Sequence record: MN342151.1
Length of the DNA: 64,000 nt
Reading direction: 5' to 3' (one strand)
From: Escherichia phage vB_EcoM_3HA14
Shown here: in pieces, positions 1-64,000 of the stretch
How the letters are laid out: each line of letters starts with the position of its first letter
How positions within the stretch are numbered: position 1 is the first letter of the stretch
Position numbers and translations under genes: made by a program
Notes under the pieces: generated by a model
Database searches by the model: none
Seen by the model: the letters and a program-made list of their open reading frames with translations, nothing else
Told to the model about the DNA's origin: nothing

Positions 1-2373
1 TTAATCCCAGCATACAGTGTCTTCTGGAATGCTCTTAGTATCAAAACCTAAGAACTTACCAACTTCAACGGGTGATACTTTATTCCAATCCAGATTAGAA
101 AGCAAGAAGTTTTCTTTACGGCGTTTCTCAAAGTAATCTTTGAACTTGCTTTCAAGACGCTTCTTAGCATTATCCAGAACCTTTCTTGGCTTACAAGAAC
201 CTCTCATATTCCTGCGAATGGTATCAAGAGTACTGGTAATATCTTTGTAAGCAACTGGTGCAGCAGTATATGCCAAGCGTCCAAACATTGCTTCTATAGC
301 CTCTTCATTCCCCTCTAAGAAAATAGTCTTCTTAAAGTCTTTACTGTAAATGTGGCCTCTGGACTTACGCTTATCAGCAAACATAAAGTTTCGAGAAATC
401 ACATTACAATCAGTGATATCATGATTATTAGTCATATATTGGTGAGTCAAGAAACGATGATACTCAATCCAATGTGTAGCATCAATGAAATCTTTCATCA
501 CTTGTTCATTGACTTCTGTCCAGTCTTCAGGAATCTTTTTCCAGTTGGCTTTACGGAAGACATAAACTGACTGTCCAGTTAACTCTGTCATCAACGTTGC
601 AGCACGTTCTGGTGAACATGAGAAGATTCCACCAATCACTTCATCACTCTGTGCTTTGATATAGAGTTGTGGTTCTTCAATCTCATCAAAGTTCTCTTTA
701 ACCTCTGTATAGCGAATTATGTCAGTGTTTGGACATATAAATGCTTTATACAGTTTTACAACACCACGTACAATAGTACGTTTCTCATAGTGGTGCTCTT
801 TAGATGACATTGTATGCACACTTAACAGACTCTTGTCAAGCATATGCAAATCTACAAACTCATCAAATTGCTGCTGACTGCTGAACAAGAAAGCAATACC
901 ATTGTAGCGACGGAAGTTAGAGTCTTCCTGTTCACGGTCACGGCAAGCTCCACGTATAATCTGGTTTTTACCAGTTGTCTTTTCAGACCCGTTCTTGTTT
1001 CGACGGTCATTGATAAGGAACAAATAGTTGCTCAACTTATCTTTACTCATTGCACCAAAGATACTAAACATTGCTGCATCTTGTGAATAAGTTGCTGAAG
1101 TTGCTCGAATACGGTTCTCCAGACTGCTGTACTTGTAGTATGCTACAGGTTCATACAGGTTACCAATATTAGGAACTGGATTACCATCTTTGTCAAGCCT
1201 CAAGTTACCTGCATCATCTTTCAAGAATGACGGAGAACCATCTGCTTCAGTTAACTGACCACGACGGATACCTAACAGTTTTTGTTCAAGCTTTTTCAAG
1301 TTCTGGCCTTGCCATTCCAGAGAATCTTGGACGTGAATAAAGATTTCACGAGCCTCCTTCCTCATGGTATCATAGGCTTGAGCAGCATCAATCAGAGTTG
1401 GCTTGTTAGCAATCTCTTTTACCACATCTTCTACGATTGTCTTAGTGATTTTCTTCACAGCTTCAACAATCTTGGTCTTAGTGGTCTCATTCATCTGCAA
1501 TGCTTCACGAGATGCAGCAATAGCCACTGAACCAATTGGCATGTAGATGTTAACAAGGTCTACAGCACTACGGAAGAACTGAGGCAGAATGCTTGTAAAC
1601 TCTGAACCAAGCAACTCACCCATTTCAACAGGATAAGCAATATTACCCATGATTACATTGAAATGGACACTGTTACTATTTGAACGCCAGTTCTCTTTGT
1701 ACTTCATTGCATCATAGACACCATCTTCACGAGAAATGGAAGTCATTGCTTCAAGAATGTCATAGTACTCAACATTACACTCTGGCTTAACTTTAAAGTA
1801 CGAGTATACATTGCTCGCTTCTTCATGAAACTTGTTGATACGGTTATCGGATACCGCTACTCGAACAGCTAAACCATTTGGCTCTGTAGTTGGGTTAGTA
1901 GTCAACTTAGTTACTTGAGGGATACCATTCTCAAGGTAAACTGAGTATTTGTTAACTACACCATCAACATAGCTTGATACAGTGAATGACTGAGCAATTG
2001 CAAAAGGTGACTTTGAACCGATACCCATAGCACCAATGTAGTCGTTTGAATCGTTCTTTGTAGATTCTCCATAGGTCATGTAAAGTTTCATAACTTTATC
2101 ATGAGTCAGCCCTGTACCAAAGTCACGAACTTCAAAGAATGGCTCGAAACGAGTTGGTAAGTGAACCAAGAAAGGTTTATCAACGTTACCAGAATCAATG
2201 TGAGCATCTACTGCGTTACATGACAATTCACGAATTACAGCACGTTCTTTATATGTGTAAACACCTGAGCTTAGAAGACTGAACATTTCAGGTGTCATCT
2301 TAATCTGAGCCTGAGAGGTTTCCAGTGTACTTGAGCTTTTAATTACCGTTGCGTGGTCATTTACCATGCGCAT
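1..2373 (-). CDS. rIIA: rIIA-like protein (GHKL/HATPase-type N-terminal domain)
   Basis: 790 aa ORF; N-terminal motifs RELxxNAVDAH, RDFGTG, GxGSKSPF collinear with T4 rIIA; ATG at 2371-2373 with AAGGAG about 9 nt upstream; stop at window position 1-3. Confidence 0.85.
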   Translation of the reverse strand: MRMVNDHATVIKSSSTLETSQAQIKMTPEMFSLLSSGVYTYKERAVIRELSCNAVDAHIDSGNVDKPFLVHLPTRFEPFFEVRDFGTGLTHDKVMKLYMTYGESTKNDSNDYIGAMGIGSKSPFAIAQSFTVSSYVDGVVNKYSVYLENGIPQVTKLTTNPTTEPNGLAVRVAVSDNRINKFHEEASNVYSYFKVKPECNVEYYDILEAMTSISREDGVYDAMKYKENWRSNSNSVHFNVIMGNIAYPVEMGELLGSEFTSILPQFFRSAVDLVNIYMPIGSVAIAASREALQMNETTKTKIVEAVKKITKTIVEDVVKEIANKPTLIDAAQAYDTMRKEAREIFIHVQDSLEWQGQNLKKLEQKLLGIRRGQLTEADGSPSFLKDDAGNLRLDKDGNPVPNIGNLYEPVAYYKYSSLENRIRATSATYSQDAAMFSIFGAMSKDKLSNYLFLINDRRNKNGSEKTTGKNQIIRGACRDREQEDSNFRRYNGIAFLFSSQQQFDEFVDLHMLDKSLLSVHTMSSKEHHYEKRTIVRGVVKLYKAFICPNTDIIRYTEVKENFDEIEEPQLYIKAQSDEVIGGIFSCSPERAATLMTELTGQSVYVFRKANWKKIPEDWTEVNEQVMKDFIDATHWIEYHRFLTHQYMTNNHDITDCNVISRNFMFADKRKSRGHIYSKDFKKTIFLEGNEEAIEAMFGRLAYTAAPVAYKDITSTLDTIRRNMRGSCKPRKVLDNAKKRLESKFKDYFEKRRKENFLLSNLDWNKVSPVEVGKFLGFDTKSIPEDTVCWD

Positions 2374-2596
2374 AAGAGTATCTCCTTAGTTGTCGATGTG
2401 GCAAACTATATAATTTTATAGATGCCACTGTCAAGTTACTTTTTAAATTTCTTTCCAGTTCCATTACAGTAAGGGCAACAATGCCCTATACCAACTACCC
2501 CAGAACCTTCACACTCATCACAAGGTTCAGTCTCTGAGAAGTACTTGCATAGTAACACTGCAATAGCAACTATACAACCGAGTGAAAGAACAATTT

Positions 2597-2944
2597 CTAA
2601 CCAATAACCTTGCATACCTTATCTCCTATAGTTCTGAATAGGACAAAACTTCTGTCATGAACAATACTCGAAGATACTGCAAAACTATTCTCAAGTATCT
2701 TTTTGTTTGGATTGTAAAATTCTTCTTGAAACAAATCAAGAGCTTCTTGATGGTTCTGTGGAAGACCTTTGATATAAACCTTCAAAGTAACCGTTGTATA
2801 AATCTCAGAAGCTAACTCTGATTGTGCTGCTTGAAACAGTTCATTGATAAACTTATGACCATCTTCATGGCGCTTGATGTTTTCCCAACGTTCTTCAATG
2901 ATTAAATTAACATTCATCTGTTTAATTTTCATAGTAATCTCCAC
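2597..2944 (-). CDS. hypothetical protein
   Basis: 115 aa ORF, no recognisable motif; follows a terminator-like hairpin. Confidence 0.45.
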   Translation of the reverse strand: MEITMKIKQMNVNLIIEERWENIKRHEDGHKFINELFQAAQSELASEIYTTVTLKVYIKGLPQNHQEALDLFQEEFYNPNKKILENSFAVSSSIVHDRSFVLFRTIGDKVCKVIG

Positions 2945-2954
2945 AAATTAAAAA

Positions 2955-2970
2955 GGCTCCCGTAGGAGCC
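2955..2970 (-). terminator. intrinsic terminator-like hairpin (GGCTCC-CGUA-GGAGCC) with U-tract on minus strand
   Basis: inverted repeat ggctcc/ggagcc followed on the minus strand by a T-run; lies just downstream of the NadV-family gene. Confidence 0.5.
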
Positions 2971-2985
2971 TCTTATCATACTGTT

Positions 2986-4803
2986 TTAAAGTTGCTTGTC
3001 AATAGTATTTCGAACATCACGCAGGTTAATGTAACCGTAAGGTTGCGAGTTGCTAAATACCAGTTTCAAAGCACTATGACAATTGTCAATTGCACCTTCA
3101 AACTCTGCAAAGCCAAAACCGTCTACAGCTACTAGCTTGTCACCATCCCACATAGGTACAACTCCACCAAAAGCAGACTTCTTAAGGCCACTGTCAGTTT
3201 TAGGGTCTTTAGCCAGCATAATTTCTTGACCATCCATCTGTGCAAGAGTTGCTTTAACAGCAAATGCAAAGGTGTCACGAGTCAGGTACTGATAGGTGTA
3301 TGAGCCTACACCAAACACTACGTTAGAACTTGCAAAACCTTTATCAGCAAGACGTAACAGAATCTCATTAGCCCTCTCCAGAGTGATAGAATCACCGTAG
3401 ATTAGCCCAATGTGCTCATCCAGTACTTTGTACCCTTTGGAGTTAACAGTGCCACCAAAGATGTTATACAGCGTGTGGATAGCTCCATCAATTTCTGCTG
3501 TTAACATACGCTTCACAGTAAACTGTCCAGTCTTCTGAGCAGTAATCAGGTTGATTGTATCAGCAGATTCAAAATCTTCTTTATCAACAACCATCTCATA
3601 ACCTTCAGAGATTAGCCAAGCAGAGAACCCAAAGCCAATATCAGACATTTCACAATTCAAGATTGTGTCATGCAGATGTGTATTGTTCGGTGCAAGCTCT
3701 TTCATGTGCTTATAGAACATTGACTTAGCAGTTTCCCATTCAATGGCTTTGTAACCTGTGACAATGTGAACAGGGTCTCCAGAGTCTGGACGGATTACCA
3801 ACTTACCATCACGATTCAGGATTACATTACGTAGCTCTGGCAGAATCTGTGTAACAGTACGCCAGAAGTTGTAAGTATCTGATACGGCACTTGCAATACC
3901 AGTTGGGTAAACTTCTGTCAGAAGGCGATGGAAAGTTTCTACCTCACCACGCCAACGCATTGCATCAAGTAAGTTGTCAGAATGCGATAGATGCCAATCA
4001 CTTACCTCTTTGTTAAGACTGTTCCATGAGATGTTTGCACACATCACAGAGTGCTCAGTAGCCGGGACAGAGTTACCAATCTCACCTACATTCATAAACT
4101 GACCATATGCACGTTTAGCTGTATATACAGCAGGGAAGCTGTCAGTACCTTTAAAACTTGTCAGGTGACCTACTGCGTTAAACGCATCATCTGTGAAGCC
4201 AGACATACCACGCATTGCAAAGTCATGACACTGCCAAGGTAAATGGAAGTCATTGTCACAGGTCTTATCAGCCCATTGCTTACAGATACGTTTGTAATGC
4301 AGTGCAATAGTTGCAATCGTACAAGCCTTCCAGATTTCAGCAGAGAAAGCATCTTCAAGATAACCAGCTACCCAATGGAATCCTTCTACAGTGTTTTTGA
4401 AGACAATCATCGGGACACGCATAGGGACAATTGTACCTTCCTCTACAGAGTAGACTTCAACAGGCAGGTAACCCAAGTCATGAAGTTCTTCCCAATGTTG
4501 ACGACCAATAGCATCTGCACCAAGGACACCATTCATGATTTCCAAGATTTCGTCAATGGCTTCTTTCTTATCACGTTCAAAGAACGTTGCATTCCAGTGG
4601 TCTACCAGATAGTCTTTTACAAAACGCTGAATACCAAAAGCTACAACACCATCAATCTCTAACGGAGAGTTAAACCATTTATCTCCACGAGGTGTTAAGT
4701 TCAACATAAGATACTGTGTAGCATCTGGATACTGATAGATATGACCCGCTTTATAAGCATCTGCATTAAGACCTGCTGGTACTGCATAGATTGATTTAGT
4801 CAT
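2986..4803 (-). CDS. nicotinamide phosphoribosyltransferase family protein (NadV-like; candidate Namat of a NAD+ reconstitution pathway)
   Basis: 605 aa; NAMPT/NadV-family features recognised by eye along the whole translation (e.g. KAGHIYQYP near N-terminus); ATG at 4801-4803; GAGAGAGAUA motif just upstream of start. Confidence 0.75.
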   Translation of the reverse strand: MTKSIYAVPAGLNADAYKAGHIYQYPDATQYLMLNLTPRGDKWFNSPLEIDGVVAFGIQRFVKDYLVDHWNATFFERDKKEAIDEILEIMNGVLGADAIGRQHWEELHDLGYLPVEVYSVEEGTIVPMRVPMIVFKNTVEGFHWVAGYLEDAFSAEIWKACTIATIALHYKRICKQWADKTCDNDFHLPWQCHDFAMRGMSGFTDDAFNAVGHLTSFKGTDSFPAVYTAKRAYGQFMNVGEIGNSVPATEHSVMCANISWNSLNKEVSDWHLSHSDNLLDAMRWRGEVETFHRLLTEVYPTGIASAVSDTYNFWRTVTQILPELRNVILNRDGKLVIRPDSGDPVHIVTGYKAIEWETAKSMFYKHMKELAPNNTHLHDTILNCEMSDIGFGFSAWLISEGYEMVVDKEDFESADTINLITAQKTGQFTVKRMLTAEIDGAIHTLYNIFGGTVNSKGYKVLDEHIGLIYGDSITLERANEILLRLADKGFASSNVVFGVGSYTYQYLTRDTFAFAVKATLAQMDGQEIMLAKDPKTDSGLKKSAFGGVVPMWDGDKLVAVDGFGFAEFEGAIDNCHSALKLVFSNSQPYGYINLRDVRNTIDKQL

Positions 4804-4847
4804 CTTTTTATCTCTCTCAAAGTGGGGCTTTTCAGCCCCTAAAGTTG

Positions 4848-5729
4848 TTATTCAATATTTGCTACGGTCACTTGTGAGAAGTGGGAAAGACCACGGTCTT
4901 TTTCATCCCCTAGTGAGTTTGTAGTGTAGATATGGTCGATACCATTGTCAAGGAGATTTTCAACACCTTTAGAGAAAATCCCATGAGTAACATAAAGCTC
5001 TACACGTTCTGCTCCAGCTTCACGAAGATACTTTGCAGCCTCGATAAAGGTTCGACCACCATCACAGATATCATCCAGAATCATAACAGTCTTACCTGTT
5101 AAGTCTACATCATCAAGGATGCGCATACCAGTGATTTCACCAGTTTTCAGGTTTCGTACCTTCGACATTGTAATATAAGGTTTCTCAACCTCTTTAGCAG
5201 CCTCTTCAGTCTTCTTAGCTGCACCTGCATCTGGAGCCACTAAGTAATCAATGCGTGGGTCACTTGCAAAGTGGACTGCTGCCTCTTTTTGAGGGAGGTT
5301 GTAGAAGCTCTTAAACAAATTCTCTGCAACATTACTGTGAGTATCCAGAGCACATACTGCATCGAACTCCATAGCATTTACAAGATTTGCAAAGACTTTA
5401 AGTGCTGCTGCATCACCTTTAAACATGTGACGGTCATAGCGAGCATTTGGTAAGAATCCAAAAAGAACAGTTTTCATGGTTGCTTTCTGAGGAATCAAGC
5501 GGTCAATAGCCTCTTTAGCCATAGCCAATGCAAAGAGTGTGTCTTTGTCATAACCTTGTACAGTGAAGATAACATTTTCAATCTTACCAGCAGCATGTTC
5601 AACAAAGCCTACTAAGTCTTCTGAGAAGTTACCACCAATCTCCCCAGAAGGGAACTGGATAATGTTGAAGGTCTCTTGATGAGAACCTTTGGAATTTGAA
5701 TTAAGTAGAACTCGAATAGTAGTTTTCAT
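4848..5729 (-). CDS. ribose-phosphate pyrophosphokinase (Prs) family protein (candidate Adps of a NAD+ reconstitution pathway)
   Basis: PRPP-binding PRTase motif VMILDDICDGGRT; ORF track start 5747 is TTG; ATG at 5727-5729 preceded by GAGAGAGAUA; immediately upstream of the NadV-family gene. Confidence 0.75.
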   Translation of the reverse strand: MKTTIRVLLNSNSKGSHQETFNIIQFPSGEIGGNFSEDLVGFVEHAAGKIENVIFTVQGYDKDTLFALAMAKEAIDRLIPQKATMKTVLFGFLPNARYDRHMFKGDAAALKVFANLVNAMEFDAVCALDTHSNVAENLFKSFYNLPQKEAAVHFASDPRIDYLVAPDAGAAKKTEEAAKEVEKPYITMSKVRNLKTGEITGMRILDDVDLTGKTVMILDDICDGGRTFIEAAKYLREAGAERVELYVTHGIFSKGVENLLDNGIDHIYTTNSLGDEKDRGLSHFSQVTVANIE

Positions 5730-5739
5730 AATATCTCTC

Positions 5740-6018
5740 TCAGTCAAAAGTTACAAATGTTACAGCCATAGCTGATTTACATTTCTTTGGGTCTACAATG
5801 TGGTAGATAACTGAACAGTTTCCTGTTCCGTCTGGTACTGGTTTTGTCCAAGTACGTTCAATATTTGGCTCTCCAAACTCTTTATAGAATCCGTTGGAGT
5901 AGTGGTCTATCATCTCAATAGCAAGTGCATCTGGGACGTGACCACGTATCATATACATCTCACTACCATTTCCAGCTTCGCTAATAAGCTCTTTGATATC
6001 CCATTGTTCTCTAGCCAT
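5740..6018 (-). CDS. hypothetical protein
   Basis: ORF 5740..6045 trimmed to internal ATG at 6016-6018 with GAGG RBS; start overlaps stop of upstream gene. Confidence 0.4.
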   Translation of the reverse strand: MAREQWDIKELISEAGNGSEMYMIRGHVPDALAIEMIDHYSNGFYKEFGEPNIERTWTKPVPDGTGNCSVIYHIVDPKKCKSAMAVTFVTFD

Positions 6019-6526
6019 GATAAGTTGCCTCATAAACTGTCTCAAGCTTCAACAAGAGTGATATTGCCAGAACTGCATATTCCCTGTCAAGCATTGGTGG
6101 CATATTATTTTTAAGATATGCTTTCTGTTCCTCCCAAGTCATCTTAGGGGCTTCTGGAAGCTTCTCTCCCTGCTTCTGGTTATCTTCTTGAGTCTGGATA
6201 AACCAGTTCGAGCAATGGTGCTCTCCACCTTTTGTCACGGGCTTATGGTGGCCTAATGTGAAAGCTTTCTTTCCAGAATATCTACAAAGCTTATTAAGGG
6301 TTGCAATAGTGTTCTTGACAACGCAGTATTCATAGAGGTTGTCAATAGTGTAATGAGGGTAGTACTGGAACAAGGCACTATCACGGAACTTACCACGATT
6401 CCAAAGCACCATGTGATTAGAATTTGAAGGGTCATACTGATGTGACTCGATGAACTCTTGACGCTCATCAAAATCAAGACGAAGAACAGACATTGCAGCA
6501 GCACGTTTCAGATTTGAATGGTACAT
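6011..6526 (-). CDS. HNH endonuclease-like protein (possible homing endonuclease)
   Basis: 171 aa; C..C...GHHKPVTKGGEHHCSNW...N pattern resembling HNH motif; weak, read by eye only. Confidence 0.3.
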   Translation of the reverse strand: MYHSNLKRAAAMSVLRLDFDERQEFIESHQYDPSNSNHMVLWNRGKFRDSALFQYYPHYTIDNLYEYCVVKNTIATLNKLCRYSGKKAFTLGHHKPVTKGGEHHCSNWFIQTQEDNQKQGEKLPEAPKMTWEEQKAYLKNNMPPMLDREYAVLAISLLLKLETVYEATYHG

Positions 6527-6545
6527 GATTTCTCCAAAATAAAAA

Positions 6546-6565
6546 GGGAACCTTTTACAGTTCCC
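6546..6565 (-). terminator. intrinsic terminator-like hairpin GGGAAC-CUGUAAAAGG-GUUCCC
   Basis: perfect inverted repeat followed on minus strand by T-run; downstream of ORF 6579..6890. Confidence 0.5.
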
Positions 6566-6578
6566 TAATCATATACGC

Positions 6579-6890
6579 TTACTGAGCTATTTTCAAGACT
6601 TTTAAGAAACCTTCCTCGCCAATTGCATCATAAACGTTTTCAGTTGGCTTGATAAGGTTGTTCAAGCATACAATTTTCTTACGCTTCTTGTCATAAGTAA
6701 GCTTCAGTTGTTTCAACTCTTTGTCATCTTCAGGGTGCTCATTGTACATCTTCACAGCTTCTTTGAAGCTAATGTAGCCACCACCTAAAGTAAGGAAACC
6801 TGTACCACAATAGTGGGAGTTGTGTTTATCAGCCATAAACTGGCACAGGATAGAAATCTGAATTTTACGAGTGTTATAAATCTTTTCCAT
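6579..6890 (-). CDS. hypothetical protein
   Basis: 103 aa ORF. Confidence 0.45.
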   Translation of the reverse strand: MEKIYNTRKIQISILCQFMADKHNSHYCGTGFLTLGGGYISFKEAVKMYNEHPEDDKELKQLKLTYDKKRKKIVCLNNLIKPTENVYDAIGEEGFLKVLKIAQ

Positions 6891-6901
6891 TTTAATAATC
6901 C

Positions 6902-7159
6902 TTACTTGCTACGTTTACGGTTGCGAGCTTTTTTAGCTGCACGTTTAATTGCTGCTGCACCAGTTTGGCGATGAGCTTGCTTCTTACCACCTTTACCACG
7001 TCCAACATGGATGTAAGGTTGCTGTTCAATCTGGCTTGCAAGAACCTGTGCAACTGCTGAAGCGTCTACTCCAACCTGCTTACCAGTCATTGAAACGATA
7101 GCTGCTGCTTTTGCCAGAGCTGCTAAGAAACCTGCTTTCATGTTTGAAAAAATTCCCAT
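6902..7159 (-). CDS. hypothetical basic protein
   Basis: 85 aa ORF, Ala-rich with Lys/Arg-rich C-terminus. Confidence 0.4.
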   Translation of the reverse strand: MGIFSNMKAGFLAALAKAAAIVSMTGKQVGVDASAVAQVLASQIEQQPYIHVGRGKGGKKQAHRQTGAAAIKRAAKKARNRKRSK

Positions 7160-7174
7160 TTTAATATCTCTCTT

Positions 7175-7495
7175 TTAAAGTTTAATACAGAACTGTTTTA
7201 GTTCTTCTTCTGTTACGGAAATTACTTTGTCATCTTCAACAATATTTGTTGCGTAGAAGTTTGACATGTGTGACTTATATTTTACTCTGAAAACTTCAAC
7301 TTCTGCAAGCTTTTTTAAAGCGTCTAGTCCGGTTGTATCAAAAAGACTCTTTGTGTACTTCTGCCAATCTTCAAGAGTGTTAGGGTTAACCTTATACTCT
7401 CCAAACAGTGAGCTATTGCAAGAGATGGTCATAATCTCACCTCTTCGAAAACCCGCTCTATTCTGCTCTCCATTGACAGTCACCTTGCCAGCCAT
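7175..7495 (-). CDS. hypothetical protein
   Basis: ORF 7175..7573 trimmed to internal ATG (7493-7495, GGAG RBS) to reduce overlap with nrdG; alternative ATG at 7430-7432 also has a GAGGTG RBS. Confidence 0.35.
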   Translation of the reverse strand: MAGKVTVNGEQNRAGFRRGEIMTISCNSSLFGEYKVNPNTLEDWQKYTKSLFDTTGLDALKKLAEVEVFRVKYKSHMSNFYATNIVEDDKVISVTEEELKQFCIKL

Positions 7496-7943
7496 ATTCT
7501 TTTCTCCAAAGTATTTGATTGTCAGACCCACGATACGGTTTGTGTGTCGGTTTAGAAGCATCATACTTACCATCTATTACCACGTCAACATATTTCATCA
7601 CTTCTAAGTTGATTTTTTCATGTAGCTGGTAACCTGTCCATAACCATATAGATTTGTCTGGGTATACGGTTTTAATCCGCTTACAGATATTTGTTACTGT
7701 CTGAACATTCCTATCATCAAGTGGCTCTCCACCAAGGATAGATAGACCACTGATTCCATCATCATTCATTATCTGCATAATGCCATAAAGGTTTGCATAA
7801 GTAAACTCTTTACCAGCATTAAACTTCCAAGATTCCTTGTTAAAACAACCTTCACAGTGATGTTTGCAGCCAGCTACAAAAAGACTGACACGAGCACCTT
7901 CACCGTTCGCTGTATCGAATTTTCGTATTTCCATGTAGTTCAT
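7458..7943 (-). CDS. nrdG: anaerobic ribonucleotide reductase activating protein (radical SAM)
   Basis: CxxxCxxC cluster (CKHHCEGC) near N-terminus, about 160 aa; ORF track start is GTG, ATG at 7941-7943 with GAGGTG RBS. Confidence 0.8.
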   Translation of the reverse strand: MNYMEIRKFDTANGEGARVSLFVAGCKHHCEGCFNKESWKFNAGKEFTYANLYGIMQIMNDDGISGLSILGGEPLDDRNVQTVTNICKRIKTVYPDKSIWLWTGYQLHEKINLEVMKYVDVVIDGKYDASKPTHKPYRGSDNQILWRKEYGWQGDCQWRAE

Positions 7944-8335
7944 TAGCACACCTCAACTTCAAAACTTACATGTTTTGTGACGTACTCTTCACAATGCTCT
8001 TTAATAAATTCCTGAAGCAGTTCATCTTCCTGAGCACGAGTCATCAAAGCAACATACTTTGGATTCATTGTTTGCTGAATACTGTAGAAAGACATGTCAC
8101 CAATTTCTGTACCATATGAATCTGACCATGTTCCAGTTACTACTAAGACTTTATCACTCAACTCCGTAGGGAGTTCAATGTCATCATCCTTTGCGTCATC
8201 AATAACAGAGTCAGTTATTAAAAGAGTACATGCTATGTAAAACTCTGAGTATTTTCTGTGAGTTTTCTCACAAGAGCCACACTCTAAAGCATAGTCTTTA
8301 AGCCAGTTCATTTGATTTTTATTTAATTTAGTCAT
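7943..8335 (-). CDS. hypothetical protein
   Basis: 130 aa ORF, ATG with AAGGAAAG RBS. Confidence 0.45.
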   Translation of the reverse strand: MTKLNKNQMNWLKDYALECGSCEKTHRKYSEFYIACTLLITDSVIDDAKDDDIELPTELSDKVLVVTGTWSDSYGTEIGDMSFYSIQQTMNPKYVALMTRAQEDELLQEFIKEHCEEYVTKHVSFEVEVC

Positions 8336-8431
8336 TTCTCTTTCCTTTCAATGTGTTGTATAAAAGCCCTAACAAGAAACCTAGTAAGACAGAGCCTACT
8401 AAGGTGACTAACAAGAATGTCTTAATCATCA

Positions 8432-8689
8432 TCAATACCACCATATTGTTTGGTTGTTATCACAAACATACAGGTACTCTGTCCCGATTTGTGGGACGAT
8501 GATTGTAGTGTTGCCTGATATGACTGTCATATAGTATAGGTAATTTCTACTCTGTGACGTTTGCTGACAATGGTTTGCAGTCATCCAAAGCTTAGTGTGG
8601 TAACTGTCATACACAGCAAAACCTATCAGAATTACTAATGCAATCCCAAGAAACCATAACCAAAATTTAGGCCAAAAATCATAGCTCAT
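8432..8689 (-). CDS. hypothetical membrane protein
   Basis: 85 aa, one hydrophobic helix (FLGIALVILIGFAVY). Confidence 0.4.
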   Translation of the reverse strand: MSYDFWPKFWLWFLGIALVILIGFAVYDSYHTKLWMTANHCQQTSQSRNYLYYMTVISGNTTIIVPQIGTEYLYVCDNNQTIWWY

Positions 8690-8758
8690 ACGTTAATTCC
8701 ATACTCAATAAAAAAGGTGATGTAAGCCTATCAAGACCTACACCACCTTGTCAACTAC

Positions 8759-10903
8759 TTACATAGATTTTCTATCCTGAATTTCAGCAATTTTTGCATC
8801 GTTCATTCTGGAAGTACCTTTAATCTTAGTCCAGCCAAGATAACCACAAACACGGTTAATCACAGAGATATCGTGTGAGTTGCACTTAGGACACAATTCA
8901 ACATCTGCACTTGGACGGTGACCACAATTCTCACAGATTGCCAAGTCAAAGTTAACACCTTGATAGAAACCTTTACCCATACCTCTTGTCACACAAGCCC
9001 TAATAGCTTTATGATTCTCTGGATTAGCAATACGAACGTACTGGATATGACCACCATTACAAGCATGGAAGAAAGGTTCTTCTAAGTCTTGCTTTTCAAA
9101 TGGTGTAATATCTGCACCAACATTCATGTGGAAGCTGTTTGTAAAGTATTCTTTATCAGATACACCTTTAACAACTCCAAACATGTTTCTAAACTGCTTC
9201 AATTGCGTACCACAAAGGCTCTCAGCAGGTGTACCATAGAGGGCATACAAGAAACCATCTTCCTGTTTAAACTGCTCCAGTTTGCCATTCAGGTAGTTTA
9301 AAACCTTACTTGCAATATCACCGTCTGACTCATGTAATCTTTTACCTTGTGCAAGTACTGTTAACTCATCCAATGCAGTGACACCAAAAGAGGCTGTAAA
9401 AGATTTCACAGTATCCCAACCAATCTTGTCAGTTGGCTTCTTATGACCTTTATACAAACCACCTTGTGTGAATGCTAGAGGGTTAGAGCTTGCTGGCATA
9501 TTAGCAATCATCTCATAACGTTTTTTATGGAAGCTTCTAATCATCTCAAGATACTTGTCAAGTTCTGTCCAGAAGTCTAAACCATTCTCTTCAGAATACT
9601 TGTAAATCATTGGCAGATTAAGAGATACTGCACCGATATTTGCTCGCCCTGTGTAGAACTCTTTACCATCTTCATCATGATATGGAGATAAGAAAGCTCT
9701 GCAACCCATTGGAGAGATGACTGCACCTGAACGCTCAAAAGCTTCTGCAACAGAACCATGACCAGAAACACTTAAGAAGTCTGGGTACATAGCTTTAGAA
9801 CAGCACTCAATAGCTTTGTCATAAAGAGTTCCCTGCCAAGGGTCTAACATGTGTCTTGTTTCATCATAGATGTAAACCAGTTTAGGGAATACAACAGGCT
9901 TCTTAGATTTACCTTGACCATTCATTCTCACATCAAGAATAGTCTTCGCAATCATAAATTGCAAGCGGTTATCTTCACTAGCCATATCTGGTTCGAGTAA
10001 ACCAAATGTTAAGGTTGTGAATGCAAAGTCACCACGGCTGCAAGGAACTGTATTCAGTTTCATTTCCAGAGATTGGAAGCCTTGGGTTAGCTCAATCTGA
10101 AGTTGTTCTTTAGCATAGTGGTATGCACCACCTCTCCCTGTGATATTATACTGCTTTGCTTTCTCCAGATGATACTCAAAAGACTTCTTAGCATATGGCA
10201 CAAGAACCTTGTCAATCTCTGGGATAGTAAATCCACCAAATTGCTGTGCCGTTGCTGAGAGTACAACGTCACCAATAACCTGTAAAGCTGAAAGTACAGA
10301 CTTTGGTTCGCAGTATTCAATGCCGGACATTTCAAAACCACCTTTCAAGACGCTTCCAATGTCAAACAAGCAACAGTTAATACCACCGAAGATTAAATCT
10401 CTTAAGTCATGGATATAAATGAAACCATCTTCAATAGCACTTGCTTCTTCTGGTGTCAAGTGATACTGCTTAAAGATTTCTTTTGTCAAATATCCACGGA
10501 TGATTGAACCTTTTGTAGAGATTAAGCTACTGTCAAAGTTAGCATTCTCACGGTCACCTAAGAAGAGTGTGTCTTTAGTCTTTTGATAAAGCTCATCCCA
10601 ATTCTGTGCAACCTCTTTACGATAGTTTCTGTAGGTTGAATATGACTCATAGATTTCATGGTTTACCTCTGCCAGAGTTCCTTCCACAATACTGTGAACA
10701 TCATCTACAGAGATGAGCATAGCATTCTGATTAGTTGCTCTGACAAGCAGTCTCATAAAGGCTGATTCAAGAGCATGGATAACTTCTAGTGGTAACTCTT
10801 TGTAGCCAACTCTATTAGCTGACTTGGTAACTGCTTCGACGATTTTATTTACATTTGGTTTTTCCAGTGAACCGTCTTTCTTAATAATTTGTACTTTAAC
10901 CAT
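8759..10903 (-). CDS. nrdD: anaerobic ribonucleoside-triphosphate reductase
   Basis: ATP-cone-like N-terminus, C-terminal Cys cluster and glycyl-radical motif RVCGYLG; start moved to ATG at 10901-10903 (AGGAG RBS) because the longer track ORF would run through a terminator hairpin. Confidence 0.85.
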   Translation of the reverse strand: MVKVQIIKKDGSLEKPNVNKIVEAVTKSANRVGYKELPLEVIHALESAFMRLLVRATNQNAMLISVDDVHSIVEGTLAEVNHEIYESYSTYRNYRKEVAQNWDELYQKTKDTLFLGDRENANFDSSLISTKGSIIRGYLTKEIFKQYHLTPEEASAIEDGFIYIHDLRDLIFGGINCCLFDIGSVLKGGFEMSGIEYCEPKSVLSALQVIGDVVLSATAQQFGGFTIPEIDKVLVPYAKKSFEYHLEKAKQYNITGRGGAYHYAKEQLQIELTQGFQSLEMKLNTVPCSRGDFAFTTLTFGLLEPDMASEDNRLQFMIAKTILDVRMNGQGKSKKPVVFPKLVYIYDETRHMLDPWQGTLYDKAIECCSKAMYPDFLSVSGHGSVAEAFERSGAVISPMGCRAFLSPYHDEDGKEFYTGRANIGAVSLNLPMIYKYSEENGLDFWTELDKYLEMIRSFHKKRYEMIANMPASSNPLAFTQGGLYKGHKKPTDKIGWDTVKSFTASFGVTALDELTVLAQGKRLHESDGDIASKVLNYLNGKLEQFKQEDGFLYALYGTPAESLCGTQLKQFRNMFGVVKGVSDKEYFTNSFHMNVGADITPFEKQDLEEPFFHACNGGHIQYVRIANPENHKAIRACVTRGMGKGFYQGVNFDLAICENCGHRPSADVELCPKCNSHDISVINRVCGYLGWTKIKGTSRMNDAKIAEIQDRKSM

Positions 10904-10918
10904 TCTGACTCCTAATGC

Positions 10919-10940
10919 AAAAAAGGTCTCCGAAGAGACC
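10919..10940 (-). terminator. intrinsic terminator: GGUCUC-UUCG-GAGACC tetraloop hairpin plus U6 tract
   Basis: perfect palindrome ggtctccgaagagacc with aaaaaa on plus strand (U-tract on minus); about 20 nt upstream of nrdD start. Confidence 0.6.
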
Positions 10941-10952
10941 CTTATATTAATT

Positions 10953-11153
10953 CTACTTAGAAAACTTTTCAATAAGCTTTTTAAGCTTTCCACTCAAACC
11001 ATGTTTGATATCTAATATCTCAAAGATAACCCATACTAGCATAGCTCCAAAGAGAGCACCTTGTTTTAAATCAGTAAACAGGCTAGTAACCATGAATGCC
11101 AGAGCAATCATCGGAGCATCTTCAACAAAACCATCCCATAAACGTTTAAGCAT
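10953..11153 (-). CDS. hypothetical small membrane protein
   Basis: 66 aa with hydrophobic segments. Confidence 0.4.
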   Translation of the reverse strand: MLKRLWDGFVEDAPMIALAFMVTSLFTDLKQGALFGAMLVWVIFEILDIKHGLSGKLKKLIEKFSK

Positions 11154-11388
11154 TATTCACCTCTGCCATAAAGTTCTGTAGTGTTCCAACAGGTTTCATT
11201 TCATTGTCTTCAACCTTCATAATGAAAGGCATCTGACGAACAGGTATCTTTGCAATATCCATCAGGTCACTTAGCTCATAATCTTTCCCAAGCATTCTTA
11301 CAACATGGTCTAAGCCACGAGCCTGAGCAAAGTTCTTAGCAGTAACACACTGTGGGCATCCATCTTTTGAGTAAATTACATAAGTCAT
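11146..11388 (-). CDS. glutaredoxin/NrdH-like redoxin
   Basis: 80 aa with CPQC active-site motif near N-terminus; sits between nrdB and nrdD. Confidence 0.65.
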   Translation of the reverse strand: MTYVIYSKDGCPQCVTAKNFAQARGLDHVVRMLGKDYELSDLMDIAKIPVRQMPFIMKVEDNEMKPVGTLQNFMAEVNNA

Positions 11389-12461
11389 TAAGGAACCTCT
11401 AAAAATCCTGAATTTAAATCATCAACAACAGTATTCAAAAGGTACGCACCATTTTGTTGTTCTTGGTTAGCGTTTTGCTCTTTATCAATTTCCATCTTCT
11501 TAATCATATATTTCAAAGGTGGTTCTTTAGGAGCTACAAAATCTCTTGGAATACCAAACATATCATACAATGGAGCAGCGTTGTAGTAAACCCATTCGTG
11601 AAGAAGTTTTGTATTCAAACCTACAACAGCACGTCCTTCAGAAAAGATATAATAAGACCATTTCTCTTCACTTTCAACTACTTCATCCAGAATTACTTTA
11701 ATTTCTGGGAGTACTTGACGGAAAGCTTCTTGCCACTCTTCATCTTTCAAAGTTTCTTTTAATGCTTCGATATCAATCTTTGTGTGAATGATTTCGTCAA
11801 GCATAATTTTCTGTACTGCTTGTGCAATCCCTTGGAACTTATCTTGTGCATCAAGTGCAAAGGTACATGCAAAGGATGCCATGAAGGAAATACCCTCAAG
11901 TGCTGTTACTGCAAAGAGACCTTTTAAGATTACTTTGTGGAAGTGTAAAGGGTCTTTCTCCATTAGCTCTTGACGAACATAGCTTAAACGATAGTTAATA
12001 CCTTCGTCAAGAAGTTCTGCCAGTGCTCTGTTCACAGTCTTCAATCTGTCCTGAACAGCAGCATTCTGGTTAATCTCATCAAGGATTGTTTCAGGGTTCT
12101 TGATACACTGACGAACAATCTCTGAATAAGTTAGTGCATGAAGGTTCTCAATTTCTGATTGCTTCATGATAGCAGTTGCATAGATATCATCAGAGATGAA
12201 TGGTGCAAATGCAAAAGCTAAACTCTTAGCAACCTGTGTATCTGCTTCCCATTGCCATTTCAGAATCTCAAGCATTACACCAGACATTGACTGAGGAACA
12301 CTCTCAAAGTCTAACCGTGACTGTTCAAATGGGAACTCATCTTCAGACCAGTCTTGTGCTTTCTGCTGCTTATACAGTTCAAAGATTTTTGGATAGTGTT
12401 TATTCAGTGAATCGAAAGTTTTTCGTTCGCCGCCTAAGAAAATTGGATGTGGGTTAATCAT
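11388..12461 (-). CDS. nrdB: ribonucleotide reductase class Ia small subunit
   Basis: 357 aa, ferritin-like di-iron RNR beta features recognised by eye; adjacent to nrdA. Confidence 0.8.
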   Translation of the reverse strand: MINPHPIFLGGERKTFDSLNKHYPKIFELYKQQKAQDWSEDEFPFEQSRLDFESVPQSMSGVMLEILKWQWEADTQVAKSLAFAFAPFISDDIYATAIMKQSEIENLHALTYSEIVRQCIKNPETILDEINQNAAVQDRLKTVNRALAELLDEGINYRLSYVRQELMEKDPLHFHKVILKGLFAVTALEGISFMASFACTFALDAQDKFQGIAQAVQKIMLDEIIHTKIDIEALKETLKDEEWQEAFRQVLPEIKVILDEVVESEEKWSYYIFSEGRAVVGLNTKLLHEWVYYNAAPLYDMFGIPRDFVAPKEPPLKYMIKKMEIDKEQNANQEQQNGAYLLNTVVDDLNSGFLEVP

Positions 12462-12841
12462 TCTGGTAAGATTCCTGTATCTAGAAAGTTTCTGGCTTCA
12501 GTTGTTGTCATAACAACCCATTTGTCCTTGTTGAACATATCAAGTGGTCTTGCATATGTTTGCTTTGGATTAAAACAATCAACATATCGTATATGTTCTT
12601 TCCAAGAACCATCTGGCATCTTAACTTTTAAGTCTAAGTCTGCAATATAATACAAAGACCGTCTTGGAATATAAAATAAATATAGTGAGTTATCTTTGCT
12701 ACGTATTCTCGCATTGCGAATTAAATCTAGCATATCTTTCTCCAAGTTAATTTTAGAGGGTCTTTTACGACCCTCATAGTTATTAAAACTAAACGCCGCA
12801 ACCCTCACAGTAGGCATCTTGTAGTGCTGATTTACCAACAC
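12458..12841 (-). CDS. hypothetical protein (inserted between nrdA and nrdB)
   Basis: 127 aa ORF with GTG start overlapping the nrdA 3' end; no motif recognised. Confidence 0.35.
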   Translation of the reverse strand: MLVNQHYKMPTVRVAAFSFNNYEGRKRPSKINLEKDMLDLIRNARIRSKDNSLYLFYIPRRSLYYIADLDLKVKMPDGSWKEHIRYVDCFNPKQTYARPLDMFNKDKWVVMTTTEARNFLDTGILPE

Positions 12842-15023
12842 CGATACGACTGTTAAGGTAGTACATAGTTTTCAAACCAACAAGGTTTGCATAAATCATG
12901 TACTTCAAAGCTTGCTCTAATGATACCTTCTTAGACTTCGAGTAGTCAACATAGAAATCTGAAGAGATAGCTTGACCAGTGAATTTTTGAACAATTGCAT
13001 AGCAATCAATCATATCAAATGTGTCAATATCCCAAGCAATTTCATATACATACTTCAACTCTTCATAGTCAGGTACAATAAACAGAACGTTACCAGTTGC
13101 AGACTTCTTAGTTAAGATGAAGTCACGAATAGGGTACAGGCCGTTTGTCGTGTTAGTTGCCAGAGAAGAACTCTCATTAGGCATATAAGCCTCTAACACA
13201 GAGTTACGAATACCACCATTTTCTTTAATTCGATGTGACAGGTCATCCCAATCATAACGAAGTTTTGCATCGTGCTTTTCATCAATTTTCTTGTTAGCAG
13301 TCTTTGGTGGAACCCAACCGTCAGGGTACTTAGTAAACTGCATGTACTCTGGTACACCACGCTCTTTTGCGAGTCTTAAAGATGCTTCATGCAAGAAGTA
13401 AGAGTGCATCTCAGCCAACTCATGGAGTTTAGTTTTACCAGCCCTTGATGAGTAGTTCACATAGTTCTTCGCAAGGTAATGAGCCACATTAGTAAGGCCA
13501 ATACCAACAGAACGGCGTTTCTGAACGTGGTTACGCATTGACGGATACGGATAATCCATAAGGTCAATAACGGAGTCAACCATTGCAAGAGCATAATAAG
13601 CAACGTCAGCGTATTCATCTTCTGTGATTCTCCCTGCAACCAAACTAGCTAGGAAGCAAAGAGCAACTTCACCGTCTTCTTTCTTGGCTGTGTAGCTATA
13701 CAGGTCTCTTTCATCCTCAAAACCGTGAACTGGTAAGACAATCTCCATACACAGGTTTGACATTTTCAAAGGCTCTTTGAAAGGTGTATGATAGTTTGCG
13801 TTGTTAGTAAAGAACGGGTAAACACGTCCTGTAGCATAACGTTGCTGAATAAACAACTTGGCAACCTCACGAGCCTTCACACGTTTATGTTTAACACCTG
13901 TATGAACTGCGTGACCTACTGCCATAGCAAATTCATCAGCACTTGCTGTGTAGAACATGTCATACAGTCTTGGTGCATCTTTGTAAGAGAATAGCAACCA
14001 ATCTGTATCGTACTGTACACATTGCCAGAAGTAATCATTTGCACCAAATGAGTAGTCCATTTCATTAATACGCTTTGCAGGAACCGTTGTAGGGTGCTTC
14101 AAGCGTAGCAAATCCTCAATCTGTGGGTCTAATGCAGTGAAGAAGTTATTAGCTGAACCACCACGACTCTTCTGTTTATTAGCCTCTACAGCAGCACGTA
14201 CAAGCTTATAATAAGGGAGTTTTCCCATATGCTCAATAGTGTTTTGTCGGATTCCATCACCAATTGTTCTGGTCTCCATCAGCATACCAATACCTGCTTG
14301 CTTAGTGGTCATGTCATAAGCTACTTTTGTAGCAATTCCAAGAGACTCCGCAGTATCATTTGCTTTAATTAGGCAGCATGAAGCATAGCCAGATTTTGTA
14401 GCTCTCAGACCATTCAGATATGGTGTAGGGGCATTAATCTTCAGGTCAGATAGATATGTGTAGAGCTTAATAACATCATCTAAACGACGCTGTTTAGGCT
14501 GTCTTTCAAAGGCTTTCATAGCCATACCCATGAACATAAACTGTGGAGACTCAAACAGCTTACCACTTTTAATGTCACGGATTCCATACTTATCACGGAA
14601 CTGCTTCAGTACTGCATACCCATAAGAGATATCTTTTGAATGTACGATGTGACCTTGTAAGTAGTCAATCTCTTCAGGTGTGTAATCCATATGTTCCCAA
14701 AGCCCCATCTGCTCCATCTTCATCACAAATGGAAGTAACTGAGGAACCTTTGTAAATCCACCAAAAGCTTCTTTGTAGATAATGCCAAGAAGTAGTCTCC
14801 CAGCCATATCAGAGTACTCTTGAGTTTGTTTATCAATACAAACGTCAATCATAGCTTGGTGCATTTCTTTTGTTGTACAACCTTCATAGACACGCTTCAT
14901 AGCTTCCATTACAACTTCTGACCAGATAATTCCTCTCTTGTCAGCCCATGAAGCCCATTTATTTAAACGTTCTGGTTCGAATGGTACGATTGTACCGTCT
15001 GATTTGCGAATAGTAGTAATCAT
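12789..15023 (-). CDS. nrdA: ribonucleotide reductase class Ia large subunit
   Basis: 744 aa; active-site motif NLCMEI, C-terminal CxxC tail; ATG at 15021-15023. Confidence 0.85.
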   Translation of the reverse strand: MITTIRKSDGTIVPFEPERLNKWASWADKRGIIWSEVVMEAMKRVYEGCTTKEMHQAMIDVCIDKQTQEYSDMAGRLLLGIIYKEAFGGFTKVPQLLPFVMKMEQMGLWEHMDYTPEEIDYLQGHIVHSKDISYGYAVLKQFRDKYGIRDIKSGKLFESPQFMFMGMAMKAFERQPKQRRLDDVIKLYTYLSDLKINAPTPYLNGLRATKSGYASCCLIKANDTAESLGIATKVAYDMTTKQAGIGMLMETRTIGDGIRQNTIEHMGKLPYYKLVRAAVEANKQKSRGGSANNFFTALDPQIEDLLRLKHPTTVPAKRINEMDYSFGANDYFWQCVQYDTDWLLFSYKDAPRLYDMFYTASADEFAMAVGHAVHTGVKHKRVKAREVAKLFIQQRYATGRVYPFFTNNANYHTPFKEPLKMSNLCMEIVLPVHGFEDERDLYSYTAKKEDGEVALCFLASLVAGRITEDEYADVAYYALAMVDSVIDLMDYPYPSMRNHVQKRRSVGIGLTNVAHYLAKNYVNYSSRAGKTKLHELAEMHSYFLHEASLRLAKERGVPEYMQFTKYPDGWVPPKTANKKIDEKHDAKLRYDWDDLSHRIKENGGIRNSVLEAYMPNESSSLATNTTNGLYPIRDFILTKKSATGNVLFIVPDYEELKYVYEIAWDIDTFDMIDCYAIVQKFTGQAISSDFYVDYSKSKKVSLEQALKYMIYANLVGLKTMYYLNSRIGVGKSALQDAYCEGCGV

Positions 15024-15043
15024 TATATTAAATCCTACAGGTG

Positions 15044-15066
15044 AAAAAGGGTCTCCGAAGAGACCC
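15044..15066 (-). terminator. intrinsic terminator: GGGUCUC-UUCG-GAGACCC tetraloop hairpin plus U5 tract
   Basis: same palindrome as at 10925-10940, followed on minus strand by U-run; about 25 nt upstream of nrdA start. Confidence 0.6.
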
Positions 15067-15074
15067 CTTAGAGA

Positions 15075-15410
15075 TTAAATGCTAAAAATCTTTTTACTTT
15101 CCCAGAGTTCAATGAACTTCTGTGACACTTTTGTTAGTGAACCTTTAGACATTGTATTCATGTACCAGTAACGTTTACCTTCATCGAATGCCATGTCAAG
15201 TTTCTCACTAATATCTTCTTCAAGTCTTGCAATTGAAAAGTTACCACGTACTTTGCAGACAACTCGTCCAAATTTGATATCGCTGCGACCTTTGCAATCT
15301 TCAGTGTACATTACAAAGTCACCATGATGTAATGTCTCACCAAACTTATCATTGCCTAGTTCTTCACCAGCTTTGATTTCTTCTTTAGTTAACTTTTTAA
15401 TTTTAGACAT
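15075..15410 (-). CDS. hypothetical protein
   Basis: 111 aa ORF. Confidence 0.45.
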   Translation of the reverse strand: MSKIKKLTKEEIKAGEELGNDKFGETLHHGDFVMYTEDCKGRSDIKFGRVVCKVRGNFSIARLEEDISEKLDMAFDEGKRYWYMNTMSKGSLTKVSQKFIELWESKKIFSI

Positions 15411-15729
15411 GATATCTATCCAAGTTTCGTTTCAAGTAAATCCACTGGTCATCTGTGCGCTCTACACCCATGAACAGGGGGGCTACAACAACTTTACCAA
15501 AAGTATTTCTGTGCTGGCAAATCTCGTAAGAGTACGGTTTATCAATATTTAAGCCATACTTATACAACACTGCTGCTAATACTTGTTCATTATCCAGAAT
15601 CGTTTCTGGCTTCTCTCCGTACTTGTCTAACAGTGAATCATTCATAAACACTGTCATAGAGAGGTTGTAGTTGGAGAAGTGGCTTTTTGCCACCACTTCT
15701 TCACCTTTATTAATGTTCTGTGAATCCAT
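15403..15729 (-). CDS. hypothetical protein
   Basis: 108 aa ORF. Confidence 0.45.
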   Translation of the reverse strand: MDSQNINKGEEVVAKSHFSNYNLSMTVFMNDSLLDKYGEKPETILDNEQVLAAVLYKYGLNIDKPYSYEICQHRNTFGKVVVAPLFMGVERTDDQWIYLKRNLDRYHV

Positions 15730-16465
15730 TATAACCGACTCCTTTCAACCACTGCTTGAGGTTGATTGCATCATAATTCAATTTCGGATATGAGGTTACA
15801 TGGAACTTCTCACCATCATAGTACACAATATCCGCAAGCCATAATCCATTCTCACGGCAGAAATCTTTATCTGCTTTTGAAGAGATTGGTTCAACTTTAG
15901 AAAAGTTTTTAATGCCAAGACTACCAAGACTTCCAATCAGTCCTTGGCAGATAACGCATGTGTCAGATGTTACCACAAATAATTCTTTTGCGTCAACTTC
16001 TGCAATAAAACTTTCAAGTTGAACTTTTGGAAGATTAGACTGTTTCATAATCTTACCATCAGACTTGCGAATAATCGCAAACCACTCTTTACCTTCGATG
16101 ATTGATTGACGCAGGTAACATTCATCACCAGTACGTTTCTCAATATCAAACATTCGCTGTAGAGCTTCTTGATAGTCGTCTGTGTATTTGAGGTTGTTGT
16201 TTTCACAAACAGCCTTGATAGCACCATCATGGTCATGTTGTGTCAGGAAAATTAAACCATCAAGTACATACTGCAAATCAGCTTGAGCATCAAGGGTCTC
16301 AACAGGGTCTTTGGCTTCTACTGCTGCGACTAACTCTCTAGCTTCTTCAAGCATACACAGAGATTGGCTTTTCAGTGATTCCCAATACTCTGTGCTGTAT
16401 GGTTCTTTTGGATTATTGCCACAACGTAGATTCCAATTTCTTACGGATTCTCTGGAATTAAACAT
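15710..16465 (-). CDS. hypothetical protein with MazG-like NTP pyrophosphohydrolase-type N-terminal motif
   Basis: EEARELVAAVE...LDAQADLQYVLDGL resembles MazG EExxE/ExxD helices; C-terminal half unassigned. Confidence 0.3.
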   Translation of the reverse strand: MFNSRESVRNWNLRCGNNPKEPYSTEYWESLKSQSLCMLEEARELVAAVEAKDPVETLDAQADLQYVLDGLIFLTQHDHDGAIKAVCENNNLKYTDDYQEALQRMFDIEKRTGDECYLRQSIIEGKEWFAIIRKSDGKIMKQSNLPKVQLESFIAEVDAKELFVVTSDTCVICQGLIGSLGSLGIKNFSKVEPISSKADKDFCRENGLWLADIVYYDGEKFHVTSYPKLNYDAINLKQWLKGVGYNGFTEH

Positions 16466-16695
16466 TAAGCCTCCTTATCTTCAAACAACTTTTGTTGAGA
16501 CTCAATATAGTCCATTCGTTCTTTGAGTTCAACACGTTTGCTTAACAGATGTTGAATTTGTGATTCCAGAGCATCCATCTCAGCTTCTGTAGCTGACTTA
16601 GCTTTACTGATAGTTTCCTTCAGTGCTGCTACACCACTCTGGATTTTAGAAACATGGTCATTTTTGATTTTATTAAACATTTTAAACTCTCTCAT
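16465..16695 (-). CDS. hypothetical coiled-coil protein
   Basis: 76 aa ORF. Confidence 0.4.
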   Translation of the reverse strand: MREFKMFNKIKNDHVSKIQSGVAALKETISKAKSATEAEMDALESQIQHLLSKRVELKERMDYIESQQKLFEDKEA

Positions 16696-17182
16696 TAAGT
16701 TTCATGATTTTAGTGATTCTCTTCTCAGCTTCATCATAAGTCTCTTTTGTAAGAAACTTGATTGCTGCAATGTTCGCATTGTAGAAGAGTCGAAGCTTAG
16801 AGTCAATCCTTTTTGTCATGACGTCAAACTTATGTTGTAGGTTAGCTTCGCCATAAACTAAGCCACCTCGCGTATAGTAAGTCTGGATGATGTAGAAGTC
16901 AAACTCTTTTTCACCAAAAGATTCAATATCCTTCTTAATGTACTCAGAAGATGTTTGGTAAGTCATCCAATCACTTTCTTTTGTCACGACTTTACGTCTG
17001 GTCTTTCCAGCAACCTTTTTCTTAGTGACGTTATTAAATTGTTTCTTTCCAATATAATATTGTCCAGTTTTCTTACAGTATACTAAATAGACAAAACCAA
17101 AATAGTTAGCGGGGTTAATTTCCCCGCACAGTGAAACCCAATGTCCATAAACAGGGCAATTTCCAAATCCTTTAATCTTCAT
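16682..17182 (-). CDS. GIY-YIG domain nuclease (possible homing endonuclease)
   Basis: FVYLVYCKKTGQYYIGKK matches the GIY...YIG motif spacing; downstream Arg cluster. Confidence 0.4.
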   Translation of the reverse strand: MKIKGFGNCPVYGHWVSLCGEINPANYFGFVYLVYCKKTGQYYIGKKQFNNVTKKKVAGKTRRKVVTKESDWMTYQTSSEYIKKDIESFGEKEFDFYIIQTYYTRGGLVYGEANLQHKFDVMTKRIDSKLRLFYNANIAAIKFLTKETYDEAEKRITKIMKLNERV

Positions 17183-18239
17183 TCATAACTGGCTCCCAAT
17201 TGTATTTTTTAAACGTAAAATCATCTTTAGGATTTCGTTCTTGATAAGCAATCCAGAAGTGTTGCTCCATTAATTCTAGTGGAGTTCTTGTCACAATCTG
17301 ACCATCCCACGATTCATAAGTGTATGACTCTTTCTTAGCATAAAGCTCATAGATTGCGTCTAAGCACTCTTTGTAGGTAGTTTTACCTTCCAGTGCATTC
17401 ATCACCGCAACCTTACCAGCACCTTTTAAACCGAAGTAGTTGTCTGCATTATCACCTGCTACAGCTTGATAGCAGAGGAATTTAAAACCTACTCCGACTG
17501 TCTTCTTAGCTTTCGGTTTAGATTTGATAGGGCAATCCCAAATCTCACCAACGTTATTATCTGCAATGAAAATTAATGGAGCTTTCTCATAAGTCATATC
17601 AATACAGTAAGTTCCTTCAGCTTGACGAAGGTCTTTATCAATACTCATCAGAGCAGCTTTTTTACCCATCTTCTCAGCTTTTGCAATAACGATAGAGTCT
17701 GCTTCGAAGCCCCCTTTTAGGAGCTTAAACTCTGGTCGTGACAGAAGATACTCACGACAAGCAACTAGGTGTGTAGGTGTTACAGCTTCTTTTCTGTTAC
17801 CTTGGTATTGGTGTTCAAGACCTTTGATATCCTTGTGTTTATGAACACCTTTCTCAGTAAGGTAACCCATCCATTTGCGTTCTTTACCAACGACTTTCAA
17901 CCACTCCTGAAGAACTTGCTGTGTAGCCATAATTGCTTCAGCTTCACTCTTAGCCTCCTTCCAAGTCTGTCTTTCCCATTCATCTTCATCAAAGTCAAGT
18001 CCTAACTCTTCAGTTAAAACTCTTTGGTCAGACAACCATTGTGCTGCCAGTTTTGCACTATCAAAAGCGTCGGATTCTTCAGCAGTGATTTTATTCACAT
18101 ACTTATACTTTGCTTTTTCAACTACACAAGCACCTTTGTAAGCAATGCTATCAGAGTCAATAAAGACGTGTGTAACGCTCTCTGGGAGCTTTGTTAAGGT
18201 GTATTGTTCCATTGTACTCTCCATACGAAAAAGCCCCAT
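17172..18239 (-). CDS. 5'-3' exonuclease / flap endonuclease (PIN plus H3TH)
   Basis: N-terminal VFIDSDSIAYKGA like the DGS..A.R motif; GDNADNYFGLKGAGKVA like the H3TH GDxxDN..G..GiG.KtA motif. Confidence 0.65.
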   Translation of the reverse strand: MGLFRMESTMEQYTLTKLPESVTHVFIDSDSIAYKGACVVEKAKYKYVNKITAEESDAFDSAKLAAQWLSDQRVLTEELGLDFDEDEWERQTWKEAKSEAEAIMATQQVLQEWLKVVGKERKWMGYLTEKGVHKHKDIKGLEHQYQGNRKEAVTPTHLVACREYLLSRPEFKLLKGGFEADSIVIAKAEKMGKKAALMSIDKDLRQAEGTYCIDMTYEKAPLIFIADNNVGEIWDCPIKSKPKAKKTVGVGFKFLCYQAVAGDNADNYFGLKGAGKVAVMNALEGKTTYKECLDAIYELYAKKESYTYESWDGQIVTRTPLELMEQHFWIAYQERNPKDDFTFKKYNWEPVMNED

Positions 18240-18274
18240 ACGTCTGTACAGGGCTTTGTAGTAGTTACTGACTA

Positions 18275-19138
18275 TTACTCGTCGTCAGTTTCGAAATCAT
18301 CTTCGTCGTCATCATCTGGGTTTGGCAGGTCGTCGTCATCGTCGTCATCACCACCTTTACCTTCATCACCAGAATCTTTTGCATCTTCTTCAGTGATTTC
18401 ACCGTTGTCTTCAACACCTGCAAGACCAAGCATTGCCAGTTCATCTTCATCCAGTTCAGTCTCAGTAGCACCACCAGTACCACCAGTGTAAGGAACCAGA
18501 GTATCAATGATAAATTGTTCCTGAATTGGCTTGGTCAGAACGTTACCTTCAAATGTGTAGAAGTGAGTCGCCAGAATCACACTACCAAATGAGCCGTTAC
18601 CAACTGCAATATCTGGATGAATTACATCGTAAGTCTTATCGTCATCGTGCTTATCAGATTTTGCTGCCTTGATTTTCTTCATAGGCTGCTTAACTGCAAC
18701 ACGCTTACCATTGATTTCTTCAACCAGCATTACAGGGAAACTCTGTTTTGCTGACCACACAGCACCGTCTTTATATGCTGCTGAACGGCTAACCTTCAGG
18801 ATGTGATAGGTGTCAGCTTCAAACGGAGGCTCACAACCAAACTTCTCTTCGAAGTCGTCTGCATCAACAGCCTCTGTAGTAACTTTATCCCAACCTTCAG
18901 GACTCTTTTTAGACTTGGTGAACTCTTTAAAGAGCTTGTTACCATCTTTTGCCAGAATTGAAACGCTGTAGTTACAATCTTTGCCCGGAAAATGCTTATC
19001 CACAGATTTACCCTTTTGAGGACGTGGGATAGTGTTCAGGTAATAGAACCAAACATCTTTCAGTAGGTAACGCAGAGTCTCACGTTCTTGACCATTGTAC
19101 TTCTCTACCGGAGCTTTCATTTTAACAACTTTAGACAT
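18275..19138 (-). CDS. acidic-tailed protein, putative ssDNA-binding protein
   Basis: 287 aa with a C-terminal tail of more than 20 Asp/Glu (DDDDDDDLPNPDDDDEDDFETDDE); located between flap endonuclease and primase-helicase. Confidence 0.4.
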   Translation of the reverse strand: MSKVVKMKAPVEKYNGQERETLRYLLKDVWFYYLNTIPRPQKGKSVDKHFPGKDCNYSVSILAKDGNKLFKEFTKSKKSPEGWDKVTTEAVDADDFEEKFGCEPPFEADTYHILKVSRSAAYKDGAVWSAKQSFPVMLVEEINGKRVAVKQPMKKIKAAKSDKHDDDKTYDVIHPDIAVGNGSFGSVILATHFYTFEGNVLTKPIQEQFIIDTLVPYTGGTGGATETELDEDELAMLGLAGVEDNGEITEEDAKDSGDEGKGGDDDDDDDLPNPDDDDEDDFETDDE

Positions 19139-19357
19139 TTTAATACCTCTTTCTCAAATTAACTTTCAACTCAACTATCAAGGAGTACAATCTTACAGAC
19201 TTCATACTCCCTTGTCAAACACTTTAAGCAGATTTCTTAGCTGCTTTACGAGCCGTCTTACCCATGCGAACTCGCTTCTGTACATAGTATTCAGCAGGTT
19301 TACCAGCAGTTGCTTTCATGGAATCGCCAAATACTTTCTCGAATGCTTTAGAATGTT

Positions 19358-19639
19358 TCATGAATCTCTCCGATATATTTCATATTCAAAATGTTTATTA
19401 GTCAAGGTAAAGATGTAAACTGTAGATAAACCATCAATTGCTAATGCAAACTGCTCAACATTATCTTTTGATAAGTGTTCAAACTTTACTTCATGTCCCT
19501 TGTTGATGAGTACTTTACCGAACTGCTCTATCTTAGTCAAGCACTCTTTTACAAATTTTTCTCTGCTTTTTTCTGAATAGAAGGGTTCAAAACCCTCCTT
19601 CAGATAACTATCAATCAGTTTCGAACGGACAGTCATCAT
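19358..19639 (-). CDS. hypothetical protein
   Basis: 93 aa ORF. Confidence 0.45.
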   Translation of the reverse strand: MMTVRSKLIDSYLKEGFEPFYSEKSREKFVKECLTKIEQFGKVLINKGHEVKFEHLSKDNVEQFALAIDGLSTVYIFTLTNKHFEYEIYRRDS

Positions 19640-21602
19640 TATCCTCGTTAATCACAGGTGGAATGGTGGAACTTTCACGTTGTTCTTGTGTGTAAATCTC
19701 TCCAGATTCACGGTCAAAATCAACATCTTCATAGTGTGGCATAGAGTCATCGTAATGGTCTTCAGCCTCACCAATACCAAACTGCTGACGAATATTCTCT
19801 GCTGCACCATCAATATCAACACCGCATCCAGCAGCCTTTACAAGACGGCCTGTATCTGGATTGTACCAAGTGTGACCAGCAATACCAGTTGATTTACCAT
19901 GACGACGACACTTCGTTAGCTTGATTTTTGTCAAGTTCTTTTTAACAGGGTCTGGGTCAACCTTGTTACGCATAAGCAAAATGTTGTTCATGGAAATCTG
20001 GAAGTATGCACCAGAACCCTTGATATCTTCTTCAGAAATATCACCACCTTCAGAGTTGGCCTTTTGGCCACCTGCACTCTTACGAACGTGACACACGTTT
20101 ACCTGAGCATACTGATAACGCTTACAGCGACGAAGTAACTCAGACAGAACTTCTTCTTCATCTGTATCAGAGCGTGACAGCGCCAATGTAATAGGGTCAA
20201 GAATGATAATCTTACAATCAAGGCTGTTAACCAGATAGTCAACAAACTCCAGCAGGTTATCTTGGTCAATTGCCCCTTGGTGGTCTACGATGTGAATACG
20301 ACGACCTTTTGACAACTCAGCATGTGCAACCTTAATCTCATCCCAATTACGCTCATCGTAAGGAATCTCTGAAATCTGCTTACTAAGATGGATTGCACAG
20401 AGCATTTCCATAAGTTCTTCGTAAGTATCCTCTACAGGAATCACACCGATGTTGTACTCAGTATCTTTCCATGCTTTGTAAATCATCTCACGAGTATATG
20501 CAGATTTACCTACAGATGAAGGTGCAGCAAGGGTTGTAATCTCGCCTAAACCATACCCGCCATAAGTCAGCTTATTCAAATCCCCGAAAGAATCTGGGAA
20601 AGGAATTAAAGGAATCTGACCACGATTCTTCATAGCATCGAAACCGTCTGCAAAGTTCTTGATACCAGCAGGACAGTAACGAGGTGCATTGTAGATTCGT
20701 TGTTTAAATCCTTCTAAGACTGTATCTTTGTCTTTGAAGAACTTAGTCCACCACTCACTAAGGTCTTTAATACCTTCAGGATACTGGAACAGTCTTACTT
20801 TCTCAATAGGTAAGATACCAGCAGCTTCCTTAGTTGCTTTAGCCCCTGCTTCATCATTATCAAAGCATAGGTAAATCTCATCAAAGGAAGTAATATACTG
20901 ATAGTTCTCTTTGATAGACTTAACATTAGCACCAGATGGTACAGAAACGTGGCAGTAATTCTTACGTCTAGACTTATCTTTAATTGCTAAAGAAGTCATG
21001 TAGATTGCTGTAGCACATTCCATCTCACCTTCCCAGATGAAAAGACGGTTACCACCTTCTGGAGCAATCCATGAACCGAACATAGCCAGTTCACCTTTAA
21101 TATCTCCGACACCACCAGAAAAATCTTTCAACTTCCCACGTAAGTGCTCTTTATGATAGTCATCTGGATATTTGTGACGAACACGATAACCTACATGTTG
21201 CAACTTCCCATCTTCATCCTTTTTGTATGTTGGATAGAAATGTGCATCAATATCACCGTTATCATCAATATCAACTTTAATACCAAGACGCTCAAGGACT
21301 TTTGCAGGAATCTTCCTGTCTTTTAAATCCATTGCTTCTAGGTTTTCTTTCACATCATCTAAATCCATACCACGAAATGTACGGTTTTTATTCTCTGAAC
21401 CTGAAGTATGAGTACTCACAATCTGCCCTTTATCAAAATCCCACTCTGGAAAACCTTTTCCACAACTGAAACATGTCATTGAATATGAACCGTCATCATG
21501 ACGATATATAGAACCTGCATCTGAAGATAAACATTGAGGGCGTGGACATGCACAGTGACCTACAAATGTTCCAGCATCTTTCAGTTTTCTCTGTTTAGCC
21601 AT
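19611..21602 (-). CDS. bifunctional DNA primase-helicase (T7 gp4-like)
   Basis: N-terminal Cys4 zinc ribbon (CACPRPQC...CFSCGK), TOPRIM-like DNDEAG, Walker A SVGKSAYT and Walker B IIILD of a DnaB-family helicase. Confidence 0.85.
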   Translation of the reverse strand: MAKQRKLKDAGTFVGHCACPRPQCLSSDAGSIYRHDDGSYSMTCFSCGKGFPEWDFDKGQIVSTHTSGSENKNRTFRGMDLDDVKENLEAMDLKDRKIPAKVLERLGIKVDIDDNGDIDAHFYPTYKKDEDGKLQHVGYRVRHKYPDDYHKEHLRGKLKDFSGGVGDIKGELAMFGSWIAPEGGNRLFIWEGEMECATAIYMTSLAIKDKSRRKNYCHVSVPSGANVKSIKENYQYITSFDEIYLCFDNDEAGAKATKEAAGILPIEKVRLFQYPEGIKDLSEWWTKFFKDKDTVLEGFKQRIYNAPRYCPAGIKNFADGFDAMKNRGQIPLIPFPDSFGDLNKLTYGGYGLGEITTLAAPSSVGKSAYTREMIYKAWKDTEYNIGVIPVEDTYEELMEMLCAIHLSKQISEIPYDERNWDEIKVAHAELSKGRRIHIVDHQGAIDQDNLLEFVDYLVNSLDCKIIILDPITLALSRSDTDEEEVLSELLRRCKRYQYAQVNVCHVRKSAGGQKANSEGGDISEEDIKGSGAYFQISMNNILLMRNKVDPDPVKKNLTKIKLTKCRRHGKSTGIAGHTWYNPDTGRLVKAAGCGVDIDGAAENIRQQFGIGEAEDHYDDSMPHYEDVDFDRESGEIYTQEQRESSTIPPVINEDNDDCPFETD

Positions 21603-21795
21603 TCACACCTCTTCGTTGTAGTTCTGCCTTAAGACCGTTTTCAATCTTATCAAGCTCATGGATTTCTTCTGCAATCTCTTTCCTTCTTGAAGCGACCCTT
21701 TCAAGTCGCTCCATCATAACTTCTTTGGAAAGAGATGAGAGTTCCACTGTACGGTGGTCAATTACTTTAAAGTTATTCTCTCTCATCTTCAACAC
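21595..21795 (-). CDS. hypothetical protein
   Basis: 66 aa ORF. Confidence 0.35.
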   Translation of the reverse strand: MLKMRENNFKVIDHRTVELSSLSKEVMMERLERVASRRKEIAEEIHELDKIENGLKAELQRRGVNG

Positions 21796-21798
21796 CTT

Positions 21799-22539
21799 TT
21801 ACAGATTGATAATGGTTTTAAGTTTGCTCTCTAATTCTTCCATCGTTCCGTTATTCTGGATAATATCACGAGAGAAGTTAGTGGAAATACCACGTTCAGA
21901 GCTATGGGAAGCCACCTGAATAGCATCTTTTCTTGTAATCTCAATTATCTGGCTATCGTAGCTTTGAAGGAACTCAGCTTCAATATCAAACCTTAAATCA
22001 CATATCAGTGCAATACCTATGTGACTTTTCTTAACGCAATCTCCATAGAATTTTTCAATACGTTCTGCCAAATCTGTAATCCAGAAACGCTCTCCAAGAA
22101 TTTTACGGATAACCTCACTACCCCAGACTTGCTGTATTTGTCTTGAGGAAATCATATATTCATTTTTCAAACCAAGCTTTGTAAGCAATGTAGGTTTACC
22201 AACTTTCTTTAACTCTTTGATAAGCCTGTCTGTGATTTCCCCACAAAGTTTTGCATCTTCATGGATGCCCTTACTTTTCATGTTTAGCTGGAAAGCCCAT
22301 GCCACACGGGAGTTAAGATTGTCAAAATCTAAGCTAAACTTTTTAGGTGTTTCTTTCGTATCACCATACAGGTCTTGCCAGTTCAAGTCAAAGATAAATC
22401 CAGCAGTTGCTTTTAAGTTATCGGCAAACGCAAACACTTTAACAGTGTATCCAGCCTCATTCAATAGATTTTTTACAATGCTGCAAGATGTATCCTTTCC
22501 AGAACGAGCTTTTCCAGTAAATGCAATAACACTTTTCAT
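21799..22539 (-). CDS. deoxynucleoside monophosphate kinase
   Basis: P-loop AFTGKARSGKDT similar to T4 gp1-type dNMP kinase; track start 22569 is TTG, ATG at 22537-22539 with GGAG RBS. Confidence 0.65.
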   Translation of the reverse strand: MKSVIAFTGKARSGKDTSCSIVKNLLNEAGYTVKVFAFADNLKATAGFIFDLNWQDLYGDTKETPKKFSLDFDNLNSRVAWAFQLNMKSKGIHEDAKLCGEITDRLIKELKKVGKPTLLTKLGLKNEYMISSRQIQQVWGSEVIRKILGERFWITDLAERIEKFYGDCVKKSHIGIALICDLRFDIEAEFLQSYDSQIIEITRKDAIQVASHSSERGISTNFSRDIIQNNGTMEELESKLKTIINL

Positions 22540-22596
22540 ATCGTTCACTCCATAATAAAAAGCCCCCAATTAAGGAGGCTTAAGGGTATGCCACAA

Positions 22597-23391
22597 TTAT
22601 TGTAGTTTAGAACCAGTGAGTTCACGCTCAGACATTGCTTCTAACTGCTGAACAAACTCTTCACCGAAGTTGATTGCAATCTTGGTGCTAAGAACTGCTG
22701 CACCAGTTTGGCTAAATACATCCCCGAGTGCTGCTGTATGAGCACCTTGTGAAATGCTCTCTACAAAGCTTGGGTCAGACTCTAACATTTTTGACACTTC
22801 AAGTAAAGCATGGATACCCATGATACTAAAGATAGCGTTTAACAGTGAAGTTACCTTAACCTGAATAGGGTCTAAAGAGAGACCATTAGTAATCTCTGAC
22901 AGCTTATTCATTGTCTCATCAGCGTACTGAATTGCCTTGTCAGAGACTTCATCAAAGCCCCAATCCAGTTTTGCATAACGTGGTGACTTATCATCCATAC
23001 GCTTCTCTAGCGATGCCATTACAGCAGCAACTGGTGTACAAATACCTTTCAGAAGGTCTTCATCACTCATGTTATCAAGTTCTTTAATACCCTGCTCAGT
23101 AATCTGGATGTATCCACCTGAATACATTTCATCAAAGATGTATGCTGCAAAGGCATCAACACCAATGAAGATGGTCTTCAGAGCATCAGTCTTATTAGAC
23201 AGCAGGTATTCAACCTCTTTACGGAAATCTTCGTCATTCTCTACAGCGTTTTTTACAACACGCAGAGATTCAGGGATAAATTTTCCTGACAGTGAGTTGC
23301 TACGCATAATGATAGCAAGAGTCTCAACGGTGTTCAGCATGAATGCTTCGTCAATACCTTTTTCTTCCAGAATCTCATTTACAGTTTTCAT
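22597..23391 (-). CDS. hypothetical protein
   Basis: 264 aa ORF. Confidence 0.45.
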   Translation of the reverse strand: MKTVNEILEEKGIDEAFMLNTVETLAIIMRSNSLSGKFIPESLRVVKNAVENDEDFRKEVEYLLSNKTDALKTIFIGVDAFAAYIFDEMYSGGYIQITEQGIKELDNMSDEDLLKGICTPVAAVMASLEKRMDDKSPRYAKLDWGFDEVSDKAIQYADETMNKLSEITNGLSLDPIQVKVTSLLNAIFSIMGIHALLEVSKMLESDPSFVESISQGAHTAALGDVFSQTGAAVLSTKIAINFGEEFVQQLEAMSERELTGSKLQ

Positions 23392-23815
23392 CTTTAATCT
23401 CTCTCATTTTGTTAATAGTAAGTCGTGATAATCTTAAGCTTTCTTGTGAAGAGAAGTCAAGCCCTTTTTCAGACCGTGGGAAGTAATTTCTGTCCCATGT
23501 ATTCTCTGCATCCTGAAGCAGTTGGGATAGACTATCTAAGTCCGTTCCATTTTGCAACTTATTTTTTAAGGTATCTATCAAAAAGATTGTGTCTTTCGCT
23601 TTACGTCTTTCTGAAGATATCTCTTTCATGTGCTCAAATACCGAGCACTTTAAACCTTCGTCATATCCACTTGATAGTTCTATCTCATGCTGAACATCAA
23701 CCATTCGACGATGTTGATAAGCATACTCCTTCTGAGCCTCAATGTAAAGTGCTTCAACTTTTTCTAAAGCTTGGACAAGGTTATTGATATCTGGGTGAAC
23801 GTACATCCTCTGCAT
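23375..23815 (-). CDS. hypothetical protein
   Basis: 146 aa ORF, first gene of the leftward block. Confidence 0.45.
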   Translation of the reverse strand: MQRMYVHPDINNLVQALEKVEALYIEAQKEYAYQHRRMVDVQHEIELSSGYDEGLKCSVFEHMKEISSERRKAKDTIFLIDTLKNKLQNGTDLDSLSQLLQDAENTWDRNYFPRSEKGLDFSSQESLRLSRLTINKMREIKDENCK

Positions 23816-24074
23816 GATTGCCTCTGTTAAGTATCTATAAAGATTTTAATCTCTTATCTTTATGTATGTTATACATATAACTTTAAAGCTTTTTAAAAGC
23901 TATTAAAAATCTTTTAAGACTTTTAAAGAAACTGTATAGTTAATCTATAAAGGGAGTCTATTAAGATAAAACCCACTTCGAAAAGACTAACACCTTGTCA
24001 AGTAGTTTGTCAACTTGCTTTTTGAAGAAAATTGCTGTAGGGTATTATCCAGAATGATTTGAGAGGGAGTAAAA
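23816..24074. promoter_or_regulatory. divergent AT-rich intergenic control region
   Basis: 259 nt between divergently oriented gene blocks; repeated TTTTAAA(A)G and TCTATAAAG motifs, two TTGTCA boxes; no promoter assigned with confidence. Confidence 0.4.
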
Positions 24075-26774
24075 ATGGACAATGTAGATTTCGAAAAATT
24101 ACATTTGGTTGGTGATACAGAAACTGATGGGTTGCTCCTTGAGTTTACAAAAGCACACGTAATGGCTTTCGCAGACTATAAAGATGACAGTGATGAACCT
24201 GCTGTGTGGGTTTTCACTGATGAGCCTATTCTTGGTCACAAGTATACAAAATACATCAAAGGTGGTCTGCGTGAAGGTGTTGAGTTTGCACTGAAAGCTA
24301 AACGTCTTTGTATCCACAATGGTCTTGGTTATGACTGGTGGGTGTTTAATCACATTGCACCTGACCTGTGGAACTTTGAGAATCCTAAGTGTAAGCCTTG
24401 GGGTGACTTCTTTCAGGATTCACTTATCCAATCTCGCGTACAGTGGATGGATAGACCTACGCCAAAAGGTTACAAAGGTGCTCATGGTTTAGCTGCATGG
24501 GGTGCTCGTGTAGGTGTCCGTAAACCAGAGATTGAAGAGTGGGGTGTCTGGAATGCAGAGATTCTTACTCGTGTTGTAGAAGATATTAAGATTAACGCCA
24601 AAACTAAACGTGCTCTTGATAATGAGTACCTCAAGCTTAAGAAGTGTGGTGTTGACACTTATGAAACCTACATGCGAGCTAAAGAAACATCCTTCTGGAT
24701 GAGTCAGCAAGCTATCAACGGTTGGAAAGCTGATGTAGAACTTATGCAGTTCCACGTTAAAGAACTTGACAAGTTAACTAACGAGTTGGCTGCTGAGGTT
24801 GAACCACACCTTCCACCAACTATTAAGACAAAAGGTAAAGTCACAGGTGAAGAATTTGCCAAGTCTTGGAACGAGTATGTAGATACATTTGGTCACGTTG
24901 ATGGTTTGAAAAGGATTACCAAGTACCCTAAGACAAAGTATCGTGAACAGATGCGTGAAGGTGAGTTGAAGCAGTACCCTATCAAGCCGTATGGTAAGCC
25001 AACTACAAAGATTTTTAATGTTGAGAAGCGCAACTGCTACACTCCAACTAACACGGTCACAAAAGAAGAGTACCCTGAAGGTTTTGTAGCAATGAAAGAT
25101 GCTCGTGCAGTTTGTAATGAACTGAATGAGAAGATTGGCAAGAAGTGTAAAGATTGGAAGCCAGTTAAGACTGTGAAAACTGTGAAGTACTACAACGTTC
25201 ACGTTGTTAATCACTTTGAGTTAGAGTCTAGTCGCTACACTGGTTTGATTGATGCACCATTCACACCAATTGAGTTTGAAGTTTCACGAATGACTCAGGT
25301 AGCTGTGGTGAAGGATTACTTAAAATCCGTTGGCTGGATTCCTGATGATTGGAACTATAAAAAAGATTCTGACGGTCGTCCTATCAAGGTTTGCAGGTTC
25401 AAAGACAACAAAAAGATGATTCGCAAACATCCTAAGTGGGATGAGATGGTTGAACGTTGTGGGTTGAACTATATTGAGCATGAAGGTGTCTACTACATCG
25501 AGCATAACTGGTCTGTTAAGAAGTACACAGATGTGCTTGAGCCTTGCTTGATTAGGACTTCACCAAAGCTTACAGAATCTTCTTATGATACAATCGAAGG
25601 TGAGCTTGGACAGAAGATTGCGAAGTACTATACTTTGATGCACCGACGCAGGACTATCGAGAACTCAAAGGATGATGAGAAAGGTTGGCTGAACCAGATT
25701 CGTCCAGATGGTCGTTTGAGTGCAGGTGCAATGGTGTTTGGTACTTCTACTGGACGTATGACTCAGTATGGTATTGTGAACGTACCTTCTGGTGCTGCTG
25801 TGTACGGTGAGCCAATGAGGGCAGTGTGGATTTGTGAAGAGGGAACCAACGTAGTATCTGTTGATATGAACTCTGCACAGCTTGTACTACTCTGTAACTT
25901 CATGGGTGATAAAGACTTCACCAAAGCGGTAACAGAGGGTAAAGAAGAGATTGAGTTTGTCCGTCAAGAGGATGGAAGATACTACTGTAAACACTTTGAC
26001 CAGTATCTGAATCCAGAGATTGACAAGTATCTGCGTTACGACTCTGAAAACGATTTGTACGTAGTTTACTCAGGGACTGATGCTCACACTCTGAACAGTA
26101 TCTACTTCAGCCTTAATGATGAGCAAGATATCTTGACTTGTCGTGCTACTCAGGATGAGAATCTTCTTCATGAGATTAGCAAGGGACGTAAGAAAGCTAA
26201 GAATGGTATCTATGCTTTGTTGTTCGGTGCAGGTGATGAGAAGTTTGCTAAAACAATTAAAGCAGCAACTACTCAGGAAGGTGCATTGACTAAGCAGACT
26301 TACTTTGTGCGTTTACCGAAGATTAAGAAACTGTTAGACAACTTGGAAGCTGATTTCAAAGCAACTAAGAAAGCACTTGAAGAGGTGTTTGGTAAAACTG
26401 CTGCAATCTCTAAAGGTGGTTTTGTGAAGGTTGCTGGGGCTTGGCTGTGGTGTAAGTCTCCACACAAACTCTTGAACTATTTGCTGATGGGTTCAGAAGC
26501 ACAAGTTCAGAATGAAGCAATCAACCTTGCATGTCGTCGTATGATTGACGAAGGTTTGATGAAGTTGAATGGTCGTAAACCAGCTATTGGTGCTCGCTTA
26601 CTCTGTGCTTACCACGATGAAACAAGCTGGGAATGTCCAGAGAGCATGACAGCAGATGTGAAAGCAGTAACTGACTGGTATTATGGTCAAGCATCTAAGA
26701 ACCTTGGGCTAAGAAAAGAGACATTGGTCACAGGTGCAGGGAAAGTTGGTAAATCGTGGCTTGAAGTCCACTAA
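24075..26774 (+). CDS. DNA polymerase, family A, with N-terminal 3'-5' exonuclease
   Basis: 899 aa; Exo I-like DTETDG; motif A VVSVDMNSAQLVLL, motif B RKKAKNGIYALLFG, motif C YHDE. Confidence 0.85.
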   Translation: MDNVDFEKLHLVGDTETDGLLLEFTKAHVMAFADYKDDSDEPAVWVFTDEPILGHKYTKYIKGGLREGVEFALKAKRLCIHNGLGYDWWVFNHIAPDLWNFENPKCKPWGDFFQDSLIQSRVQWMDRPTPKGYKGAHGLAAWGARVGVRKPEIEEWGVWNAEILTRVVEDIKINAKTKRALDNEYLKLKKCGVDTYETYMRAKETSFWMSQQAINGWKADVELMQFHVKELDKLTNELAAEVEPHLPPTIKTKGKVTGEEFAKSWNEYVDTFGHVDGLKRITKYPKTKYREQMREGELKQYPIKPYGKPTTKIFNVEKRNCYTPTNTVTKEEYPEGFVAMKDARAVCNELNEKIGKKCKDWKPVKTVKTVKYYNVHVVNHFELESSRYTGLIDAPFTPIEFEVSRMTQVAVVKDYLKSVGWIPDDWNYKKDSDGRPIKVCRFKDNKKMIRKHPKWDEMVERCGLNYIEHEGVYYIEHNWSVKKYTDVLEPCLIRTSPKLTESSYDTIEGELGQKIAKYYTLMHRRRTIENSKDDEKGWLNQIRPDGRLSAGAMVFGTSTGRMTQYGIVNVPSGAAVYGEPMRAVWICEEGTNVVSVDMNSAQLVLLCNFMGDKDFTKAVTEGKEEIEFVRQEDGRYYCKHFDQYLNPEIDKYLRYDSENDLYVVYSGTDAHTLNSIYFSLNDEQDILTCRATQDENLLHEISKGRKKAKNGIYALLFGAGDEKFAKTIKAATTQEGALTKQTYFVRLPKIKKLLDNLEADFKATKKALEEVFGKTAAISKGGFVKVAGAWLWCKSPHKLLNYLLMGSEAQVQNEAINLACRRMIDEGLMKLNGRKPAIGARLLCAYHDETSWECPESMTADVKAVTDWYYGQASKNLGLRKETLVTGAGKVGKSWLEVH

Positions 26775-26835
26775 TAGTATTGACAAGGTGCTCATGGAAG
26801 AGTACCTTATACTATATATTGTATAGGAGACTTGT

Positions 26836-27036
26836 ATGACTATTTCAGAAATTGAAGTTCAACTGCAATGTGCTGGATATTCTCAAAGTGAGATTGAGGC
26901 TATGTGCATCATCATTTGCAGTAGCCATAAGCACCTCAAGCTTTCTAATGAAAATCTTCGCAAGGTTGATATTTTTATTGCTGGAGGTAAGATTATCAAG
27001 GATAAGACAGGCTACCTTAAAGGTGAACGTCTATGA
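26836..27036 (+). CDS. hypothetical protein
   Basis: 66 aa ORF. Confidence 0.4.
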   Translation: MTISEIEVQLQCAGYSQSEIEAMCIIICSSHKHLKLSNENLRKVDIFIAGGKIIKDKTGYLKGERL

Positions 27037-27242
27037 GCCATCGTGGAAGAACTCATCTCGCCATGATGCAAGGTGCTTCAAAAGAGACTATCAAGAATCG
27101 GAAGAAAACTCTTTTTGACAGAATGAATAGACTCATCGATAATGCAAGCCTACCTAACTCTGAAAAGGTTTTCTTGAAAGGGAATCTGAAGAGTATTGCA
27201 CAGGAACTTATTGACATTGAATTTTGGAGACACCAAAAATGA
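27033..27242 (+). CDS. hypothetical protein
   Basis: 69 aa ORF, overlapping stop/start with neighbours. Confidence 0.4.
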   Translation: MSHRGRTHLAMMQGASKETIKNRKKTLFDRMNRLIDNASLPNSEKVFLKGNLKSIAQELIDIEFWRHQK

Positions 27243-27430
27243 CATACGAAGAAGCTCTCGAAGCTATGAAACAGGGCAAGAAAGTTCGAAATGAAAATTT
27301 CACATCTGATGAGTTCTTTGAAATAAAAGACGGAAAGGTTGTATGTGAAATGGGTTACCCAATGGCTGCATGGTACAAGGGGGAACCTTGGCAGAAAACT
27401 GGATGGAGTATCTTTAATGAAACTTTATAG
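27224..27430 (+). CDS. hypothetical protein
   Basis: 68 aa ORF. Confidence 0.4.
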   Translation: METPKMTYEEALEAMKQGKKVRNENFTSDEFFEIKDGKVVCEMGYPMAAWYKGEPWQKTGWSIFNETL

Positions 27431-27549
27431 CATTTGGGGAAGAGTTGGTGAAGGTTATGACTGGACTCTTCTTAAAACAAATGTTAAAAGTAACGAGATA
27501 GCTTACTACAAAATCTATTACCATAAAACTTTTAGAGAGGTAGAGTATC

Positions 27550-27801
27550 GTGAGCAATAAAGAGCAAGAAGCTTTAGCAATCTTCAAGAGCGAAGACAAA
27601 TCAATAGCTTTTGTCTCAGAGGCTTGGTGCAGGGATTTGGGGTATGATTGGTATCTCTTCTTATGCGCTAAGAAAGATGTTAAACCAGTTGATGAAACCC
27701 GATTCAAAGAACTGTATAATATCTGCCAAGAGGGTTATGAAGAACATTACGAAGGTTCTTTGAATCCTGTAAATTCAAAAGCTTCAGATTTATTTTATTG
27801 A
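27550..27801 (+). CDS. hypothetical protein
   Basis: 83 aa ORF. Confidence 0.4.
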   Translation: MSNKEQEALAIFKSEDKSIAFVSEAWCRDLGYDWYLFLCAKKDVKPVDETRFKELYNICQEGYEEHYEGSLNPVNSKASDLFY

Positions 27802-27811
27802 GAGGTTTGAA

Positions 27812-28057
27812 ATGTTAAAATTATTGATACCAGCTTTAGTAGTCCTACTGGTTGGATGTAACCCTTCTTATGAGAATAAGGATGCTTCTTACAGACTTCC
27901 TCCAGAAATGCAAGACTGCAAGATTTATAAACTTAATGGTGATGCCATTAGCAGGGATGTTATTGTAGTTCGCTGCCCAAATTCTCAGACGACAACTTCT
28001 TACAAGTATGGGAAGAATAGTCAGTCACACACCACAGTTTTTGATGGGGGATATTAA
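27812..28057 (+). CDS. putative lipoprotein (signal peptide plus lipobox LLVGC)
   Basis: MLKLLIPALVVLLVGC N-terminus; 81 aa; two further Cys in the mature part. Confidence 0.5.
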   Translation: MLKLLIPALVVLLVGCNPSYENKDASYRLPPEMQDCKIYKLNGDAISRDVIVVRCPNSQTTTSYKYGKNSQSHTTVFDGGY

Positions 28058-28058
28058 T

Positions 28059-28265
28059 ATGCAGGTTCTGGTAAACTTTATCTATAAGTATGAAAACATC
28101 TTCAGCACTATGACTGTAGCTCAACGCAATCCAGTTATTCCACGAGAAGGGGAGACTGTTGAGATTAATGATTGGAACTACAGAGTTGAAGAGGTCAAGC
28201 ATAAACTTAAAGATGGTTATGACCACCAAGTTGTAAATGTGTATTTAAAAGGTAAGTGGCAATGA
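28059..28265 (+). CDS. hypothetical protein
   Basis: ORF 28008..28265 trimmed to internal ATG at 28059 preceded by GGGGGA. Confidence 0.35.
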   Translation: MQVLVNFIYKYENIFSTMTVAQRNPVIPREGETVEINDWNYRVEEVKHKLKDGYDHQVVNVYLKGKWQ

Positions 28266-28795
28266 GTGAAAAAAGGTTATTCAAAGAGTCCTACAGTAAT
28301 CTGAAGATGGGTTATCAAGGCTACTCAATACCTTGGTATGAAGATAAGAAAAAACAGTATTCAAACCCTTTTATATATCAACCTGTAAAACTCTCTGTAC
28401 TGGAGTTTTGGCATGAAACTGGAGCTACGCCATACCAATTTGACAACATGGAATATGCGCGTATTTGTAAAAGTCTTGGTGCAAGACAAGTTGATAATAT
28501 CATTGAACATTTGAAGGATTTGTATAAAGATTTTGCTGGATACTTATACGAGAAACAGTTTGGGGAGTGCTTAAAATACCCAGATGGGTCACTTGTTCTG
28601 CTCTCATACATGTCTAATGGTAACATAAAAATTGCATACAAAGACCTGTGTGATAACTACTATGATTTTTATACTAGATTGAGACTACCATACCCAGATA
28701 GCTCCTTTTCCTTATCTAGCAATGCAATGACGCACTCTGGGAATATTGTTTCTGTTGAAAAATTAAAAAAGACGTGGGAGAAGAAAAATAAATGA
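28262..28795 (+). CDS. hypothetical protein
   Basis: about 177 aa; ATG at 28262 preceded by AAGG. Confidence 0.45.
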   Translation: MSEKRLFKESYSNLKMGYQGYSIPWYEDKKKQYSNPFIYQPVKLSVLEFWHETGATPYQFDNMEYARICKSLGARQVDNIIEHLKDLYKDFAGYLYEKQFGECLKYPDGSLVLLSYMSNGNIKIAYKDLCDNYYDFYTRLRLPYPDSSFSLSSNAMTHSGNIVSVEKLKKTWEKKNK

Positions 28796-29892
28796 CAATT
28801 CTGTACAAACAAAATAAAGATGGTTCTTTCAACGTCTGGTCATGTGTTGCTGTAGGTGATAAAGTCGTCACAACTTATGGTAAAGAAAATGGCAAGATGA
28901 TGTTTGAAGAGTACACAGCAGAGCCAAAGAACATCGGTAAGAAGAATGAGCGTAATGCTGAACAGCAAGCTCTTTTTGAAGTTGCTGCTAAGTACAAGAA
29001 GCAGGTTGACCGTAAAGGGTATGCTTACACAAAATCTGAAGCAGAGAATGTTGAAAAGGTTGGTGTACAGCTTGCTCAGGATGCTTCCAAGATAAGTCAC
29101 AAGAAGTATCTGGTATTTCCTGCCGATGCTCAACCTAAACTTGATGGGGTTCGTTGCAGGATTTCAAGAGATGCTGACTCAGAAAGTTTTACGGCATATT
29201 CTCGTGAGAACACGGTATACAACATTCCTGTAGAGTTGATTCCTGATGTTCTTCTTATGCTGAAACTGCACAAAGATGTTGAAGATTTCGATGGTGAGAT
29301 TTATGCTCATGGTTGGGACTTGGAAGATATTGTATCTATGATTAAGAATGCTGACAATCCAGACCGTCACCTTCTTAAATTCTACTGGTATGATATCTGT
29401 GACAAGACTAAATCTTGGCCTGAGCGTCGTGAAGTTATTGATAATTCACCAATCGTTGAACTCGGTGATGCTTGCAGGGTTGTACCTGTTCAGACAATCC
29501 GTGTTAACTCTTGGGAAGAATTTGATAATGCTCATGACAACTGGGTTAAACTCAAGTTTGAAGGGGCAATGTATCGGTCAATCTCACCAGATTCGTTCTA
29601 TGAGTGTGGTCATCGCTCTTACTTCCTGATTAAGCACAAGAAGATGCACACACAGGAATTTAAAGTAACGGGTGTAAAGACTGATAAACGTGGTCATGGT
29701 AAGTTCGTTGTAGAGACTCTTCCTAACGTCTTTGTAGATGTTTCATGGAAAACTACACACGAGAAGAAAAAGTATCTTGCTGAACATCCTGAAGAGTTTA
29801 TCGGGAAGCCTTTAACGGTTCAGTTCCAGAAGATGACTCGTAAGGGTTCTTTACAGTTCCCTGTTGGGCTAGTAATTCGAGACTATGAATAG
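28792..29892 (+). CDS. ATP-dependent DNA ligase
   Basis: 366 aa; adenylation motif I KLDGVRC (KxDG) at the expected position; size typical of T7-type ligases. Confidence 0.8.
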   Translation: MTILYKQNKDGSFNVWSCVAVGDKVVTTYGKENGKMMFEEYTAEPKNIGKKNERNAEQQALFEVAAKYKKQVDRKGYAYTKSEAENVEKVGVQLAQDASKISHKKYLVFPADAQPKLDGVRCRISRDADSESFTAYSRENTVYNIPVELIPDVLLMLKLHKDVEDFDGEIYAHGWDLEDIVSMIKNADNPDRHLLKFYWYDICDKTKSWPERREVIDNSPIVELGDACRVVPVQTIRVNSWEEFDNAHDNWVKLKFEGAMYRSISPDSFYECGHRSYFLIKHKKMHTQEFKVTGVKTDKRGHGKFVVETLPNVFVDVSWKTTHEKKKYLAEHPEEFIGKPLTVQFQKMTRKGSLQFPVGLVIRDYE

Positions 29893-29900
29893 AGGTTAGT

Positions 29901-30050
29901 ATGTTTAGCACAATTATCCTGTTTGTTTTTGTTGTTTTATCATTATCTTACTTCATAAGTAAACTTTTAAGCATAACATACAAAGCAGCCTTAGCCCTTA
30001 CTCTGTTGTCATTTGCAGTAAATGCAGCAGTTAGAATGTATTTAGTATAA
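29901..30050 (+). CDS. putative small hydrophobic peptide (not in ORF track)
   Basis: ATG at 29901 after GAGG; about 49 codons encoding MFSTIILFVFVVLSLSYFISKLL...; below the track length cut-off. Confidence 0.3.
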   Translation: MFSTIILFVFVVLSLSYFISKLLSITYKAALALTLLSFAVNAAVRMYLV

Positions 30051-30055
30051 AATTG

Positions 30056-30083
30056 TTGACATGAGTAACCTGACGGGTATACT
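30056..30083 (+). promoter_or_regulatory. sigma70-type promoter (TTGACA-N16-TATACT)
   Basis: consensus -35 TTGACA at 30056-30061 and -10 TATACT at 30078-30083, about 50 nt upstream of the 30134 start. Confidence 0.5.
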
Positions 30084-30084
30084 A

Positions 30085-30106
30085 CCTATATAGAAAATTA
30101 TATAGG
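30085..30106. promoter_or_regulatory. operator-like perfect palindrome CCTATATA-N6-TATATAGG
   Basis: 22-bp palindrome immediately downstream of the -10, nested in a 9-bp inverted repeat (30070-30078 / 30108-30116). Confidence 0.4.
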
Positions 30107-30133
30107 AACCCGTCAGAAACCTCGGAGGTGTTT

Positions 30134-30514
30134 ATGAAAAAGTTACTTGTTGGTGTCATTGCTATTGGTATGAGTTTTAGTGCAGCAGCTATGAAGATGC
30201 CTGAAGCAAACTTTAATGGTGTCGCTTTAGAATCTTGTAAGATTGTACAGAAAATCGCTTCAAATGCTGGAGAGTTGACTAAACCGTTGTCTGCTCAGAC
30301 TGTTCAAGAAATGACTGATAAGATGGTTGACTACAACTACCATTTTATGGGAGATTACTATGACAGATTAGCAGATGAGATGGTTACTCAGAACGTTGAC
30401 CTTCTTGATAGCAAAGGTATTGAGACTGTAGAAGATGTGAAAGACAATTTTATGCGTGAGTCTTTCAAAGGTGTTCAATACTTTATTGAAAATCGTCACT
30501 GCATGGGTTTATAA
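30134..30514 (+). CDS. hypothetical secreted protein (N-terminal signal peptide)
   Basis: ATG at 30134 with GGAGG RBS; MKKLLVGVIAIGMSFSAAA signal-like N-terminus. Confidence 0.5.
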   Translation: MKKLLVGVIAIGMSFSAAAMKMPEANFNGVALESCKIVQKIASNAGELTKPLSAQTVQEMTDKMVDYNYHFMGDYYDRLADEMVTQNVDLLDSKGIETVEDVKDNFMRESFKGVQYFIENRHCMGL

Positions 30515-30516
30515 TC

Positions 30517-30720
30517 ATGAAGAAGAACATCTGTAGAGCAGACTACGGTGAAGTAGTCGATGATGACGGAGTAGTTATTTACAGAGTTTGGGCAAGTGAT
30601 TATTCAACCGTTGTAGAGTCTTTAGATAACTACATCAATGGGACTCGTGAAAACGTCAGAGCAACTAATCTTGATTCGTTAATAGACACTTCTCGAAAAC
30701 GGAGAAAGAAAGATGAATGA
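30517..30720 (+). CDS. hypothetical protein
   Basis: 67 aa ORF. Confidence 0.4.
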   Translation: MKKNICRADYGEVVDDDGVVIYRVWASDYSTVVESLDNYINGTRENVRATNLDSLIDTSRKRRKKDE

Positions 30721-31012
30721 AGTCTTTGACCCATATGCACCTCAAGATTCTTGGGAGGCTGATAGAGAGGCTGAAATGGAGAATTATGTCTGTCCAATGG
30801 ATATAGAAGAGATGAAAGACTTTGTATCTTTCAGATTCTCTAAAGAGATTGAGAAGCTAAAACTTTCTCAGGCTCAAGTAGCAACTGTTTGTGAAATCTC
30901 ACAGAGTCGTGTATCAAATATCATTAACGACCCTCAAAAGATTTCTTTAGAGTACATGCTTAATGCTTGTACAAAACTTGGTGTAAATTTTAACTTAAGG
31001 CTGGCAGATTAA
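30713..31012 (+). CDS. putative HTH (XRE-like) DNA-binding protein
   Basis: LSQAQVATVCEISQSRVSNIIN resembles a helix-turn-helix segment. Confidence 0.4.
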   Translation: MNEVFDPYAPQDSWEADREAEMENYVCPMDIEEMKDFVSFRFSKEIEKLKLSQAQVATVCEISQSRVSNIINDPQKISLEYMLNACTKLGVNFNLRLAD

Positions 31013-31013
31013 T

Positions 31014-31373
31014 ATGAAACGTGAAAATGCAATCTTTAACGATAACTTTGCAATTGGCTTCTATGGTAAACCAACTCCAGCAGAGAAGCTTTATGGTAAT
31101 GCAATTCTGGAGACCTTGAAAGAGGTTTACACAACTGGTGGTATGAAGCATACTGAAGCAAACCGTGTAAGAGGTTATATGGCAATTGGCTCTGCAATCT
31201 CTAACATCAAACTTGAAACTACAAGTGCTAAAAAGGTACGAGACCACTTCATCAAAGAGTTGTCAGAGAACCTAGATGGTGTTGAAGTCAAGGCTGTCTG
31301 GTTAGATGTTGATGGTCACAACTATACAACTTTTGTGTTTAAAAATGAGGATATCAAATGTCTCTTCCCTTAA
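31014..31373 (+). CDS. hypothetical protein
   Basis: 119 aa ORF. Confidence 0.45.
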   Translation: MKRENAIFNDNFAIGFYGKPTPAEKLYGNAILETLKEVYTTGGMKHTEANRVRGYMAIGSAISNIKLETTSAKKVRDHFIKELSENLDGVEVKAVWLDVDGHNYTTFVFKNEDIKCLFP

Positions 31374-31861
31374 AACTCGATTTATACTTTGGGTACAGTG
31401 TATTGCAAGGCAGCATACTATCACTACCAAAGTCAGATTATCGTTGTGATTTAGGTTCTGTGAAACGTGCATCACACTTTAACAACAATATCTTAGGCTT
31501 GCAGACACTTCACAGGTGGCTTGAGGAAGATGGACGGTTAAATGAATATCTTCACCAACTAGAACTAGCCAAAGAAGAGGGGCATATGGGTTGGAATTTA
31601 CTACCCCATCTGTACAAACCTGCAAGTCCTATGGAGATACGCTATAACGAACAATCTGTTGATAGTTATAACAAATATAATATAACTATTGGCTCAAGAC
31701 CTTGGAAGGAGTATGGAAAGCTCCGTGAAATCATTATACAGACTATTGGAAAGCGTGTAGCAAAAGGTATTGCTTATGATGAAAAGGTTGACTGGAATAC
31801 ACAAAAGTGTATAAAATTCTTCAAGTACGATAATGACAAAGATACTTTTGTAGAGGTTTAA
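31358..31861 (+). CDS. hypothetical protein
   Basis: 167 aa ORF. Confidence 0.45.
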   Translation: MSLPLKLDLYFGYSVLQGSILSLPKSDYRCDLGSVKRASHFNNNILGLQTLHRWLEEDGRLNEYLHQLELAKEEGHMGWNLLPHLYKPASPMEIRYNEQSVDSYNKYNITIGSRPWKEYGKLREIIIQTIGKRVAKGIAYDEKVDWNTQKCIKFFKYDNDKDTFVEV

Positions 31862-31862
31862 C

Positions 31863-32378
31863 ATGAAAATTGGAATTACCCTTTGCCAGCCTGAAGCAGA
31901 GTTCTTGAAATCAATGTTGTCTGAGCATATGAAGTCCACAAATCACACTGAGAAGACATTCTTGATTGACACTAACTATGATGCAGGAACTATTGAGTTC
32001 ATTGATGAAGACACTGCTGATTCTCTGTGTGTTCTTCCTGCTCACTTATTTACTCCAGAGCTACGTGAAAGTCGTTCTATTGAAGTTAATCTGGAGCCAA
32101 GTATTGAACTGTACTCAGATACACAGTATCCAAGAAGCTTTAAAGCATTGCTAAACATCTTCGTAGCTGATATTGTAGAGATTGTTAAACAGACTGAAGG
32201 TGGTCATGTAGTAACTGCTGAGTATGAACAAGGCACTATCAAACTGACAGGTGACTTTGGTTCTATGAGTTTCTTAGACTTTGTTCCAAAACACTTTGAA
32301 GACTTTCTATCAAGTGAAGTTGATGACCTCGATTTCATACTAAAATTTGAACGCACTTTTAAGGTAAACAAAAAATGA
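31863..32378 (+). CDS. hypothetical protein
   Basis: 171 aa ORF. Confidence 0.45.
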   Translation: MKIGITLCQPEAEFLKSMLSEHMKSTNHTEKTFLIDTNYDAGTIEFIDEDTADSLCVLPAHLFTPELRESRSIEVNLEPSIELYSDTQYPRSFKALLNIFVADIVEIVKQTEGGHVVTAEYEQGTIKLTGDFGSMSFLDFVPKHFEDFLSSEVDDLDFILKFERTFKVNKK

Positions 32379-32647
32379 AAATCTTAAGCGGAGTATCACA
32401 GTGTTACATGAATGATGGTGAGCCAGTTAAATGCTGCCATTGTGGAGGTGAGAACTTCCAAGGTGAAGTTTCAGAGATTGTCTCTGGCAATATCGCTGAA
32501 GAGTACACCCGTTGCTGTGGATGTGGAAAGATTTTATCTTTTTGGGCTTATGGAAGTTATGAACCACAACCTCACCTTATTTACCATCCAAACAGGATTG
32601 TGAAGCGTGTTCTGAACTGGTTCATTATCAAAGGATTTACAAAATGA
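32375..32647 (+). CDS. hypothetical zinc-ribbon protein
   Basis: CCHCGG...CCGCGK paired Cys clusters. Confidence 0.4.
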   Translation: MKILSGVSQCYMNDGEPVKCCHCGGENFQGEVSEIVSGNIAEEYTRCCGCGKILSFWAYGSYEPQPHLIYHPNRIVKRVLNWFIIKGFTK

Positions 32648-33189
32648 TTAAGTTAATTTTTGCAAGTGGTATTAACGGGGAGTTTGGCACAGCTACTGGA
32701 ATGCCTTGGCCTCGTAATAAACAAGATATGGCAGAGTTTAAGAAGCAGACTGTTAACCAGTTAGTCTTGATGGGTAGCGAAACTTGGAAGACTCTTGGGA
32801 GCAAGCCTTTGCCAAACCGTGAGAATATTGTCTTGACAAACTCTCTTGACTTTTACGGTCTGGACTTTAAAGATGACTCTCATTGTAAAGCAAGAGTTAA
32901 GCCTGAAGCTTTTGGGGCTTTCCTGAAGTATATTGATAGCTCTATTGATGAAGATGTTTTAGTAATCGGTGGAGCCAATATCTTAATCTCAGCTTTGCCG
33001 TATGCTGACGTAGTTTTCCACAGTGTTATTAAGGAAGTTACTGAAGAGGCTACTGTCAAGCTACCTTATGAGGGTTTCTTCCAGTACTTGTATGACACAG
33101 AGTTATTTGCTAAAGTACAGTCCAAACCTTCAGAAGATAAGTCTGTTGTGTTTGATACCTATGTTCCACAAGTAAGAGGACGTTTCTAA
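32644..33189 (+). CDS. frd: dihydrofolate reductase
   Basis: 181 aa; GMPW, LVLMGSETW, PLPNRENIVLT motifs in DHFR order. Confidence 0.8.
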   Translation: MIKLIFASGINGEFGTATGMPWPRNKQDMAEFKKQTVNQLVLMGSETWKTLGSKPLPNRENIVLTNSLDFYGLDFKDDSHCKARVKPEAFGAFLKYIDSSIDEDVLVIGGANILISALPYADVVFHSVIKEVTEEATVKLPYEGFFQYLYDTELFAKVQSKPSEDKSVVFDTYVPQVRGRF

Positions 33190-33190
33190 T

Positions 33191-34090
33191 ATGTCACAAG
33201 CAGATGTAAGCTACAAAGCTATTTTAAACCATGTTTTATCAGTTGGTGAGTTGCGTAAAACCCGAACTGGCTCAGTGATTTCAACCTTTGCTCCACCTGA
33301 GTTCCGTTTTGATATGCGTAGTGGATTTCCATTAATCACCTCAAAACAAACATTCATGCGTCAAGTCCTCGGTGAAGCATTATGGTTTATGAACGGTGAA
33401 AACCAACTAGGCCATTTGCGTTACAGAACTTGGGGAGAGAACGACGGAGAGCGTTGGACTATCTGGACAGATGATTTTAAACGTTGGTTGAAAACAACCT
33501 ATGCTACAGAGAATGATTGGCTGGAGGATGCTGGAGGAAGAATCTATGGAGTCCAATGGAGAGCCTACGAAGGTCATGGTGGCGTTGTTGTAGACCAGTT
33601 GAGTAATCTTGTAGAGAAGATGAGAAAGTCTCCTACAGACCGTTACATGCTCGTTAACGCATGGAATGCAGCAGATATCTCAAGTAACTCTATGGCATTA
33701 GCACCTTGCCATGTACTTTTTCAGATTTATATCTCGAACACTAATGAGGTGGATTTGAAATGGTATCAGCGTTCTTGTGATACGTTCTTAGGGTTACCAT
33801 TTAACATTGCTTCCTATGCCTTTATCTTGGAAGTGTTGTGTAAACTGACGGGATATACACCGCGATATCTGGTAGGGACTTATGGTGATACTCAAATCTA
33901 TCAGAACCATATGTCACAGGTTTTTCAGCTTCTTGGCAATGAAGAGTTCCCAGCACCTAAGTTTGAAATTCATCAAGATTTGAAGTCTCTTGAAGACTTG
34001 AGACATATGACAGCAGATGACTTCCTAGGTGGGTTGAAAGGGTATAAACATGCTGGTAAGATTGAAGCACCTTTATCAGTAGGTAAGTAG
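33191..34090 (+). CDS. thyA: thymidylate synthase
   Basis: 299 aa; TRTG, active-site LAPCH, DLKWYQRS and FLGLPFNIASYA motifs. Confidence 0.85.
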   Translation: MSQADVSYKAILNHVLSVGELRKTRTGSVISTFAPPEFRFDMRSGFPLITSKQTFMRQVLGEALWFMNGENQLGHLRYRTWGENDGERWTIWTDDFKRWLKTTYATENDWLEDAGGRIYGVQWRAYEGHGGVVVDQLSNLVEKMRKSPTDRYMLVNAWNAADISSNSMALAPCHVLFQIYISNTNEVDLKWYQRSCDTFLGLPFNIASYAFILEVLCKLTGYTPRYLVGTYGDTQIYQNHMSQVFQLLGNEEFPAPKFEIHQDLKSLEDLRHMTADDFLGGLKGYKHAGKIEAPLSVGK

Positions 34091-34100
34091 AAACAAAAAA

Positions 34101-34120
34101 GGCTCCCGTAAAAAGGAGCC
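34101..34120. terminator. bidirectional terminator hairpin GGCTCC-CGTAAAAA-GGAGCC
   Basis: inverted repeat between convergent thyA (+) and 34127..34501 (-), flanked by A-run and T-rich sequence. Confidence 0.55.
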
Positions 34121-34126
34121 TTAGAA

Positions 34127-34501
34127 TTATTTCTTTTTAGTGCTTTGGGTATTTTGTTCTGTAATTGCTTGCAAAGCTGATACAGATTGTGCTAAGTTGT
34201 TAACACTGTCAGAGAACTTATCAAGGGTCTTAGTCAACTTAGCGTTTTCTCCCTTAACATTCTCTAGCTGAACTTTCTGGTTCTCCATCCCTAATTGTAG
34301 GAGCTTCATATCAGATTGTAAGTCACGAATAGCTGAATAGTTACCTTTTGAGTAACCATCCAACTGCTGTAACTTATTTGTGATAGACACTTCCTGTTTA
34401 CCATCAGAGACCTGCATTGTAGTGTACATACCAATTACACTGAAAATACCTACAACGATTGCACCAATATTATTCTTAAAAGCATCTTCAAGCCACTTCA
34501 T
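34127..34501 (-). CDS. membrane-anchored coiled-coil protein (possible i-spanin-like lysis protein)
   Basis: N-terminal TM helix (IGAIVVGIFSVIGMY) then heptad-like coiled coil; function inferred from topology only. Confidence 0.3.
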   Translation of the reverse strand: MKWLEDAFKNNIGAIVVGIFSVIGMYTTMQVSDGKQEVSITNKLQQLDGYSKGNYSAIRDLQSDMKLLQLGMENQKVQLENVKGENAKLTKTLDKFSDSVNNLAQSVSALQAITEQNTQSTKKK

Positions 34502-34695
34502 TATTTCTCACCTTTAAAAGCCTTTTCCAAGGTATCTACAAATTCATCATCAATAGGTGTATCTGTTTTGCTCGCAAGGTATCTTGCAAGCTTAAAGAAC
34601 ACTTTTTCAATCATGTATTCACTGAGAAGAGAAAAAAGAAGCTTCCAAAAGAATGCCCCAAGGTTTTTCATGAGGATTGCTAGAATGGTTGGCAT
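34501..34695 (-). CDS. small membrane protein (possible holin)
   Basis: 64 aa, hydrophobic N-terminus, charged C-terminus; start overlaps stop of downstream gene. Confidence 0.3.
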   Translation of the reverse strand: MPTILAILMKNLGAFFWKLLFSLLSEYMIEKVFFKLARYLASKTDTPIDDEFVDTLEKAFKGEK

Positions 34696-34781
34696 TTAAT
34701 CACCTTACTTCTTGAGCCAAGATGGTGAGAATACCTACTAAGAAATATTAACACCATCTTGACAGTTAGTCAACAAGGTAA

Positions 34782-37160
34782 TTATGCAGTTCTTACCCAA
34801 GCCATTAATTTAATGTAAGTGTTCTGAACACTGAATGCTGCACCAGAACCAGTTGCACCAGTGTTACCACTAAATGTGTGGTTGTGAGCACCAATACCTA
34901 CACCGTGACCGTGAGCACCTACCCAACTTGTTCTCCCTGTCCAAGTTCTTGATGCGTAGAAGTTGACAGGTGTACCATAAGTGAATTGTGAACCAGTATA
35001 ACCTCTAGAGGCTTGTGAACCTGAGATAGCGAATGCCCCACTTGCTGTATAGAAGCTGTTTGCATCACTTCTGAAGAAACCAAAGTCACCAGAGATTTCC
35101 ATGTTACCTCTGTCATGGTCGTGAGCACCTTGAGCGTCTGTGTACTTAGTACCATAATCAAATGTACTTGTTGTTCCAGAGAAGCTATGAGTGTGCGCAG
35201 GAATATGACCAACACTTAGAGCCACCGTATCAGAACCACCAAGACCTTTCACATCGGAACCATTTGCAGAACCAATCCTAATAGTTCTGTTTGCACCTTC
35301 TGTCAAGTAAGTCCAAGTAGTGCCTGGGAAAGCTGTATTTGGGTTGACATTAGAAGCAAAGAACGTCACAATACCAACTGGATACACTTTCTTAAGGTCT
35401 GTAGAATCAGTTACCGCAGAGGCAATACGTTGGTCTACTTCAGCCTTGGTGTAAGCACCAAGTTCAGAGGGTGTAGGTTTGTCTTGGTCTGTGTAGATTT
35501 TAGCCCAAACCTCTTCAAAACCAAATCCATCCCTTGCTGTTCTATAATAGATTCCAGTATTCTTGTAGTTAAATTTAAACTGTGCAGTCGGTGTAGATGT
35601 ACCAACTCCAAGGTGCATTTGGTAAACTAAGTGAGTAGACCCACCAGTTGAATTTGTAACACTGTACAAACCTGTTTTTGAATTCCAAGCAATACCTGTT
35701 GCATCACCTACTTCTGTTCCCGTTCCAGATACACCAGACAACATATATCTTGAGTTTGCAGCAGATTGTGTGTAGTATCTTGAGTCAAAGTTTGACCAAT
35801 CTGTAGGCTGAACCTGACCAGTTACTGATACGCTTCTGTTGAACATGAAAGTGTCAGCAATTTCTAACTGTACACCACCACTTGAATAGTTGTACAGGAA
35901 CAGAGAATTTGGCCTACTGCCTTCACCGTTACCAATATACCAACGTCTGTTGCCGTCTGCATTAGCGCCAACAATATACAGTGATGAATTAGCTGTCCCA
36001 CTTTGCAATGTGAAAGCCGCATCTGTAGTAACAATAGTTTGTGGGTTAGTAAAAACGTTTGCAGCATTAGTTCTTGCAAGCACGTTCGTTAAAGAGCTTG
36101 GAACATATCTTGTATCAAAGTTTGCGAAGTCACTTGGTTTTACCTGACCAGATACATTAATAGCTTTGTTAAATGAAAACTCTGTAGCAATTTTCAAGTT
36201 AACATTTGTCATCTGGTTTGCTAAAACAATCTCAGACTGCGTACCATCTGGTTGACCCACATACCAAGCACCTGTCCCAGCACTGTTGTAACCACGCATA
36301 AATAATGCAGCATTCTCTGAAGCCGCTCTTAAGTTAAGTGCATTACTATCTGCAATAACATAAGTCTTCCCGTTGAAGTTGTTAACCCCAACAAAGTTAT
36401 TACTTGCATTAAGTCTTGCAAATCTCTGGTCAGCAGCAGTCTGTGTAAAGAATCTTGCATCAAGGTTGTTCCAGTTATTAGGCTGAACCTGACCATTGAT
36501 TTCAAAGTTCTTGTCAACACTAACAGAGTTTGTACCAAGAGTCAACGTAGCACCTTTGCTGTTAACTAATGTAACATCAGTCCCAGAAGTCAAGTTACCA
36601 ACTGTGAATCTCAAAGCATTATTTGAGTCTCTTGCTTCAATATATGCTCCACCATCTGGTAAGATACTTTTAAGTGTCAAACCAACACCGTTGATATTAA
36701 TGATTTGTCTTGCCAAGAAAGTATTTTCAGTTTCCTTCATAGCATATCTTGCATCATTTTCAGTGTTAGTTCTCATACCTAATTCATTAGGAGATGGTTT
36801 ATTAAGTGTGTGATAAACTGTTGCAGACCTTGTGGCATCATTTACAGTTAATCTTAAAGCACTTGCATTAATTCTAAAGGTCTTGGCAGTGTCACCGAGA
36901 ATAACTTCAGAAGAACCTGTTGGGTCTAATAAGTCTTTTCCACCGTATCTTAATTTAACGATGCCAAGATTTCCTGTCATATCCCCACCAGTTAGTTGTA
37001 AGAATCTTTCTAGTTTGAAAGAGGCAAGGAAATTTGCATAGGTCATTTTACGGTCTTCATCACCTAGCATATCAGACCTTTTGATAATTCTTAGGTGAAG
37101 TAAATCTTCTGAGCGAACTGTATCAATACTGTTTAGCTCACTTAGCTTATATTCAGCCAT
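34782..37160 (-). CDS. tail fiber protein with His-rich (HxH) C-terminal tip
   Basis: 792 aa, Gly/Ser/Thr/Asn-rich; C-terminal HTHSFSG...GAHGHGVGIGAHNHTFSG...WVRTA shared with the next ORF. Confidence 0.65.
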   Translation of the reverse strand: MAEYKLSELNSIDTVRSEDLLHLRIIKRSDMLGDEDRKMTYANFLASFKLERFLQLTGGDMTGNLGIVKLRYGGKDLLDPTGSSEVILGDTAKTFRINASALRLTVNDATRSATVYHTLNKPSPNELGMRTNTENDARYAMKETENTFLARQIININGVGLTLKSILPDGGAYIEARDSNNALRFTVGNLTSGTDVTLVNSKGATLTLGTNSVSVDKNFEINGQVQPNNWNNLDARFFTQTAADQRFARLNASNNFVGVNNFNGKTYVIADSNALNLRAASENAALFMRGYNSAGTGAWYVGQPDGTQSEIVLANQMTNVNLKIATEFSFNKAINVSGQVKPSDFANFDTRYVPSSLTNVLARTNAANVFTNPQTIVTTDAAFTLQSGTANSSLYIVGANADGNRRWYIGNGEGSRPNSLFLYNYSSGGVQLEIADTFMFNRSVSVTGQVQPTDWSNFDSRYYTQSAANSRYMLSGVSGTGTEVGDATGIAWNSKTGLYSVTNSTGGSTHLVYQMHLGVGTSTPTAQFKFNYKNTGIYYRTARDGFGFEEVWAKIYTDQDKPTPSELGAYTKAEVDQRIASAVTDSTDLKKVYPVGIVTFFASNVNPNTAFPGTTWTYLTEGANRTIRIGSANGSDVKGLGGSDTVALSVGHIPAHTHSFSGTTSTFDYGTKYTDAQGAHDHDRGNMEISGDFGFFRSDANSFYTASGAFAISGSQASRGYTGSQFTYGTPVNFYASRTWTGRTSWVGAHGHGVGIGAHNHTFSGNTGATGSGAAFSVQNTYIKLMAWVRTA

Positions 37161-37205
37161 TTATAAATCCTCTTTCTAGGGGCTGTGTAGCCCCTTATAA
37201 AATAA

Positions 37206-38381
37206 TTACGCAGTTCTCTTCCAAACATATACAACATAAGAAGGTTGCTCAATATTAAATGCTTGTCCAGCACCAAATGCACCAGTTGTACCTGAGTGAG
37301 TGTGCTCAGAAGATTGAACTGTCACAGTACCTGAGTGTCCATGTGAACCAATTGCAACACTGTGTCCATGTGCTCCGATATACACACTGTGAGAGTGGTT
37401 ACCACCAACTGAAGAATTAACGTTGAAGGTATGTGTGTGAACCCCATCAAAGTCTGTATATGACGCATTACCAACACCTGCATCAGCCGTTGCCGTAATA
37501 GCATTCACACCACCCCTGTCAGAACCCCTCAATGGAATCCTGTGGCTGTGACTACCAGCACTGCTTACAGAACCATTAACGTTATGAGCGTGGCTTCCAG
37601 AGTCGTTTGTGGCCTTAGAACCATAATCAAAACTTGATGTGCTCTTAGTCCCATAGTCAAAGTTAGAAATTACTACTGTTGCATTGTGGGAGTGTCCACC
37701 ACCAGTTAGTAATACAGAGTGTGTGTGACTTGGAATGTTATTTTGTGTAAGTGTTACAGTAGCAGAACCAAATACTGATTCTACAGGTCTTGTATCTGTG
37801 TCATAACCGACAAGAGACCTTCCTTTAGAAACTAACTCCCAAGTACCACCACAAAGTAAATATGTAGATGGGTTTGCAGGGTTAACTGACAAATGAATAG
37901 TACCGATTGGATAGCTATTCTGGATAGCTCTATATAAAGCATTCACAGCTTTTGCAGTAGCATACTTATCAGCGTCTTCAGAGTAAGAGTTTGAATATGT
38001 CCAGTTTTGAATATTAGACAAACCTACTTGAATCTTGTTAGTGTTGTGAGGGTTATTCTTGTCATTAATGTGATTCTGAATAAGGGCATTAACTTCATCA
38101 CTTGATAGAATATTAAGGTTCTGTCTAGCCTCTTCAACACTAACCACGTCTGACAAGTTATTAGCAGCCACTAATTGGAGCGCGTTAATAACATTACCAA
38201 GTTCTACGTGAACCTTTGTAACACCGTGTGGGTTATTTCTCAAAGATGCGTGTGGAGCAAGTAATTGCTCAAGTGTGCATCGTTTATCCTCAATACCTTG
38301 CTTAAGGTGAAAGATATCACTTAAATCAATAGGCAACGAGGCTTGAGGCAATGCACTAATTTGAATTTCACCTACTGGCAT
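37206..38381 (-). CDS. tail fiber protein (paralogous HxH tip)
   Basis: 391 aa; N-terminal repeats NNPHxxTKxxVxLxN; C-terminal HTHS...HSHN...GAHGHSVAIGSHGHSG...WKRTA. Confidence 0.65.
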   Translation of the reverse strand: MPVGEIQISALPQASLPIDLSDIFHLKQGIEDKRCTLEQLLAPHASLRNNPHGVTKVHVELGNVINALQLVAANNLSDVVSVEEARQNLNILSSDEVNALIQNHINDKNNPHNTNKIQVGLSNIQNWTYSNSYSEDADKYATAKAVNALYRAIQNSYPIGTIHLSVNPANPSTYLLCGGTWELVSKGRSLVGYDTDTRPVESVFGSATVTLTQNNIPSHTHSVLLTGGGHSHNATVVISNFDYGTKSTSSFDYGSKATNDSGSHAHNVNGSVSSAGSHSHRIPLRGSDRGGVNAITATADAGVGNASYTDFDGVHTHTFNVNSSVGGNHSHSVYIGAHGHSVAIGSHGHSGTVTVQSSEHTHSGTTGAFGAGQAFNIEQPSYVVYVWKRTA

Positions 38382-38383
38382 TA

Positions 38384-38683
38384 TTAGCTCCCTTTATATT
38401 CGTATGTGTAAAGGTTAGTCGTGCTAGTGGGTGCAGTTCCTGTTACTGTGTCAATTAATTCCCAACCATTGGAAACTAAATCAGGTTGCTCCGTAGCAAA
38501 TGAACGAACCTCTCCAACCGTACCATTTACTTTGTTAAGCAAATAGTTGATAATATAGTTAAACCACTGACGACCCATAGGTTCACCCCTTAATAGGCCA
38601 GTGGCTTGAATTTCTGGAGGTGGTAAAACTTTAAGCTGGTTACCATCAGCATCAACTGTATCTGTAGACCATGAAAGAGACAT
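38384..38683 (-). CDS. hypothetical tail-fiber-associated protein
   Basis: 99 aa ORF between baseplate and fiber genes. Confidence 0.35.
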
Positions 38684-39579
38684 TATGAACTTCCTTCTTG
38701 TTGAGATTTATCTTTTCTGCCTTTGACGATTTGGGCGACTTCTGCCATAATCCCATAATCACCACCTGCTACTGTTTCTTTACCAGCAATGAAATAGTCG
38801 TTGCTATTGTTTGTTTTGCTGACTTTCAAATAATCTTTACTGGTACTTCCACCAGTTTTATCCACTCTTACATAACCATCTCTTACACCTGCATCTGCAA
38901 AACTACCTAATTTATTTGCTTCTAGAGAGCCACCTGTGTTGTTCGTAATAAGACCCTTGTTAGTGTTTGTTACAAACCAGTTATTGTTCTCATCAGTAAT
39001 TGCCAGAGATGAATCAGCAACCTCTACAGGAGTCCAAGCAGTACCATTTAAGGTAACATCTCTAAGGATAACTGCTGAACCAATAGTTGTTGCAGCAATC
39101 TTAGAAAGTGTGTATGCTGTATCTAACACGTTATTACGAGTGTTTACACGGATAACAATTCCACCAGTCATTGGCGTAATGTGCTCAAAAATCTGGCTGA
39201 ATGATGCGTTGTAAAGAGTCATAACAGCTCTTTGTAAGAAGCTTGGTGTGGTGTCAGAACGTCTTAAGAAAATTTGAATGTAGAGGATAGCTCTGTAAGT
39301 GTCATCATCAGCACCAATAGGTCTAGGGACTTTAATCAAAGCCCCGATGTTATCAAGTTGTGTGCCAACACCTACACGAATATTTCTTTCAGTATATAAC
39401 TGATTACTGATATCCTCTAATAATTGTAACTCATCTGTGATAGATTTCAATAGACTTGTGTAAATAAACTTATCTTTGAATTGAGTTACAGTTCTTTCGT
39501 CCAATGTTTTCTCATAAAAGTTTTCAATCTTTTTAAACATTGTTACTCCTTGGTAATTGTATACTGTGAGCTTTCCCAA
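38683..39579 (-). CDS. putative baseplate/tail fiber-attachment protein
   Basis: 298 aa; position after the J-like gene as in P2/Mu baseplates; no motif. Confidence 0.3.
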
Positions 39580-41012
39580 ACAGTGTACTGGTCACCATCA
39601 ATAGTGATTCTTGAAGTTGTGTACTGCCCCTCAGCAGGTGGAATTGCTTGGTTATTTGAAAGTGCAACCTTAATCTCATTAATCTCGATACCTTGAATCA
39701 CATCATAGATATGTCCATAGATTCTGTTAGGGATTACATCGTTACCAACTTTCAAAGTTCTACCGTAGGCATTAATACCTTGAACAATTCTGTCATGAAT
39801 ATCCTGTTCAGGGATGTTAAGAGTTTCTTCATCGTAAAGAGAGTAAGTAACCTTGACAAAAACGTATTTAGGCATTGGTCTACTAAAGTAAACGTCGTGA
39901 GGGAGAGAACCTAAGTCATATGCAGTCCCAAAGATTGAACCATATGGGCGAATACCAGCAGGTTTCGTGTCCCAGATTGCCTGTGCAATATTATCATTCT
40001 GACCACCAACTACAACAATCTTAAAAGACTTCGGAGGAAGACCATCAGAGTTTGTTGTCTCAGTATCATTTTCTACACCAGAAGCATCAGACACACCTTG
40101 AACTCTCTTGACAGCAGCTACAATAGCATCTAGAGTACCTACACCAGTAACAGCCAAAGATTCTAAGTAACGCTGTCTCAGTTCTGTGTCAGTTTCCTCA
40201 TCACGACCTGTTGTCAAGTCATATCTGTTGAAAACACTATCGAGACCATCTACAGTTGTTTCAATCTCAATCAAGGTTCCTGCCAGAGTCTGGATGGCTC
40301 CAGTTTCATCTGCTACAACGTCACTAATTGAAGTAATCTTTGTAAATGTTAAGAATGTCGTTGCGGTAACAACCATAGGGTTAGTTCTGGCAATGATATC
40401 TCCAGTGTCTTTATAGATTCTCAGAACTGAACCATCATTAGTAACTTCAGCCTTTGCAATAATACCACCATTAATAGCATCTGCAAGTTTCTGTAGCAAT
40501 GTTGTAATGGTATCAGAACTAGTCGGCTGATATGAATACTCAATGTTGTCAATGATAATAACATAGTTTGCATCTGTTCGTAAAGAGTTAACTTCTAAGT
40601 TTGCCTCTACACAGTAAGATGGAGTCAGTGTGAAAGTTGACACAGGGTAAAAGATATTACCTGCTGTGCTTCTTAATCTTGTAGTGGCTGGTACAGGAGC
40701 ACCAGAATTACCAGTGAACTCAGCTTGGCCTCTTGTAGCCTGTGCCACATATCTGTATACAGCATTCAAAGCTGTTACATCATCTAAACTGAATCCTTCA
40801 GCTTTGTCAATAGTACCACCATCATAGATTTCTGACAAGATTTCATGAACGTCTGCAAGACCTCGGCAAACAGAAGCTAAGAATAACCCAAGTTCGCTAT
40901 CTTCAGAAACATCAAGGTTTGGTGAGATATCTCTATACAGACTTGCTTTAACATCATCCAAGATTTCTTGATATCTTTTTGTTTGTAAACCTGTAGTTGT
41001 TAATCCAGCCAT
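39543..41012 (-). CDS. putative baseplate wedge protein (gpJ/Mu gp47-like)
   Basis: 489 aa; size and synteny only. Confidence 0.35.
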
Positions 41013-41427
41013 TAAATGTTTACCTCTGTATTAATTTCAACATCGTCAGCAGTTGTCGTTGCATTAAATCTTACTGACACTTTTCTCATTGCATTATCCA
41101 TTGTTGAAGAGTAGTTGTAGATGTTTGTTACATCTCTCGTTTCAACAAGGTAACCTTTCATATAATTATCAAAAATAGAGGTCTTCTGCTTGAACTTAGC
41201 AAGCTGTAAATAAGGGAATCCAGCAGATGTATTAAAGAATACCTCTCCAGCCCTTAGAAGACACCTAATATGTAATCTTTGAGCTACCTGAGTAGCTTTA
41301 TCGTCTTCTGGGATAATTCTAATCTGATTACCCGTAATTTTTAAATCTCCGTGAGCAACGTATACAGAATCATTTCCTAATTTAGCTACGTAGTCACCAC
41401 CAAGATTGATTGCAAAATCTGTTTTCA

Positions 41428-41428
<1 letters not shown>
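41012..41428 (-). CDS. putative baseplate protein (gpW/gp25-like position)
   Basis: 138 aa; synteny only. Confidence 0.3.
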
Positions 41429-44189
<2,761 letters not shown>

Positions 44190-44190
<1 letters not shown>

Positions 44191-46427
44191 TATTCATCCT
44201 CTGGGTAGCTAGAGTTTAACAGAATATCTTCCTGACTCTTATCAGTGATATCCACCATCTTAGTAGCAATCTGCTTACCATCCAGATTAAAGGAAACGTT
44301 AAGCGTCTGCTTAGTTTGCAATGGTAGTCCAGAAGGAGTCATCATCATAGGTGTCTGGTTAAACTTGTTTGCAAAGTTATTTAGAGACTCAGACAGGTTG
44401 TTCATGATAATATCCCAATTTGACAAACCATTATCAACTCTCTGAATATTTCCAGAAGTGTCTGTGGTATATTGTGCAAACTGAAGTTGTCCATTCTGGT
44501 CAAAGAACATTGGACGTTTTGGATTAGTGATTCCTGAGATAGCTTCATTGAAAGGATTAGGTGTGTTAACCTCGTTAAATCTCTTTCCAGCATTCTTGTC
44601 AACTGAACCAGATAACATTAATGCAGAACCACCTACACCAAGAGCCATTCTGGTTGCTGATACACCAGCCGTTGTAGCTGCTGTTTCTGCTGCTGTAGTT
44701 AATCCAAACTTCTGTGCAATCTTAGCTAAGATACCTTCTTCAAAGATACTCTTGACAAATGCTACAGTACCACCAAAGATTTTAGCGACTTTTGTAATAG
44801 CTGCAATTGAGACACCAATAGCGGTGAACGTAGCAACTAACTCAGCAGAATCCTTGATTAGTTTCTGTTGACTAGCATCTAATTCCTTGAAATAGCCCAT
44901 TGAGGTATAGTACAATGAAGAAATGCGGTACATGATATCTGTCACGAAGTCTAGAAGGTTACTAGCACCTTTTAAAAGGTAACCAATACCTGTACCAAGT
45001 GCTTCAGATGTACCAAGGGAACCTTGCAAGAACATTGCAACTGAGTTAGAGAGTTGTGAAATACCTTCGCTAGAGTTGTTAAACAAAGCTACAAGGGTGT
45101 TATCCCACATTGCCTTTGCTTGACCCATAGAGGTAGCTGTCTGCTTAGAAACTGCATTCATACCACCTGCTGCTTCAACAAGCTCTCTCATTTTTTCTGA
45201 GACTTTTGGTAGAACGTCTTTTGCAAGAAGCTGACCATCTTTCATCATCTTGTCAAGTTCTTGTGGAGTTTTACCAATAGCATCAGAGAATAACTGAACA
45301 GCACCTGCCAAACGGTCACCTAACTGTCCACGAAGTTCTTCAGCCTGAATCTTACCTTTAGATGCCATTTGCTGGAAAGCAACCATGATACCTTTCAAGT
45401 CTTCATCAGAAGCACCACGGATACGTGAGAACATAGCAGCATTCTTATAGAACTCTTGAGTCCCTTTAAAACCTAACTCTGGTTGAGCACCAGCAGCGAA
45501 GTTTGAGTACTGCTTCATAGTGTCTGTGTAGTTCTGACCAATCTGGTGAGAGAACGTAGCAGCGAACATTCTAGCTTGCTGTGTATCCCCTCCAAAGATA
45601 GCTGTTGAGGCTAACTGTGCAGACTGTCTCTTTACACCTGCATCAATAGTCTTCTGAGCTAATTCCAACATAGCATACGCTGAAACAAAACCACCTACAA
45701 GCTGTCTTAGTGAAGAGTTTGCTCTGTCTTGTAACCAAGCTGACTCTCTGACTGCCTTAAGTCTAGCATTTTCTGCAATAACCCAACGTTTGGTAGTGTC
45801 AATGAGTTTCTTAACTTCCATTTCATACTCACCGACTTTACCACTACCTTTGTACTTATTATAGATTCCTTGTAAGCTTCCTCTGAAGGAAGTAGCCATT
45901 TGGTTACCTTGTCCACCAATTGTTTCAAGACGACGAGTCAAACCAGAATAGAAGTTGTTATTAAACATTCTTTCCATTTGTCTTTGAGCAATATCAGGTC
46001 TAACTCTAGGTGAACCACCACCCCCAACCGGAGGGATAGTGTTACCACGGCCTCTACCAACTCCACCACGAACATTGACTTTACCTTCAACATTCATAGC
46101 TTGTCTTAGAGCCTTATTAATTTCTTTGGCTGTTTTCTTACCCTGTGTTTCTAATCTACGAAGTGATTTTACACCTTGTGAATCTAAATTCATAGCATTG
46201 TTTAGGGATTTATTGATTCTGCCTGAAGCAGTCTGAGCGTTTTTTACAAGTCTGTTTAGAGCGTCTTGTGAACTTCTATTAGGCTTCACATCAAAGGCTT
46301 TATTGATATTGCGTTCGATACGTTGAGCAGACTGCATAGCCATTTTCTCAACTCTTTGCAAACCCTTAACAACCTTTTCACTGAATCCAAGTTCAACAAT
46401 AAAACTATCAACTGTATATTGTGCCAT
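44190..46427 (-). CDS. tail tape measure protein
   Basis: 745 aa, long low-complexity helical protein with Gly-rich stretch; canonical position between chaperones and baseplate. Confidence 0.7.
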
Positions 46428-46654
46428 TAAATTTTACCTGCTTTTCTGAGTTCGTTGTAAGCCATTTCTTCTTTATATGACTTCTGGATTTCTAAATACT
46501 GACGTAGAGATAATAAATCAACGAAGGTCATATCAAAAAGTTGGTTGAGTGTTTCTTTACACCCATCCATACCATAAATAGCAAGCACAAATTTCATCTC
46601 ATCTGCTTCATCATAAGTTGCCTTTACAGCCCCGTCAGTCAGCGGGGTCTGCAT
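46427..46654 (-). CDS. hypothetical protein (possible second tail assembly chaperone)
   Basis: 75 aa ORF immediately after 46663..47064, different frame. Confidence 0.3.
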   Translation of the reverse strand: MQTPLTDGAVKATYDEADEMKFVLAIYGMDGCKETLNQLFDMTFVDLLSLRQYLEIQKSYKEEMAYNELRKAGKI

Positions 46655-46662
46655 AGAATAAC

Positions 46663-47064
46663 TTAAGCTTCCTGCTGAGAAGTTAGGCTTTTGAAAATGC
46701 TTGCCTCGAAAAAACTTCCGAAGTTTGCCTCCAAAGCAAAAGCTAAGAAGTCAATAAATTCACCGTAGTTCGCTTGGAAGTAACTATCAATTTTCAGTGG
46801 GAAGTCATTAACTGTTGCCCCCTGAAATAGTGTCTCTGCCATTGCATCAATATCTAGTTCATCAACCTTTTCAAAGCAAGCTTCAACGAGTTCTTTAAAT
46901 GGGATTTTAGCTTCCCCATCTTTAGAGGTTAAACCAGAGAACATCTGTGCAAATGCTGGTACAACTGCTTTACCAAGTTTCATAGAGATACGAATACCAT
47001 CTCTTGCTCCAAGAAGAATAATAGTTACCTTCTTGCCGTTAATCATTTTAGTTTCAGTCTTCAT
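46663..47064 (-). CDS. putative tail assembly chaperone
   Basis: 133 aa ORF between tube gene and tape measure. Confidence 0.4.
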   Translation of the reverse strand: MKTETKMINGKKVTIILLGARDGIRISMKLGKAVVPAFAQMFSGLTSKDGEAKIPFKELVEACFEKVDELDIDAMAETLFQGATVNDFPLKIDSYFQANYGEFIDFLAFALEANFGSFFEASIFKSLTSQQEA

Positions 47065-47101
47065 TGTGATTCCTTAAAAGTTATGCTATAAAAACACAAA
47101 A

Positions 47102-47126
47102 GGGGAAGACCTTTTACAGTCTCCCC
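47102..47126 (-). terminator. terminator/attenuator-like hairpin GGGGAGAC-CUGUAAAAGG-GUCUUCCCC
   Basis: long inverted repeat followed on minus strand by T-rich run; between tube gene and chaperone gene. Confidence 0.45.
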
Positions 47127-47140
47127 CTTATTAGGATTTG

Positions 47141-47587
47141 TTAAACGCTTGACGCAGGGATTGTTGAAGTGTAGTCTAACTTCTCACAACCGAAAATCCA
47201 AGTTTTCGAGTTCTGGTCACGACCTAATTCAATCTGTGGAAGCTCTTGCAACCAAGCATTAATACCTGTTGCCAGAACTGAACCAGATGGGTCGTAAATT
47301 ACAAAGTTAGATGAGATATCTTCTTCAAGTTCCATGTCATCTTGTTTAGCTTGAATTGCAGAAAGCATCTGGTTTGATAGAGAAGTCTGCATTAGCTCAA
47401 TCTCAATCGTACCTGTCTTGTCTGCATTTCTTGTCAGAGCTACTTGACCACCTGCACCTACAACTGGCGTAACAAGTGGAGAAGTTCTCTGAAGACGCAA
47501 GAATGAGTCTGGTGCAAAACCTTCAATGGCAATGCCATTCCAGCTACAAACTACATCTTTAGGGGAATATTGCTGATACATAGCCAT
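47141..47587 (-). CDS. putative tail tube protein
   Basis: 148 aa ORF immediately after sheath gene. Confidence 0.5.
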   Translation of the reverse strand: MAMYQQYSPKDVVCSWNGIAIEGFAPDSFLRLQRTSPLVTPVVGAGGQVALTRNADKTGTIEIELMQTSLSNQMLSAIQAKQDDMELEEDISSNFVIYDPSGSVLATGINAWLQELPQIELGRDQNSKTWIFGCEKLDYTSTIPASSV

Positions 47588-47601
47588 TCCTAATTACTCC
47601 T

Positions 47602-48954
47602 TTATTCGTAAGCCACTGTGCCTTTCAAGTCAACATCCAAGATAGCCCCTGCAAGAATACCGTGGAAGGTAACGTCTTTCAGGATACGTGCTTTCTTATC
47701 TGCCAATGCAACTTGTGAGGCTTTAGGAACAGTAACGGTGTAAGTTGACAAAAAGTTTCTGTTAACTGCTCGCTGAAGAGATGTTTCAATGACCTGACGA
47801 ATACGGGTAATACCAGTATCATCATAAGTAATCTTACCACCCTTCTGATTAATTAGCAAGTCTCTCAGAGATGTTTTCAAATCAGATTCAAGCCAATCAA
47901 CACCACGTACAATATCAATCCATTCACCACCAGAAGTGATACCTCTACGCACTACAGGAACCCCACCATCGAGGTCAATGAAGTTACAGCTACGGGTATC
48001 CAAAGCTGACTTCTGAATGCTTGTCAGTGGTCTCTGGTTAGCAGGTTGTAGAGATGCTGCAACACCAGTTAATTGAGCGTTACCCCAAGCAATTGAACCT
48101 GCATCATATGGAGCACCATATGCGATGTAAGCCATTTCTGGGTAGTCATACTCGGCTGTGTGATGCCACAAGCAAACTGTACGAGTGTACTTGCTCTTAG
48201 CTAACTGTGCCGGAACATCTGTTGCAGAGGTCAAATCAGTGCCTTGCAGAGCCTTAACGTCAGCATTAGCTGTGAAGAAAATCTTCTTACGAGCCTGAAT
48301 CTCTGAAGCCATTGCCAAGACAAACTGTTGAGTTCTGTCTTCTGCTGAGATGAAGTACCAATCTGTTGAATATGTCTCAATGGATGCCAGAGCAGCGGAA
48401 GCCGTGTCAGCAGTTGTTGCTGCAATAGACGTTGTAGGTGTAATAGATGTTACTTTTACGAAGTCATTATCACCAGCTTTAGTAATAATCATCGTCGCAG
48501 AAGCACCAGTACCTGTTACACTAGCATTAACACCATCTTTAATTGTTGGGCTTGCTTCAATCTGTGATTTAAACTCATTCAAGACAATAAGTGCTGTGTC
48601 GTTTTCTTTTGCAGTGTACTGGAATGGCTGAGAAACACCACCACCGATAGCAACTGTCAATGAATATTCACTTCCTTCAGCCACTGTGTCAGGAATAGAA
48701 ACAGTATATTGCATAGTTCTTCTACCAATATACAGTTGAGTTACTTTTGGAGTTTGGCTCCATAGCTGTTTTGCAGCTTTATACGCAGCAGTACTTTCAT
48801 CAAAGTCTTCAGCTACTTCTGTTAATGAAGTATAACCACGGATTCTTTCTTCAAAGTTATCTGTTGAAGCAAGGAATAATGGTAAACCAAAACCTTCTCT
48901 TGTAGTTCCTGCTGTGTTCAATGTAATATCTACATTAACAATTGGATTCCACAT
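47602..48954 (-). CDS. tail sheath protein
   Basis: 450 aa; C-terminal region (GGEWIDIVRGVDWL) resembles contractile sheath proteins; followed by tube gene. Confidence 0.65.
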   Translation of the reverse strand: MWNPIVNVDITLNTAGTTREGFGLPLFLASTDNFEERIRGYTSLTEVAEDFDESTAAYKAAKQLWSQTPKVTQLYIGRRTMQYTVSIPDTVAEGSEYSLTVAIGGGVSQPFQYTAKENDTALIVLNEFKSQIEASPTIKDGVNASVTGTGASATMIITKAGDNDFVKVTSITPTTSIAATTADTASAALASIETYSTDWYFISAEDRTQQFVLAMASEIQARKKIFFTANADVKALQGTDLTSATDVPAQLAKSKYTRTVCLWHHTAEYDYPEMAYIAYGAPYDAGSIAWGNAQLTGVAASLQPANQRPLTSIQKSALDTRSCNFIDLDGGVPVVRRGITSGGEWIDIVRGVDWLESDLKTSLRDLLINQKGGKITYDDTGITRIRQVIETSLQRAVNRNFLSTYTVTVPKASQVALADKKARILKDVTFHGILAGAILDVDLKGTVAYE

Positions 48955-49554
48955 TTATTTTACCCCTTTGGAGTCTACATCTAGATGGATAGTATATTCT
49001 GGTGGCTCCTGTCCTTCCTCGTAAACCAATTCACCATCCACAATGACACGTTCAATAATACTTCCACGTTCATCTTTTAATACTGAATTTTTTACAAGGG
49101 TTACAACAAGAGGTGCAGAATTTTCAAAATCTGTGTTGAGATAAGTATAATCATTCGGGATAGCCCCTGTATCAAGTACTGAAGCACCTGTCATGTCAGC
49201 TAGATAATCTCTTGTAGTACTCATCTCTAATCTTTGTTTTAGCTCAAGCATAATACTGTGAGCACCTTTACCATTTACAGTAATCAGTACAGGAATCTGG
49301 AAAGCAATTCTGTAACAAACTACATCATCTTCCACGAACTTATCAAGGACCCAACCATAAGGTGTGGTAGCATCTTGACAGTATACTGTAATAAAAGGTT
49401 GGTCTGGTTTCAGACCTTTATCATTGGAATTATCTGAAGGGTAAGCCCTAATAACGTTTGGTCTGTTATTCTTGTCTCTCGCTAAACGGTGACCAATAAC
49501 ATCAACCAAAACTCGGACAATACCTTTCTCAAGTTCTGCTGTTTCTAACTGCAT
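48955..49554 (-). CDS. hypothetical head-tail joining / tail completion protein
   Basis: 199 aa; position only. Confidence 0.3.
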   Translation of the reverse strand: MQLETAELEKGIVRVLVDVIGHRLARDKNNRPNVIRAYPSDNSNDKGLKPDQPFITVYCQDATTPYGWVLDKFVEDDVVCYRIAFQIPVLITVNGKGAHSIMLELKQRLEMSTTRDYLADMTGASVLDTGAIPNDYTYLNTDFENSAPLVVTLVKNSVLKDERGSIIERVIVDGELVYEEGQEPPEYTIHLDVDSKGVK

Positions 49555-49930
49555 TCATCTTATCCCTTCTAATAATGATATACTCATAATGGGATGTGTG
49601 AGCTAATTGTTCAGACCAATCCATTGTCATAAAGACTTCGTATTCGTGTCCCTTAATCATGACAATATCAGCTTCAGTCCAATCAACATCATCAGATGTT
49701 CTTAACTCAGCTACAGTGAAAAGGATTCTTGTATCTGTCAGTCTGATACCTTCAGGTAAAACAATCTGTGTACCATTCTTTACAGAACCCTTAATATAAG
49801 GTTGAATATTACCTTTGCAGTTAATTGATACAACATCCTGTGAAGCTACCCAATCACCATCTTCATTGTAATGACCATCTTCAGATACCTTTCTTTTAAC
49901 TACAAAGCTGTGTCTATTTAAGAGTCTCAT
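49529..49930 (-). CDS. hypothetical head-tail joining protein
   Basis: 133 aa; position only. Confidence 0.3.
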   Translation of the reverse strand: MRLLNRHSFVVKRKVSEDGHYNEDGDWVASQDVVSINCKGNIQPYIKGSVKNGTQIVLPEGIRLTDTRILFTVAELRTSDDVDWTEADIVMIKGHEYEVFMTMDWSEQLAHTSHYEYIIIRRDKMNAVRNSRT

Positions 49931-50409
49931 TTTTTAATACCTTTCTTAGTAGAGATTTTATAAGCAAGGTTATCTCGTAAATCTCCAGTTTCTACAAGAG
50001 GGGCATTGAAGCCTTTCTTTTTAACTGTAGATGGAGCGTTAGGAGGCAATATAGCCGTATTACCAAAACCTCTTTTAATTGCTTTCTGAGCACTCTTTGC
50101 AAATGCTTCTAAAGTATCTGAGGGGTCAGTATTAAGACTGTTTAATTGCTTATAGAGATTCTTCTTAGTCTGCTCTAACAAGGTCTGTCTGTGTAACATC
50201 ATAGTAATTTCAAACAACCTACGATATACTTTACCTGAAGCTGCTGGTACACCAATAACTTCATGCAAGTACATTAAAGCAGAGTAAGAAAAACCAGAGC
50301 TATGTTGACCTTGTTCCTGAAAATACCCAACTTGAGCATTAGCCGTATGCAAGTTCTTCATAGCCCCGACTAATTTAGCTCTAGCGGGGTGAATAACCCT
50401 TTTAACCAT
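49927..50409 (-). CDS. hypothetical head-tail joining protein
   Basis: 160 aa; position only. Confidence 0.3.
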   Translation of the reverse strand: MVKRVIHPARAKLVGAMKNLHTANAQVGYFQEQGQHSSGFSYSALMYLHEVIGVPAASGKVYRRLFEITMMLHRQTLLEQTKKNLYKQLNSLNTDPSDTLEAFAKSAQKAIKRGFGNTAILPPNAPSTVKKKGFNAPLVETGDLRDNLAYKISTKKGIKK

Positions 50410-50858
50410 TATTCATCTCGCTCGATAATAAATACACCATTGACACGTTCACAGTAATCTCTACCGTAGTATCTAACAGCATCGCCATATTCAGTATATT
50501 TCTTGACAGAGCAAGGATTTTGACGACGCATGTCAATATCACACTGGTTAATACCACCCGCATAAGGGAGGCCACTAACAGAGCTTTTAACTAGGTCGTC
50601 ATAGACAGCTTTCAGAGATTTGAATCTGGAAGAGTTTCGTAAATAAACACCACCAACTTTCTCATCTCCCATCTTGGCTACTTGAAAGAGTAAATATTTA
50701 AGAGCTTTGATGGCTGCTTTCTTTTCATCCTTTCCAGATTCTTGGTAGAACCACTCTAGCACCGATTGGTCAATGAGGATTTCATTGTTGTCAGTATCGG
50801 TGCAGAGGATTCGAACTCTATCAAGAGGGTTATTAGCGGGGTCGCCTGTATAACACAT
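50409..50858 (-). CDS. hypothetical head completion protein
   Basis: 149 aa; position only. Confidence 0.3.
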   Translation of the reverse strand: MCYTGDPANNPLDRVRILCTDTDNNEILIDQSVLEWFYQESGKDEKKAAIKALKYLLFQVAKMGDEKVGGVYLRNSSRFKSLKAVYDDLVKSSVSGLPYAGGINQCDIDMRRQNPCSVKKYTEYGDAVRYYGRDYCERVNGVFIIERDE

Positions 50859-50880
50859 TTATAACCCTCCTTTCAAGTTA

Positions 50881-51984
50881 TTACTCAGCGTCTGAACGAA
50901 CGTCAACAAGCAGTTGAGGACGTGTGCAGTATGGCAGCATGTAAGAGTGGGCTTCGAAGTCAATACCTTCGTCACGGTCTTTCTCATATTCGAACACATA
51001 CAGTTCCTGACCCAGAGTGTTTGCATACCCCATCTTAGGACATGGAGCGTAAGCAACTTCGAAGATGTTGTTAGCTTCACCCAACATTGCTACGTTAGGG
51101 AATGCGTGACCTACACCAATATTAGTGTCAGATACACCATCAATGCTAACCAGAGTATGAGTCTTACCACGCTTGTCTTTGAACTTACCGTTGTACTGTA
51201 CGAATACAACACCACCGTAGTAGAAGCGGTTCATGTGAGCCTGAACACCATCAGTACCACCAGTTCTCAGAGAACCAGTAATCTGTTGCCAAGCCAGCGG
51301 AGTCTGCTGTGCAAGGTATGCGTCACGAATCTTAGGATGCTTGATAAGCTTGCTGAAGAAAGTTCTGTCAACAACGATGTGAATTTCTTCACCGTTGATT
51401 ACAGTACCTGTCTTAGCTTCATCTTCCATGTGCATACGCAGGTCTTCAATGTGCGCATCGATATCAGAGTTCGGGTTGTCCAAGTCGAAGTAGATAGTCT
51501 TCTTAGTTACATCGAACTGCTTGTACAGGTCTGCGTACAGAACACCGTTAGCGTCGATAACTTTACCCTTCAGGGCTTGCATAAACAAGAACTCACGAGT
51601 AATATCAAACTTGGTACGAATCTTCATCAGCTTCTTAGCACGTACAACTGCTTCAGTAGTCAGTTCATTTGCAGTGCCTGGCTGACGAACACCCTGAATC
51701 TCATCAGGAGTGATGCTCTCAACTTCCTTGAAGTACATCATCGGGAAGCTAATCTGACGAACACGCTCAGGAGCGCTAGTCTCAGCTTTACGGCTGGTAC
51801 GGTCTACCGCATCCAGTAAGCTGATATCCCAATCAGTCAAGTCCATCAGGAAAGTAGTCTGTGTTTGTGGAGCAGAACGGAACAGTCCCAGACCAGAGAT
51901 ATATCCGTAAGTATTTGGAATAGACTGGACTTCACCAGTTAAGTCAGCAAGGAAAAATCTGCTTTTTTCAGAATTAGTCAACAT
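50881..51984 (-). CDS. major capsid protein
   Basis: 367 aa; follows protease-scaffold and decoration-like genes in lambda-like order. Confidence 0.7.
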   Translation of the reverse strand: MLTNSEKSRFFLADLTGEVQSIPNTYGYISGLGLFRSAPQTQTTFLMDLTDWDISLLDAVDRTSRKAETSAPERVRQISFPMMYFKEVESITPDEIQGVRQPGTANELTTEAVVRAKKLMKIRTKFDITREFLFMQALKGKVIDANGVLYADLYKQFDVTKKTIYFDLDNPNSDIDAHIEDLRMHMEDEAKTGTVINGEEIHIVVDRTFFSKLIKHPKIRDAYLAQQTPLAWQQITGSLRTGGTDGVQAHMNRFYYGGVVFVQYNGKFKDKRGKTHTLVSIDGVSDTNIGVGHAFPNVAMLGEANNIFEVAYAPCPKMGYANTLGQELYVFEYEKDRDEGIDFEAHSYMLPYCTRPQLLVDVRSDAE

Positions 51985-52015
51985 TGTAAAATTCTCCAGA
52001 ATGTCTTATTATTAA

Positions 52016-52393
52016 TTACAGGCCAGTTGGGACGAAATCAATACCTTTCGCCTTAAGAGCAGACTTGACAGCAGCAGCATCAACACTATCTGCCAGAGTT
52101 AGCATGTCTTTCAGTTCAGCGTCACGGTAAATACCAACAACTTTTAACTGACCGTGGTAAGACAGTTGTAGGTCTGCGTAGAAGTTAACGATACATACAG
52201 AATCTGCCTGAGCTTCTTCACCTGCTGCAACTTTAGTACCATCAGCTTTCAGAACTTCACCTACACGATACTCAGTGCTGGCTACTGGAGCGTACTCTTT
52301 ACGCGAGTGACCAGTTGGTGTAATCTGTTCCCAAAGGATGATATCGTTCAGAGGTTCTCTGTTACCTAATTTAGTAAAACCTTGATATGCCAT
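52016..52393 (-). CDS. putative head decoration protein
   Basis: 125 aa; position between protease-scaffold and capsid. Confidence 0.4.
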   Translation of the reverse strand: MAYQGFTKLGNREPLNDIILWEQITPTGHSRKEYAPVASTEYRVGEVLKADGTKVAAGEEAQADSVCIVNFYADLQLSYHGQLKVVGIYRDAELKDMLTLADSVDAAAVKSALKAKGIDFVPTGL

Positions 52394-52405
52394 TATTTGT
52401 GTTCC

Positions 52406-53752
52406 TTATTTGATAAGAGTTTTCAAAGCATTCTGGAGAGCCAGTTTGCGTTGGTCAGCGTTAGCATTAGCATTTGCTTCTGGAGCGGTGTCTTTACCGT
52501 CATCCACTTCTGCTTCGCCGTCATTGCCAAGTTCTTCCATAGCGTTTGAGTGTTCCAGAACAGCACCAGCAGTTTCTTTCAGCTTAGTGATTTCAGAATC
52601 CTTCTCAGACATGGCAGAAGCATGGGACGCGATAGTTTCATTAAGTTTCTGGTTAGCACCTTCCATAGCATTCATAAACAGAACACTCAGAGGGTTGTCA
52701 AGACCAGCACCTAAAATAGCTGTTGCAGCTTCTTTTGCATCAAACCCAAAAGCTTCAGCAGATGCAGAAATCTTACCAGTTAAATCTGTAAGAACTGCTT
52801 CCTGTTCCTTAGCTTTCATTTGAGCAACCTGAAGACGCAGAGCTTCTAGTTCTTGCTTTTCTTGTTCAGTCATTTCTTCACCTGAATTGTTTGTGTTTAA
52901 ACTTACAGGAGCTTCTTCAGAACCTTGTAAGTAATTTAAGAAATCATCTTGAGACATGATAGAGTTAATTAAACCAAGTTCAAGAGCTTCCTGAGCAGAA
53001 TAAACATTCGCCTCAGTATTCTTTACAGCTTCTTCAGAGATATTACGCGAGTCTGCAACAAAACTAGTAAAAGTCTTGTAAGTGTCATCAATTCTCTTTT
53101 GAAGTCTATTCTTGCTTTCTTCTGATAATGCTTGGAATGGGGAACCCATACCTTTAAATTCACCAGCTTTAATAACGTTAATAGTTACGCCATTCTTTTC
53201 AAATGCTTTAGTTAATTCTTGGTGAACCATAATCACACCAATTGAACCAACATCTGCATCTGGTGATGCAATAATTTCTTCAGCGGAAGATGCAAGAGCG
53301 TATGCAGCAGAGCAAGCAAACTCATCTACATAAGCAATAATTTTCTTTTGGCCTCTTGAAGCCATGATGTGACGTGCCAACTCAAAACAACCTGACGCTT
53401 CACCACCACCTGAATCAACGTGCAGCACGATAGTCTTAATAGACTCATCTGCTAGGGCTTCGTCAAAGCCTCTGCGTAAACCTTCATAAGAACTTAGTCC
53501 ACCAGTACACATTGCATCCATGAAGGTCATACGATGTGTTAGGCCACCCATAATAGGGATGATAGCAATGTCTTCTTTAACTTTTAAAAGACTTCTTGCT
53601 TCACCTTTTGGCTTATCGAAGTTTACTGCTGCTTGTACCTCACCTAACAAGCGGTTATTAACATAAGTCGCTGCTGAGTGGGCTAATGATTCTGTAGCTA
53701 GTAAAGGTTGGTTGAATAATCTGTCAGCAAGTCTGAAGATATTCGAACTCAT
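52406..53752 (-). CDS. prohead protease (S49/ClpP-like) fused to a coiled-coil scaffold domain
   Basis: 448 aa; N-terminal peptidase-like region (DSGGGEASG...ACSAAYALA), C-terminal charged coiled coil. Confidence 0.7.
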   Translation of the reverse strand: MSSNIFRLADRLFNQPLLATESLAHSAATYVNNRLLGEVQAAVNFDKPKGEARSLLKVKEDIAIIPIMGGLTHRMTFMDAMCTGGLSSYEGLRRGFDEALADESIKTIVLHVDSGGGEASGCFELARHIMASRGQKKIIAYVDEFACSAAYALASSAEEIIASPDADVGSIGVIMVHQELTKAFEKNGVTINVIKAGEFKGMGSPFQALSEESKNRLQKRIDDTYKTFTSFVADSRNISEEAVKNTEANVYSAQEALELGLINSIMSQDDFLNYLQGSEEAPVSLNTNNSGEEMTEQEKQELEALRLQVAQMKAKEQEAVLTDLTGKISASAEAFGFDAKEAATAILGAGLDNPLSVLFMNAMEGANQKLNETIASHASAMSEKDSEITKLKETAGAVLEHSNAMEELGNDGEAEVDDGKDTAPEANANANADQRKLALQNALKTLIK

Positions 53753-53763
53753 TTTTACTCACC

Positions 53764-54096
53764 CTATTTATTTAAGTCAATGGATACTGAAGAGATAACA
53801 TAAATTCCTTCTTCAGCAAAGAACTGAGGGCTACTTAGAGCACCTGTTGCCACGCACTTAGAGTTGTCATCCCATAAGCTAAAATGAGAAACTGTAGCAG
53901 AAGCCGGAACAGTAATATTAACTGTGTCTTCTGAAGCAATTAATCCATTATTAGGTTCTGAGAAGAAGATAGCCACTGGCTGAGTAACCTTGTTTGCTGT
54001 AGGGTCTGCCGTTGGGTCTACATTGTGTAATACAATAGTTGTCGGGGTTAGTGTGGCTAGGATTTTATTCTTACCATCAATCGTTAATGTTCCCAT
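53764..54096 (-). CDS. hypothetical protein
   Basis: 110 aa ORF. Confidence 0.4.
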   Translation of the reverse strand: MGTLTIDGKNKILATLTPTTIVLHNVDPTADPTANKVTQPVAIFFSEPNNGLIASEDTVNITVPASATVSHFSLWDDNSKCVATGALSSPQFFAEEGIYVISSVSIDLNK

Positions 54097-54596
54097 TAAT
54101 TAAACCTTACTTTTTGTTTAAGGATTGTTGAATGGTTACCAGATTCATCTACCACATTTACAATCATATCATAAACTTTACCTTTGACAAGTACTTTGTA
54201 ATCATTTTGTGAAAAAATGTACTCAAGTCTGTTAGACTCTTTATTTACTGTCATTGGAGATTGGAATGCTGTATCAATGGTAATGAATGCAGCTTCAACA
54301 CTATTAACGTTAACACGTTTATTCTCACAGTTATATAACTTTACACCCAAAAGGCATGAACTGTCAAATGGAATTTTAACAATTTCGTTACAATTGTTTG
54401 AAATAAACTGTTTTCCGCTCATTGGAGCATCAAGTAACCTGCAAATAGTGAAAACGTCAGAGGTTCCACCATCACTAATATACCCTGAAAGGCTGACCCT
54501 TGAGCCAGCCTCTACAGTTAATTCATCAGTGATAATTAAGACACCTCTATAAGAATGCACTCGCGTAGCATTGGAAATAGAGATAACTTCTGCCAT
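54096..54596 (-). CDS. hypothetical protein
   Basis: 166 aa ORF. Confidence 0.4.
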   Translation of the reverse strand: MAEVISISNATRVHSYRGVLIITDELTVEAGSRVSLSGYISDGGTSDVFTICRLLDAPMSGKQFISNNCNEIVKIPFDSSCLLGVKLYNCENKRVNVNSVEAAFITIDTAFQSPMTVNKESNRLEYIFSQNDYKVLVKGKVYDMIVNVVDESGNHSTILKQKVRFN

Positions 54597-56062
54597 TATT
54601 TGTTTGCCTTATTAGCTGTGCTTGGGTCTCTAGCTGAAGGAGTATTAGCAGTCCCTTCTCCAGCAGTTTGATAACCATCACCAGAACGACTTTGAGTGTT
54701 TGGAGATAGTTTCTCAGATACTGGTTTAGACTCATCAGCAGGTTCAAGGTCAAGATATTCTCTAAGCTTGTCAGACAATGGCTTGTCAACTTCCAGAGCA
54801 CCAACTGCAACTGTTTTCTGAATGAATGATGCAATAGCTTCAAGGTCTGGTGTCTCAATATCATCATACACAATTTCTACGTGTTCTTCATCATCCCACA
54901 TATTTAGTGCATAAGTCTGAGCAACCAAATCACGGTTAATTACATTCTTCACTTGCTTCAGAAGAATATCAACTGACATTGCCAGTAAGCTTGTCTTAGA
55001 ATCTGCCAGAGAGAATGAGCCATACTTTGACTGTCCCATAGCAAGAACATCAGACATAAACGCCATCATAATTTGCTTAGAGTATCTATCAATGATAGAA
55101 CCTGTATCATAAGCTTTAGCACCCTGTCGAGAAACTAATGAGAACTCAAAGATATCTTCTTTAGTTTCTGGGTCGATAAATCTAGGCCAAATTAAACCTG
55201 CTCTGTCATTAGCAATTAAATCATTTACTACTTCTTGGCAGTATTTAACAAAAGCTTTCTTTTCAGGTTCTGCATCTTCACCTAAGTAATCAGGTGGAAG
55301 ACCAATCTTTGGCATACCTACTAAGTCTCTGGAAACACCAACTGCTTCAAACTCTTCAATTTGAACTTTGTATTTCCAAGGAACATAAGCATTAAGCAAT
55401 GGTGAACGTCCCTCTGGGTTACCATATTCATCGTCATACTTGAACAATAAGAATTTACTTCTGGGAAGCTTTCTTGTCAATGGTTGTTCACCAAGATTAA
55501 TTGCTCCTGCAATATGGGAGACATTACGCAGGTTCTGTCTAACACCAATGACTTTTCTATAGTCAGAGTCAAAGTACCATTTATCTAATGTAGTCTGATT
55601 ACGGATTGGTAATTTAGCCCAACCAATTAAACCATCATTATATTTTGAAGGGTACTTACCTTTCTTACCTTGACGTTTCTTATAAACTTTCTCGTTTACA
55701 CAGAAACCGTAAGTACAGAATGACATTACAGAGTTAATAAAGTCAGCCCAATCGTGCTCCATGTCATTCATTAGTGAGTTAAAGAAATTAGCCCTTTCAA
55801 TCATCTTGGCATCTTTCTCTTTTCCCTTCGGTGGTACGAATCTCCAGTTAACCTTTCTGACAAACATCTTAATAATATTTACAGAGGCTGCTACTGAAGG
55901 GTCTCTCATCATAAGTTGGAAAGTCTTAATACTTTCTGGGAATCTTAAAGCCTGTCTAGGTTCTTCATAGATTCTTCCTGAGCGAACTTTAAGGCCAAGA
56001 CTCCCAACCTCACCCATTCTGAATGGAGGAAGGCTTTCTTGTGTTTCTGTGATATCTGCCAT
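54596..56062 (-). CDS. portal protein
   Basis: 488 aa; immediately downstream of large terminase gene. Confidence 0.65.
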   Translation of the reverse strand: MADITETQESLPPFRMGEVGSLGLKVRSGRIYEEPRQALRFPESIKTFQLMMRDPSVAASVNIIKMFVRKVNWRFVPPKGKEKDAKMIERANFFNSLMNDMEHDWADFINSVMSFCTYGFCVNEKVYKKRQGKKGKYPSKYNDGLIGWAKLPIRNQTTLDKWYFDSDYRKVIGVRQNLRNVSHIAGAINLGEQPLTRKLPRSKFLLFKYDDEYGNPEGRSPLLNAYVPWKYKVQIEEFEAVGVSRDLVGMPKIGLPPDYLGEDAEPEKKAFVKYCQEVVNDLIANDRAGLIWPRFIDPETKEDIFEFSLVSRQGAKAYDTGSIIDRYSKQIMMAFMSDVLAMGQSKYGSFSLADSKTSLLAMSVDILLKQVKNVINRDLVAQTYALNMWDDEEHVEIVYDDIETPDLEAIASFIQKTVAVGALEVDKPLSDKLREYLDLEPADESKPVSEKLSPNTQSRSGDGYQTAGEGTANTPSARDPSTANKANK

Positions 56063-56074
56063 TCTTTCTACCTA

Positions 56075-57691
56075 TTATCGTCTTAGCCCCTGATATGGAT
56101 TACTCTTCATAATATCTGTATGAGCACCCATTGAAGGTGGCTTGAATAGTTTAACTTCGTTTAGACTGTTGAAAGCATCACTGGTAGCATCCACTTGGTC
56201 ATCCTTAGTACGACCGTCACCACAAAAACCTTCTAGTTCTTGGAAATATGCTTCATTCCAAGAGCCTCTAACAATTTTGACAAGTCCTGCCTCAGAAGCA
56301 GCAGAGAAACCCGCAAAACGGGTGACTTTATCTTTATTTGTTGGTTTAGCTCTTGCTCGGAAACCTTTCTCAGCAAGTTTTCTAATAAGGGAGGTTGCGT
56401 AGGATTTACCAGCAGCGCCGGGGTCTTGAGGGATAAAAATACCTGTGCGCTTACCATCACCTTCAGCAGTTTGGTTAATTTGTGTTTCAACTCCAGAAGG
56501 TCTATCTCTAAATCTTACTACGTTAATCACATAATAGCAACCATCTTTTTTAGATTTACCCATTTTAACACCTGCTGTCCAGTCAGGGTTAGGGTTAACC
56601 TCAGAAGGTAATGTTGCTGCTAAGTCCCATGCTCTTACGTCAAATACGTCTGCTGGAACACTATCAACAATTTCACACCATTGTCTTTGCCAGTAGTTTG
56701 AACCTTCAGCACGAGCTTTCCAGTTACCAAAACGTAAACGTGCAACGTTAACTGGTGTGTTGTTTTCTAATTTACCACGATACTTAGGTTCAAGGAAATC
56801 TAGAATAGGGTTGTCATCAATTGTACCGGAAATAAAGGTATATGTTTGAGGAATCTCAAGAGGGAACATTTCAAGAATTTTATCTCTATCCCAATCAGAA
56901 ACCATGACACCATCATTCATAACATACCAACGAATCCTGCCGCACTTCTCTGGGTCTGGATATCCAGCATCATCTAGGAAAGGTTCTACCCAATCATAAA
57001 TAAAGTGGTCTCTATCTGGGTTCATTGAGATTTTCATATATGAGTCACCTTCAGCGCCAGAACGTAAACGTGTCTGAAGATATGAAATCTGTGAAGCCGA
57101 GAAGTGTGTACCTTCGTCGAAATAAATAGCTGAGTATTCGATACCTTGGTGACCTTCTGAGTGTTTCTCAAGTTCCAAATAAGTAAACTTGATAGTTGCT
57201 CCAGAAGGGAAAGTGATAGTCATTTTCTGTTCATGTGGAACTCCACCAAACTTACCAAATAACTTTTTAGCCGCAGGCCACAGACCACCTTGTAACTGTG
57301 TTGTATTTCGACGGAAATAAACAGCGTTATAGTTTGGGTCTTCAATAAACCTTAATGAGTCCATTAAAAGGGCAGCAGTCTTACCAGCACCAGCAGCACC
57401 ACCATATAGTACCAAGTCAGCATTAGTGTTCAAGAATACCTCTTGAGAGCCAGGCTGTGGAGCTACATAGTTCTTGTCAGTCATCAATTTAAAGATGAGT
57501 CTTACTTGGTCTGGGGTGTATCTTAATAAAGTCAGAATTTGAGTTGGAAGGAATTTAGAGGGGTCTTTACCAAAGGATTTGATAATATCTTTTACTTCTT
57601 CAGAAAGCCCCAACTCACCTGCTAGGACTTTCCTTACATCTTCCACTCGCTTCTGCTTAATAACATTTAAGTCCATTAAGCACCTCTGCAA
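56075..57691 (-). CDS. terminase large subunit
   Basis: 538 aa; Walker A YGGAAGAGKT near N-terminus, C-terminal nuclease-like acidic residues. Confidence 0.8.
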   Translation of the reverse strand: MQRCLMDLNVIKQKRVEDVRKVLAGELGLSEEVKDIIKSFGKDPSKFLPTQILTLLRYTPDQVRLIFKLMTDKNYVAPQPGSQEVFLNTNADLVLYGGAAGAGKTAALLMDSLRFIEDPNYNAVYFRRNTTQLQGGLWPAAKKLFGKFGGVPHEQKMTITFPSGATIKFTYLELEKHSEGHQGIEYSAIYFDEGTHFSASQISYLQTRLRSGAEGDSYMKISMNPDRDHFIYDWVEPFLDDAGYPDPEKCGRIRWYVMNDGVMVSDWDRDKILEMFPLEIPQTYTFISGTIDDNPILDFLEPKYRGKLENNTPVNVARLRFGNWKARAEGSNYWQRQWCEIVDSVPADVFDVRAWDLAATLPSEVNPNPDWTAGVKMGKSKKDGCYYVINVVRFRDRPSGVETQINQTAEGDGKRTGIFIPQDPGAAGKSYATSLIRKLAEKGFRARAKPTNKDKVTRFAGFSAASEAGLVKIVRGSWNEAYFQELEGFCGDGRTKDDQVDATSDAFNSLNEVKLFKPPSMGAHTDIMKSNPYQGLRR

Positions 57692-57697
57692 ATAGAA

Positions 57698-57904
57698 TTA
57701 TTCAGAAACTTCTTCAGATTCCTGTTTAGGTTCTACACCAAACTTTTCATCTACTAAATTAAGAAGTTTATCCATCGTTGCTTCTTGTGGGTTAATACCA
57801 GTTGCAACAATTAAACGTTCAGCCACAGCCATTACAGTTGCCTGAAGCATCTGAGCCTGTTTCTGAGTCTCATATAGTTCTTTGTAAACATTAGTCTCGT
57901 TCAT
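57698..57904 (-). CDS. hypothetical protein (position of a small terminase subunit, but short)
   Basis: 68 aa ORF directly upstream of terminase large subunit. Confidence 0.3.
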   Translation of the reverse strand: MNETNVYKELYETQKQAQMLQATVMAVAERLIVATGINPQEATMDKLLNLVDEKFGVEPKQESEEVSE

Positions 57905-57942
57905 TGTATTTCTCCAAAATTAAAGTTATAGTGATTCCCCTG

Positions 57943-57966
57943 AAAAAAGACGGTGCAGAGACCGTC
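57943..57966 (-). terminator. intrinsic terminator (GACGGU-CUCUGC-ACCGUC hairpin plus U6)
   Basis: inverted repeat gacggtgcagagaccgtc preceded on plus strand by aaaaaa; at the downstream end of the tRNA array. Confidence 0.6.
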
Positions 57967-58123
57967 AAGGAGAAACCACAATGTATGCCAGAGACATACT
58001 GTATAGGTCTTCCCATAAAGTATAACTCTATAAAAAAGCCCTGTCTAAAAATACTCTCCGGTAGCGAAAGGGAGAATACTCATAGCAGGGCATAATAACT
58101 TTGAGAGAGATATTAATATAAAT

Positions 58124-58199
58124 TGGAGTATCGGAAGGGACTCGAACCCTCATAAACCTGTTTTGCAGACAGGCACATAACCATTTCTGACACCGACAC
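58124..58199 (-). tRNA. tRNA-Cys (GCA)
   Basis: manual fold: acceptor GTGTCGG/CCGATAC, anticodon loop CTGCAAA, T-loop TTCGAGT, U73, encoded CCA. Confidence 0.7.
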
Positions 58200-58205
58200 A
58201 TAATT

Positions 58206-58298
58206 TGGAGGAAGATACCAGACTTGAACTGGTACGCCGATTTCTCGGTTACTGGCAGTTTAGCAAACTGCTCCCTTACCTTTTAGGGTTAATCTTCC
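58206..58298 (-). tRNA. tRNA-Ser (GCU), long variable arm
   Basis: acceptor GGAAGAT/ATCTTCC, anticodon loop TTGCTAA, variable-arm hairpin, T-arm ACCAG-TTCAAGT-CTGGT. Confidence 0.7.
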
Positions 58299-58299
58299 A

Positions 58300-59034
58300 T
58301 TATTTGTTCAGAGCTTCTTTCATCTCTGGAGTTGCGATAGTATCAATCACACCAGTTTTACATGAATCATCAAACCAGCTTGGTAGAACATTCGCAAGGA
58401 AACCATTAATATTTGTTTTCAGATATTCTGCAATCAGTGCTGCTTCATCTGCAATCATCTGAGTTACTTCGTTAGCATATGCAGTAATCTTTGCAATACC
58501 CTCATTAATCGCTGTAACGGCCTGTGTAGCGAGTTCAGAGATTGTATCTAGTCCTTGGTCGATTGCATCTTGCAAATCGCTTAGAACGCCATTTACAGCG
58601 TCTATGGAGGTATTAATCAAATCCATCGCTTTATTACCGTACTCGGTAGCTACGCCCATGATACCGCTAAACGGTGTACATCCAACCTGTTCACCTGCTG
58701 CTCCCATAACGTTAGAGTAACCTTTAGCTACTTGCATACGTTGTGAAAACTCATCTACAGACTTTTGTCCATACTCAGTAAGTGTACTTGTCGTTGAAGT
58801 TGTACTTCCAAGGCTTGTTGTGAAGCTTCCTAATAAGGCTGTTGTCAGTCCAGCAGCAACTAAAATCTGTTGTGTAGCTGGGTCTGTTACAGAACTAATT
58901 GAGTTAACTAATGATTGAGAGGCAGCTATAGTACCACCAAGAACTGCTGCACCAGTAATAAGAGGGTTTGAAAAACCATTACCAGTTTTAAGGAGATTAA
59001 AAATCTCTTTACTTTGTTCTGTCATCTCTTTCAT
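58300..59034 (-). CDS. hypothetical Ala/Thr/Ser-rich protein embedded in tRNA array
   Basis: ORF track start (GTG at 59097) would overlap a tRNA; trimmed to in-frame ATG at 59032-59034 with AGGTG RBS. Confidence 0.4.
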   Translation of the reverse strand: MKEMTEQSKEIFNLLKTGNGFSNPLITGAAVLGGTIAASQSLVNSISSVTDPATQQILVAAGLTTALLGSFTTSLGSTTSTTSTLTEYGQKSVDEFSQRMQVAKGYSNVMGAAGEQVGCTPFSGIMGVATEYGNKAMDLINTSIDAVNGVLSDLQDAIDQGLDTISELATQAVTAINEGIAKITAYANEVTQMIADEAALIAEYLKTNINGFLANVLPSWFDDSCKTGVIDTIATPEMKEALNK

Positions 59035-59050
59035 TATGCACCTATAAAGT

Positions 59051-59127
59051 TGGTAGCCCATCGGGATTTGAACCCTGTTCTCATGTTTTTCAGACACGCG
59101 CTTTAACCATATAAGCTAATTGAGCTA
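59051..59127 (-). tRNA. tRNA-Phe (GAA), tentative
   Basis: anticodon loop CTGAAAA and T-loop TTCAAAT clear; acceptor and T-stem pairings imperfect in manual fold. Confidence 0.45.
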
Positions 59128-59133
59128 TTAAAT

Positions 59134-59210
59134 TGGGGTGACCTACGGGAATCGAACCCGTATAGACCATGTTCACAGCATGGGTCATTATCCATTTATG
59201 ATAAGGCCAC
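59134..59210 (-). tRNA. tRNA-His (GUG)
   Basis: acceptor GTGGCCT/AGGTCAC, anticodon stem CCATG/CATGG with loop CTGTGAA, C73. Confidence 0.7.
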
Positions 59211-59241
59211 ATTTAAGGACTCTCGTAAGAATCCTTAGAAG

Positions 59242-59317
59242 TGGCAGCAGTATAAGGATTTGAACCTTAATCTTTCAGCTTCAGAGGCTGGAGCATTGCC
59301 AGTTATGCTATACTGCT
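59242..59317 (-). tRNA. tRNA-Gln (CUG)
   Basis: 76 nt, standard numbering fits; anticodon loop CTCTGAA; G73. Confidence 0.65.
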
Positions 59318-59323
59318 AATATT

Positions 59324-59402
59324 TGGTACTCCATATCGGATTCGAACCGATACATAACACAGATTTTAAATCTGGCCTCTCTGCCAATTGGAGTAATGGA
59401 GC
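59324..59402 (-). tRNA. tRNA with anticodon UAA (Leu by anticodon), short variable arm
   Basis: anticodon stem CAGA/TCTG, loop TTTAAAA; T-arm ATCGG-TTCGAAT-CCGAT; A73; variable region only about 7 nt. Confidence 0.45.
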
Positions 59403-59404
59403 AT

Positions 59405-59480
59405 TGGCGGGGGATGATGGAATTGAACCATCTTCTTCGATTTCAAAGACCGAGGTTTTAACCTTGTAAACTAATCCCCT
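59405..59480 (-). tRNA. tRNA-Gln (UUG)
   Basis: anticodon stem TCGGT/ATCGA, loop CTTTGAA; T-arm GATGG-TTCAATT-CCATC; G73. Confidence 0.55.
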
Positions 59481-59706
59481 AACGAACTCTTGAAAGAATA
59501 TATGCGTTATTGCAAGTATCCTTATTTTCAGGTAGTGATGTTTCGAAGATAACTTGCTTAAGTTCTAATCCAGCAAAGTTATAAACAACCTTTCTAACTT
59601 CTAACGGGTCACATTGCCAACCAACCGCTATAAAGAAAGTATCTCCAAATCTACCTGTTTCAATCTTGTGGTCATCTTTATGTTTTTCAACTATGAGTTT
59701 ATACAT
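59479..59706 (-). CDS. hypothetical small protein within tRNA array
   Basis: 75 aa ORF filling the gap between two tRNAs; no motif. Confidence 0.3.
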   Translation of the reverse strand: MYKLIVEKHKDDHKIETGRFGDTFFIAVGWQCDPLEVRKVVYNFAGLELKQVIFETSLPENKDTCNNAYILSRVR

Positions 59707-59724
59707 AATGTTACCTATTAAATT

Positions 59725-59801
59725 TGGTGCAGAATAGAGGATTCGAACCCCTAACTAACAACTTCGTAGGTTGCTGCTCTGTCCATTTGAACTAATTCTG
59801 C
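59725..59801 (-). tRNA. tRNA-Arg (ACG)
   Basis: acceptor GCAGAAT/ATTCTGC, anticodon stem GCAAC/GTTGT, loop CTACGAA. Confidence 0.7.
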
Positions 59802-59979
59802 AATATCCTTTTGAGATTCCTGTCTAGCTCTCTTCTTATCTCTTCTGAGAAAGCGTTTACGATGGTCTGTACGCCATTTGTAATAATCTTCTTCACCATC
59901 ATGCGCTGCACAGCAGCCACAACTTGCAATTTCAACTTTACCATGTCTACCATAAGGCTTCATAGGAATCTCCTAAAAT

Positions 59980-60057
59980 TGGTGTTCCAAGACGGATTCG
60001 AACCGTCACTAATACAAGGTTTGAGCTTGCATCCTCTGCCAATTGGGATACTGGAAC
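59980..60057 (-). tRNA. tRNA with anticodon CAA (Leu by anticodon), short variable arm
   Basis: anticodon stem GCAAG/CTTGT, loop CTCAAAC; T-arm GACGG-TTCGAAT-CCGTC; A73; variable region about 6 nt. Confidence 0.45.
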
Positions 60058-60058
60058 T

Positions 60059-60133
60059 TGGTACTCGCTGAAGGACTTGAACCTTCTTCACCAACTTGTA
60101 AGGATGGGGCTTTACCATATAAACTAAGCGAGC
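60059..60133 (-). tRNA. tRNA-Val (UAC)
   Basis: acceptor GCTCGCT/AGCGAGT, anticodon loop CTTACAA, T-arm GAAGG-TTCAAGT-CCTTC. Confidence 0.6.
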
Positions 60134-60228
60134 TTTGAAGAGGTCTGAAGCTGTGCCGCTAACTCAACTCCGTGGAATTTGTTACGGTCTTCAGTTGACT
60201 CAAGCGGTCTTTCACTTGACCTCAAAAT

Positions 60229-60305
60229 TGGTGCTGCTCACAGGACTCGAACCTGCATCTCCATCCTTACAAGGGATGTGCAATAGCCAATTATACGAAA
60301 GCAGC
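60229..60305 (-). tRNA. tRNA-Thr (UGU)
   Basis: anticodon stem CATCC/GGATG, loop CTTGTAA; T-loop TTCGAGT. Confidence 0.65.
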
Positions 60306-60311
60306 ATTATT

Positions 60312-60386
60312 TGGAGCATCCAGAGGGAATCGAACCCTCAACCTCAGTTTGGAAGACTGTAATTTTCCCATTTAAACTATGGATGC
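60312..60386 (-). tRNA. tRNA-Gly (UCC)
   Basis: acceptor GCATCCA/TGGATGC, anticodon loop CTTCCAA, T-arm GAGGG-TTCGATT-CCCTC. Confidence 0.7.
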
Positions 60387-60392
60387 ACTAAT

Positions 60393-60468
60393 TGGTGGAG
60401 AAGCAGGGAATTGAACCCTGTACTTAAGTTTGCAAAACTTATGTTTTAACCATGTAAACTACATCCCC
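60393..60468 (-). tRNA. tRNA-Ala (UGC)
   Basis: G3-U70 wobble pair in acceptor (Ala identity element), anticodon stem TAAGT/ACTTA, loop TTTGCAA. Confidence 0.7.
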
Positions 60469-60474
60469 ATTGTT

Positions 60475-60550
60475 TGGTACAGGTGGAGGGAATTGAACCC
60501 ATCGTCTTACTGATTAAGAGTCAGCCGCATAACCATTTTGCTACACCTGC
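60475..60550 (-). tRNA. tRNA-Lys (CUU)
   Basis: anticodon stem GCTGA/TCAGT, loop CTCTTAA; weak 3-bp T-stem; paralogous to the 61927-62002 tRNA. Confidence 0.5.
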
Positions 60551-60557
60551 ATTAATT

Positions 60558-64000: not shown

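Follow-up and report, generated by a model that had tools for sequence, protein, structure and literature searches.

The closest described relative of the locus presented here is the system NARP1, NAD+ reconstitution pathway 1, of Escherichia phage JohannRWettstein (Bas63; genome MZ501086). Double deletion of its genes 79 and 80 results in sensitivity to SIR2-HerA and in lower NAD+, the ion of ADP-ribose (ADPR) pyrophosphate (ADPR-PP; m/z 720.010) is lost in the deletion phage, and a host doubly deleted for pncC and nadR still shows the effect (Osterman et al., bioRxiv 10.1101/2024.02.11.579819). ADPR-PP was observed solely in the presence of an NADase system (bioRxiv 10.1101/2024.02.11.579819). 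Single deletions of g79 or g80 lowered plating of Bas63 on Sir2-HerA 1e4- to 1e6-fold and could be complemented (PhageMaP preprint). The Bas63 protein purified poorly, and the NARP1 chemistry was demonstrated in vitro with the enzymes of Bacillus phage SPbetaL1, an ADP-ribose pyrophosphate synthetase (Adps) and a nicotinamide ADP-ribose transferase (Namat) (bioRxiv 10.1101/2024.02.11.579819). No Prs-type product was obtained with SPbetaL1 Adps, and when PRPP and ADPR-PP were supplied together, the only product of Namat was NAD+ (bioRxiv 10.1101/2024.02.11.579819). Crystal structures and mutagenesis of the SPbetaL1 enzyme established the Namat clamp (PMC12774641). A three-gene form, NARP1-AP, was described in Vibrio phage Gary and consists of Adps, the Macro-domain ADPR-1''-phosphate phosphatase Adpp and Namat (bioRxiv 10.64898/2026.01.28.702374). 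NARP2-type and classical Nampts pair with an Nmnat and not with a Prs homologue.

We analysed a stretch of 64,000 nucleotides (the window) of Escherichia phage vB_EcoM_3HA14 (MN342151.1), a Mooglevirus (Ounavirinae), in which a Prs-family and a Nampt-family gene stand side by side. Judged from its sequence, the pair is very probably the NARP1 anti-defence module of this phage. This identity is already known: Supplementary Table 1 of the discovery paper lists exactly these genes, MN342151_00005 as Namat-linked Adps and MN342151_00004 as 'Adps-associated' Namat (bioRxiv 10.1101/2024.02.11.579819), and the window itself yields no new biology. The elements referred to below are as follows:

2951..2974, minus strand: terminator-like hairpin with a T-run (consensus scan; pattern match only)
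2986..4803, minus strand: namat, nicotinamide ADP-ribose transferase (Nampt-family), 605 aa, ATG start (ORF list)
3274..3306, minus strand: selectivity-clamp helix (SCH) motif GSYTYQYLTRD of Namat, aa 500-510 (motif definition of PMC12774641 and alignment)
3484..3756, minus strand: ordered alpha/beta subdomain inserted in Namat, aa 350-440, about 90 aa, lineage-specific
3952..4029, minus strand: smaller Namat insertion, aa 259-284 (alignments)
4648..4686, minus strand: selectivity-clamp loop (SCL) of Namat, GDKWFNSPLEIDG, aa 40-52 (alignment and the rule of PMC12774641)
4804..4847, minus strand: adps-namat spacer, 44 nt, with the GC-rich hairpin AGGGGC-TGAAAA-GCCCC, no T-tract, then GAGAGAGAT
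4848..5729, minus strand: adps, ADP-ribose pyrophosphate synthetase (Prs-family diphosphokinase), 293 aa (ORF list)
5049..5087, minus strand: PRTase-type ribose-phosphate-binding loop of Adps, VMILDDICDGGRT, aa 215-227 (alignment, motif table)
5151..5162, minus strand: flexible-loop motif KVRN of Adps, containing K190 (alignment)
5740..6526, minus strand: two small co-directional ORFs directly upstream of adps (ORF list)
6545-6566: terminator-like hairpin upstream of adps and the two small ORFs (consensus scan)

Open reading frames and profile matches bear out the sequence-only reading of the window, which had reported a 605-aa Nampt-family gene adjacent to a 293-aa Prs-family gene. NARP1 is assigned where a Namat lies at most 10 genes from an Adps; here adps lies upstream of namat on the same strand of a phage genome with a gap of 44 nt. 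For adps, the listed ORF (4848-5747, minus strand) opens with an alternative TTG start at 5747 that gives 299 aa, whereas a start at the internal ATG at 5729 yields 293 aa, as annotated for the orthologues in Bas63 and Sf19. An identical Shine-Dalgarno-like element, GAGAGAGAT, precedes the ATG of both genes, and no terminator was called within the spacer by the terminator scan; this spacer architecture is consistent with co-transcription of adps and namat. The hairpin at 2951..2974 sits 12 nt 3' of the namat stop codon, where the transcription unit probably ends. The two small ORFs encode 171 aa (6011-6526) and 92 aa (5740-6018), their products share 77% and 66% identity with Bas63_0077 and Bas63_0078 and match phrog_3500 and phrog_4726, respectively (families without assigned function), and the 171-aa protein shows weak matches to HNH endonucleases. 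Because both ORFs lie between the hairpin at 6545-6566 and adps, they are perhaps co-transcribed with NARP1; they are outside its core. Promoter-like sites numbered 18 in the promoter scan, with 12.7 +/- 4.4 expected; this is no informative excess. The same pair occurs with the same synteny in 261 phage records (megablast level), and therefore the adjacency of adps and namat is no chance pairing. Gene order and neighbours are also those of Bas63 (nrdG ... adps-namat ... rIIA), which is a Felixounavirus whereas the window phage is a Mooglevirus. Fusion proteins of Adps and Namat exist as well (phrog_12872; phage Ag3).

The small protein, identical to QFR58466.1, matches Pfam Pribosyltran and Pribosyl_synth, TIGR01251 (2e-37) and phrog_619 (1e-99), and it is 82% identical to Bas63 gp79 over all 293 aa with no gaps. 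The diphosphokinase motifs FPSGE, ARYDR and DTH are present, and K190 of the flexible loop aligns with K162 of SPbetaL1 Adps, whose exchange to alanine abolishes NAD+ reconstitution (Osterman et al., bioRxiv 10.1101/2024.02.11.579819). The PRTase motif quoted in the sequence-only reading was recovered at aa 215-227 (nt 5049-5087). Its form in the window, DDICDGGRTF, is common to other Gram-negative phage Adps and differs from DDLSSFGGTF in SPbetaL1 Adps and from DDMIDTGGT in E. coli Prs. The class I enzyme E. coli Prs belongs to the same diphosphokinase fold family and has the FxxGE, ARxDR, D-x-H and K-x-R flexible-loop motifs, but it has 315 aa, and the window protein is without its C-terminal segment and has an altered ribose-phosphate loop.

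The alternative, also given in the sequence-only reading, is that the pair is a classical salvage route, in which a true PRPP synthetase and a true Nampt make NMN that is converted to NAD+ via host NadR or PncC-dependent routes; such a route would raise NAD+ for general phage metabolism rather than rebuild it from ADPR. The GenBank names, 'ribose-phosphate pyrophosphokinase' and 'nicotinamide phosphoribosyltransferase', speak for this reading, and the small protein passes the broad subfamily model TIGR01251 (128.7 bits vs 113). This is, however, the only Prs model that it passes. On the curated Prs model PRK01259 (cut-off 297) it scores 98.6 bits vs 532.6 for E. coli Prs, and proven Adps proteins, with 65-101 bits, are likewise below the cut-off. 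Its best Prs equivalog gives 106.6 bits vs a cut-off of 296. The small protein falls below every specific Prs cut-off by about 200 bits or more, where E. coli Prs passes. On an Adps profile built without Ounavirinae sequences, the window protein scores 222 bits and Bas63 226, above E. coli Prs with 133. The comparison of Adps and Prs profiles that the earlier reading had proposed accordingly sides with Adps, and the small protein, as placed by these profiles, belongs with the phage Adps, apart from cellular Prs. Its identity is about 31% to the biochemically assayed SPbetaL1 Adps and 26% to E. coli Prs; given the low identity to SPbetaL1, the assignment rests on the in vivo data for Bas63 and on clade and profile placement. 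The best PDB matches are archaeal and human Prs (E ~1e-17), and neither an Adps structure in the PDB nor published substrate determinants in the literature searched were found.

The large protein is identical to QFR58465.1 and matches Pfam NAPRTase (1.4e-31), NAMPT_N, NCBIfam NF006629 (6.8e-139) and phrog_448 (1e-198). It is 76% identical to Bas63 gp80 over the full length, 48% to FADO Namat and 45% to SPbetaL1 Namat, and 29-31% to the NARP2-type phage Nampts compared (KVP40 NadV type; Klebsiella phage Matisse and Vibrio phage D480). The cellular Nampts included were H. ducreyi NadV (HdNadV; 9ke8), the Xanthomonas enzyme (Xcc; 7yqo) and human NAMPT. By sequence and by fold, the Namat crystal structures 9w5w and 9w5x lead the PDB matches: in the sequence ranking, Namat 9w5w (4e-125) precedes HdNadV (4e-99), Xcc Nampt (2e-49) and human NAMPT (~1e-39), and in the fold ranking a Namat structure comes first with a TM of 0.94. 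By alignment, the catalytic core is conserved (D15, Y17, F195, R198, D221, A248, H251, R338, D340, G470, D471, G500, S501 and R509), with R338 as the equivalent of SPbetaL1 R306 and the catalytic histidine intact. Two NAD-contact positions deviate from SPbetaL1 Namat (S190 to A196 and A362 to S472), at which Bas63 agrees with the window Namat. A reading of adps-namat as degenerate remnants was dropped, since every catalytic residue is intact and hundreds of phages carry the proteins in highly conserved form.

Fold, nicotinamide and ribose-phosphate catalytic core, and catalytic histidine are shared with the NARP2-type and cellular Nampts, and the distinction lies in the residues that would hold the adenine. 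The Namat-specific motif GSX-phi-X-phi-X-phi-TRD was derived from the SPbetaL1 crystal structures (PMC12774641). In the window Namat, Y502 and Y506 of this motif align with the adenine-stacking residues F392 and Y396 of SPbetaL1 Namat, and the motif is kept in all 37 homologues compared; Bas63 differs by one Leu/Met exchange. The equivalent segments of the negative controls read GAQTYQRNTRD in HdNadV, GGALLQKVDRD in Xcc and GGGLLQ in Matisse and D480; the clamp aromatics are missing from these true Nampts, in which the loop equivalent to the SCL is also shorter. For the SCL, the rule is that an Arg in third position stacks, or that a Lys or Tyr stands third and the fourth residue stacks (PMC12774641). 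The window loop has Lys third and Trp fourth, the stacking position (G-D-K42-W43 vs S-D-K-W in Bas63), which is the Lys-Trp arrangement described for Bas63 Namat (PMC12774641), and SPbetaL1 Namat uses Arg40 instead. As judged by alignment to these structures, the window Namat carries an adenine-binding clamp of the Namat type. The earlier statement that sequence alone cannot tell NARP1 from salvage has to be revised, as the motif published in the 2026 Namat structure paper largely allows the distinction.

For the salvage reading, the large protein contributes that it passes the NF006629 equivalog (463.6 bits vs 405). SPbetaL1 Namat is furthermore able to form NMN from PRPP in vitro (PMC12774641; bioRxiv 10.1101/2024.02.11.579819), and some Nampt-type activity of the window Namat is therefore possible. 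The salvage reading is opposed by the clamp that true Nampts are missing, by the SPbetaL1 product data outlined above and by the Bas63 orthologues, which make ADPR-PP and defeat SIR2-HerA even in the pncC nadR double-deletion host, and we consider classical salvage highly improbable. Still further from the evidence is a NARP2-like de novo route in the style of KVP40 NadV/NatV, in which a Nampt and a phage NMN adenylyltransferase would use host PRPP. The large protein does fall into the KVP40 NadV family, and about 2,000 phage records hold a homologue, some of them 'Nmnat-associated'. The discovery paper, however, labels the window gene 'Adps-associated', the identity to the NARP2-type Nampts and their GGGLLQ segment set these enzymes apart, and the annotation of the Sf19 genome (99.5% identical) shows neither an NMNAT nor a Nudix gene within the 64 kb that correspond to the window. 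We regard this route as next to negligible.

The NARP1 assignment, which the sequence-only reading had proposed from the two-gene architecture, thus finds support in the orthology to Bas63, the clamp, the Adps profile tests and the listing in the discovery paper's table. According to the proposed mechanism, abortive-infection effectors of the host, among them SIR2-HerA, Thoeris ThsA and DSR1/DSR2, would split NAD+ into ADPR and nicotinamide. Adps, a diverged member of the Prs family, would then move a pyrophosphate from ATP to the terminal ribose of ADPR, yielding ADPR-PP, and Namat, a diverged Nampt, would exchange the pyrophosphate of ADPR-PP for nicotinamide and form NAD+ directly, without NMN, host NadR or PncC. 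The choice of ADPR-PP over PRPP would be made by the adenine clamp of Namat, i.e., Y502 and Y506 of the SCH and K42 and W43 of the SCL. That this phage's own enzymes perform the same reactions is suggested by their identity of 76-82% to the Bas63 pair.

In comparison with SPbetaL1, the window system has the same two-gene architecture, and catalytic-core and clamp residues map across, yet the identities are only 45% (Namat) and 31% (Adps), and SPbetaL1 Namat, with 491 aa, is without either insertion of the window Namat. The extra residues in this lineage's Namat amount to about 105. The larger insertion (aa 350-440) is ordered, conserved in this Namat lineage and present as the same large subdomain in Bas63; it is absent from SPbetaL1 Namat, FADO Namat and all Nampts compared. 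No structural relative of this subdomain was detected, and no function can be assigned to it. The smaller insertion (aa 259-284) directly follows the catalytic-His segment ATEHSVMCAN and has 26 aa vs 15 in Bas63; this greater length accounts for the 12 residues by which the window Namat exceeds that of Bas63.

The pair could combine a NARP1 core with extra roles outside NADase contexts, such as a counter to retron Ec86 or to the hhe system, or the supply of NAD+ or adenine-nucleotide pools for replication, perhaps with help from the insertion subdomain or from the small, possibly co-transcribed ORFs upstream. Deletion of g79 or g80 in Bas63 cuts plating on retron Ec86 about 10-fold or about 1e3-fold, respectively, and either deletion lowers fitness on hhe hosts (PhageMaP preprint). 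The terminator-bracketed unit moreover holds a homologue of Bas63 gp77, which was reported as a counter to retron Ec67 (preprint), and the order and conservation of the insertion point in the same direction. The Ec86 and hhe phenotypes may, however, reflect NAD+ or adenine depletion, i.e., the same mechanism; the appearance of ADPR-PP only with an NADase system and the insertion without assignable function likewise speak against such roles, which we consider improbable.

Somewhat less doubtful, although still unlikely, is that NARP1 of the Ounavirinae exceeds the two-enzyme core, either by a property added by the Namat subdomain or by a distal Macro protein acting as Adpp. Regulation, docking of Adps for channelling of the labile ADPR-PP, and evasion of host inhibitors may be candidate roles of the subdomain. 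The window pair and the system of Gary share the Adps and Namat core, and no Macro or RyR accessory gene stands beside the pair among the flanking ORFs. In Sf19 and Bas63 a Macro gene lies about 7.5 kb from the pair, past rIIA/rIIB and the lysis genes, outside the window. The Macro protein of close relatives of the window phage is 30% identical to Adpp over the full length, and that of Sf19 and Bas63 differs by an extra C-terminal region of about 110 aa. This Poa1p-like protein may be a non-operonic Adpp and form a 'split' NARP1-AP; no Ounavirinae phages were found in the tables examined of the NARP1-AP paper (bioRxiv 10.64898/2026.01.28.702374). If true, a split NARP1-AP would also defeat aRES-type defence.

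The assignment is of value for annotation, as GenBank still gives both genes salvage-enzyme names and an NCBI curated equivalog model would call Namat a 'nicotinate phosphoribosyltransferase'; as the locus shows, an SCH motif and a Prs-like neighbour suffice for the re-annotation of such pairs. NARP1 explains the survival of about 4% of sequenced phages under NAD+-depleting immunity (SIR2-HerA, Thoeris, DSR and others), and it is relevant for the prediction of phage host range and for the choice of therapeutic phages.

The sequence-only reading had placed a 605-aa Nampt-family gene next to a 293-aa Prs-family gene and proposed that the pair forms an NAD+ reconstitution (NARP1) module. The ORF list and profile scans confirm both the adjacency and the two families. 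The Nampt-family protein, Namat, which in NARP1 converts ADPR-pyrophosphate (ADPR-PP) and nicotinamide to NAD+, matches Pfam NAPRTase and NAMPT_N, NCBIfam NF006629 (6.8e-139) and phrog_448 (1e-198). The Prs-family protein, Adps, the ADPR-PP-forming enzyme of NARP1, matches Pfam Pribosyltran and Pribosyl_synth, TIGR01251 (2e-37) and phrog_619 (1e-99), and it contains the previously quoted phosphoribosyltransferase motif VMILDDICDGGRT.

6566-6545, minus strand, terminator-like hairpin (consensus match only)
6011-6526, minus strand, 171-aa ORF of the ORF list, between this hairpin and adps
5740-6018, minus strand, 92-aa ORF of the ORF list, likewise between this hairpin and adps
4848-5747, minus strand, adps ORF of the ORF list, 299 aa from a TTG start; an internal ATG at 5729 gives 293 aa
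5049-5087, minus strand, motif VMILDDICDGGRT located in the sequence, Adps aa 215-227
within 4804-4847, minus strand, adps-namat spacer hairpin AGGGGC-TGAAAA-GCCCC, short, GC-rich, lacking a T-tract
2986-4803, minus strand, namat ORF of the ORF list, 605 aa
3274-3306, minus strand, Namat motif GSYTYQYLTRD, read from the sequence
2974-2951, minus strand, terminator-like hairpin (consensus match only)

Both genes run in the same direction with a spacer of 44 nt and are preceded by an identical Shine-Dalgarno-like element GAGAGAGAT; the spacer hairpin could act as an RNA-stability or translational-coupling element. The two terminator-like hairpins enclose four genes, the 171-aa ORF, the 92-aa ORF, adps and namat, and the first two may be co-transcribed with NARP1.

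Megablast with 2900-5800 returned 261 phage records, headed by Shigella phage Sf19 (Ounavirinae, Mooglevirus) with 99.5% identity. The GenBank entries of vB_EcoM_3HA14 that equal Namat and Adps exactly are QFR58465.1, named 'nicotinamide phosphoribosyltransferase', and QFR58466.1, named 'ribose-phosphate pyrophosphokinase'. Supplementary Table 1 of the NARP1 discovery paper contains MN342151_00005 among the Prs/Adps homologues ('Namat within 10 genes = Yes') and MN342151_00004 among the Namat homologues ('Adps-associated'), and it has corresponding entries for the pairs of Sf19 and Sf17 (bioRxiv 10.1101/2024.02.11.579819). This exact locus has thus already been catalogued as NARP1, and its assignment is already known rather than new.

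The phage in which NARP1 was first found, Bas63 (Escherichia phage JohannRWettstein, MZ501086), belongs to the same subfamily and shows the same adps-namat synteny. Bas63 without genes 79-80 is sensitive to SIR2-HerA and NAD+ is lowered, counter-defence still works in a host without pncC and nadR, and ADPR-PP (m/z 720.010) was found only when wild-type Bas63 and an NADase system were both present (bioRxiv 10.1101/2024.02.11.579819). A separate preprint reports a 1e4- to 1e6-fold loss of plating on Sir2-HerA cells after single deletion of either Bas63 g79 or g80, reversed by complementation. Because the Bas63 protein purified poorly, SPbetaL1 homologues served to establish the chemistry: SPbetaL1 Adps catalyzes the ATP-driven pyrophosphorylation of ADPR, SPbetaL1 Namat forms NAD+ from nicotinamide and ADPR-PP, which it prefers over PRPP, and Adps K162A and Namat R306G abolish the pathway (bioRxiv 10.1101/2024.02.11.579819). 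Orthology to the experimentally proven Bas63 system and the discovery paper's listing support the proposed module, and sequence comparison makes a NARP1 mechanism at the vB_EcoM_3HA14 locus highly probable. Classical salvage, in which Prs and Nampt would make NMN, agrees with the database names and with some residual NMN formation by Namat in vitro; it is contradicted by the Bas63 data, by the adenine clamp of Namat and by the failure of Adps against the Prs model, and we consider it very unlikely. Namat scores 463.6 bits against NF006629, an equivalog named 'nicotinate phosphoribosyltransferase', above the curated cut-off of 405, so that automated annotation will go on mislabelling such genes, and members of the Namat cluster are called 'nicotinate' or 'nicotinamide phosphoribosyltransferase' in GenBank.

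Namat shares 76% identity with Bas63 gp80 in pairwise comparison and 77% in a six-protein alignment, in which identity to the SPbetaL1 and FADO proteins is 45% and 48%, respectively. Bas63, SPbetaL1 and FADO are all experimentally studied NARP1 systems. The two NARP2-type Nampts compared (n=2; Klebsiella phage Matisse and Vibrio phage D480) reach only 29-31%. This distance stands against a NARP2-type route, which requires an NMN adenylyltransferase, and an annotation check of the matching 64 kb of Sf19 found no such enzyme annotated; this route is extremely improbable here. The reported effects of the pair on retron Ec86 and hhe could point to a broader role, but probably reflect the same NAD+-restoring mechanism.

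In the alignment, every residue implicated by crystal structures and mutagenesis has a match in Namat: the nicotinamide pocket (D15, Y17, F195, R198, D221, A248), the catalytic H251, R338 as the equivalent of SPbetaL1 R306, and further ribose and phosphate contacts (D340, G470, D471, G500, S501, R509). A 2026 structural paper distinguishes Namat from Nampt by a 'selectivity clamp' in which a variable loop (SCL) is combined with a helix (SCH) (PMC12774641). The SCH residues align as Y502 and Y506 (equivalent to F392 and Y396), T508 and D510, and Lys42-Trp43 in the SCL corresponds to the lysine at the third position and the stacking fourth residue described for Bas63 (PMC12774641). While the Namat-type SCH motif is kept in 37 of 37 collected homologues, close and distant, the negative controls differ at this position, with GAQTYQRNTRD in H. 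ducreyi NadV, GGALLQKVDRD in Xanthomonas Nampt and GGGLLQ in the Matisse and D480 Nampts. Sequence matches in the PDB were SPbetaL1 Namat (9w5w, E = 4e-125), H. ducreyi NadV (9ke8, E = 4e-99), Xanthomonas Nampt (7yqo, E = 2e-49) and human NAMPT (E about 1e-39). The AlphaFold2 model (pLDDT 92.4, pTM 0.91) ranks Namat crystal structures first (target TM 0.94), followed by H. ducreyi NadV and mammalian NAMPT.

Adps aligns with Bas63 gp79 without gaps over all 293 residues at 82% identity, and ADPR-PP formation was seen in vivo for gp79 (bioRxiv 10.1101/2024.02.11.579819). Its identity to the assayed SPbetaL1 Adps is about 31%, compared with 26% to E. coli Prs, and PDB sequence and literature searches found no Adps structure or substrate determinants; at residue level, Adps is the weaker half of the NARP1 assignment. 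For the comparison with Prs, 12 phage Adps proteins linked to a Namat, none of them from Ounavirinae, were used to build a profile.

Bit scores of Adps and Prs proteins against three profiles
Adps profile: window Adps 222; Bas63 gp79 226; E. coli Prs 133; SPbetaL1 and FADO Adps in the training set
PRK01259 (cut-off 297): window Adps 99; Bas63 gp79 101; SPbetaL1 74; FADO 65; E. coli Prs 533
TIGR01251 (cut-off 113): window Adps 129; Bas63 gp79 139; SPbetaL1 106; FADO 97; E. coli Prs 423

The profile comparison proposed with the sequence-only reading thus yields a reciprocal preference, 222 versus 133 bits for the Adps profile and 99 versus 533 bits for PRK01259. Among the diphosphokinase motifs, Adps keeps FPSGE, ARYDR, D-T-H and KVRN of the flexible loop, whose K190 is aligned to the essential SPbetaL1 K162; its ribose-phosphate loop, DDICDGGRTF, is common to other Gram-negative phage Adps proteins, whereas Prs has DDMIDTGGT. 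Together, the identity to gp79, the reciprocal preference and the retained motifs support the predicted Adps function. Adps-Namat fusion proteins with an Adps-like N-terminal and a Namat-like C-terminal part (phrog_12872; Shigella phage Ag3, FJ373894_00125) support a functional link of the two enzymes, although for Ag3 an artefact of gene calling or a frameshift might explain the entry.

Compared with the CHARACTERISED enzymes (SPbetaL1 Namat), Namat carries two insertions, at aa 259-284 and a larger one at about aa 350-440. The larger is confidently ordered within the full AlphaFold2 model (pLDDT 92-96) and forms a compact alpha/beta domain when modelled alone (pLDDT 94.7). In the homologue alignment, Ounavirinae-like phages have it, with varying length, in their Namats of 560-610 aa, whereas the ~496-aa forms, among them chromosomal homologues of enterobacteria, lack it. 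It is not discussed in PMC12774641, although Bas63 Namat was modelled there, and it leaves the NARP1 assignment unaffected because Bas63 NARP1, which contains this domain, is functional in vivo. The smaller insertion (3952-4029) directly follows the catalytic-His segment and varies in length among relatives: Felixounavirus/Bas63 have 15 aa there, Mooglevirus 26-29 aa and the ~496-aa forms about 2 aa.

The ~496-aa homologues (P0065-P0120 of our homologue set) are encoded on chromosomal contigs, multi-megabase in length, from Klebsiella, Phytobacter, Kosakonia, Kluyvera and Citrobacter. Eight of them (P0065-P0084) were aligned, and all show GS[FY]TYQYNTRD, an SCH motif of the Namat type; this suggests putative NARP1 copies of bacterial or prophage origin in Enterobacteriaceae.

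A scan of the flanking ORFs found no Macro-domain or RyR-domain accessory gene in or beside the pair, which therefore represents plain NARP1 and not a NARP1-AP or RyDEP-extended locus. The close relatives Sf19 and Bas63 encode a Macro-domain protein about 7.5 kb from NARP1:

MF327005 82453-83247 (454-1248 of our sequence L009), outside the window, Sf19 gp119, Pfam Macro 3e-7
28279-29064 of our sequence L003, outside the window, Bas63_0095, Pfam Macro 1e-7

Its N-terminal ~150 aa share 30% identity (E = 2e-16) with Adpp of Vibrio phage Gary, a characterised ADPR-1''-phosphate phosphatase that belongs to the extended NARP1-AP pathway (bioRxiv 10.64898/2026.01.28.702374), and it differs by an extra C-terminal region of ~110 aa. 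By this similarity it could be a non-operonic Adpp acting from a distance; neither these phages nor their Macro protein appear in the searched tables of the aRES paper (bioRxiv 10.64898/2026.01.28.702374).

The genomic context is that of a typical FelixO1-like myovirus, with rIIA, with nrdG, nrdD, glutaredoxin and nrdB downstream, and with a tRNA cluster that includes two each of tRNA-Met, tRNA-Gln, tRNA-Lys, tRNA-Arg and tRNA-Ser and three tRNA-Leu:

1-2373, minus strand, rIIA homologue, 790 aa, Pfam HATPase_c_3, ending exactly at the window edge
58124-63155, minus strand, 26 tRNA genes, a cluster typical of FelixO1-like phages

Sf19 gp88, whose counterpart would lie at about 15.7-16.5 kb by inferred synteny, is annotated 'phosphoribosyl-ATP pyrophosphohydrolase-like' (MazG-type, nucleotide metabolism). 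The 171-aa protein upstream of adps is 77% identical to Bas63 gp77, which according to a preprint counters retron Ec67 and is described there as GIY-YIG; this label differs from its weak HNH endonuclease matches (phrog_2214, 2e-5; phrog_7785, 5e-4), and the protein contains an H-H...N...N-like stretch GHHKPVTKGGEHHCSNW. The remaining points of interest are the unexplained insertion subdomain of Namat and the possible non-operonic Adpp. According to the PhageMaP preprint, the defence system qatABCD is countered by Bas63 rIIA/rIIB (g84 and g85), and if rIIA/rIIB do so, counter-defence genes would be dense in this part of the genome.

Follow-up and report, generated by a model that had tools for sequence, protein, structure and literature searches.

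What are the two identical hairpins that stand directly in front of nrdD and nrdA, and how does transcription reach the reductase genes behind them? The window (the whole 64-kb stretch of DNA analyzed here) belongs to a Mooglevirus of the Ounavirinae, and Shigella phage Sf18 is ~99% identical to it. All of the genes in this region, including nrdD and nrdA, are carried by the minus strand, and the aerobic reductase unit lies between the two hairpins (Table 1).

Structure and position of the two hairpins

The first-pass annotation described the palindrome as GGTCTC-CGAAG-GAGACC. The hairpins are present at both sites, but a motif with this five-nucleotide loop is absent from the window, even when two mismatches are allowed. 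The true loop consists of four nucleotides: GGTCTC-CGAA-GAGACC on the plus strand, which corresponds to GGTCTC-TTCG-GAGACC on the minus strand, followed by a T-tract. This exact 16-mer occurs twice in the 64 kb, at 10925-10940 and 15050-15065, and no further copy was found there with up to three mismatches (0.25 matches expected). The identical core of the two copies extends over 17 nt (GGGTCTCTTCGGAGACC), and the nrdA copy has one additional G-C pair.

On the minus (mRNA) strand, each palindrome folds, as had been claimed, into a GC stem capped by UUCG, with the U-tract after the stem. UUCG is a favored loop in the intrinsic terminators of E. coli. The folding energies on this strand are -12.3 kcal/mol (z -4.2) for the nrdD hairpin and -15.6 kcal/mol (z -3.5) for the nrdA hairpin, and folding on the opposite strand is weaker (-8.8 and -12.1 kcal/mol, respectively). 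Three outer pairs extend each stem, by joining 10943-10941 with 10924-10922 in the nrdD hairpin and 15069-15067 with 15048-15046 in the nrdA hairpin, and thereby take up the first three U residues of the U-tract.

At the nrdD site, the stop codon of the 66-aa ORF is followed by AAGGGUCUC-UUCG-GAGACCUUU, which ends within a run of six U residues (10924-10919), and then by GCAUU-AGGAG-UCAGA-AUG. At the nrdA site, the stop codon of the 111-aa ORF is followed by AAGGGGUCUC-UUCG-GAGACCC-UUUUU-C, and then by ACCUGU-AGGA-UUUAAUAUA-AUG. The distance from the stem end to the start codon is 21 nt for nrdD and 25 nt for nrdA, in agreement with the 20-25 nt originally noted. Both hairpins lie 5-9 nt past the stop codon of the preceding gene and leave the Shine-Dalgarno site free; their location “directly in front of” a gene is a consequence of this short distance in a compact genome. 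Another hairpin, without a U-tract, is located at 12775-12756, between nrdA and the next ORF.

Table 1. Features around the two reductase hairpins and the other fused modules of the window
Feature	Position	Strand	Remarks
Third fused module	2951..3002	-	TTGACA-16-TATGAT (3002-2975) abuts GGCUCC-UACG-GGAGCC + U-tract (2974-2951); conserved in Felix O1 at 85520
Second fused module	6545..6596	-	TTGAAA-17-TATGAT (6596-6568) abuts GGGAACU-GUAAAA-GGUUCCC + U-tract (6566-6545); conserved in Felix O1 at 81488
Long terminator hairpin (14-16 bp) + U-tract	8714..8749	-	Just past nrdD stop; in Felix O1 kept at 79306
nrdD, anaerobic class III reductase, 714 aa	CDS 10903-8759	-	Pfam NRDD 4.8e-116, + ATP-cone, Gly_radical
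nrdD Shine-Dalgarno AGGAG	10913-10909	-	
U-tract of nrdD hairpin, 6 U	10919..10924	-	First 3 U can pair in extended stem
nrdD terminator hairpin, AAGGGUCUC-UUCG-GAGACCUUU	10922..10943	-	6-bp GC core 10940-10935 / 10930-10925, loop 10934-10931
Candidate sigma-70 promoter	10944..10972	-	-35 TTGAAA 10972-10967, 17-nt spacer, -10 TAATAT 10949-10944
66-aa ORF	11153-10953	-	TAG stop 10955-10953; last gene ahead of nrdD hairpin
Glutaredoxin	11388-11146	-	Aerobic reductase unit, between the two hairpins
nrdB	12461-11388	-	Aerobic reductase unit, between the two hairpins
nrdA, class Ia reductase large subunit, 744 aa	CDS 15023-12789	-	Pfam Ribonuc_red_lgC 8.1e-90
nrdA Shine-Dalgarno AGGA	15036-15033	-	
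U-tract of nrdA hairpin, 5 U then CACC	15044..15048	-	First 3 U can pair in extended stem
nrdA terminator hairpin, AAGGGGUCUC-UUCG-GAGACCCUUU	15046..15069	-	7-bp core 15066-15060 / 15055-15049, loop 15059-15056
111-aa ORF	15410-15075	-	TAA stop 15077-15075, 5 nt ahead of nrdA hairpin; homologue of Felix O1 ORF111

A genome-wide family of terminators

We compared the 90 nt upstream of nrdD and nrdA among 29 Ounavirinae loci from IMG/VR, which were chosen by position and not by a hairpin search. Across the 29 loci, the nrdD hairpin is invariant amid diverging flanks. For the nrdA hairpin, the same set contains two forms, GGGTCTC/GAGACCC or GAGCCTC/GAGGCTC, which differ by compensatory changes at two pairs and share the UUCG loop. 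The two reductase hairpins of Felixounavirus differ from each other (GAGCCTC/GAGGCTC at nrdA and GGTCTC/GAGACC at nrdD), and the Kolesnikvirus stem, GGACTC/GAGTCC, represents one more compensatory flip. These changes between genera support the formation of an RNA structure. Since both copies are intergenic, lie on the coding strand with U-tracts, and occupy the same positions in 29 related genomes, they are not products of chance.

The Felix O1 counterparts of these hairpins have been known since 2010. Table 2 of the Felix O1 genome paper gives as Rho-independent terminators t111 (gagcctcttcggaggctctttt), immediately ahead of nrdA, and t116 (ggtctcttcggagaccttttt), immediately ahead of nrdD (Whichard et al. 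2010, Viruses 2:710, PMC3185647). They are orthologous to the present hairpins and occupy the same two positions (ORF111-nrdA and ORF116-nrdD); t116 is the same hairpin as that of nrdD here, whereas the t111 stem is GAGCCTC/GAGGCTC, and the Felix O1 pair is therefore non-identical. The nrdA hairpin also carries a “terminator” annotation in the GenBank record of Citrobacter phage Moogle.

Hairpins of the same class are found elsewhere in the window, for example at 2970, 6565, 8747, 18254, 22579, 34120, 47127, and 57966. The family anatomy comprises an A-rich leader, a GC stem of 6-7 bp closed by C(UUCG)G, and a U-tract. In Erwinia phage Harbringer (Kolesnikvirus), 12 identical copies and one with a different loop all reside in intergenic gaps, and the T-tract lies on the side that matches the direction in which the local genes are transcribed. 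The idea of a duplicated device specific to the reductase genes is not supported, because the same hairpin class is spread throughout the genome, the 12 identical Kolesnikvirus copies lie in varied gene contexts, and the Felixounavirus pair is not identical. Beyond the subfamily, the exact 16-mer was found in at least 80 viral contig stretches; the flanks are unrelated to Ounavirinae in about 65 of 83 occurrences, and a T-tract comes next in 72 of the 83.

These observations bear on the possibility that the palindrome is a DNA operator, at which a dimeric regulator would co-control the aerobic and anaerobic reductase genes in the manner of NrdR boxes. A perfect inverted repeat of 6-7 bp does precede both reductase genes in the window. 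However, the palindrome is not reductase-specific, as it belongs to a genome-wide family and recurs in unrelated viral contigs, and its stem sequence covaries instead of being conserved. Moreover, the extended stems contain G-U pairs that only the RNA-sense strand can form, the T-tract is invariably oriented with transcription, no NrdR-box matches were found near the nrd genes, and no Rfam family matched. The operator explanation is thus close to refuted.

Alternatively, the hairpins might mainly be post-transcriptional stability elements, which shield processed 3′ ends or cap the 5′ end of the reductase message after an array is transcribed continuously and then cut. The exceptional stability of C(UUCG)G hairpins first drew attention in T4 mRNA (PMC4371310), both reductase hairpins lie exactly between cistrons, and an nrdD transcript starting at G10940 or G10939 would bear a 5-6 bp hairpin at its 5′ end. 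Stabilization needs no U-tract; yet, 4-6 U residues directly follow the stem in every family member from three genera, as do T-tracts in most of the 16-mer occurrences, and the hairpin at 12775-12756 shows that the phage uses both kinds. We therefore consider a mainly stabilizing role unlikely, although the two roles are compatible, as termination itself leaves this protective hairpin at the end of the RNA. The sequences themselves show how the two reductase hairpins are built, placed, and oriented relative to transcription, and that they are conserved and covary; they likewise show the phasing of promoter-like sites against them (see below). By every sequence criterion, both are canonical Rho-independent terminators, the efficiency of which we infer, and they do not constitute a special reductase switch. 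A literature search found no 3′-end or 5′-end data for any Ounavirinae phage.

Transcription of nrdD and nrdA

The gaps of 21 and 25 nt between the hairpins and the start codons, including the Shine-Dalgarno sites, leave no room for a promoter; therefore, the nrdD and nrdA RNAs must start upstream of or within the hairpins. Directly upstream of the nrdD hairpin, we found a strong sigma-70-like promoter candidate, which ends 1 nt ahead of the extended stem and overlaps the 3′ end of the 66-aa ORF with its -35 element and spacer. Its score of 11.25 bits, on a matrix that is an approximation made for this analysis, corresponds to the 99.95th percentile (top 0.05%) of the strand. The Felix O1 paper predicted a promoter, P117, 55 nt upstream of t116, and did not note one abutting the hairpin (PMC3185647). 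The same fused layout occurs at 14 of the 69 candidate terminators that our own scan identified in four sequences, as compared to the ~1.8 expected, and in a scan of +/-120 nt, all 14 matches fall in the 0-4 nt bin, with at most three in any other 5-nt bin. Because the -10 element coincides with, or comes after, a TAA/TAG stop and the A-rich terminator leader, the number of -10-like matches is inflated.

The candidate promoter is kept in divergent lineages, as TTGAGA-17-TAATAT, TTGATA-17-TAAAAT, and TTTAAA-17-TATAAT. In Felixounavirus, the nrdD -35 element varies as the underlying codon changes synonymously or between Ala and Ser (TTGCGA, TTTCGA, TTTCAA, and TTTCTA; 8.2-11.3 bits), and selection on it therefore looks weak there. 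The canonical start, ~7 nt past the -10 element, is predicted at about 10937, where it falls within the 5′ arm of the hairpin, and the RNA begun 5-9 nt past the -10 element folds at just -6.2 to 0 kcal/mol. The RNA initiated at this promoter would accordingly be unable to form the hairpin and would escape, whereas the RNA arriving from upstream would be terminated. Thus, nrdD probably has its own promoter, which evades the terminator. No purine is present at the canonical start positions of the Mooglevirus promoter. A start at G10939 would retain a 5-bp hairpin, which counts against the escape from termination.

No promoter fused to the nrdA hairpin was found by the promoter scan, and the aerobic operon must then be fed by read-through from promoters farther upstream. 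We propose that the hairpins split the long co-oriented gene arrays into transcription units. First, the hairpin at 15066 would end the unit upstream of nrdA and act as a partial stop for the RNA polymerase entering nrdA-orf-nrdB-grx-orf66. Second, the hairpin at 10940 would close the aerobic reductase block and insulate nrdD, which is most likely served by the host-type (sigma-70) promoter against the upstream side of the hairpin. Finally, the long hairpin at 8747 would end the putative single-gene nrdD unit. RT-PCR of Felix O1 is in favor of this reading: ORF111, nrdA, nrdB, and grx share a timing class (25 min), to which nrdD (60 min) does not belong. A sigma-70 promoter, however, fits poorly with this late maximum of nrdD.

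Judging from the sequence, it is likely that ordinary family terminators bracket the aerobic block, with nrdD expressed from the fused promoter and nrdA-nrdB by read-through. The first-pass annotation had called for read-through, antitermination, or internal promoters, and this survives in part: the candidate fused promoter would serve nrdD, read-through would serve nrdA, and nothing points to dedicated antitermination. The Felix O1 paper already asked how transcription passes the terminators, by read-through or by secondary promoters (PMC3185647).

Comparison with known systems

The fused layout resembles the promoter-early stem-loops (PeSLs) of T4-like phages, in which a near-consensus sigma-70 promoter and a terminator stem-loop are fused in the narrow space that separates a stop codon from the following Shine-Dalgarno site, with many copies per genome (Arbiol et al. 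2010, PMC2839356; Comeau et al. 2014, PMC4122927). In one PeSL subclass, the stem-loop is located just downstream of the -10 element and before the start site, as at nrdD, 6565, and 2970 (PMC2839356, PMC4122927). In contrast, the present modules belong to a different phage subfamily, use UUCG, UACG, or GUAAAA hairpins with U-tracts instead of polyG/polyC stems, and show only one phasing class (gap of 0-4 nt), with the -35 element inside the upstream coding sequence; furthermore, the nrdA hairpin has no promoter.

PeSLs, as composite repeats of promoter and terminator, have been shown to recombine, and it is proposed that these short conserved repeats bring about gene shuffling (PMC2839356, PMC4122927). 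The hairpins might likewise be primarily recombination substrates or mobile regulatory cassettes, with the copies homogenized and the 4.1-kb aerobic block excisable. The identity within genomes and the compensatory differences between genera (two copies of GGTCTC in Mooglevirus, 12 of GGACTC in Kolesnikvirus) form a pattern of concerted evolution. However, just 17 nt are common to both copies, no relative without the nrdA-nrdB block was found among 279 phage records or the 29 IMG/VR loci, and the identity profiles cross the nrdA hairpin without a sharp mosaic junction. No PeSL-like link of the fused modules to indels or orphan-gene shuffling was found here, and the fact that many unrelated phages carry the 16-mer speaks for convergence toward a favorable terminator sequence. 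A primary role in recombination is quite improbable, and recombination would at most be added to termination.

As terminators, the hairpins resemble the C(UUCG)G hairpins of T4 mRNA: a C-G pair closes the UUCG loop, the GC stem is short, and the element lies between the cistrons of a virulent myovirus (PMC4371310). Unlike those, every copy here has a U-tract, and the copies of any one genome are near-identical. In cellular operons, a few dozen base pairs also contain both the terminator of the upstream unit and the promoter of the downstream one, which couples insulation with re-initiation (2019, PMC6735719); the elements overlap differently, and a regulatory role was demonstrated by experiment in those operons, whereas it is putative here. 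A parallel for nrdA is the partial terminator of the T4 nrdA-mobE-nrdB cluster, also a hairpin with a short U-tract among phage reductase genes (Wilson & Edgell 2009, PMC2790892). It differs in its position inside the mobE coding region, its lack of homology, and its association with a homing endonuclease insertion; it stops 30-50% of the transcripts, and the downstream genes are fed by read-through and an internal promoter (PMC2790892). By analogy, we propose that the nrdA hairpin behaves like this T4 partial terminator.

Two UUCG-capped hairpins before the reductase genes

The phage belongs to the genus Mooglevirus (Ounavirinae, Felix O1-like myoviruses), and the minus strand carries every gene from position 1 to about 24000. 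The segment 8600-15500, which encompasses the reductase genes, is 98.9% identical to that of Shigella phage Sf18, and shares more than 80% identity across most of its length with more than 200 Felix O1-like genomes.

Features of the reductase region, terminators and fused candidate modules (window positions, unless another genome is named)
Feature	Position	Strand	Remarks
111-aa ORF	15410-15075	-	first in order, then hairpin
nrdA	15023-12789	-	Pfam; stop codon 12791-12789
Small ORF	between nrdA and nrdB	-	
nrdB	12461-11388	-	Pfam
Glutaredoxin (grx)	11388-11146	-	Pfam
66-aa ORF	11153-10953	-	then hairpin
nrdD	10903-8759	-	Pfam
Long hairpin after nrdD	8749-8714	-	14-16 bp stem including G-U pairs, terminator type
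Fused module	3002-2951	-	candidate TTGACA-16-TATGAT against hairpin; conserved in Felix O1
Fused module	6596-6545	-	candidate TTGAAA-17-TATGAT against hairpin; conserved in Felix O1
Fused module before nrdD	10919-10972	-	candidate TTGAAA-17-TAATAT against hairpin
Fused sites, Felix O1	5291, 16616, 18680, 81488, 85520		
Fused sites, KPS64 (L037)	10036, 12101, 27214		
Fused sites, Harbringer	52364, 66968, 76089		
Further window terminators	2970 (UACG loop), 6565, 8747, 18254, 22579, 34120, 47127, 57966	transcribed strand	census
Harbringer hairpin copies (PP854833.1)	12387, 14319, 23997, 51840, 52364, 62945, 64214, 66968, 72028, 76513, 77795, 82083		

The minus strand carries the 16-mer GGTCTCTTCGGAGACC twice, at 10940-10925 and 15065-15050, with no other exact copy in the window; this bears out the description of identical hairpins before nrdD and nrdA in the first-pass annotation. 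On the mRNA strand, the sequence is AAGGGUCUC-UUCG-GAGACC-UUUUUU before nrdD and AAGGGGUCUC-UUCG-GAGACCC-UUUUU before nrdA. The stems end 21 nt (nrdD) and 25 nt (nrdA) before the start codons, in agreement with the 20-25 nt originally proposed, and begin 9 nt and 5 nt, respectively, after the preceding stop codon. The palindrome had been written as GGTCTC-CGAAG-GAGACC; the hairpins are indeed at these places, but the 5-nt loop motif is absent and the real loop consists of 4 bases. The observation as a whole is correct, apart from this one extra base and the strand, which had been left unstated.

Both sites form the stable, GC-rich stem-loop of a Rho-independent terminator (stem of about 5-14 bp, loop of 3-8 nt), with predicted folding energies of -12.3 kcal/mol (nrdD; z = -4.2) and -15.6 kcal/mol (nrdA; z = -3.5), and the opposite strand folds less stably in each case. 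A C(UUCG)G tetraloop, CUC-UUCG-GAG, caps both stems, and U-tracts directly follow them on the coding (minus) strand (UUUUUU at 10924-10919 and UUUUU at 15048-15044). The terminator-prediction scan called 10943-10922, and our own hairpin and T-tract scans list both sites. The sequences and folding energies thus agree with the proposed mRNA fold, a GC stem with a UUCG cap and a U-tract. A chance origin of the two identical 16-mers is ruled out by their context (intergenic, strand-specific, followed by a U-tract and conserved), and not by the repeat count itself. Judged from the sequence, both elements are ordinary intrinsic terminators.

As predicted terminators, these hairpins are already known. 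The Felix O1 genome paper tabulated the orthologues of the nrdA and nrdD hairpins, t111 (73004-73025, gagcctcttcggaggctctttt) and t116 (77111-77131, ggtctcttcggagaccttttt), among the Rho-independent terminators (PMC3185647), and the Felix O1 record places the starts of nrdA and nrdD at 73044 and 77151, respectively. A terminator is also annotated before nrdA in the record of the sister phage, Citrobacter phage Moogle. The Felix O1 authors stated that the route past the numerous terminators, by read-through or secondary promoters, was not known (PMC3185647). The finding as first stated therefore adds little; its question was already raised in 2010. In the literature searched, we found no transcript mapping, including RNA 3' ends, for Ounavirinae or Felix O1-like phages.

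Several other structures were observed in this region. The terminator hairpin at 8714-8749 (minus strand), immediately 3' of nrdD, is unusually long and is kept in Felix O1 (79306). A TTGACA hexamer (8754-8749) is located just upstream of it, and the matching -10 element would fall within the stem. Between the nrdA stop codon and the next small ORF, the hairpin GAGGGUC-GUAAAA-GACCCUC (12756-12775, minus strand) lacks a U-tract and might function in stability or processing; a hairpin also separates nrdA from nrdB in Harbringer (Erwinia phage, Kolesnikvirus). The GUAAAA loop also tops the terminators at 6565 and 47127, and its reverse complement forms the loop of the 34120 hairpin, whose Felix O1 counterpart is tabulated as the both-strand terminators t79 and t80. 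By comparison with the annotated collinear region in KPS64, a large tRNA gene cluster is predicted at about 60000-64000.

Conservation of the hairpins and the wider terminator family

For 29 related genomes in IMG/VR, we compared the 90 nt that precede nrdA and nrdD, chosen by position and not by structure. The nrdD hairpin is invariant among these loci, despite strong divergence at the 3' end of the upstream ORF and in the Shine-Dalgarno region. The nrdA hairpin adopts the form GGGTCTC/GAGACCC in loci of the Mooglevirus type as well as a few further lineages (L004, L005, L016 and L018), and GAGCCTC/GAGGCTC in Felixounavirus; the two forms differ by two compensatory pair changes (T-A to C-G and G-C to A-U), with the UUCG loop kept. 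The Harbringer equivalents, GGACTC/GAGTCC, display a further compensatory flip (U-A to A-U), and pairing is thus kept through compensatory changes, as in a terminator. A hairpin alignment with 100% pairing and five of seven pairs covarying is only illustrative, since its rows were picked as hairpins. The invariant and compensating hairpins argue for selection on an RNA structure. That the two copies are identical here is a feature of the lineage and not a rule.

These observations bear on the other possible roles of the palindrome. The covariation, the strand-specific G-U pairs and the polarity of the T-tract contradict a function as a DNA operator, as does the lack of both reductase specificity and NrdR boxes. 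The tandem 16-bp NrdR boxes (acaCwAtATaTwGtgt) are absent upstream of the nrd genes, and the search of the 64 kb yielded two weak matches, both away from the nrd genes, where chance alone predicts about 2. No FNR-like half-sites were seen upstream of nrdD, upon inspection by eye only. A purely post-transcriptional stability element can coexist with termination, and would itself leave the universal U-tracts unexplained. There is no support for a riboswitch, or for an attenuator that uses a competing antiterminator: an Rfam scan of 8000-16500 gave no match at E<=1, coding sequence lies upstream of each hairpin, and the 55-57 nt folds consist in essence of the terminator hairpin, joined only at the nrdA site by a weak additional helix in the flank.

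Our census of hairpins followed by T-tracts, made with our own scan, places the two elements in a broader context. Felix O1 and KPS64 contain several additional UUCG terminators with other stems (GGCTCC/GGAGCC and GGCTGC/GCGGCC). Harbringer possesses 12 identical copies of GGACTC-TTCG-GAGTCC plus a T-tract in intergenic gaps, adjoining ligase, tail, lysis and reductase genes, with the T-tract side always set by the local direction of transcription; one extra copy, at 76089, has another loop. Only the hairpin unit of roughly 28 nt is common to these copies, and their flanks are not. The two hairpins accordingly appear as members of a genome-wide terminator family that is not specific to the reductases, and the reductase genes would not be under special shared hairpin control.

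Homogeneity within genomes, combined with compensatory divergence between genera, points to concerted evolution. Copies that are identical within a genome and drift between genera imply either recombination among the copies or co-adaptation to a shared trans factor. An additional role as a recombination cassette is possible, in line with this homogeneity. A recombination junction at the nrdA hairpin finds no support, as the block-wise identities lack a sharp switch; in these, the upstream ORF is less conserved (58-75%) than nrdA (79-89%). In L005 and L016, the Moogle-type hairpin accompanies NrdA proteins that have diverged from that of the window about as much as those of the Felixounavirus-type loci (93-94% amino acid identity).

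The exact 16-mer is present in at least 80 IMG/VR stretches (L043-L121 include many viral contigs unrelated to Ounavirinae). Among the matches listed, the flanks are unrelated to Ounavirinae in about 65 of the 83 occurrences, a T-tract follows in 72 of the 83, and A-rich sequence nearly always precedes. These numerous unrelated flanks and T-tracts indicate that the Mooglevirus 16-mer is a recurrent terminator solution, and probably a convergent one. Hairpins with a C-G-closed UUCG loop were first seen in T4 mRNA (PMC4371310).

The census also revealed a separate repeat family outside the window region, the intergenic unit ggtaaa-GCTCT-ttatct-GGGGC-ttatcttat, on the strand opposite small early genes (KPS64 at 19087, 20337, 22223 and 23174; Felix O1 at 8683 and 10352).

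Transcription into nrdD and nrdA

How are the two genes transcribed past their terminators? At both genes, the gap between the hairpin and the start codon is too short for a promoter. Upstream of nrdD, the promoter scan and our own position-weight scan agree on a candidate, TTGAAA-17-TAATAT (10972-10944, minus strand), at the 99.95th percentile (the top 0.05% of positions on the strand). On the upstream side, the end of its -10 element comes within 1 nt of the extended stem and 3 nt of the GC core. The promoter is kept there in divergent lineages (TTGAGA-17-TAATAT, TTGATA-17-TAAAAT and TTTAAA-17-TATAAT), and Felixounavirus has a weaker -35 element that changes along with a codon. Transcription starting about 7 nt past the -10 element would begin within the 5' arm of the nrdD stem, and RNA begun 5-9 nt past it reaches a folding energy of just -6.2 to 0 kcal/mol. 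With such a start and such weak folding, transcripts from the predicted fused promoter should escape the terminator.

A promoter directly upstream of the nrdA hairpin was rejected, as the best scores across all lineages are 2.7-3.7 bits. Strong candidates first appear further upstream, for example TTGACT-17-TACAAT at 16806-16778. Because no comparable promoter exists at the nrdA hairpin, the aerobic operon, as predicted, must depend on read-through of this terminator, with its short U-tract of 5 U followed by CACC. T4 provides a measured precedent: in its nrdA-mobE-nrdB region, 30-50% of the transcripts stop at an intrinsic terminator whose U-tract is short, and an internal promoter compensates (PMC2790892).

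In Felix O1, semi-quantitative RT-PCR assigned ORF111, nrdA, nrdB and grx to the 25-min class and nrdD to the 60-min class. This timing fits separate control of nrdD, but the late nrdD maximum is not the pattern predicted for a plain sigma-70 promoter. Overall, the observation in the first-pass annotation is confirmed and its interpretation is partly supported. It had proposed that reductase expression depends on read-through, antitermination or internal promoters; read-through for nrdA and a fused candidate promoter for nrdD agree with this, and a shared, reductase-specific control is not supported, as the family is genome-wide. Thus, nrdD is probably fed from its own fused promoter, and nrdA-nrdB by read-through.

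Predicted phased promoter-terminator fusion and its known counterparts

The arrangement before nrdD recurs. Among 69 candidate terminators from four sequences (the window, the rest of KPS64, Felix O1 and Harbringer), 14 have a top-0.2% promoter with its -10 element ending 0-4 nt before the GC stem, as compared to about 1.8 expected, where the promoter matrix is our own approximation and the terminator list our own scan. In the positional histogram spanning +/-120 nt, the 0-4 nt bin contains these 14 hits and every other 5-nt bin contains at most 3. Stop codons and A-rich leaders favor -10-like hexamers, but not a correctly spaced -35 element. We propose a fused unit that places the end of a host-type promoter 0-4 nt ahead of the terminator stem and the start site within the 5' arm. 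Each terminator would halt incoming transcription, yet be invisible to RNA from its own promoter, and the unit would thereby provide insulation and restart in about 50 bp. This phased fusion of host-type promoters to some terminators, including that of nrdD, would be the one modest novelty here. For the engineering of phage genomes, the strongly phased layout supplies a design rule that is compact and testable, and Felix O1-like phages are in use for biocontrol.

In the literature searched, we found neither a description of such a layout in Felix O1-like phages nor a paper connecting these phages with promoter-early stem-loops. The closest described systems are the terminator-promoter overlaps between Salmonella operons (PMC6735719) and the promoter-early stem-loops (PeSLs) of T4-like phages, which, like the phased modules here, are composites of a sigma-70 promoter and a terminator stem-loop, and in one subclass the stem-loop directly follows the -10 element (PMC2839356, PMC4122927). 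A near-consensus sigma-70 promoter accompanies the nrdD hairpin and not the nrdA hairpin (best score 2.7 bits in the window), and the conserved architecture exists in many copies, including three modules in the window. In contrast to the gene shuffling ascribed to PeSLs, the nrdA hairpin exhibits no sharp break in identity, and the homogeneity of the copies within a genome fits recombination without showing it. We tentatively suggest, with slightly less than even confidence, that PeSLs have a separate version in Felix O1-like phages, namely self-escaping terminators with hairpin copies that are identical within a genome. The fusion in Ounavirinae would then extend the PeSL concept beyond the T4-like phages.

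Follow-up and report, generated by a model that had tools for sequence, protein, structure and literature searches.

Small genes flank the DNA ligase gene in the 64,000-nucleotide window of Escherichia phage vB_EcoM_3HA14 (MN342151.1) analysed here, and every one of them is already public under the annotation 'hypothetical protein'. The question is what they do, and in particular whether, as an earlier note had it, this is a typical place for host-takeover and anti-defence functions. The window is from a Mooglevirus (Ounavirinae, Felix O1-like) and shares 98.8% identity with Shigella phage Sf15 over the small-ORF stretch; the Ounavirinae are a subfamily of virulent phages. A co-directional plus-strand block (24075–34090) runs from DNA polymerase through ligase and DHFR to thymidylate synthase. 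According to the ORF listing and the Sf15 annotation, it holds eight small plus-strand genes between polymerase and ligase and a further six from 30517 up to the DHFR gene (Table 1).

Table 1. Features of the small-gene islands and their boundaries, with protein identity or occurrence in related phages
Feature	Position	Strand	Evidence	Relatives
gp55-like, 66 aa, no assigned function	26836–27036	+	phrog_4230, E=8.7e-36; no Pfam or NCBIfam match	35–38% in Felixounavirus and Suspvirus (ligase, 92%)
gp56-like, 69 aa, basic, pI 10.4	27033–27242	+	phrog_5180, E=2.6e-46	87% Felixounavirus, 60% Kolesnikvirus
Short-form Tad2-like protein, 63 aa, candidate nucleotide immune-signal sponge	27239–27430	+	PF11195; AlphaFold2/Foldseek	
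gp58-like, 47 aa; gene overlaps Tad2-like gene by 14 nt	27417–27560	+	phrog_2381, E=8.1e-21	57–62% Felixounavirus
gp59-like, 83 aa, acidic	27550–27801	+	phrog_9065, E=1.1e-49	Mooglevirus only among genomes compared (Sf15, ESh20, Moogle)
gp60-like predicted lipoprotein, 81 aa, lipobox LVGC, Asn at +2	27812–28057	+	sequence; phrog_902, E=5.1e-17	
gp61-like, 68 aa	28059–28265	+	phrog_4427, E=1.9e-42	53–58% Felixounavirus and Suspvirus
gp62-like near-orphan, 177 aa	28262–28795	+	ATG at 28262 overlaps gp61 stop as ATGA; no PHROG, Pfam or NCBIfam match	2 of 8 genomes (Sf15, ESh20)
ATP-dependent DNA ligase, separates the two islands	28792–29892	+	PF01068, 34.6 bits (cut-off 26.2)	86–92% Felixounavirus and Suspvirus, 64% Kolesnikvirus
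Hydrophobic ORF, 49 aa, two predicted membrane segments	29901–30050	+	GRAVY 1.70; phrog_22006, E=2.2e-7	Mooglevirus only among genomes compared
Promoter-like site TTGACA-16-TATACT, overlaps stable hairpin	30056–30116	+	scan, 11/12 matches	
gp64-like predicted exported protein, 126 aa, signal peptide	30134–30514	+	phrog_4332, E=8.9e-65; no match, profile against PDB	33–34% Felixounavirus
gp65-like, 67 aa	30517–30720	+	phrog_4473, E=7.5e-40	54% Felixounavirus
gp66-like Cro/CI-type HTH, 99 aa	30713–31012	+	HTH_3, E=2.8e-8; HTH_37, E=3.7e-7; both above cut-off	
gp67-like, 119 aa	31014–31373	+	phrog_4116, E=8.7e-67; no match, profile against PDB	71% Felixounavirus and Suspvirus; Kolesnikvirus match doubtful (20%, global alignment)
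gp68-like, 167 aa	31358–31861	+	phrog_9143, E=2.2e-106; no match, PDB sequence search	Mooglevirus and Suspvirus only; missing from three Felixounavirus loci and Kolesnikvirus
gp69-like acidic protein, 171 aa, pI 4.6	31863–32378	+	phrog_4422, E=1.4e-90	41% Felixounavirus
gp70-like zinc-ribbon protein, 90 aa, CCHC ... CCGC	32375–32647	+	phrog_2993, E=4.6e-38	
Bidirectional terminator-like hairpin, ends plus-strand block after thymidylate synthase	34099–34122	.	terminator scan, both strands	

The idea that the small ORFs carry no recognisable motifs apart from one HTH and one zinc ribbon holds for the others, but not for 27239–27430, the product of which is predicted to have a Tad2 fold, i.e. helix α1 packed with an antiparallel sheet. 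Its match to Pfam PF11195 'Tad2-like' (E=3.7e-5, 24.6 bits, profile positions 1–40 of 73) falls 0.4 bits under the gathering cut-off of 25. In structure prediction followed by structure-based search, the check that had been proposed, the best 14 Foldseek matches of the AlphaFold2 model (pLDDT 91) in the PDB are all Tad2 proteins (SPO1 Tad2, ModTad2 and SptTad2; TM 0.58–0.68, probability 0.66–0.99), the 15th having a probability of only 0.08. Owing to the small size of the protein, the E-values of the PDB search reach only ~0.08; matches in BFVD (TM 0.70–0.80) are annotated as DUF2829 or Tad2-like. By sequence alone, solved Tad2 chains are matched only weakly (E 0.06–0.4, N-terminal helix only), and the hhalign alignment with SPO1 Tad2, in which F21 pairs with W25 and T22 with N26, is weak too (probability 17%). 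PF11195 is matched at E≤0.01 by 26 of the 84 family members, with no second family recurring. The protein belongs to a ~60-residue short-form subgroup of the PF11195/DUF2829 superfamily, one that occurs in many virulent enterobacterial phages, and the predicted fold makes it a concrete, testable anti-defence candidate.

The closest known system is Tad2 itself (Thoeris anti-defence 2; gp34.65 of Bacillus phage SPO1, ModTad2, SptTad2, HgmTad2), a characterised anti-defence sponge that takes up immune signals of bacteria. With it the protein shares an N-terminal helix bearing EAxxAxKxGKKV, the antiparallel sheet that comes after it and a (D/G)W-x-I strand at the C-terminus, as well as being small, phage-encoded and accessory. 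By contrast, it has 63 residues, compared with 89–104 in the characterised Tad2 proteins, and the 24-residue β2–β3 loop of Tad2, which contains α2, is reduced to a tight D-G turn. In SPO1 Tad2 the α2 loop is the dimer interface, and the ligand contacts include W25 and N26 (bioRxiv 10.1101/2023.05.01.538930). These, the two best-defined contacts, cross-checked on the SPO1 gp34.65 sequence, correspond to F21 and T22 here; W45, which may be the counterpart of W73, is retained by only 27 of the 84 family members. The subgroup carries its own invariant residues, E25 and E37, which would be unusual for a phosphate-binding pocket. The Tad2 family binds many different signals (PMC12393519). Judged by the general traits of phage signal sponges (PMC12265669), the predicted action as a small, oligomeric, signal-sequestering protein resembles that of Tad1, Acb2, Acb4 and Sequestin/PF21825, though these have no kinship with it in sequence or fold. 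We know of no short-form member that has been assayed.

By analogy with characterised Tad2 proteins, the 27239–27430 protein would oligomerise and sequester a nucleotide-derived immune signal, candidate ligands being gcADPR, His-ADPR, N7-cADPR, cyclic di- or trinucleotides and cCMP/cUMP. A Thoeris, CBASS or Pycsar effector would then be left unactivated, which could let the phage replicate in hosts with such a defence system. The pocket may be formed by the conserved F21/T22 in the β1–β2 loop together with C-terminal G55-W56; because the α2 loop is missing, the dimer contact would have to differ from that of SPO1 Tad2.

It is also possible, if somewhat unlikely, that the protein has the Tad2/DUF2829 fold without being a sponge, acting instead as a generic small domain with a binding or adaptor role, its partner being either a different metabolite or a protein. 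Such a role could account for the frequent unrelated C-terminal extensions of the short-form domain: 52 of the members listed exceed 100 residues, the domain in those mapped being mostly N-terminal with heterogeneous tails behind it, and none of the 48 longer members scanned is fused to another known sponge domain. The sub-threshold Pfam score, the loss of the α2 dimerisation loop, the exchange of W25 and N26 for F and T, and the family-invariant acidic E25 and E37 point the same way. Yet the only solved folds that the model resembles are Tad2 sponges, the ligand specificity of which is already very plastic; moreover, the domain is duplicated in tandem in some members, as happens in sponges, and the gene behaves like a counter-defence gene in being accessory, readily decaying and located in pre-early or hyperplastic regions.

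That last point rests on its distribution. An exhaustive HMM search retrieved 231 representatives of the family, and homologues of the gene are present in 455 phage records; within the Ounavirinae it is patchy, being found by tblastn only in Sf15, ESh20 (truncated) and phiSUSP1 among the genomes compared, and close relatives carry frameshifted, truncated or chimeric versions of it. In a T5-like phage the homologue adjoins A1 and A2 in the left terminal repeat, which in T5 is the pre-early region, and in the T4-like phage Merlin it is one of the genes of the nrdH-gp55 small-ORF region. Such a genomic context is typical of counter-defence genes. The T4 nrdH-55 and T5 pre-early regions are likewise runs of small overlapping genes, few of them named, with conserved enzyme genes on either side; as there, gene content in the present cluster varies between close relatives, and a Tad2-like gene is common to the cluster and to such regions of Merlin and the T5-like phage. 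In a separate observation, the C-terminal KASDLF of the gp59-like protein also ends two Tad2-like homologues (P0005, P0006).

Comparison of eight genomes in a tblastn matrix, including Mooglevirus, Felixounavirus (three loci), Suspvirus and Kolesnikvirus, showed that the gene content of both islands varies between genera. Within Felixounavirus and Suspvirus the flanking enzymes keep 86–94% identity; the conserved small proteins have diverged at a far higher rate, e.g. gp55, gp64 and gp69 at 33–41% where the ligase is at 92%. Both stretches are typical hypervariable or hyperplastic accessory islands set among conserved genes of replication and nucleotide metabolism. Roughly half of the ORFs (gp55, gp56, gp58, gp60, gp61, gp64–gp67, gp69 and gp70) are nevertheless common to Felixounavirus, Suspvirus and Mooglevirus and, being conserved across three Ounavirinae genera, are not simply strain-specific accessory genes. 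The proposed host-takeover or anti-defence site is borne out in part, by the variable islands, the virulent subfamily and the one ORF with a predicted Tad2 fold.

We consider it unlikely that most of the small ORFs encode auxiliary factors for DNA replication, nucleotide metabolism or regulation, co-expressed because they are partners of the neighbouring enzymes. The common strand, the tight translational coupling with polymerase, ligase, DHFR and thymidylate synthase, the single terminator ending the block, the presence of an HTH regulator and a zinc-ribbon protein, and the order of gp56, gp58, gp60, gp61, gp64–gp67, gp69 and gp70, kept in Felixounavirus, Suspvirus and Mooglevirus, would all fit such partnerships. 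However, no replication or metabolism family was matched in Pfam, NCBIfam or the PDB, the small proteins are at 33–55% identity where the neighbouring enzymes are at 92%, Kolesnikvirus retains the enzymes with nearly none of the small ORFs, and three ORFs are predicted to be envelope-targeted.

Two of these three, 29901–30050 and 30134–30514, are small ORFs of the same block that the earlier list had omitted. Superinfection exclusion by phage proteins has precedents in T5 Llp and T4 Imm/Sp, and the lipoprotein, the periplasmic protein and the small membrane protein may have such a role. That the three (27812–28057, 29901–30050 and 30134–30514) serve to exclude superinfecting phages or to mask receptors, and not to counter intracellular defence, seems unlikely: none resembles a characterised exclusion protein in sequence or profile, and their localisation is a prediction. 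The idea draws on the lipobox with a non-Asp +2 residue, the signal peptide and two invariant cysteines (in the alignment) of the gp64-like protein, the hydrophobic 49-mer, and the spread of the lipoprotein family among virulent phages of several genera; tblastn found gp60-like sequences in 569 phage records, among them phages of Vibrio, Acinetobacter and Aeromonas, with no annotation other than 'hypothetical'.

The preferred account, i.e. accessory islands with one Tad2-fold ORF that sequesters an immune signal and a mixture of other genes, has as a single explanation about an even chance of being correct. The mixture would comprise an HTH transcription regulator, envelope-directed proteins and host-interaction factors. 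The HTH was confirmed by Pfam in the gp66-like protein (HTH_3, 34.1 bits; cut-off 23), which also matches phrog_1373 'transcriptional regulator' (E=7.3e-24) and is a probable DNA-binding regulator. The zinc ribbon is likewise present (KCCHCGG ... RCCGCGK in the gp70-like protein), with a weak NCBIfam CxxC match (E=0.018); as phrog_2993 spans residues 5–90, the start at 32375 is favoured. The gp69-like model (pLDDT 83.6) has a duplicated helix plus β-strand module and matches no solved fold (best Foldseek PDB probability 0.25, TM ≤0.22); the internal repeat is weak in sequence, its score being reached by 25 of 2000 shuffles. Apart from 27239–27430, the ORFs (13 of 14) fall in PHROG families without assigned function or have no match, and the set clearly does not reduce to known structural or housekeeping phage proteins.

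The count of about 14 small ORFs with overlapping stop and start codons was reproduced: 14 were found (47–177 aa; the longest has 179 residues if the upstream GTG at 28256 is used), tightly packed on the plus strand, with junctions that overlap by 4–16 nt or leave gaps of 1–10 nt and ATGA-type overlaps at 27033, 27239, 28262, 28792, 32375 and 32644. Thirteen match PHROG families (E 5.1e-17 to 2.2e-106), and the exception, gp62, still has conserved homologues, albeit in only 2 clusters among 5.8 billion proteins; the majority are kept in other Ounavirinae genera in the tblastn matrix. On these grounds the 14 ORFs are genuine, translationally coupled genes. That they are random open frames or errors of annotation, as the shortness of several (47–69 aa) and an ambiguous start codon in two might suggest, is for practical purposes refuted by PHROG E-values down to 2e-106, protein-level conservation across genera, the consistent overlap architecture and confident structure models (27239–27430 and gp69-like proteins).

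With regard to the proposed early timing of expression, the promoter scan gave a result at chance level (33 sites against 28.9 ± 5.2 expected), and no Felix O1-type transcriptome was found in the literature. The hairpin at 30056–30116 has a folding energy of −25.9 kcal/mol as RNA (z=−3.6), equalled by none of 200 shuffles, and the site occupies the sole real intergenic gap of the block.

The cluster of small ORFs lies in a sequence closely matching that of Shigella phage Sf15 (Caudoviricetes; Ounavirinae; Mooglevirus), which was the best match (100% coverage, 98.8% identity) when positions 26500-33000 were compared with GenBank phages by megablast (259 records). It is part of a plus-strand block, running from the DNA polymerase gene to the thymidylate synthase gene, which is flanked by minus-strand genes and coincides with changes in the sign of the GC skew at ~24000 and ~34000. 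The 14 small overlapping ORFs reported in an earlier note, i.e. 8 genes between polymerase and ligase and 6 between 30517 and the DHFR gene, are present in our ORF list and in the annotations of Sf15 and phage ESh20, and are genuine genes. They encode 47-177 residues, and their junctions are overlaps of 4-16 nt or gaps of 1-10 nt; the most likely start of gp62 is the ATG at 28262, overlapping the preceding stop as ATGA. PHROG families are matched by 13 of the 14 (E values between 8e-21 and 2e-106), each family except the helix-turn-helix (HTH) one being of 'unknown function', and all eight proteins looked up in public databases are already there, named 'hypothetical' or 'uncharacterized'. The gp68- and gp69-like sequences (31358-32378) appear there unaltered under Escherichia phage vB_EcoM_3HA14. 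Apart from the HTH, a Pfam scan of the ORFs gave no above-threshold match, and NCBIfam and PADLOC scans gave nothing usable; for ten ORFs no defence-system model in PADLOC-DB was matched, the sole hit being a sub-threshold DpdA fragment (E=0.0099, 13 bits).

Features of the small-ORF region and of the loci compared with it (L-numbers denote the fetched loci of other Ounavirinae, with positions in that locus)
Feature	Position	Strand	Remarks
Plus-strand block, first gene	24075-26774	+	DNA polymerase
Plus-strand block, last gene	33191-34090	+	thymidylate synthase
Bidirectional terminator-like hairpin	34099-34122		end of plus-strand block
gp55	26836-27036		
Tad2-like ORF	27239-27430	+	63 aa
gp58	27417-27560		
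gp59	27550-27801		
Lipoprotein ORF	27812-28057		lipobox LVGC
gp61	28059-28265		
gp62	28262-28795		
Ligase	28792-29892		
Small ORF	29901-30050		49 aa; GRAVY 1.70; same block, missing from the earlier list
Promoter-like site	30056-30083		TTGACA-16-TATACT; near-consensus, best-placed of the scan; overlaps a stable hairpin
gp64	30134-30514		126 aa; signal peptide; same block, missing from the earlier list
gp65	30517-30720		
gp66	30713-31012		HTH
gp67	31014-31373		
gp68	31358-31861		
gp69	31863-32378		
gp70	32375-32647		zinc ribbon
tRNA gene cluster	58127-63155	-	23 genes
HNH homing endonuclease gene	L002 477-1004		directly after DNA polymerase
HNH homing endonuclease gene	L006 4513-5040		directly after DNA polymerase
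HNH homing endonuclease gene	L007 4892-5395		directly after DNA polymerase
HNH homing endonuclease gene	L009 6691-7218		directly after DNA polymerase
HNH homing endonuclease gene	L005 3891-5228		directly after DNA polymerase
Two-extra-gene region	L006 8011-9290		
Two-extra-gene region	L007 7882-9033		
Two-extra-gene region	L009 9660-10690		
Two-extra-gene region	L010 4664-5694		
phiSUSP1 Tad2-like gene	L009 7501-7713		70 aa
Roscha1 polymerase-ligase interval	L008 1166-6454		

The product of one ORF is predicted to have the fold of Tad2, a phage sponge for immune signals. Its match to Pfam PF11195 'Tad2-like' (E=3.7e-5; 24.6 bits vs a cut-off of 25.0) covers profile positions 1-40 of 73. Eleven close relatives were found in a word-seeded homologue search, and 231 proteins at E<=1e-3 in an exhaustive HMM search through 1.84 billion representatives; members of this short-form family are mostly of ~60 residues, with the consensus MTxxEAxxAMxxGKKVxHxxFTxDE...G.I..E.GY...GWsI, and 26 of 84 match PF11195 at E<=0.01 (best 1.9e-6), with no second recurring family. 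The AlphaFold2 model, made from a 10-sequence alignment (pLDDT 91.1, pTM 0.75), has one helix and four strands (H3-11, E16-18, E27-30, E33-36, E56-58). When it was compared with the whole PDB using Foldseek, hits 1-14 were all Tad2 structures (probability 0.66-0.99, query-normalised TM 0.58-0.68), namely SPO1 Tad2 (8wje, 8smf, 8smg, 8sme), ModTad2 (9eib, 8v3e) and SptTad2 (8wjd), with a drop to probability 0.08 and TM 0.29 at hit 15. Tad2-like/DUF2829 hits in BFVD had TM values of 0.70-0.80, e.g. a 63-residue 'DUF2829 domain-containing protein' (0.70) and a 'Thoeris anti-defense 2-like domain-containing protein' (0.80). Because of the model and the PDB and BFVD results, the fold assignment is considered solid, with E values that are modest, as for a small protein, and Tad2 fold and homology are together judged highly probable.

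PDB sequence searches with the 63-residue protein and two family profiles reached Tad2 chains at E values of 0.06-0.4, over the N-terminal helix only; LIM-domain and FlaI hits with E values similar to these are regarded as chance matches. In a Pfam scan of 48 longer family members no fused Acb4, Sequestin, Tad1 or Acb2 domain was found, the only matches being PF11195 (4 members) and one SEC-C motif. Some of the longer members (homologues P0018, P0022, P0023, P0031 and P0036) have a C-terminal tail that is strongly basic, KGKGHNKLQKRKKK.

The relationship to characterised Tad2 proteins was considered using SPO1 Tad2 (gp34.65, 89 residues), which was taken from the SPO1 genome with numbering that reproduces the published W25, N26, W73 and D79; the description of this protein and its ligand contacts are from bioRxiv 10.1101/2023.05.01.538930. 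When the family profile is aligned with SPO1 Tad2 by hhalign (E=0.0015, probability 17%, 45 columns), and in HMM alignments with ModTad2 and SptTad2, W25 and N26 correspond to F21 and T22, respectively, and the (E)DW-x-I strand of Tad2 corresponds to the C-terminal G55-W56-x-I. The aromatic residue at position 21 is retained (F in 77 of 84 members) and A6, G13, F21, E25, E37, G39, G55 and W56 are near-invariant family-wide. By manual alignment W45 is a possible equivalent of W73, kept in only 27 of the 84, and no clear equivalent of D79 was found in the alignment to SPO1 Tad2; the set of ligand-contact residues (W25, N26, W73, D79) is not reproduced. By contrast with SPO1 Tad2, in which a 24-residue β2-β3 loop (residues 35-58) holds α2 and forms a V-shaped dimer, in a homotetramer that has interfacial pockets, the modelled short form has neither loop nor α2, a D31-G32 turn joining β2 (27-30) to β3 (33-36). 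Since these two defining features, i.e. the exact ligand contacts and the α2 interface, are lacking, the protein is not filed as 'a Tad2' and, on sequence and model, is best described as a short-form relative, named Tad2-like. Ligands differ between members of the Tad2 family, including gcADPR, His-ADPR, cyclic dinucleotides, cCMP/cUMP and N7-cADPR (PMC12393519), so altered contacts are not a strong argument against a sponge role.

By tblastn, 455 phage records carry a homologue of the Tad2-like gene, every one unnamed or misnamed. They include Mooglevirus, Suspvirus, SE1-like, T5-like Epseptimavirus and phi92-like phages, one Erwinia phage, and T4-like Klebsiella and Citrobacter phages; the ~60-residue short forms themselves occur here and in Suspvirus, SE1-like and phi92-like phages, in the T4-like phages of both hosts, and in T5-like pre-early regions. 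Within the Ounavirinae it is a minority gene, present at >=60% identity in at most ~44 records, vs ~290 for the ligase. In a T5-like phage it is located inside the left terminal repeat, adjoining A1 and A2, in what for T5 is the pre-early, first-step-transfer region, and in the T4-like phage Merlin it is in a run of small ORFs from nrdH to gene 55. Positions 27339-27560 were compared with three homologues (P0179, P0057 and P0008). In Citrobacter phage BSwM KMM2 it is frameshifted into the gp58 frame, giving a 106-residue fusion ORF, in vB_SflM_004 the N-terminal helix is gone and a gp55-like N terminus is in its place, and in ESh20 it is truncated, in a record marked 'UNVERIFIED' for which sequencing error is possible. 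Either the gene is truly decaying in these close relatives or the damaged copies are artefacts of sequencing. Counter-defence genes are typically patchy, easily lost and spread over virulent phages that are unrelated; the agreement is taken as supportive context rather than as proof.

The KASDLF(Y/F) C terminus of the gp59-like protein (27776-27801) is also that of two 70-residue Tad2-like homologues (P0005 and P0006), and the phiSUSP1 gene is of the same length. Because this C terminus is common to both types of protein, the sequences suggest recombination at the 3' end of the Tad2-like gene, with either insertion or deletion of gp58 and most of gp59.

By analogy, sponge activity is the most likely function of the Tad2-like protein, as a candidate only, with a likelihood that we place slightly short of even. 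The genes are in public databases, and the Tad2-like superfamily is a large one that is already known; no paper on a Tad2-type protein of Felix O1-like phages was found in literature searches. It might also be, although we think this improbable, that the ~60-residue short forms constitute a distinct minimal sponge class, with a new oligomer architecture (without the α2 dimer interface), a new pocket (F21/T22 and the invariant E25/E37) and possibly a signal not assigned to any sponge, in which case orphan neighbours such as gp62 and gp69 would be further unrecognised counter-defence proteins. If active, the short form would define the minimal Tad2 scaffold and extend the ligand specificities of an already plastic family by one or more. 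With this assignment, an unnamed 63-residue gene, carried by some 450 virulent enterobacterial phages with known sequences, becomes a candidate that can be tested directly. Salmonella/Shigella typing and phage-therapy cocktails make use of Felix O1-like and Moogle-like phages, and knowledge of their counter-defence gene content helps in predicting host range.

The two stretches of small ORFs, or islands, were compared with the homologous region of seven other Ounavirinae, each protein being searched by tblastn. The polymerase, ligase and thymidylate synthase have 78-94% identity in Felixounavirus and Suspvirus. Among the compared Ounavirinae, gp62 occurs in Sf15 and ESh20 only (a search among 5.8 billion proteins found just two clusters), gp59 and the 49-residue ORF only in Mooglevirus, and gp68 only in Mooglevirus and Suspvirus; gp55, gp61, gp64, gp65 and gp69 keep their positions, with identities of only 33-58%. 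Apparent conservation of gp67 in Kolesnikvirus (37% identity by tblastn) is unconvincing, the global alignment giving 20%. The Kolesnikvirus Erwinia phage Roscha1 has ~12 wholly different genes between polymerase and ligase, with annotations including a putative tRNA nucleotidyltransferase/poly(A) polymerase and a putative transposase, and one gene between ligase and DHFR; the island therefore exchanges content freely.

Several relatives have an HNH homing endonuclease gene after the polymerase gene, which in the window and Sf15 is uninterrupted and without it; the annotated polymerase of Salmonella phage GEC_vB_NS7 is in two pieces. Between the ligase and the gp64 homologue, where the window has just the 49-residue membrane ORF and an 83-nt gap, a further two genes (588 and 441 nt) are found in Felixounavirus, Suspvirus and phage Moogle; repeat regions are annotated in this interval in dune and nataliec. 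Given this comparison of gene content and identity, the islands are hyperplastic but have a conserved backbone, made up of small, rapidly evolving genes. The proposal that such a cluster is a place for host-takeover and anti-defence functions holds in part: the region is a typical accessory, hyperplastic one, and one short-form Tad2-like candidate sponge can be named.

The rest of the cluster is routine for large virulent phages and leaves current understanding unchanged. The HTH and zinc ribbon previously recognised in two of the ORFs are both corroborated, the former by Pfam (HTH_3, 34.1 bits vs a cut-off of 23; HTH_37, 30.3 vs 27) and the latter, in translation, by knuckles C21-H-C23 in KCCHCGG and C48-G-C50 in RCCGCGK, a zinc ribbon being taken as two CxxC knuckles with a spacing of about 25 residues; the family match of gp70 is weak (NCBIfam ECs_2282_CxxC, E=0.018). 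For gp62, gp64, gp67, gp68, gp69 and the lipoprotein, only statements at the level of localisation can be made. The lipoprotein family is found in 569 phage records from several host genera, and gp64 has two invariant cysteines. PDB sequence and profile searches with gp62, gp64, gp67, gp68 and gp69 gave no credible match, and homologue searches with gp62 and gp69 found close relatives only, too few for deep alignments.

With a pI of 4.6 the gp69-like protein is acidic, and its model, a decent one (pLDDT 83.6), has a duplicated helix and β-strand module, features which raised the suspicion of a DNA mimic or clamp-like protein. This is unsupported: Foldseek comparison of the model with the PDB gave no credible neighbour (best probability 0.25, TM <=0.22), PCNA and the β-clamp being among the poor matches (TM about 0.15). 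An internal repeat was not found by BLASTP, and was weakly significant by the Smith-Waterman method (p about 0.01).

The description of the islands as 'early' is an assumption; literature searches found no transcriptome of a Felix O1-type phage, and a σ70 promoter scan was at chance (33 sites vs 28.9 +/- 5.2 expected from shuffled sequence). The only sizeable intergenic gap in the plus-strand block, 30051-30133, contains a nested inverted repeat, CTGACGGG..CCTATATA/TATATAGG..CCCGTCAG (-25.9 kcal/mol, z=-3.6), without a T-run. Lying upstream of the gene for the exported gp64-like protein, this repeat may act as a regulatory hairpin or as a binding site for a protein. Elsewhere in the window, the clustered tRNA genes all exceed the Rfam gathering score; Felix O1-like phages are described as having large tRNA sets.

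Follow-up and report, generated by a model that had tools for sequence, protein, structure and literature searches.

An 81-residue open reading frame (ORF) of Escherichia phage vB_EcoM_3HA14, located within a 64,000-nucleotide stretch of its DNA (MN342151.1; the whole of this stretch is referred to here as the window), appears to encode a small lipoprotein, and it raises the question of what such a protein does for the phage that produces it. To our knowledge, only two roles are known for the small lipoproteins of lytic phages, namely, the jamming of receptors, as by Llp and Cor, and the disruption of the outer membrane by o-spanins. A preliminary description of the locus, made from the sequence alone, had favored the former role and proposed a candidate superinfection exclusion factor that blocks the phage's own receptor after infection. 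We find that the underlying observation is right, while the specific interpretation is mostly not supported.

Gene structure and predicted lipoprotein processing

The gene (27812..28057, plus strand) has exactly the coordinates and length first described and reads as complete, with an ATG start, 81 codons, and a TAA stop. A Shine-Dalgarno-like GAGAGG (27800..27805, plus strand), likewise read from the sequence, lies 6 nt 5' of the ATG and shares bases with the TGA (27799-27801) that ends the 83-aa ORF upstream, which suggests that the genes are tightly packed in one operon; on the other side, a 68-aa ORF begins one base past the lipoprotein stop codon. The GC content of the gene is 38%, compared with 39.5% for the window. 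The 81-aa precursor consists of MLKLLIPALVVLLVG up to the predicted lipobox cut and CNPSYENKDASYRLPPEMQDCKIYKLNGDAISRDVIVVRCPNSQTTTSYKYGKNSQSHTTVFDGGY beyond it. Its N terminus is M-L-K followed by an uncharged 12-residue run ending L-V-G-C16. The predicted signal peptide (residues 1 to 15; 27812..27856, plus strand) thus has K3 in its n-region and an uncharged h-region, with K3 and L13 conserved in 117 homologs; the lipobox L13-V14-G15-C16 (27848..27859, plus strand) conforms to the PROSITE-type rule, and C16 (27857-27859, plus strand), the predicted lipid-modified residue 1 of the mature protein, is invariant in the same 117 homologs. A variable tether (residues 17 to 26; 27860..27889, plus strand), visible as high-entropy alignment columns, would connect the lipid anchor to a conserved mature domain (residues 27 to 76; 27890..28039, plus strand) that is delimited by conservation and an AlphaFold2 model. 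The two further cysteines that had been noted in the mature part are C36 (27917..27919, plus strand) and C55 (27974..27976, plus strand), and both are invariant in the 117 sequences.

A lipobox alone is not evidence for a lipoprotein, since the PROSITE-type rule is also satisfied in random sequence: three ORFs of the window pass this looser rule, compared with 1.3 +/- 1.1 in Markov-1 random sequence of the same dinucleotide makeup. The signal peptide with its terminal lipobox held up under a strict filter that combines a lipobox, an uncharged h-region, and a positive n-region, and this ORF was the sole one to pass in all six frames of the 64-kb window. In E. coli, the residue after the lipid-modified cysteine governs lipoprotein sorting (the +2 rule). 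This residue is Asn in the window protein, with no Asp, which predicts sorting to the outer membrane. Among 246 family members, the +2 residue is E in 53, S in 42, T in 28, N in 27, and D in 26; as Asp occupies this position in about 10% of members, an outer membrane location may not be universal.

Genomic context

Over 8 kb around the ORF, identity to Shigella phage Sf15 (Ounavirinae, Mooglevirus) is 99.0%, and for many FelixO1-like phages, which infect Shigella, Citrobacter, E. coli, and Salmonella, it is 85 to 98%; to judge from these identities, the window belongs to a Mooglevirus (Ounavirinae), that is, a FelixO1-like virulent phage. The gene, which is annotated in all of the related genomes examined, corresponds to Sf15 gp60 (annotated as "hypothetical protein; predicted membrane protein") and is a homolog of Moogle gp40. 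The identical protein has been deposited from at least seven Mooglevirus phages, each time as hypothetical.

The surrounding plus-strand block runs from a DNA polymerase gene (24075-26774) through six small ORFs to the lipoprotein gene, the 68-aa ORF, a 179-aa ORF, and a DNA ligase gene (28792-29892), and it continues past the ligase gene to dihydrofolate reductase and thymidylate synthase. The 83-aa ORF immediately upstream has no transmembrane segment, and the nearest tail fiber gene (34782-37160) is on the opposite strand, 6.7 kb away. The location of the gene within this DNA polymerase-ligase-thymidylate synthase block makes its assignment to the early region plausible. The frequency of promoter-like sites in the window was not above chance, and a literature search found no transcriptome paper that would time expression of the gene. 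That the ORF encodes a small lipoprotein of a phage, with two conserved cysteines and a place among replication genes, is borne out by the ORF, the alignment, and the gene order.

Several neighboring products were also noted. Another 68-aa ORF, at 27224-27430 (plus strand), three genes upstream of the lipoprotein gene, matches the Pfam family PF11195, "Thoeris anti-defense 2-like" (DUF2829), with an E value of 4.9e-5 and a score of 24.2 bits, just under the 25-bit cutoff, and several solved Tad2 proteins are among its weak PDB matches (E values of about 0.6-0.7); it may encode an anti-Thoeris sponge in an Ounavirinae phage. Directly after the ligase gene lie two further envelope-directed early products, a 49-aa hydrophobic peptide (29901-30050, plus strand; phrog_22006) and a 128-aa protein with an apparent signal peptide (30128-30514, plus strand; phrog_4332, function not assigned in PHROG).

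The DUF4884 family

The window protein matches phrog_902 ("unknown function") over residues 1 to 76 with an E value of 5.1e-17. In the precomputed Pfam annotation, a 94%-identical cluster representative and every homolog (P0001-P0254) bear the label PF16225 (DUF4884, E<=1e-5). No member matched PF16225 in a local Pfam-A hmmscan with a threshold as loose as E<=10; that copy may lack the model, and the Pfam label therefore rests on the precomputed data. Pfam LPAM_1 matches 24 of the 117 members, and this match aside, NCBIfam, PADLOC, and local Pfam-A scans gave nothing for the window protein or the homologs tested. A search with the family HMM recovered 631 clusters (50% identity) at E<=1e-3, nearly all with lengths of 75 to 110 aa.

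The alignment of 117 diverse members has only three invariant columns, C16, C36, and C55, while K3, P30, P56, T60, and K68 are conserved in at least 90%; one close homolog (P0009) has Y in place of C55. The mature consensus is Y-x-L-P-x-E-L/M-x-D-C-K-x-Y ... V-V-R-C-P-N-S-x-T-x-T ... G-K, and the window protein carries all of these motifs. The variable zones are the tether (residues 17 to 26) and a loop at residues 42 to 49, and across the family, 10 to 22 residues (median, 12) separate the lipid-modified cysteine from the LP motif. The lipobox, the two invariant cysteines, and the LPxELxDCK, VVRCPNSxTxT, and GK motifs are thus common to the protein and the DUF4884 / phrog_902 family, with no defining difference. 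In the mature core of 16 Ounavirinae variants, the median dN/dS was 0.04, and the gene is therefore under strong purifying selection. That it is real and constrained and belongs to the DUF4884 / phrog_902 family of predicted lipoproteins is well supported by these comparisons.

A spurious or functionless ORF carrying a chance lipobox was also considered, as the loose rule is satisfied about 1.3 times per 64 kb of random sequence; it is ruled out by the conservation data (dN/dS of 0.04; 631 clusters), with three invariant cysteines and an annotated gene in every related genome examined pointing the same way, and its probability is negligible. A search of the literature found no functional study on DUF4884, PF16225, Felixounavirus lipoproteins, or lipobox-bearing exclusion proteins. 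The family is already catalogued without a known function, and the finding is not surprising in itself.

Distribution among phages

Members of the family are present in about 200 records from the Ounavirinae and in 291 records from T5-like Vibrio phages (Demerecviridae). Other carriers include jumbo phages (Serratia phage BF, Yersinia phage fHe-Yen9-04, and phAPEC6-like phages of E. coli), CR3-like phages of about 149 kb that infect Cronobacter, Pectobacterium, Enterobacter, and Klebsiella, the T4-like phages Acj61 of Acinetobacter and Aeh1, phiAS5, and AsFcp_2 of Aeromonas, Acinetobacter phages of 44 to 110 kb, and T1-like coliphages. A scan of 185,579 bacterial and archaeal species genomes with a narrow pattern gave one match, in Hylemonella; since the pattern was narrow, divergent bacterial members are still possible, such as the Bacteroides DUF4884 protein, a chromosomally encoded example of which is listed for Bacteroides thetaiotaomicron (PMC8931616). 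As far as these searches reach, the family is one carried by phages.

In all lineages examined, the gene lies among small unannotated early ORFs near genes for replication or nucleotide metabolism; outside the present locus, its neighbors are ribonucleotide reductase, Thy1, MazG, polynucleotide kinase, primase, or ligase genes. When the neighbors at 54 loci were clustered, only DNA ligase recurred outside the Ounavirinae (6 loci), which we read as a shared early-region setting and not as a sign of a functional partner.

Two arrangements in other phages were also observed. A 192-kb metagenomic phage carries two tandem, overlapping DUF4884-like genes (locus L032, 5971-6267 and 6264-6590; the same genes are found in L003/L004), the second of which is a divergent paralog (...YEGC...VVQCSGNQTT...GK...INGVTY). 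In BF and fHe-Yen9-04, the start of the DUF4884 gene overlaps by a few bases the 3' end of a gene for a protein of 69 to 70 aa (L005, 3750-3959; L031, 5780-5992), whose two transmembrane segments and poly-Lys/Arg tail give it a holin-like topology.

Predicted structure

An AlphaFold2 model of the mature part, built with 119 aligned homologs, had a mean pLDDT of 74.9 and predicts a five-strand antiparallel β-meander whose short first strand lies in the tether. In this model, C36 is placed directly before strand β2 and C55 directly after strand β3, so that the two residues face each other at the base of the β2-β3 hairpin, and they probably form a disulfide that staples the hairpin base. Beside the predicted disulfide lies a conserved polar patch formed by D35, K37, R54, P56-N57-S58, and G67-K68. 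The β2-β3 loop (residues 42 to 49), which is hypervariable and bears indels, is at the opposite end from the cysteines. A Foldseek search of the model against the PDB gave no match at E<=1e-3, and Llp was absent from the top matches; against viral models, only other family members were found. Searches of PDB sequences with the single protein and with the family profile matched signal peptides only. There is thus no informative structural relative among the structures searched.

Comparison with receptor-blocking lipoproteins

T5 Llp is a periplasm-facing outer membrane lipoprotein with an intramolecular disulfide that jams the TonB-dependent receptor FhuA; the llp gene adjoins the gene for the receptor-binding protein pb5, and Cor proteins are distant relatives of Llp, with similar lipoproteins encoded downstream of gpJ in other siphophages (PMC9586334). 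The analogy with Llp that had been drawn for the window protein holds for the general anatomy: both are small lipoproteins of the outer membrane type from lytic phages, with a lipobox and a cysteine pair (in the window protein, the disulfide is predicted), and the gene is placed among early genes. It does not hold for family membership or for the own-receptor mechanism. An hhalign comparison of the family profile with Llp aligned 19 signal-peptide columns only, and the mature domains have no homology. Llp belongs to phrog_1119, "Cor superinfection exclusion protein" (E value of 1e-19), whereas the window protein has no match to phrog_1119. The window gene is flanked by DNA polymerase, small hypothetical genes, and ligase instead of a receptor-binding or tail fiber gene. 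The receptor would differ as well, as the Ounavirinae are reported to target lipopolysaccharide (LPS), with no protein receptor (PMC8594841), rather than a TonB-dependent transporter, and the DUF4884 family is common to phages with unrelated receptors.

The lipoprotein also does not covary with the tips of the tail fibers. Identity to the window lipoprotein is 90% or more in 38 phage records, whereas the last 300 residues of the tail fiber reach this level in only 12; in phages of the BPS17W1, CL1, and VpaE1 types, the fiber tip cannot be aligned, while the lipoprotein is still 79 to 87% identical. This combination of a constant lipoprotein and variable tips spans phages of Shigella, E. coli, Salmonella, and Citrobacter, among which identity over the mature domain is 80 to 87%.

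A further line of evidence comes from phages that carry both kinds of lipoprotein. The T1-like phage JLBYU26 encodes an 86-aa early-region lipoprotein with two cysteines, labeled "DUF4884 domain-containing" by NCBI (L061, 1245-1505), which matches phrog_902 and aligns with the family profile with a probability of 94.8% and an E value of 5e-8, both cysteines being in register. It also encodes a separate 91-aa lipoprotein with two cysteines and no functional annotation next to a tail fiber gene (L062, 7397-7672, minus strand), at the site where a Cor-type exclusion protein would be expected. The ORF list of Henu8 contains a DUF4884 member alongside Cor (PMC12210894). The T1-like phage pSf-1 has no family member and was therefore unsuited to this check on coexistence, for which JLBYU26 was used.

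An Llp-like block of the phage's own receptor thus failed in all of the tests that were run, namely, homology, phrog_1119 membership, gene position, the reported LPS receptor, covariation with fiber tips, and coexistence with a separate lipoprotein at the receptor-binding locus or a Cor protein in T1-like phages. From homology limited to the signal peptide, together with gene position, LPS, fiber tips, and coexistence, we conclude that the window protein is Llp-like in anatomy and not in family or mechanism, and that it probably does not block the phage's own receptor. It is accordingly improbable, in our estimate, that the protein brings about lytic conversion of the Llp/Cor type, in which binding from the periplasmic face would distort the phage's own outer membrane receptor and block the adsorption of further phages; just as improbable is the corollary that progeny meeting cell debris would be kept from adsorbing in the same way.

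Comparison with spanins

The second known role, disruption of the outer membrane, was considered through the Rz1-type o-spanins, which are also small outer membrane lipoproteins of phages. Sf15 and Moogle have an annotated, overlapped i-spanin/o-spanin (Rz/Rz1) pair beside a polynucleotide kinase gene; in Sf15, the pair is at 5736-6246, and the sequence corresponding to the window start follows 3 kb later. The lysis genes of Moogle are scattered (PMC4319497).

The "putative holin" of Sf15 and Moogle corresponds to 34127-34501 (minus strand) in the window. Its product has one N-terminal transmembrane segment and a coiled coil of about 90 residues, an i-spanin-like or scaffold-like shape that is not typical of a holin, and there is no lipoprotein gene alongside. 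The annotation as "putative holin" in the relatives may be wrong, and a 64-aa hydrophobic ORF just upstream (34501-34695, minus strand) looks like a better holin candidate. It was this pairing of a membrane anchor with a coiled coil that led us to consider the lipoprotein as a detached o-spanin, an idea that was rejected on account of the annotated Rz/Rz1 pair outside the window in Sf15 and Moogle.

A looser role as a lysis accessory, in which an orphan o-spanin-like or lysis-timing lipoprotein would act late together with holin or spanin proteins, has some indications in its favor: the lipoprotein is of the outer membrane type, it has a weak and nonsignificant match to phrog_456, "Rz-like spanin" (E value of 0.09), the BF and fHe-Yen9-04 genes overlap that of a holin-like protein with two transmembrane segments, and the "putative holin" of the window looks like a membrane anchor joined to a coiled coil. 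We nevertheless consider such a role quite unlikely. Sf15 and Moogle already possess a standard overlapped spanin pair elsewhere, the 83-aa upstream ORF lacks a transmembrane segment and no i-spanin gene is adjacent, and the gene belongs to the replication block and not to the late genes. Lambda Rz1 is proline rich, whereas the mature part of the window protein has only 4 prolines and is predicted to fold as a β-domain, in which a pair of cysteines is conserved.

Proposed function

Another exclusion system offers a different precedent. The known case in which exclusion targets a conserved part of the phage, and not a receptor, is T4 Spackle (Sp), which is directed against the gp5 tail lysozyme (PMC9586334). 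Sp (gp61.3) is, as the window protein is predicted to be, a small exported early protein, and both are encoded inside a cluster of replication genes; T4 sp adjoins genes 41 and 61 (L064, 5759-6052). The slot that sp has in T4, two genes upstream of 61.1-61, is taken by the DUF4884 gene in the T4-like phage Acj61 (L063, 4456-4707), but in AsFcp_2, a T4-like phage of Aeromonas (L065), the DUF4884 gene lies elsewhere, and the match of slots is not repeated. Sp homologs occur mostly in T-even-type phages of enteric bacteria; the T4-like carriers of DUF4884 infect Acinetobacter and Aeromonas. The two proteins differ in that they have no sequence relation (an hhalign probability of 4.9% over 15 signal-peptide columns) and in that Sp is annotated as a periplasmic protein and not as a lipoprotein. 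The coincidence of slots in Acj61 is a lead only.

Lipoproteins destined for the outer membrane are exported by Sec, processed by Lgt and LspA, and sorted by Lol. By the sequence rules for this route, the precursor would be exported by Sec, lipidated on C16, and cut by signal peptidase II, and with Asn at +2 it would be sorted by Lol to the outer membrane, from which a domain of about 55 residues would extend into the periplasm at the end of a tether of some 10 residues. Production probably takes place alongside that of the replication proteins. The pattern of conservation suggests that the domain acts by binding through the polar patch around the disulfide. The partner bound would be a feature that many Gram-negative hosts, or incoming phages, have in common, and not the variable LPS that this phage itself uses as its receptor; the use of LPS, the constancy of the protein next to variable fiber tips, the broad spread of the family, and its coexistence with Cor-type genes all argue against the own receptor. 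The most likely outcome would be a closed or stabilized envelope in the infected cell, so that later phages are excluded once they have adsorbed or the cell is protected from lysis from without, an effect resembling those of T4 Sp or Imm and unlike the receptor jamming by T5 Llp. The early, replication-gene setting, which is like that of T4 sp, is in keeping with exclusion. That the protein is a periplasm-facing outer membrane lipoprotein which binds a conserved envelope or entry component and thereby brings about postadsorption exclusion or envelope takeover is, at present, a tentative proposal.

Several points stand against this proposal. The conserved residues may be scaffold, in which case the variable β2-β3 loop would set a phage-specific specificity. 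The likeness to Sp or Imm is weakened by the slot that AsFcp_2 does not share with Acj61, by the lack of sequence relation to Sp, and by the absence of a significant PDB match, and the Asp at +2 in about 10% of members weighs against a general outer membrane location. The literature search found no report of superinfection exclusion in FelixO1-like phages. The main rival, which we regard as unlikely, is an inhibitor of a periplasmic enzyme or envelope antagonist, that is, an immunity-like periplasmic protein directed against a murein hydrolase, protease, nuclease, colicin, or type VI secretion effector; it is similarly doubtful whether such an inhibitor would keep the cell intact until lysis or disarm an envelope-linked defense, with phage entry unaffected. 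The polar patch beside the disulfide, together with a hypervariable, indel-bearing hairpin loop at the other end, would suit an inhibitor, as would the tandem paralogs in one 192-kb phage, the occurrence of the family in phages of many hosts, and the position among early genes of the host-takeover type, such as the neighboring Tad2-like ORF (a weak match). Against an inhibitor, the Pfam scans matched no known inhibitor family, no PADLOC family was matched, no solved structure resembles the window protein, and no conserved partner gene emerged among the neighbors clustered. What probability remains after the proposed function and its alternatives we leave to something not yet imagined.

Significance

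The DUF4884 family fits neither of the roles known for the small lipoproteins of lytic phages, yet it is strongly constrained within about 80 residues and, with 631 clusters, ranks with the more widespread of the small envelope proteins that virulent phages of Gram-negative hosts encode. Should its function prove minor, it would be one more conserved hypothetical early gene. A broader possibility, which we put forward with reserve, is that DUF4884 lipoproteins are a pan-phage periplasmic effector with one conserved component of the envelope or of the incoming tail as the target; on this conjecture, the same effector would serve at least six virulent lineages (FelixO1-like, T4-like, T5-like, T1-like, and jumbo phages and Acinetobacter myophages). 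If true, this would amount to a receptor-independent form of exclusion or envelope takeover that is distinct from Llp/Cor, Sp, Imm, and the spanins. There are many proposals to control Salmonella, E. coli, and Shigella with FelixO1-like phages, and the target of the lipoprotein could for that reason matter for the design of phage cocktails; its identity would reveal a novel means of shutting out competitors or, alternatively, a new point of attack in the takeover of the host envelope.
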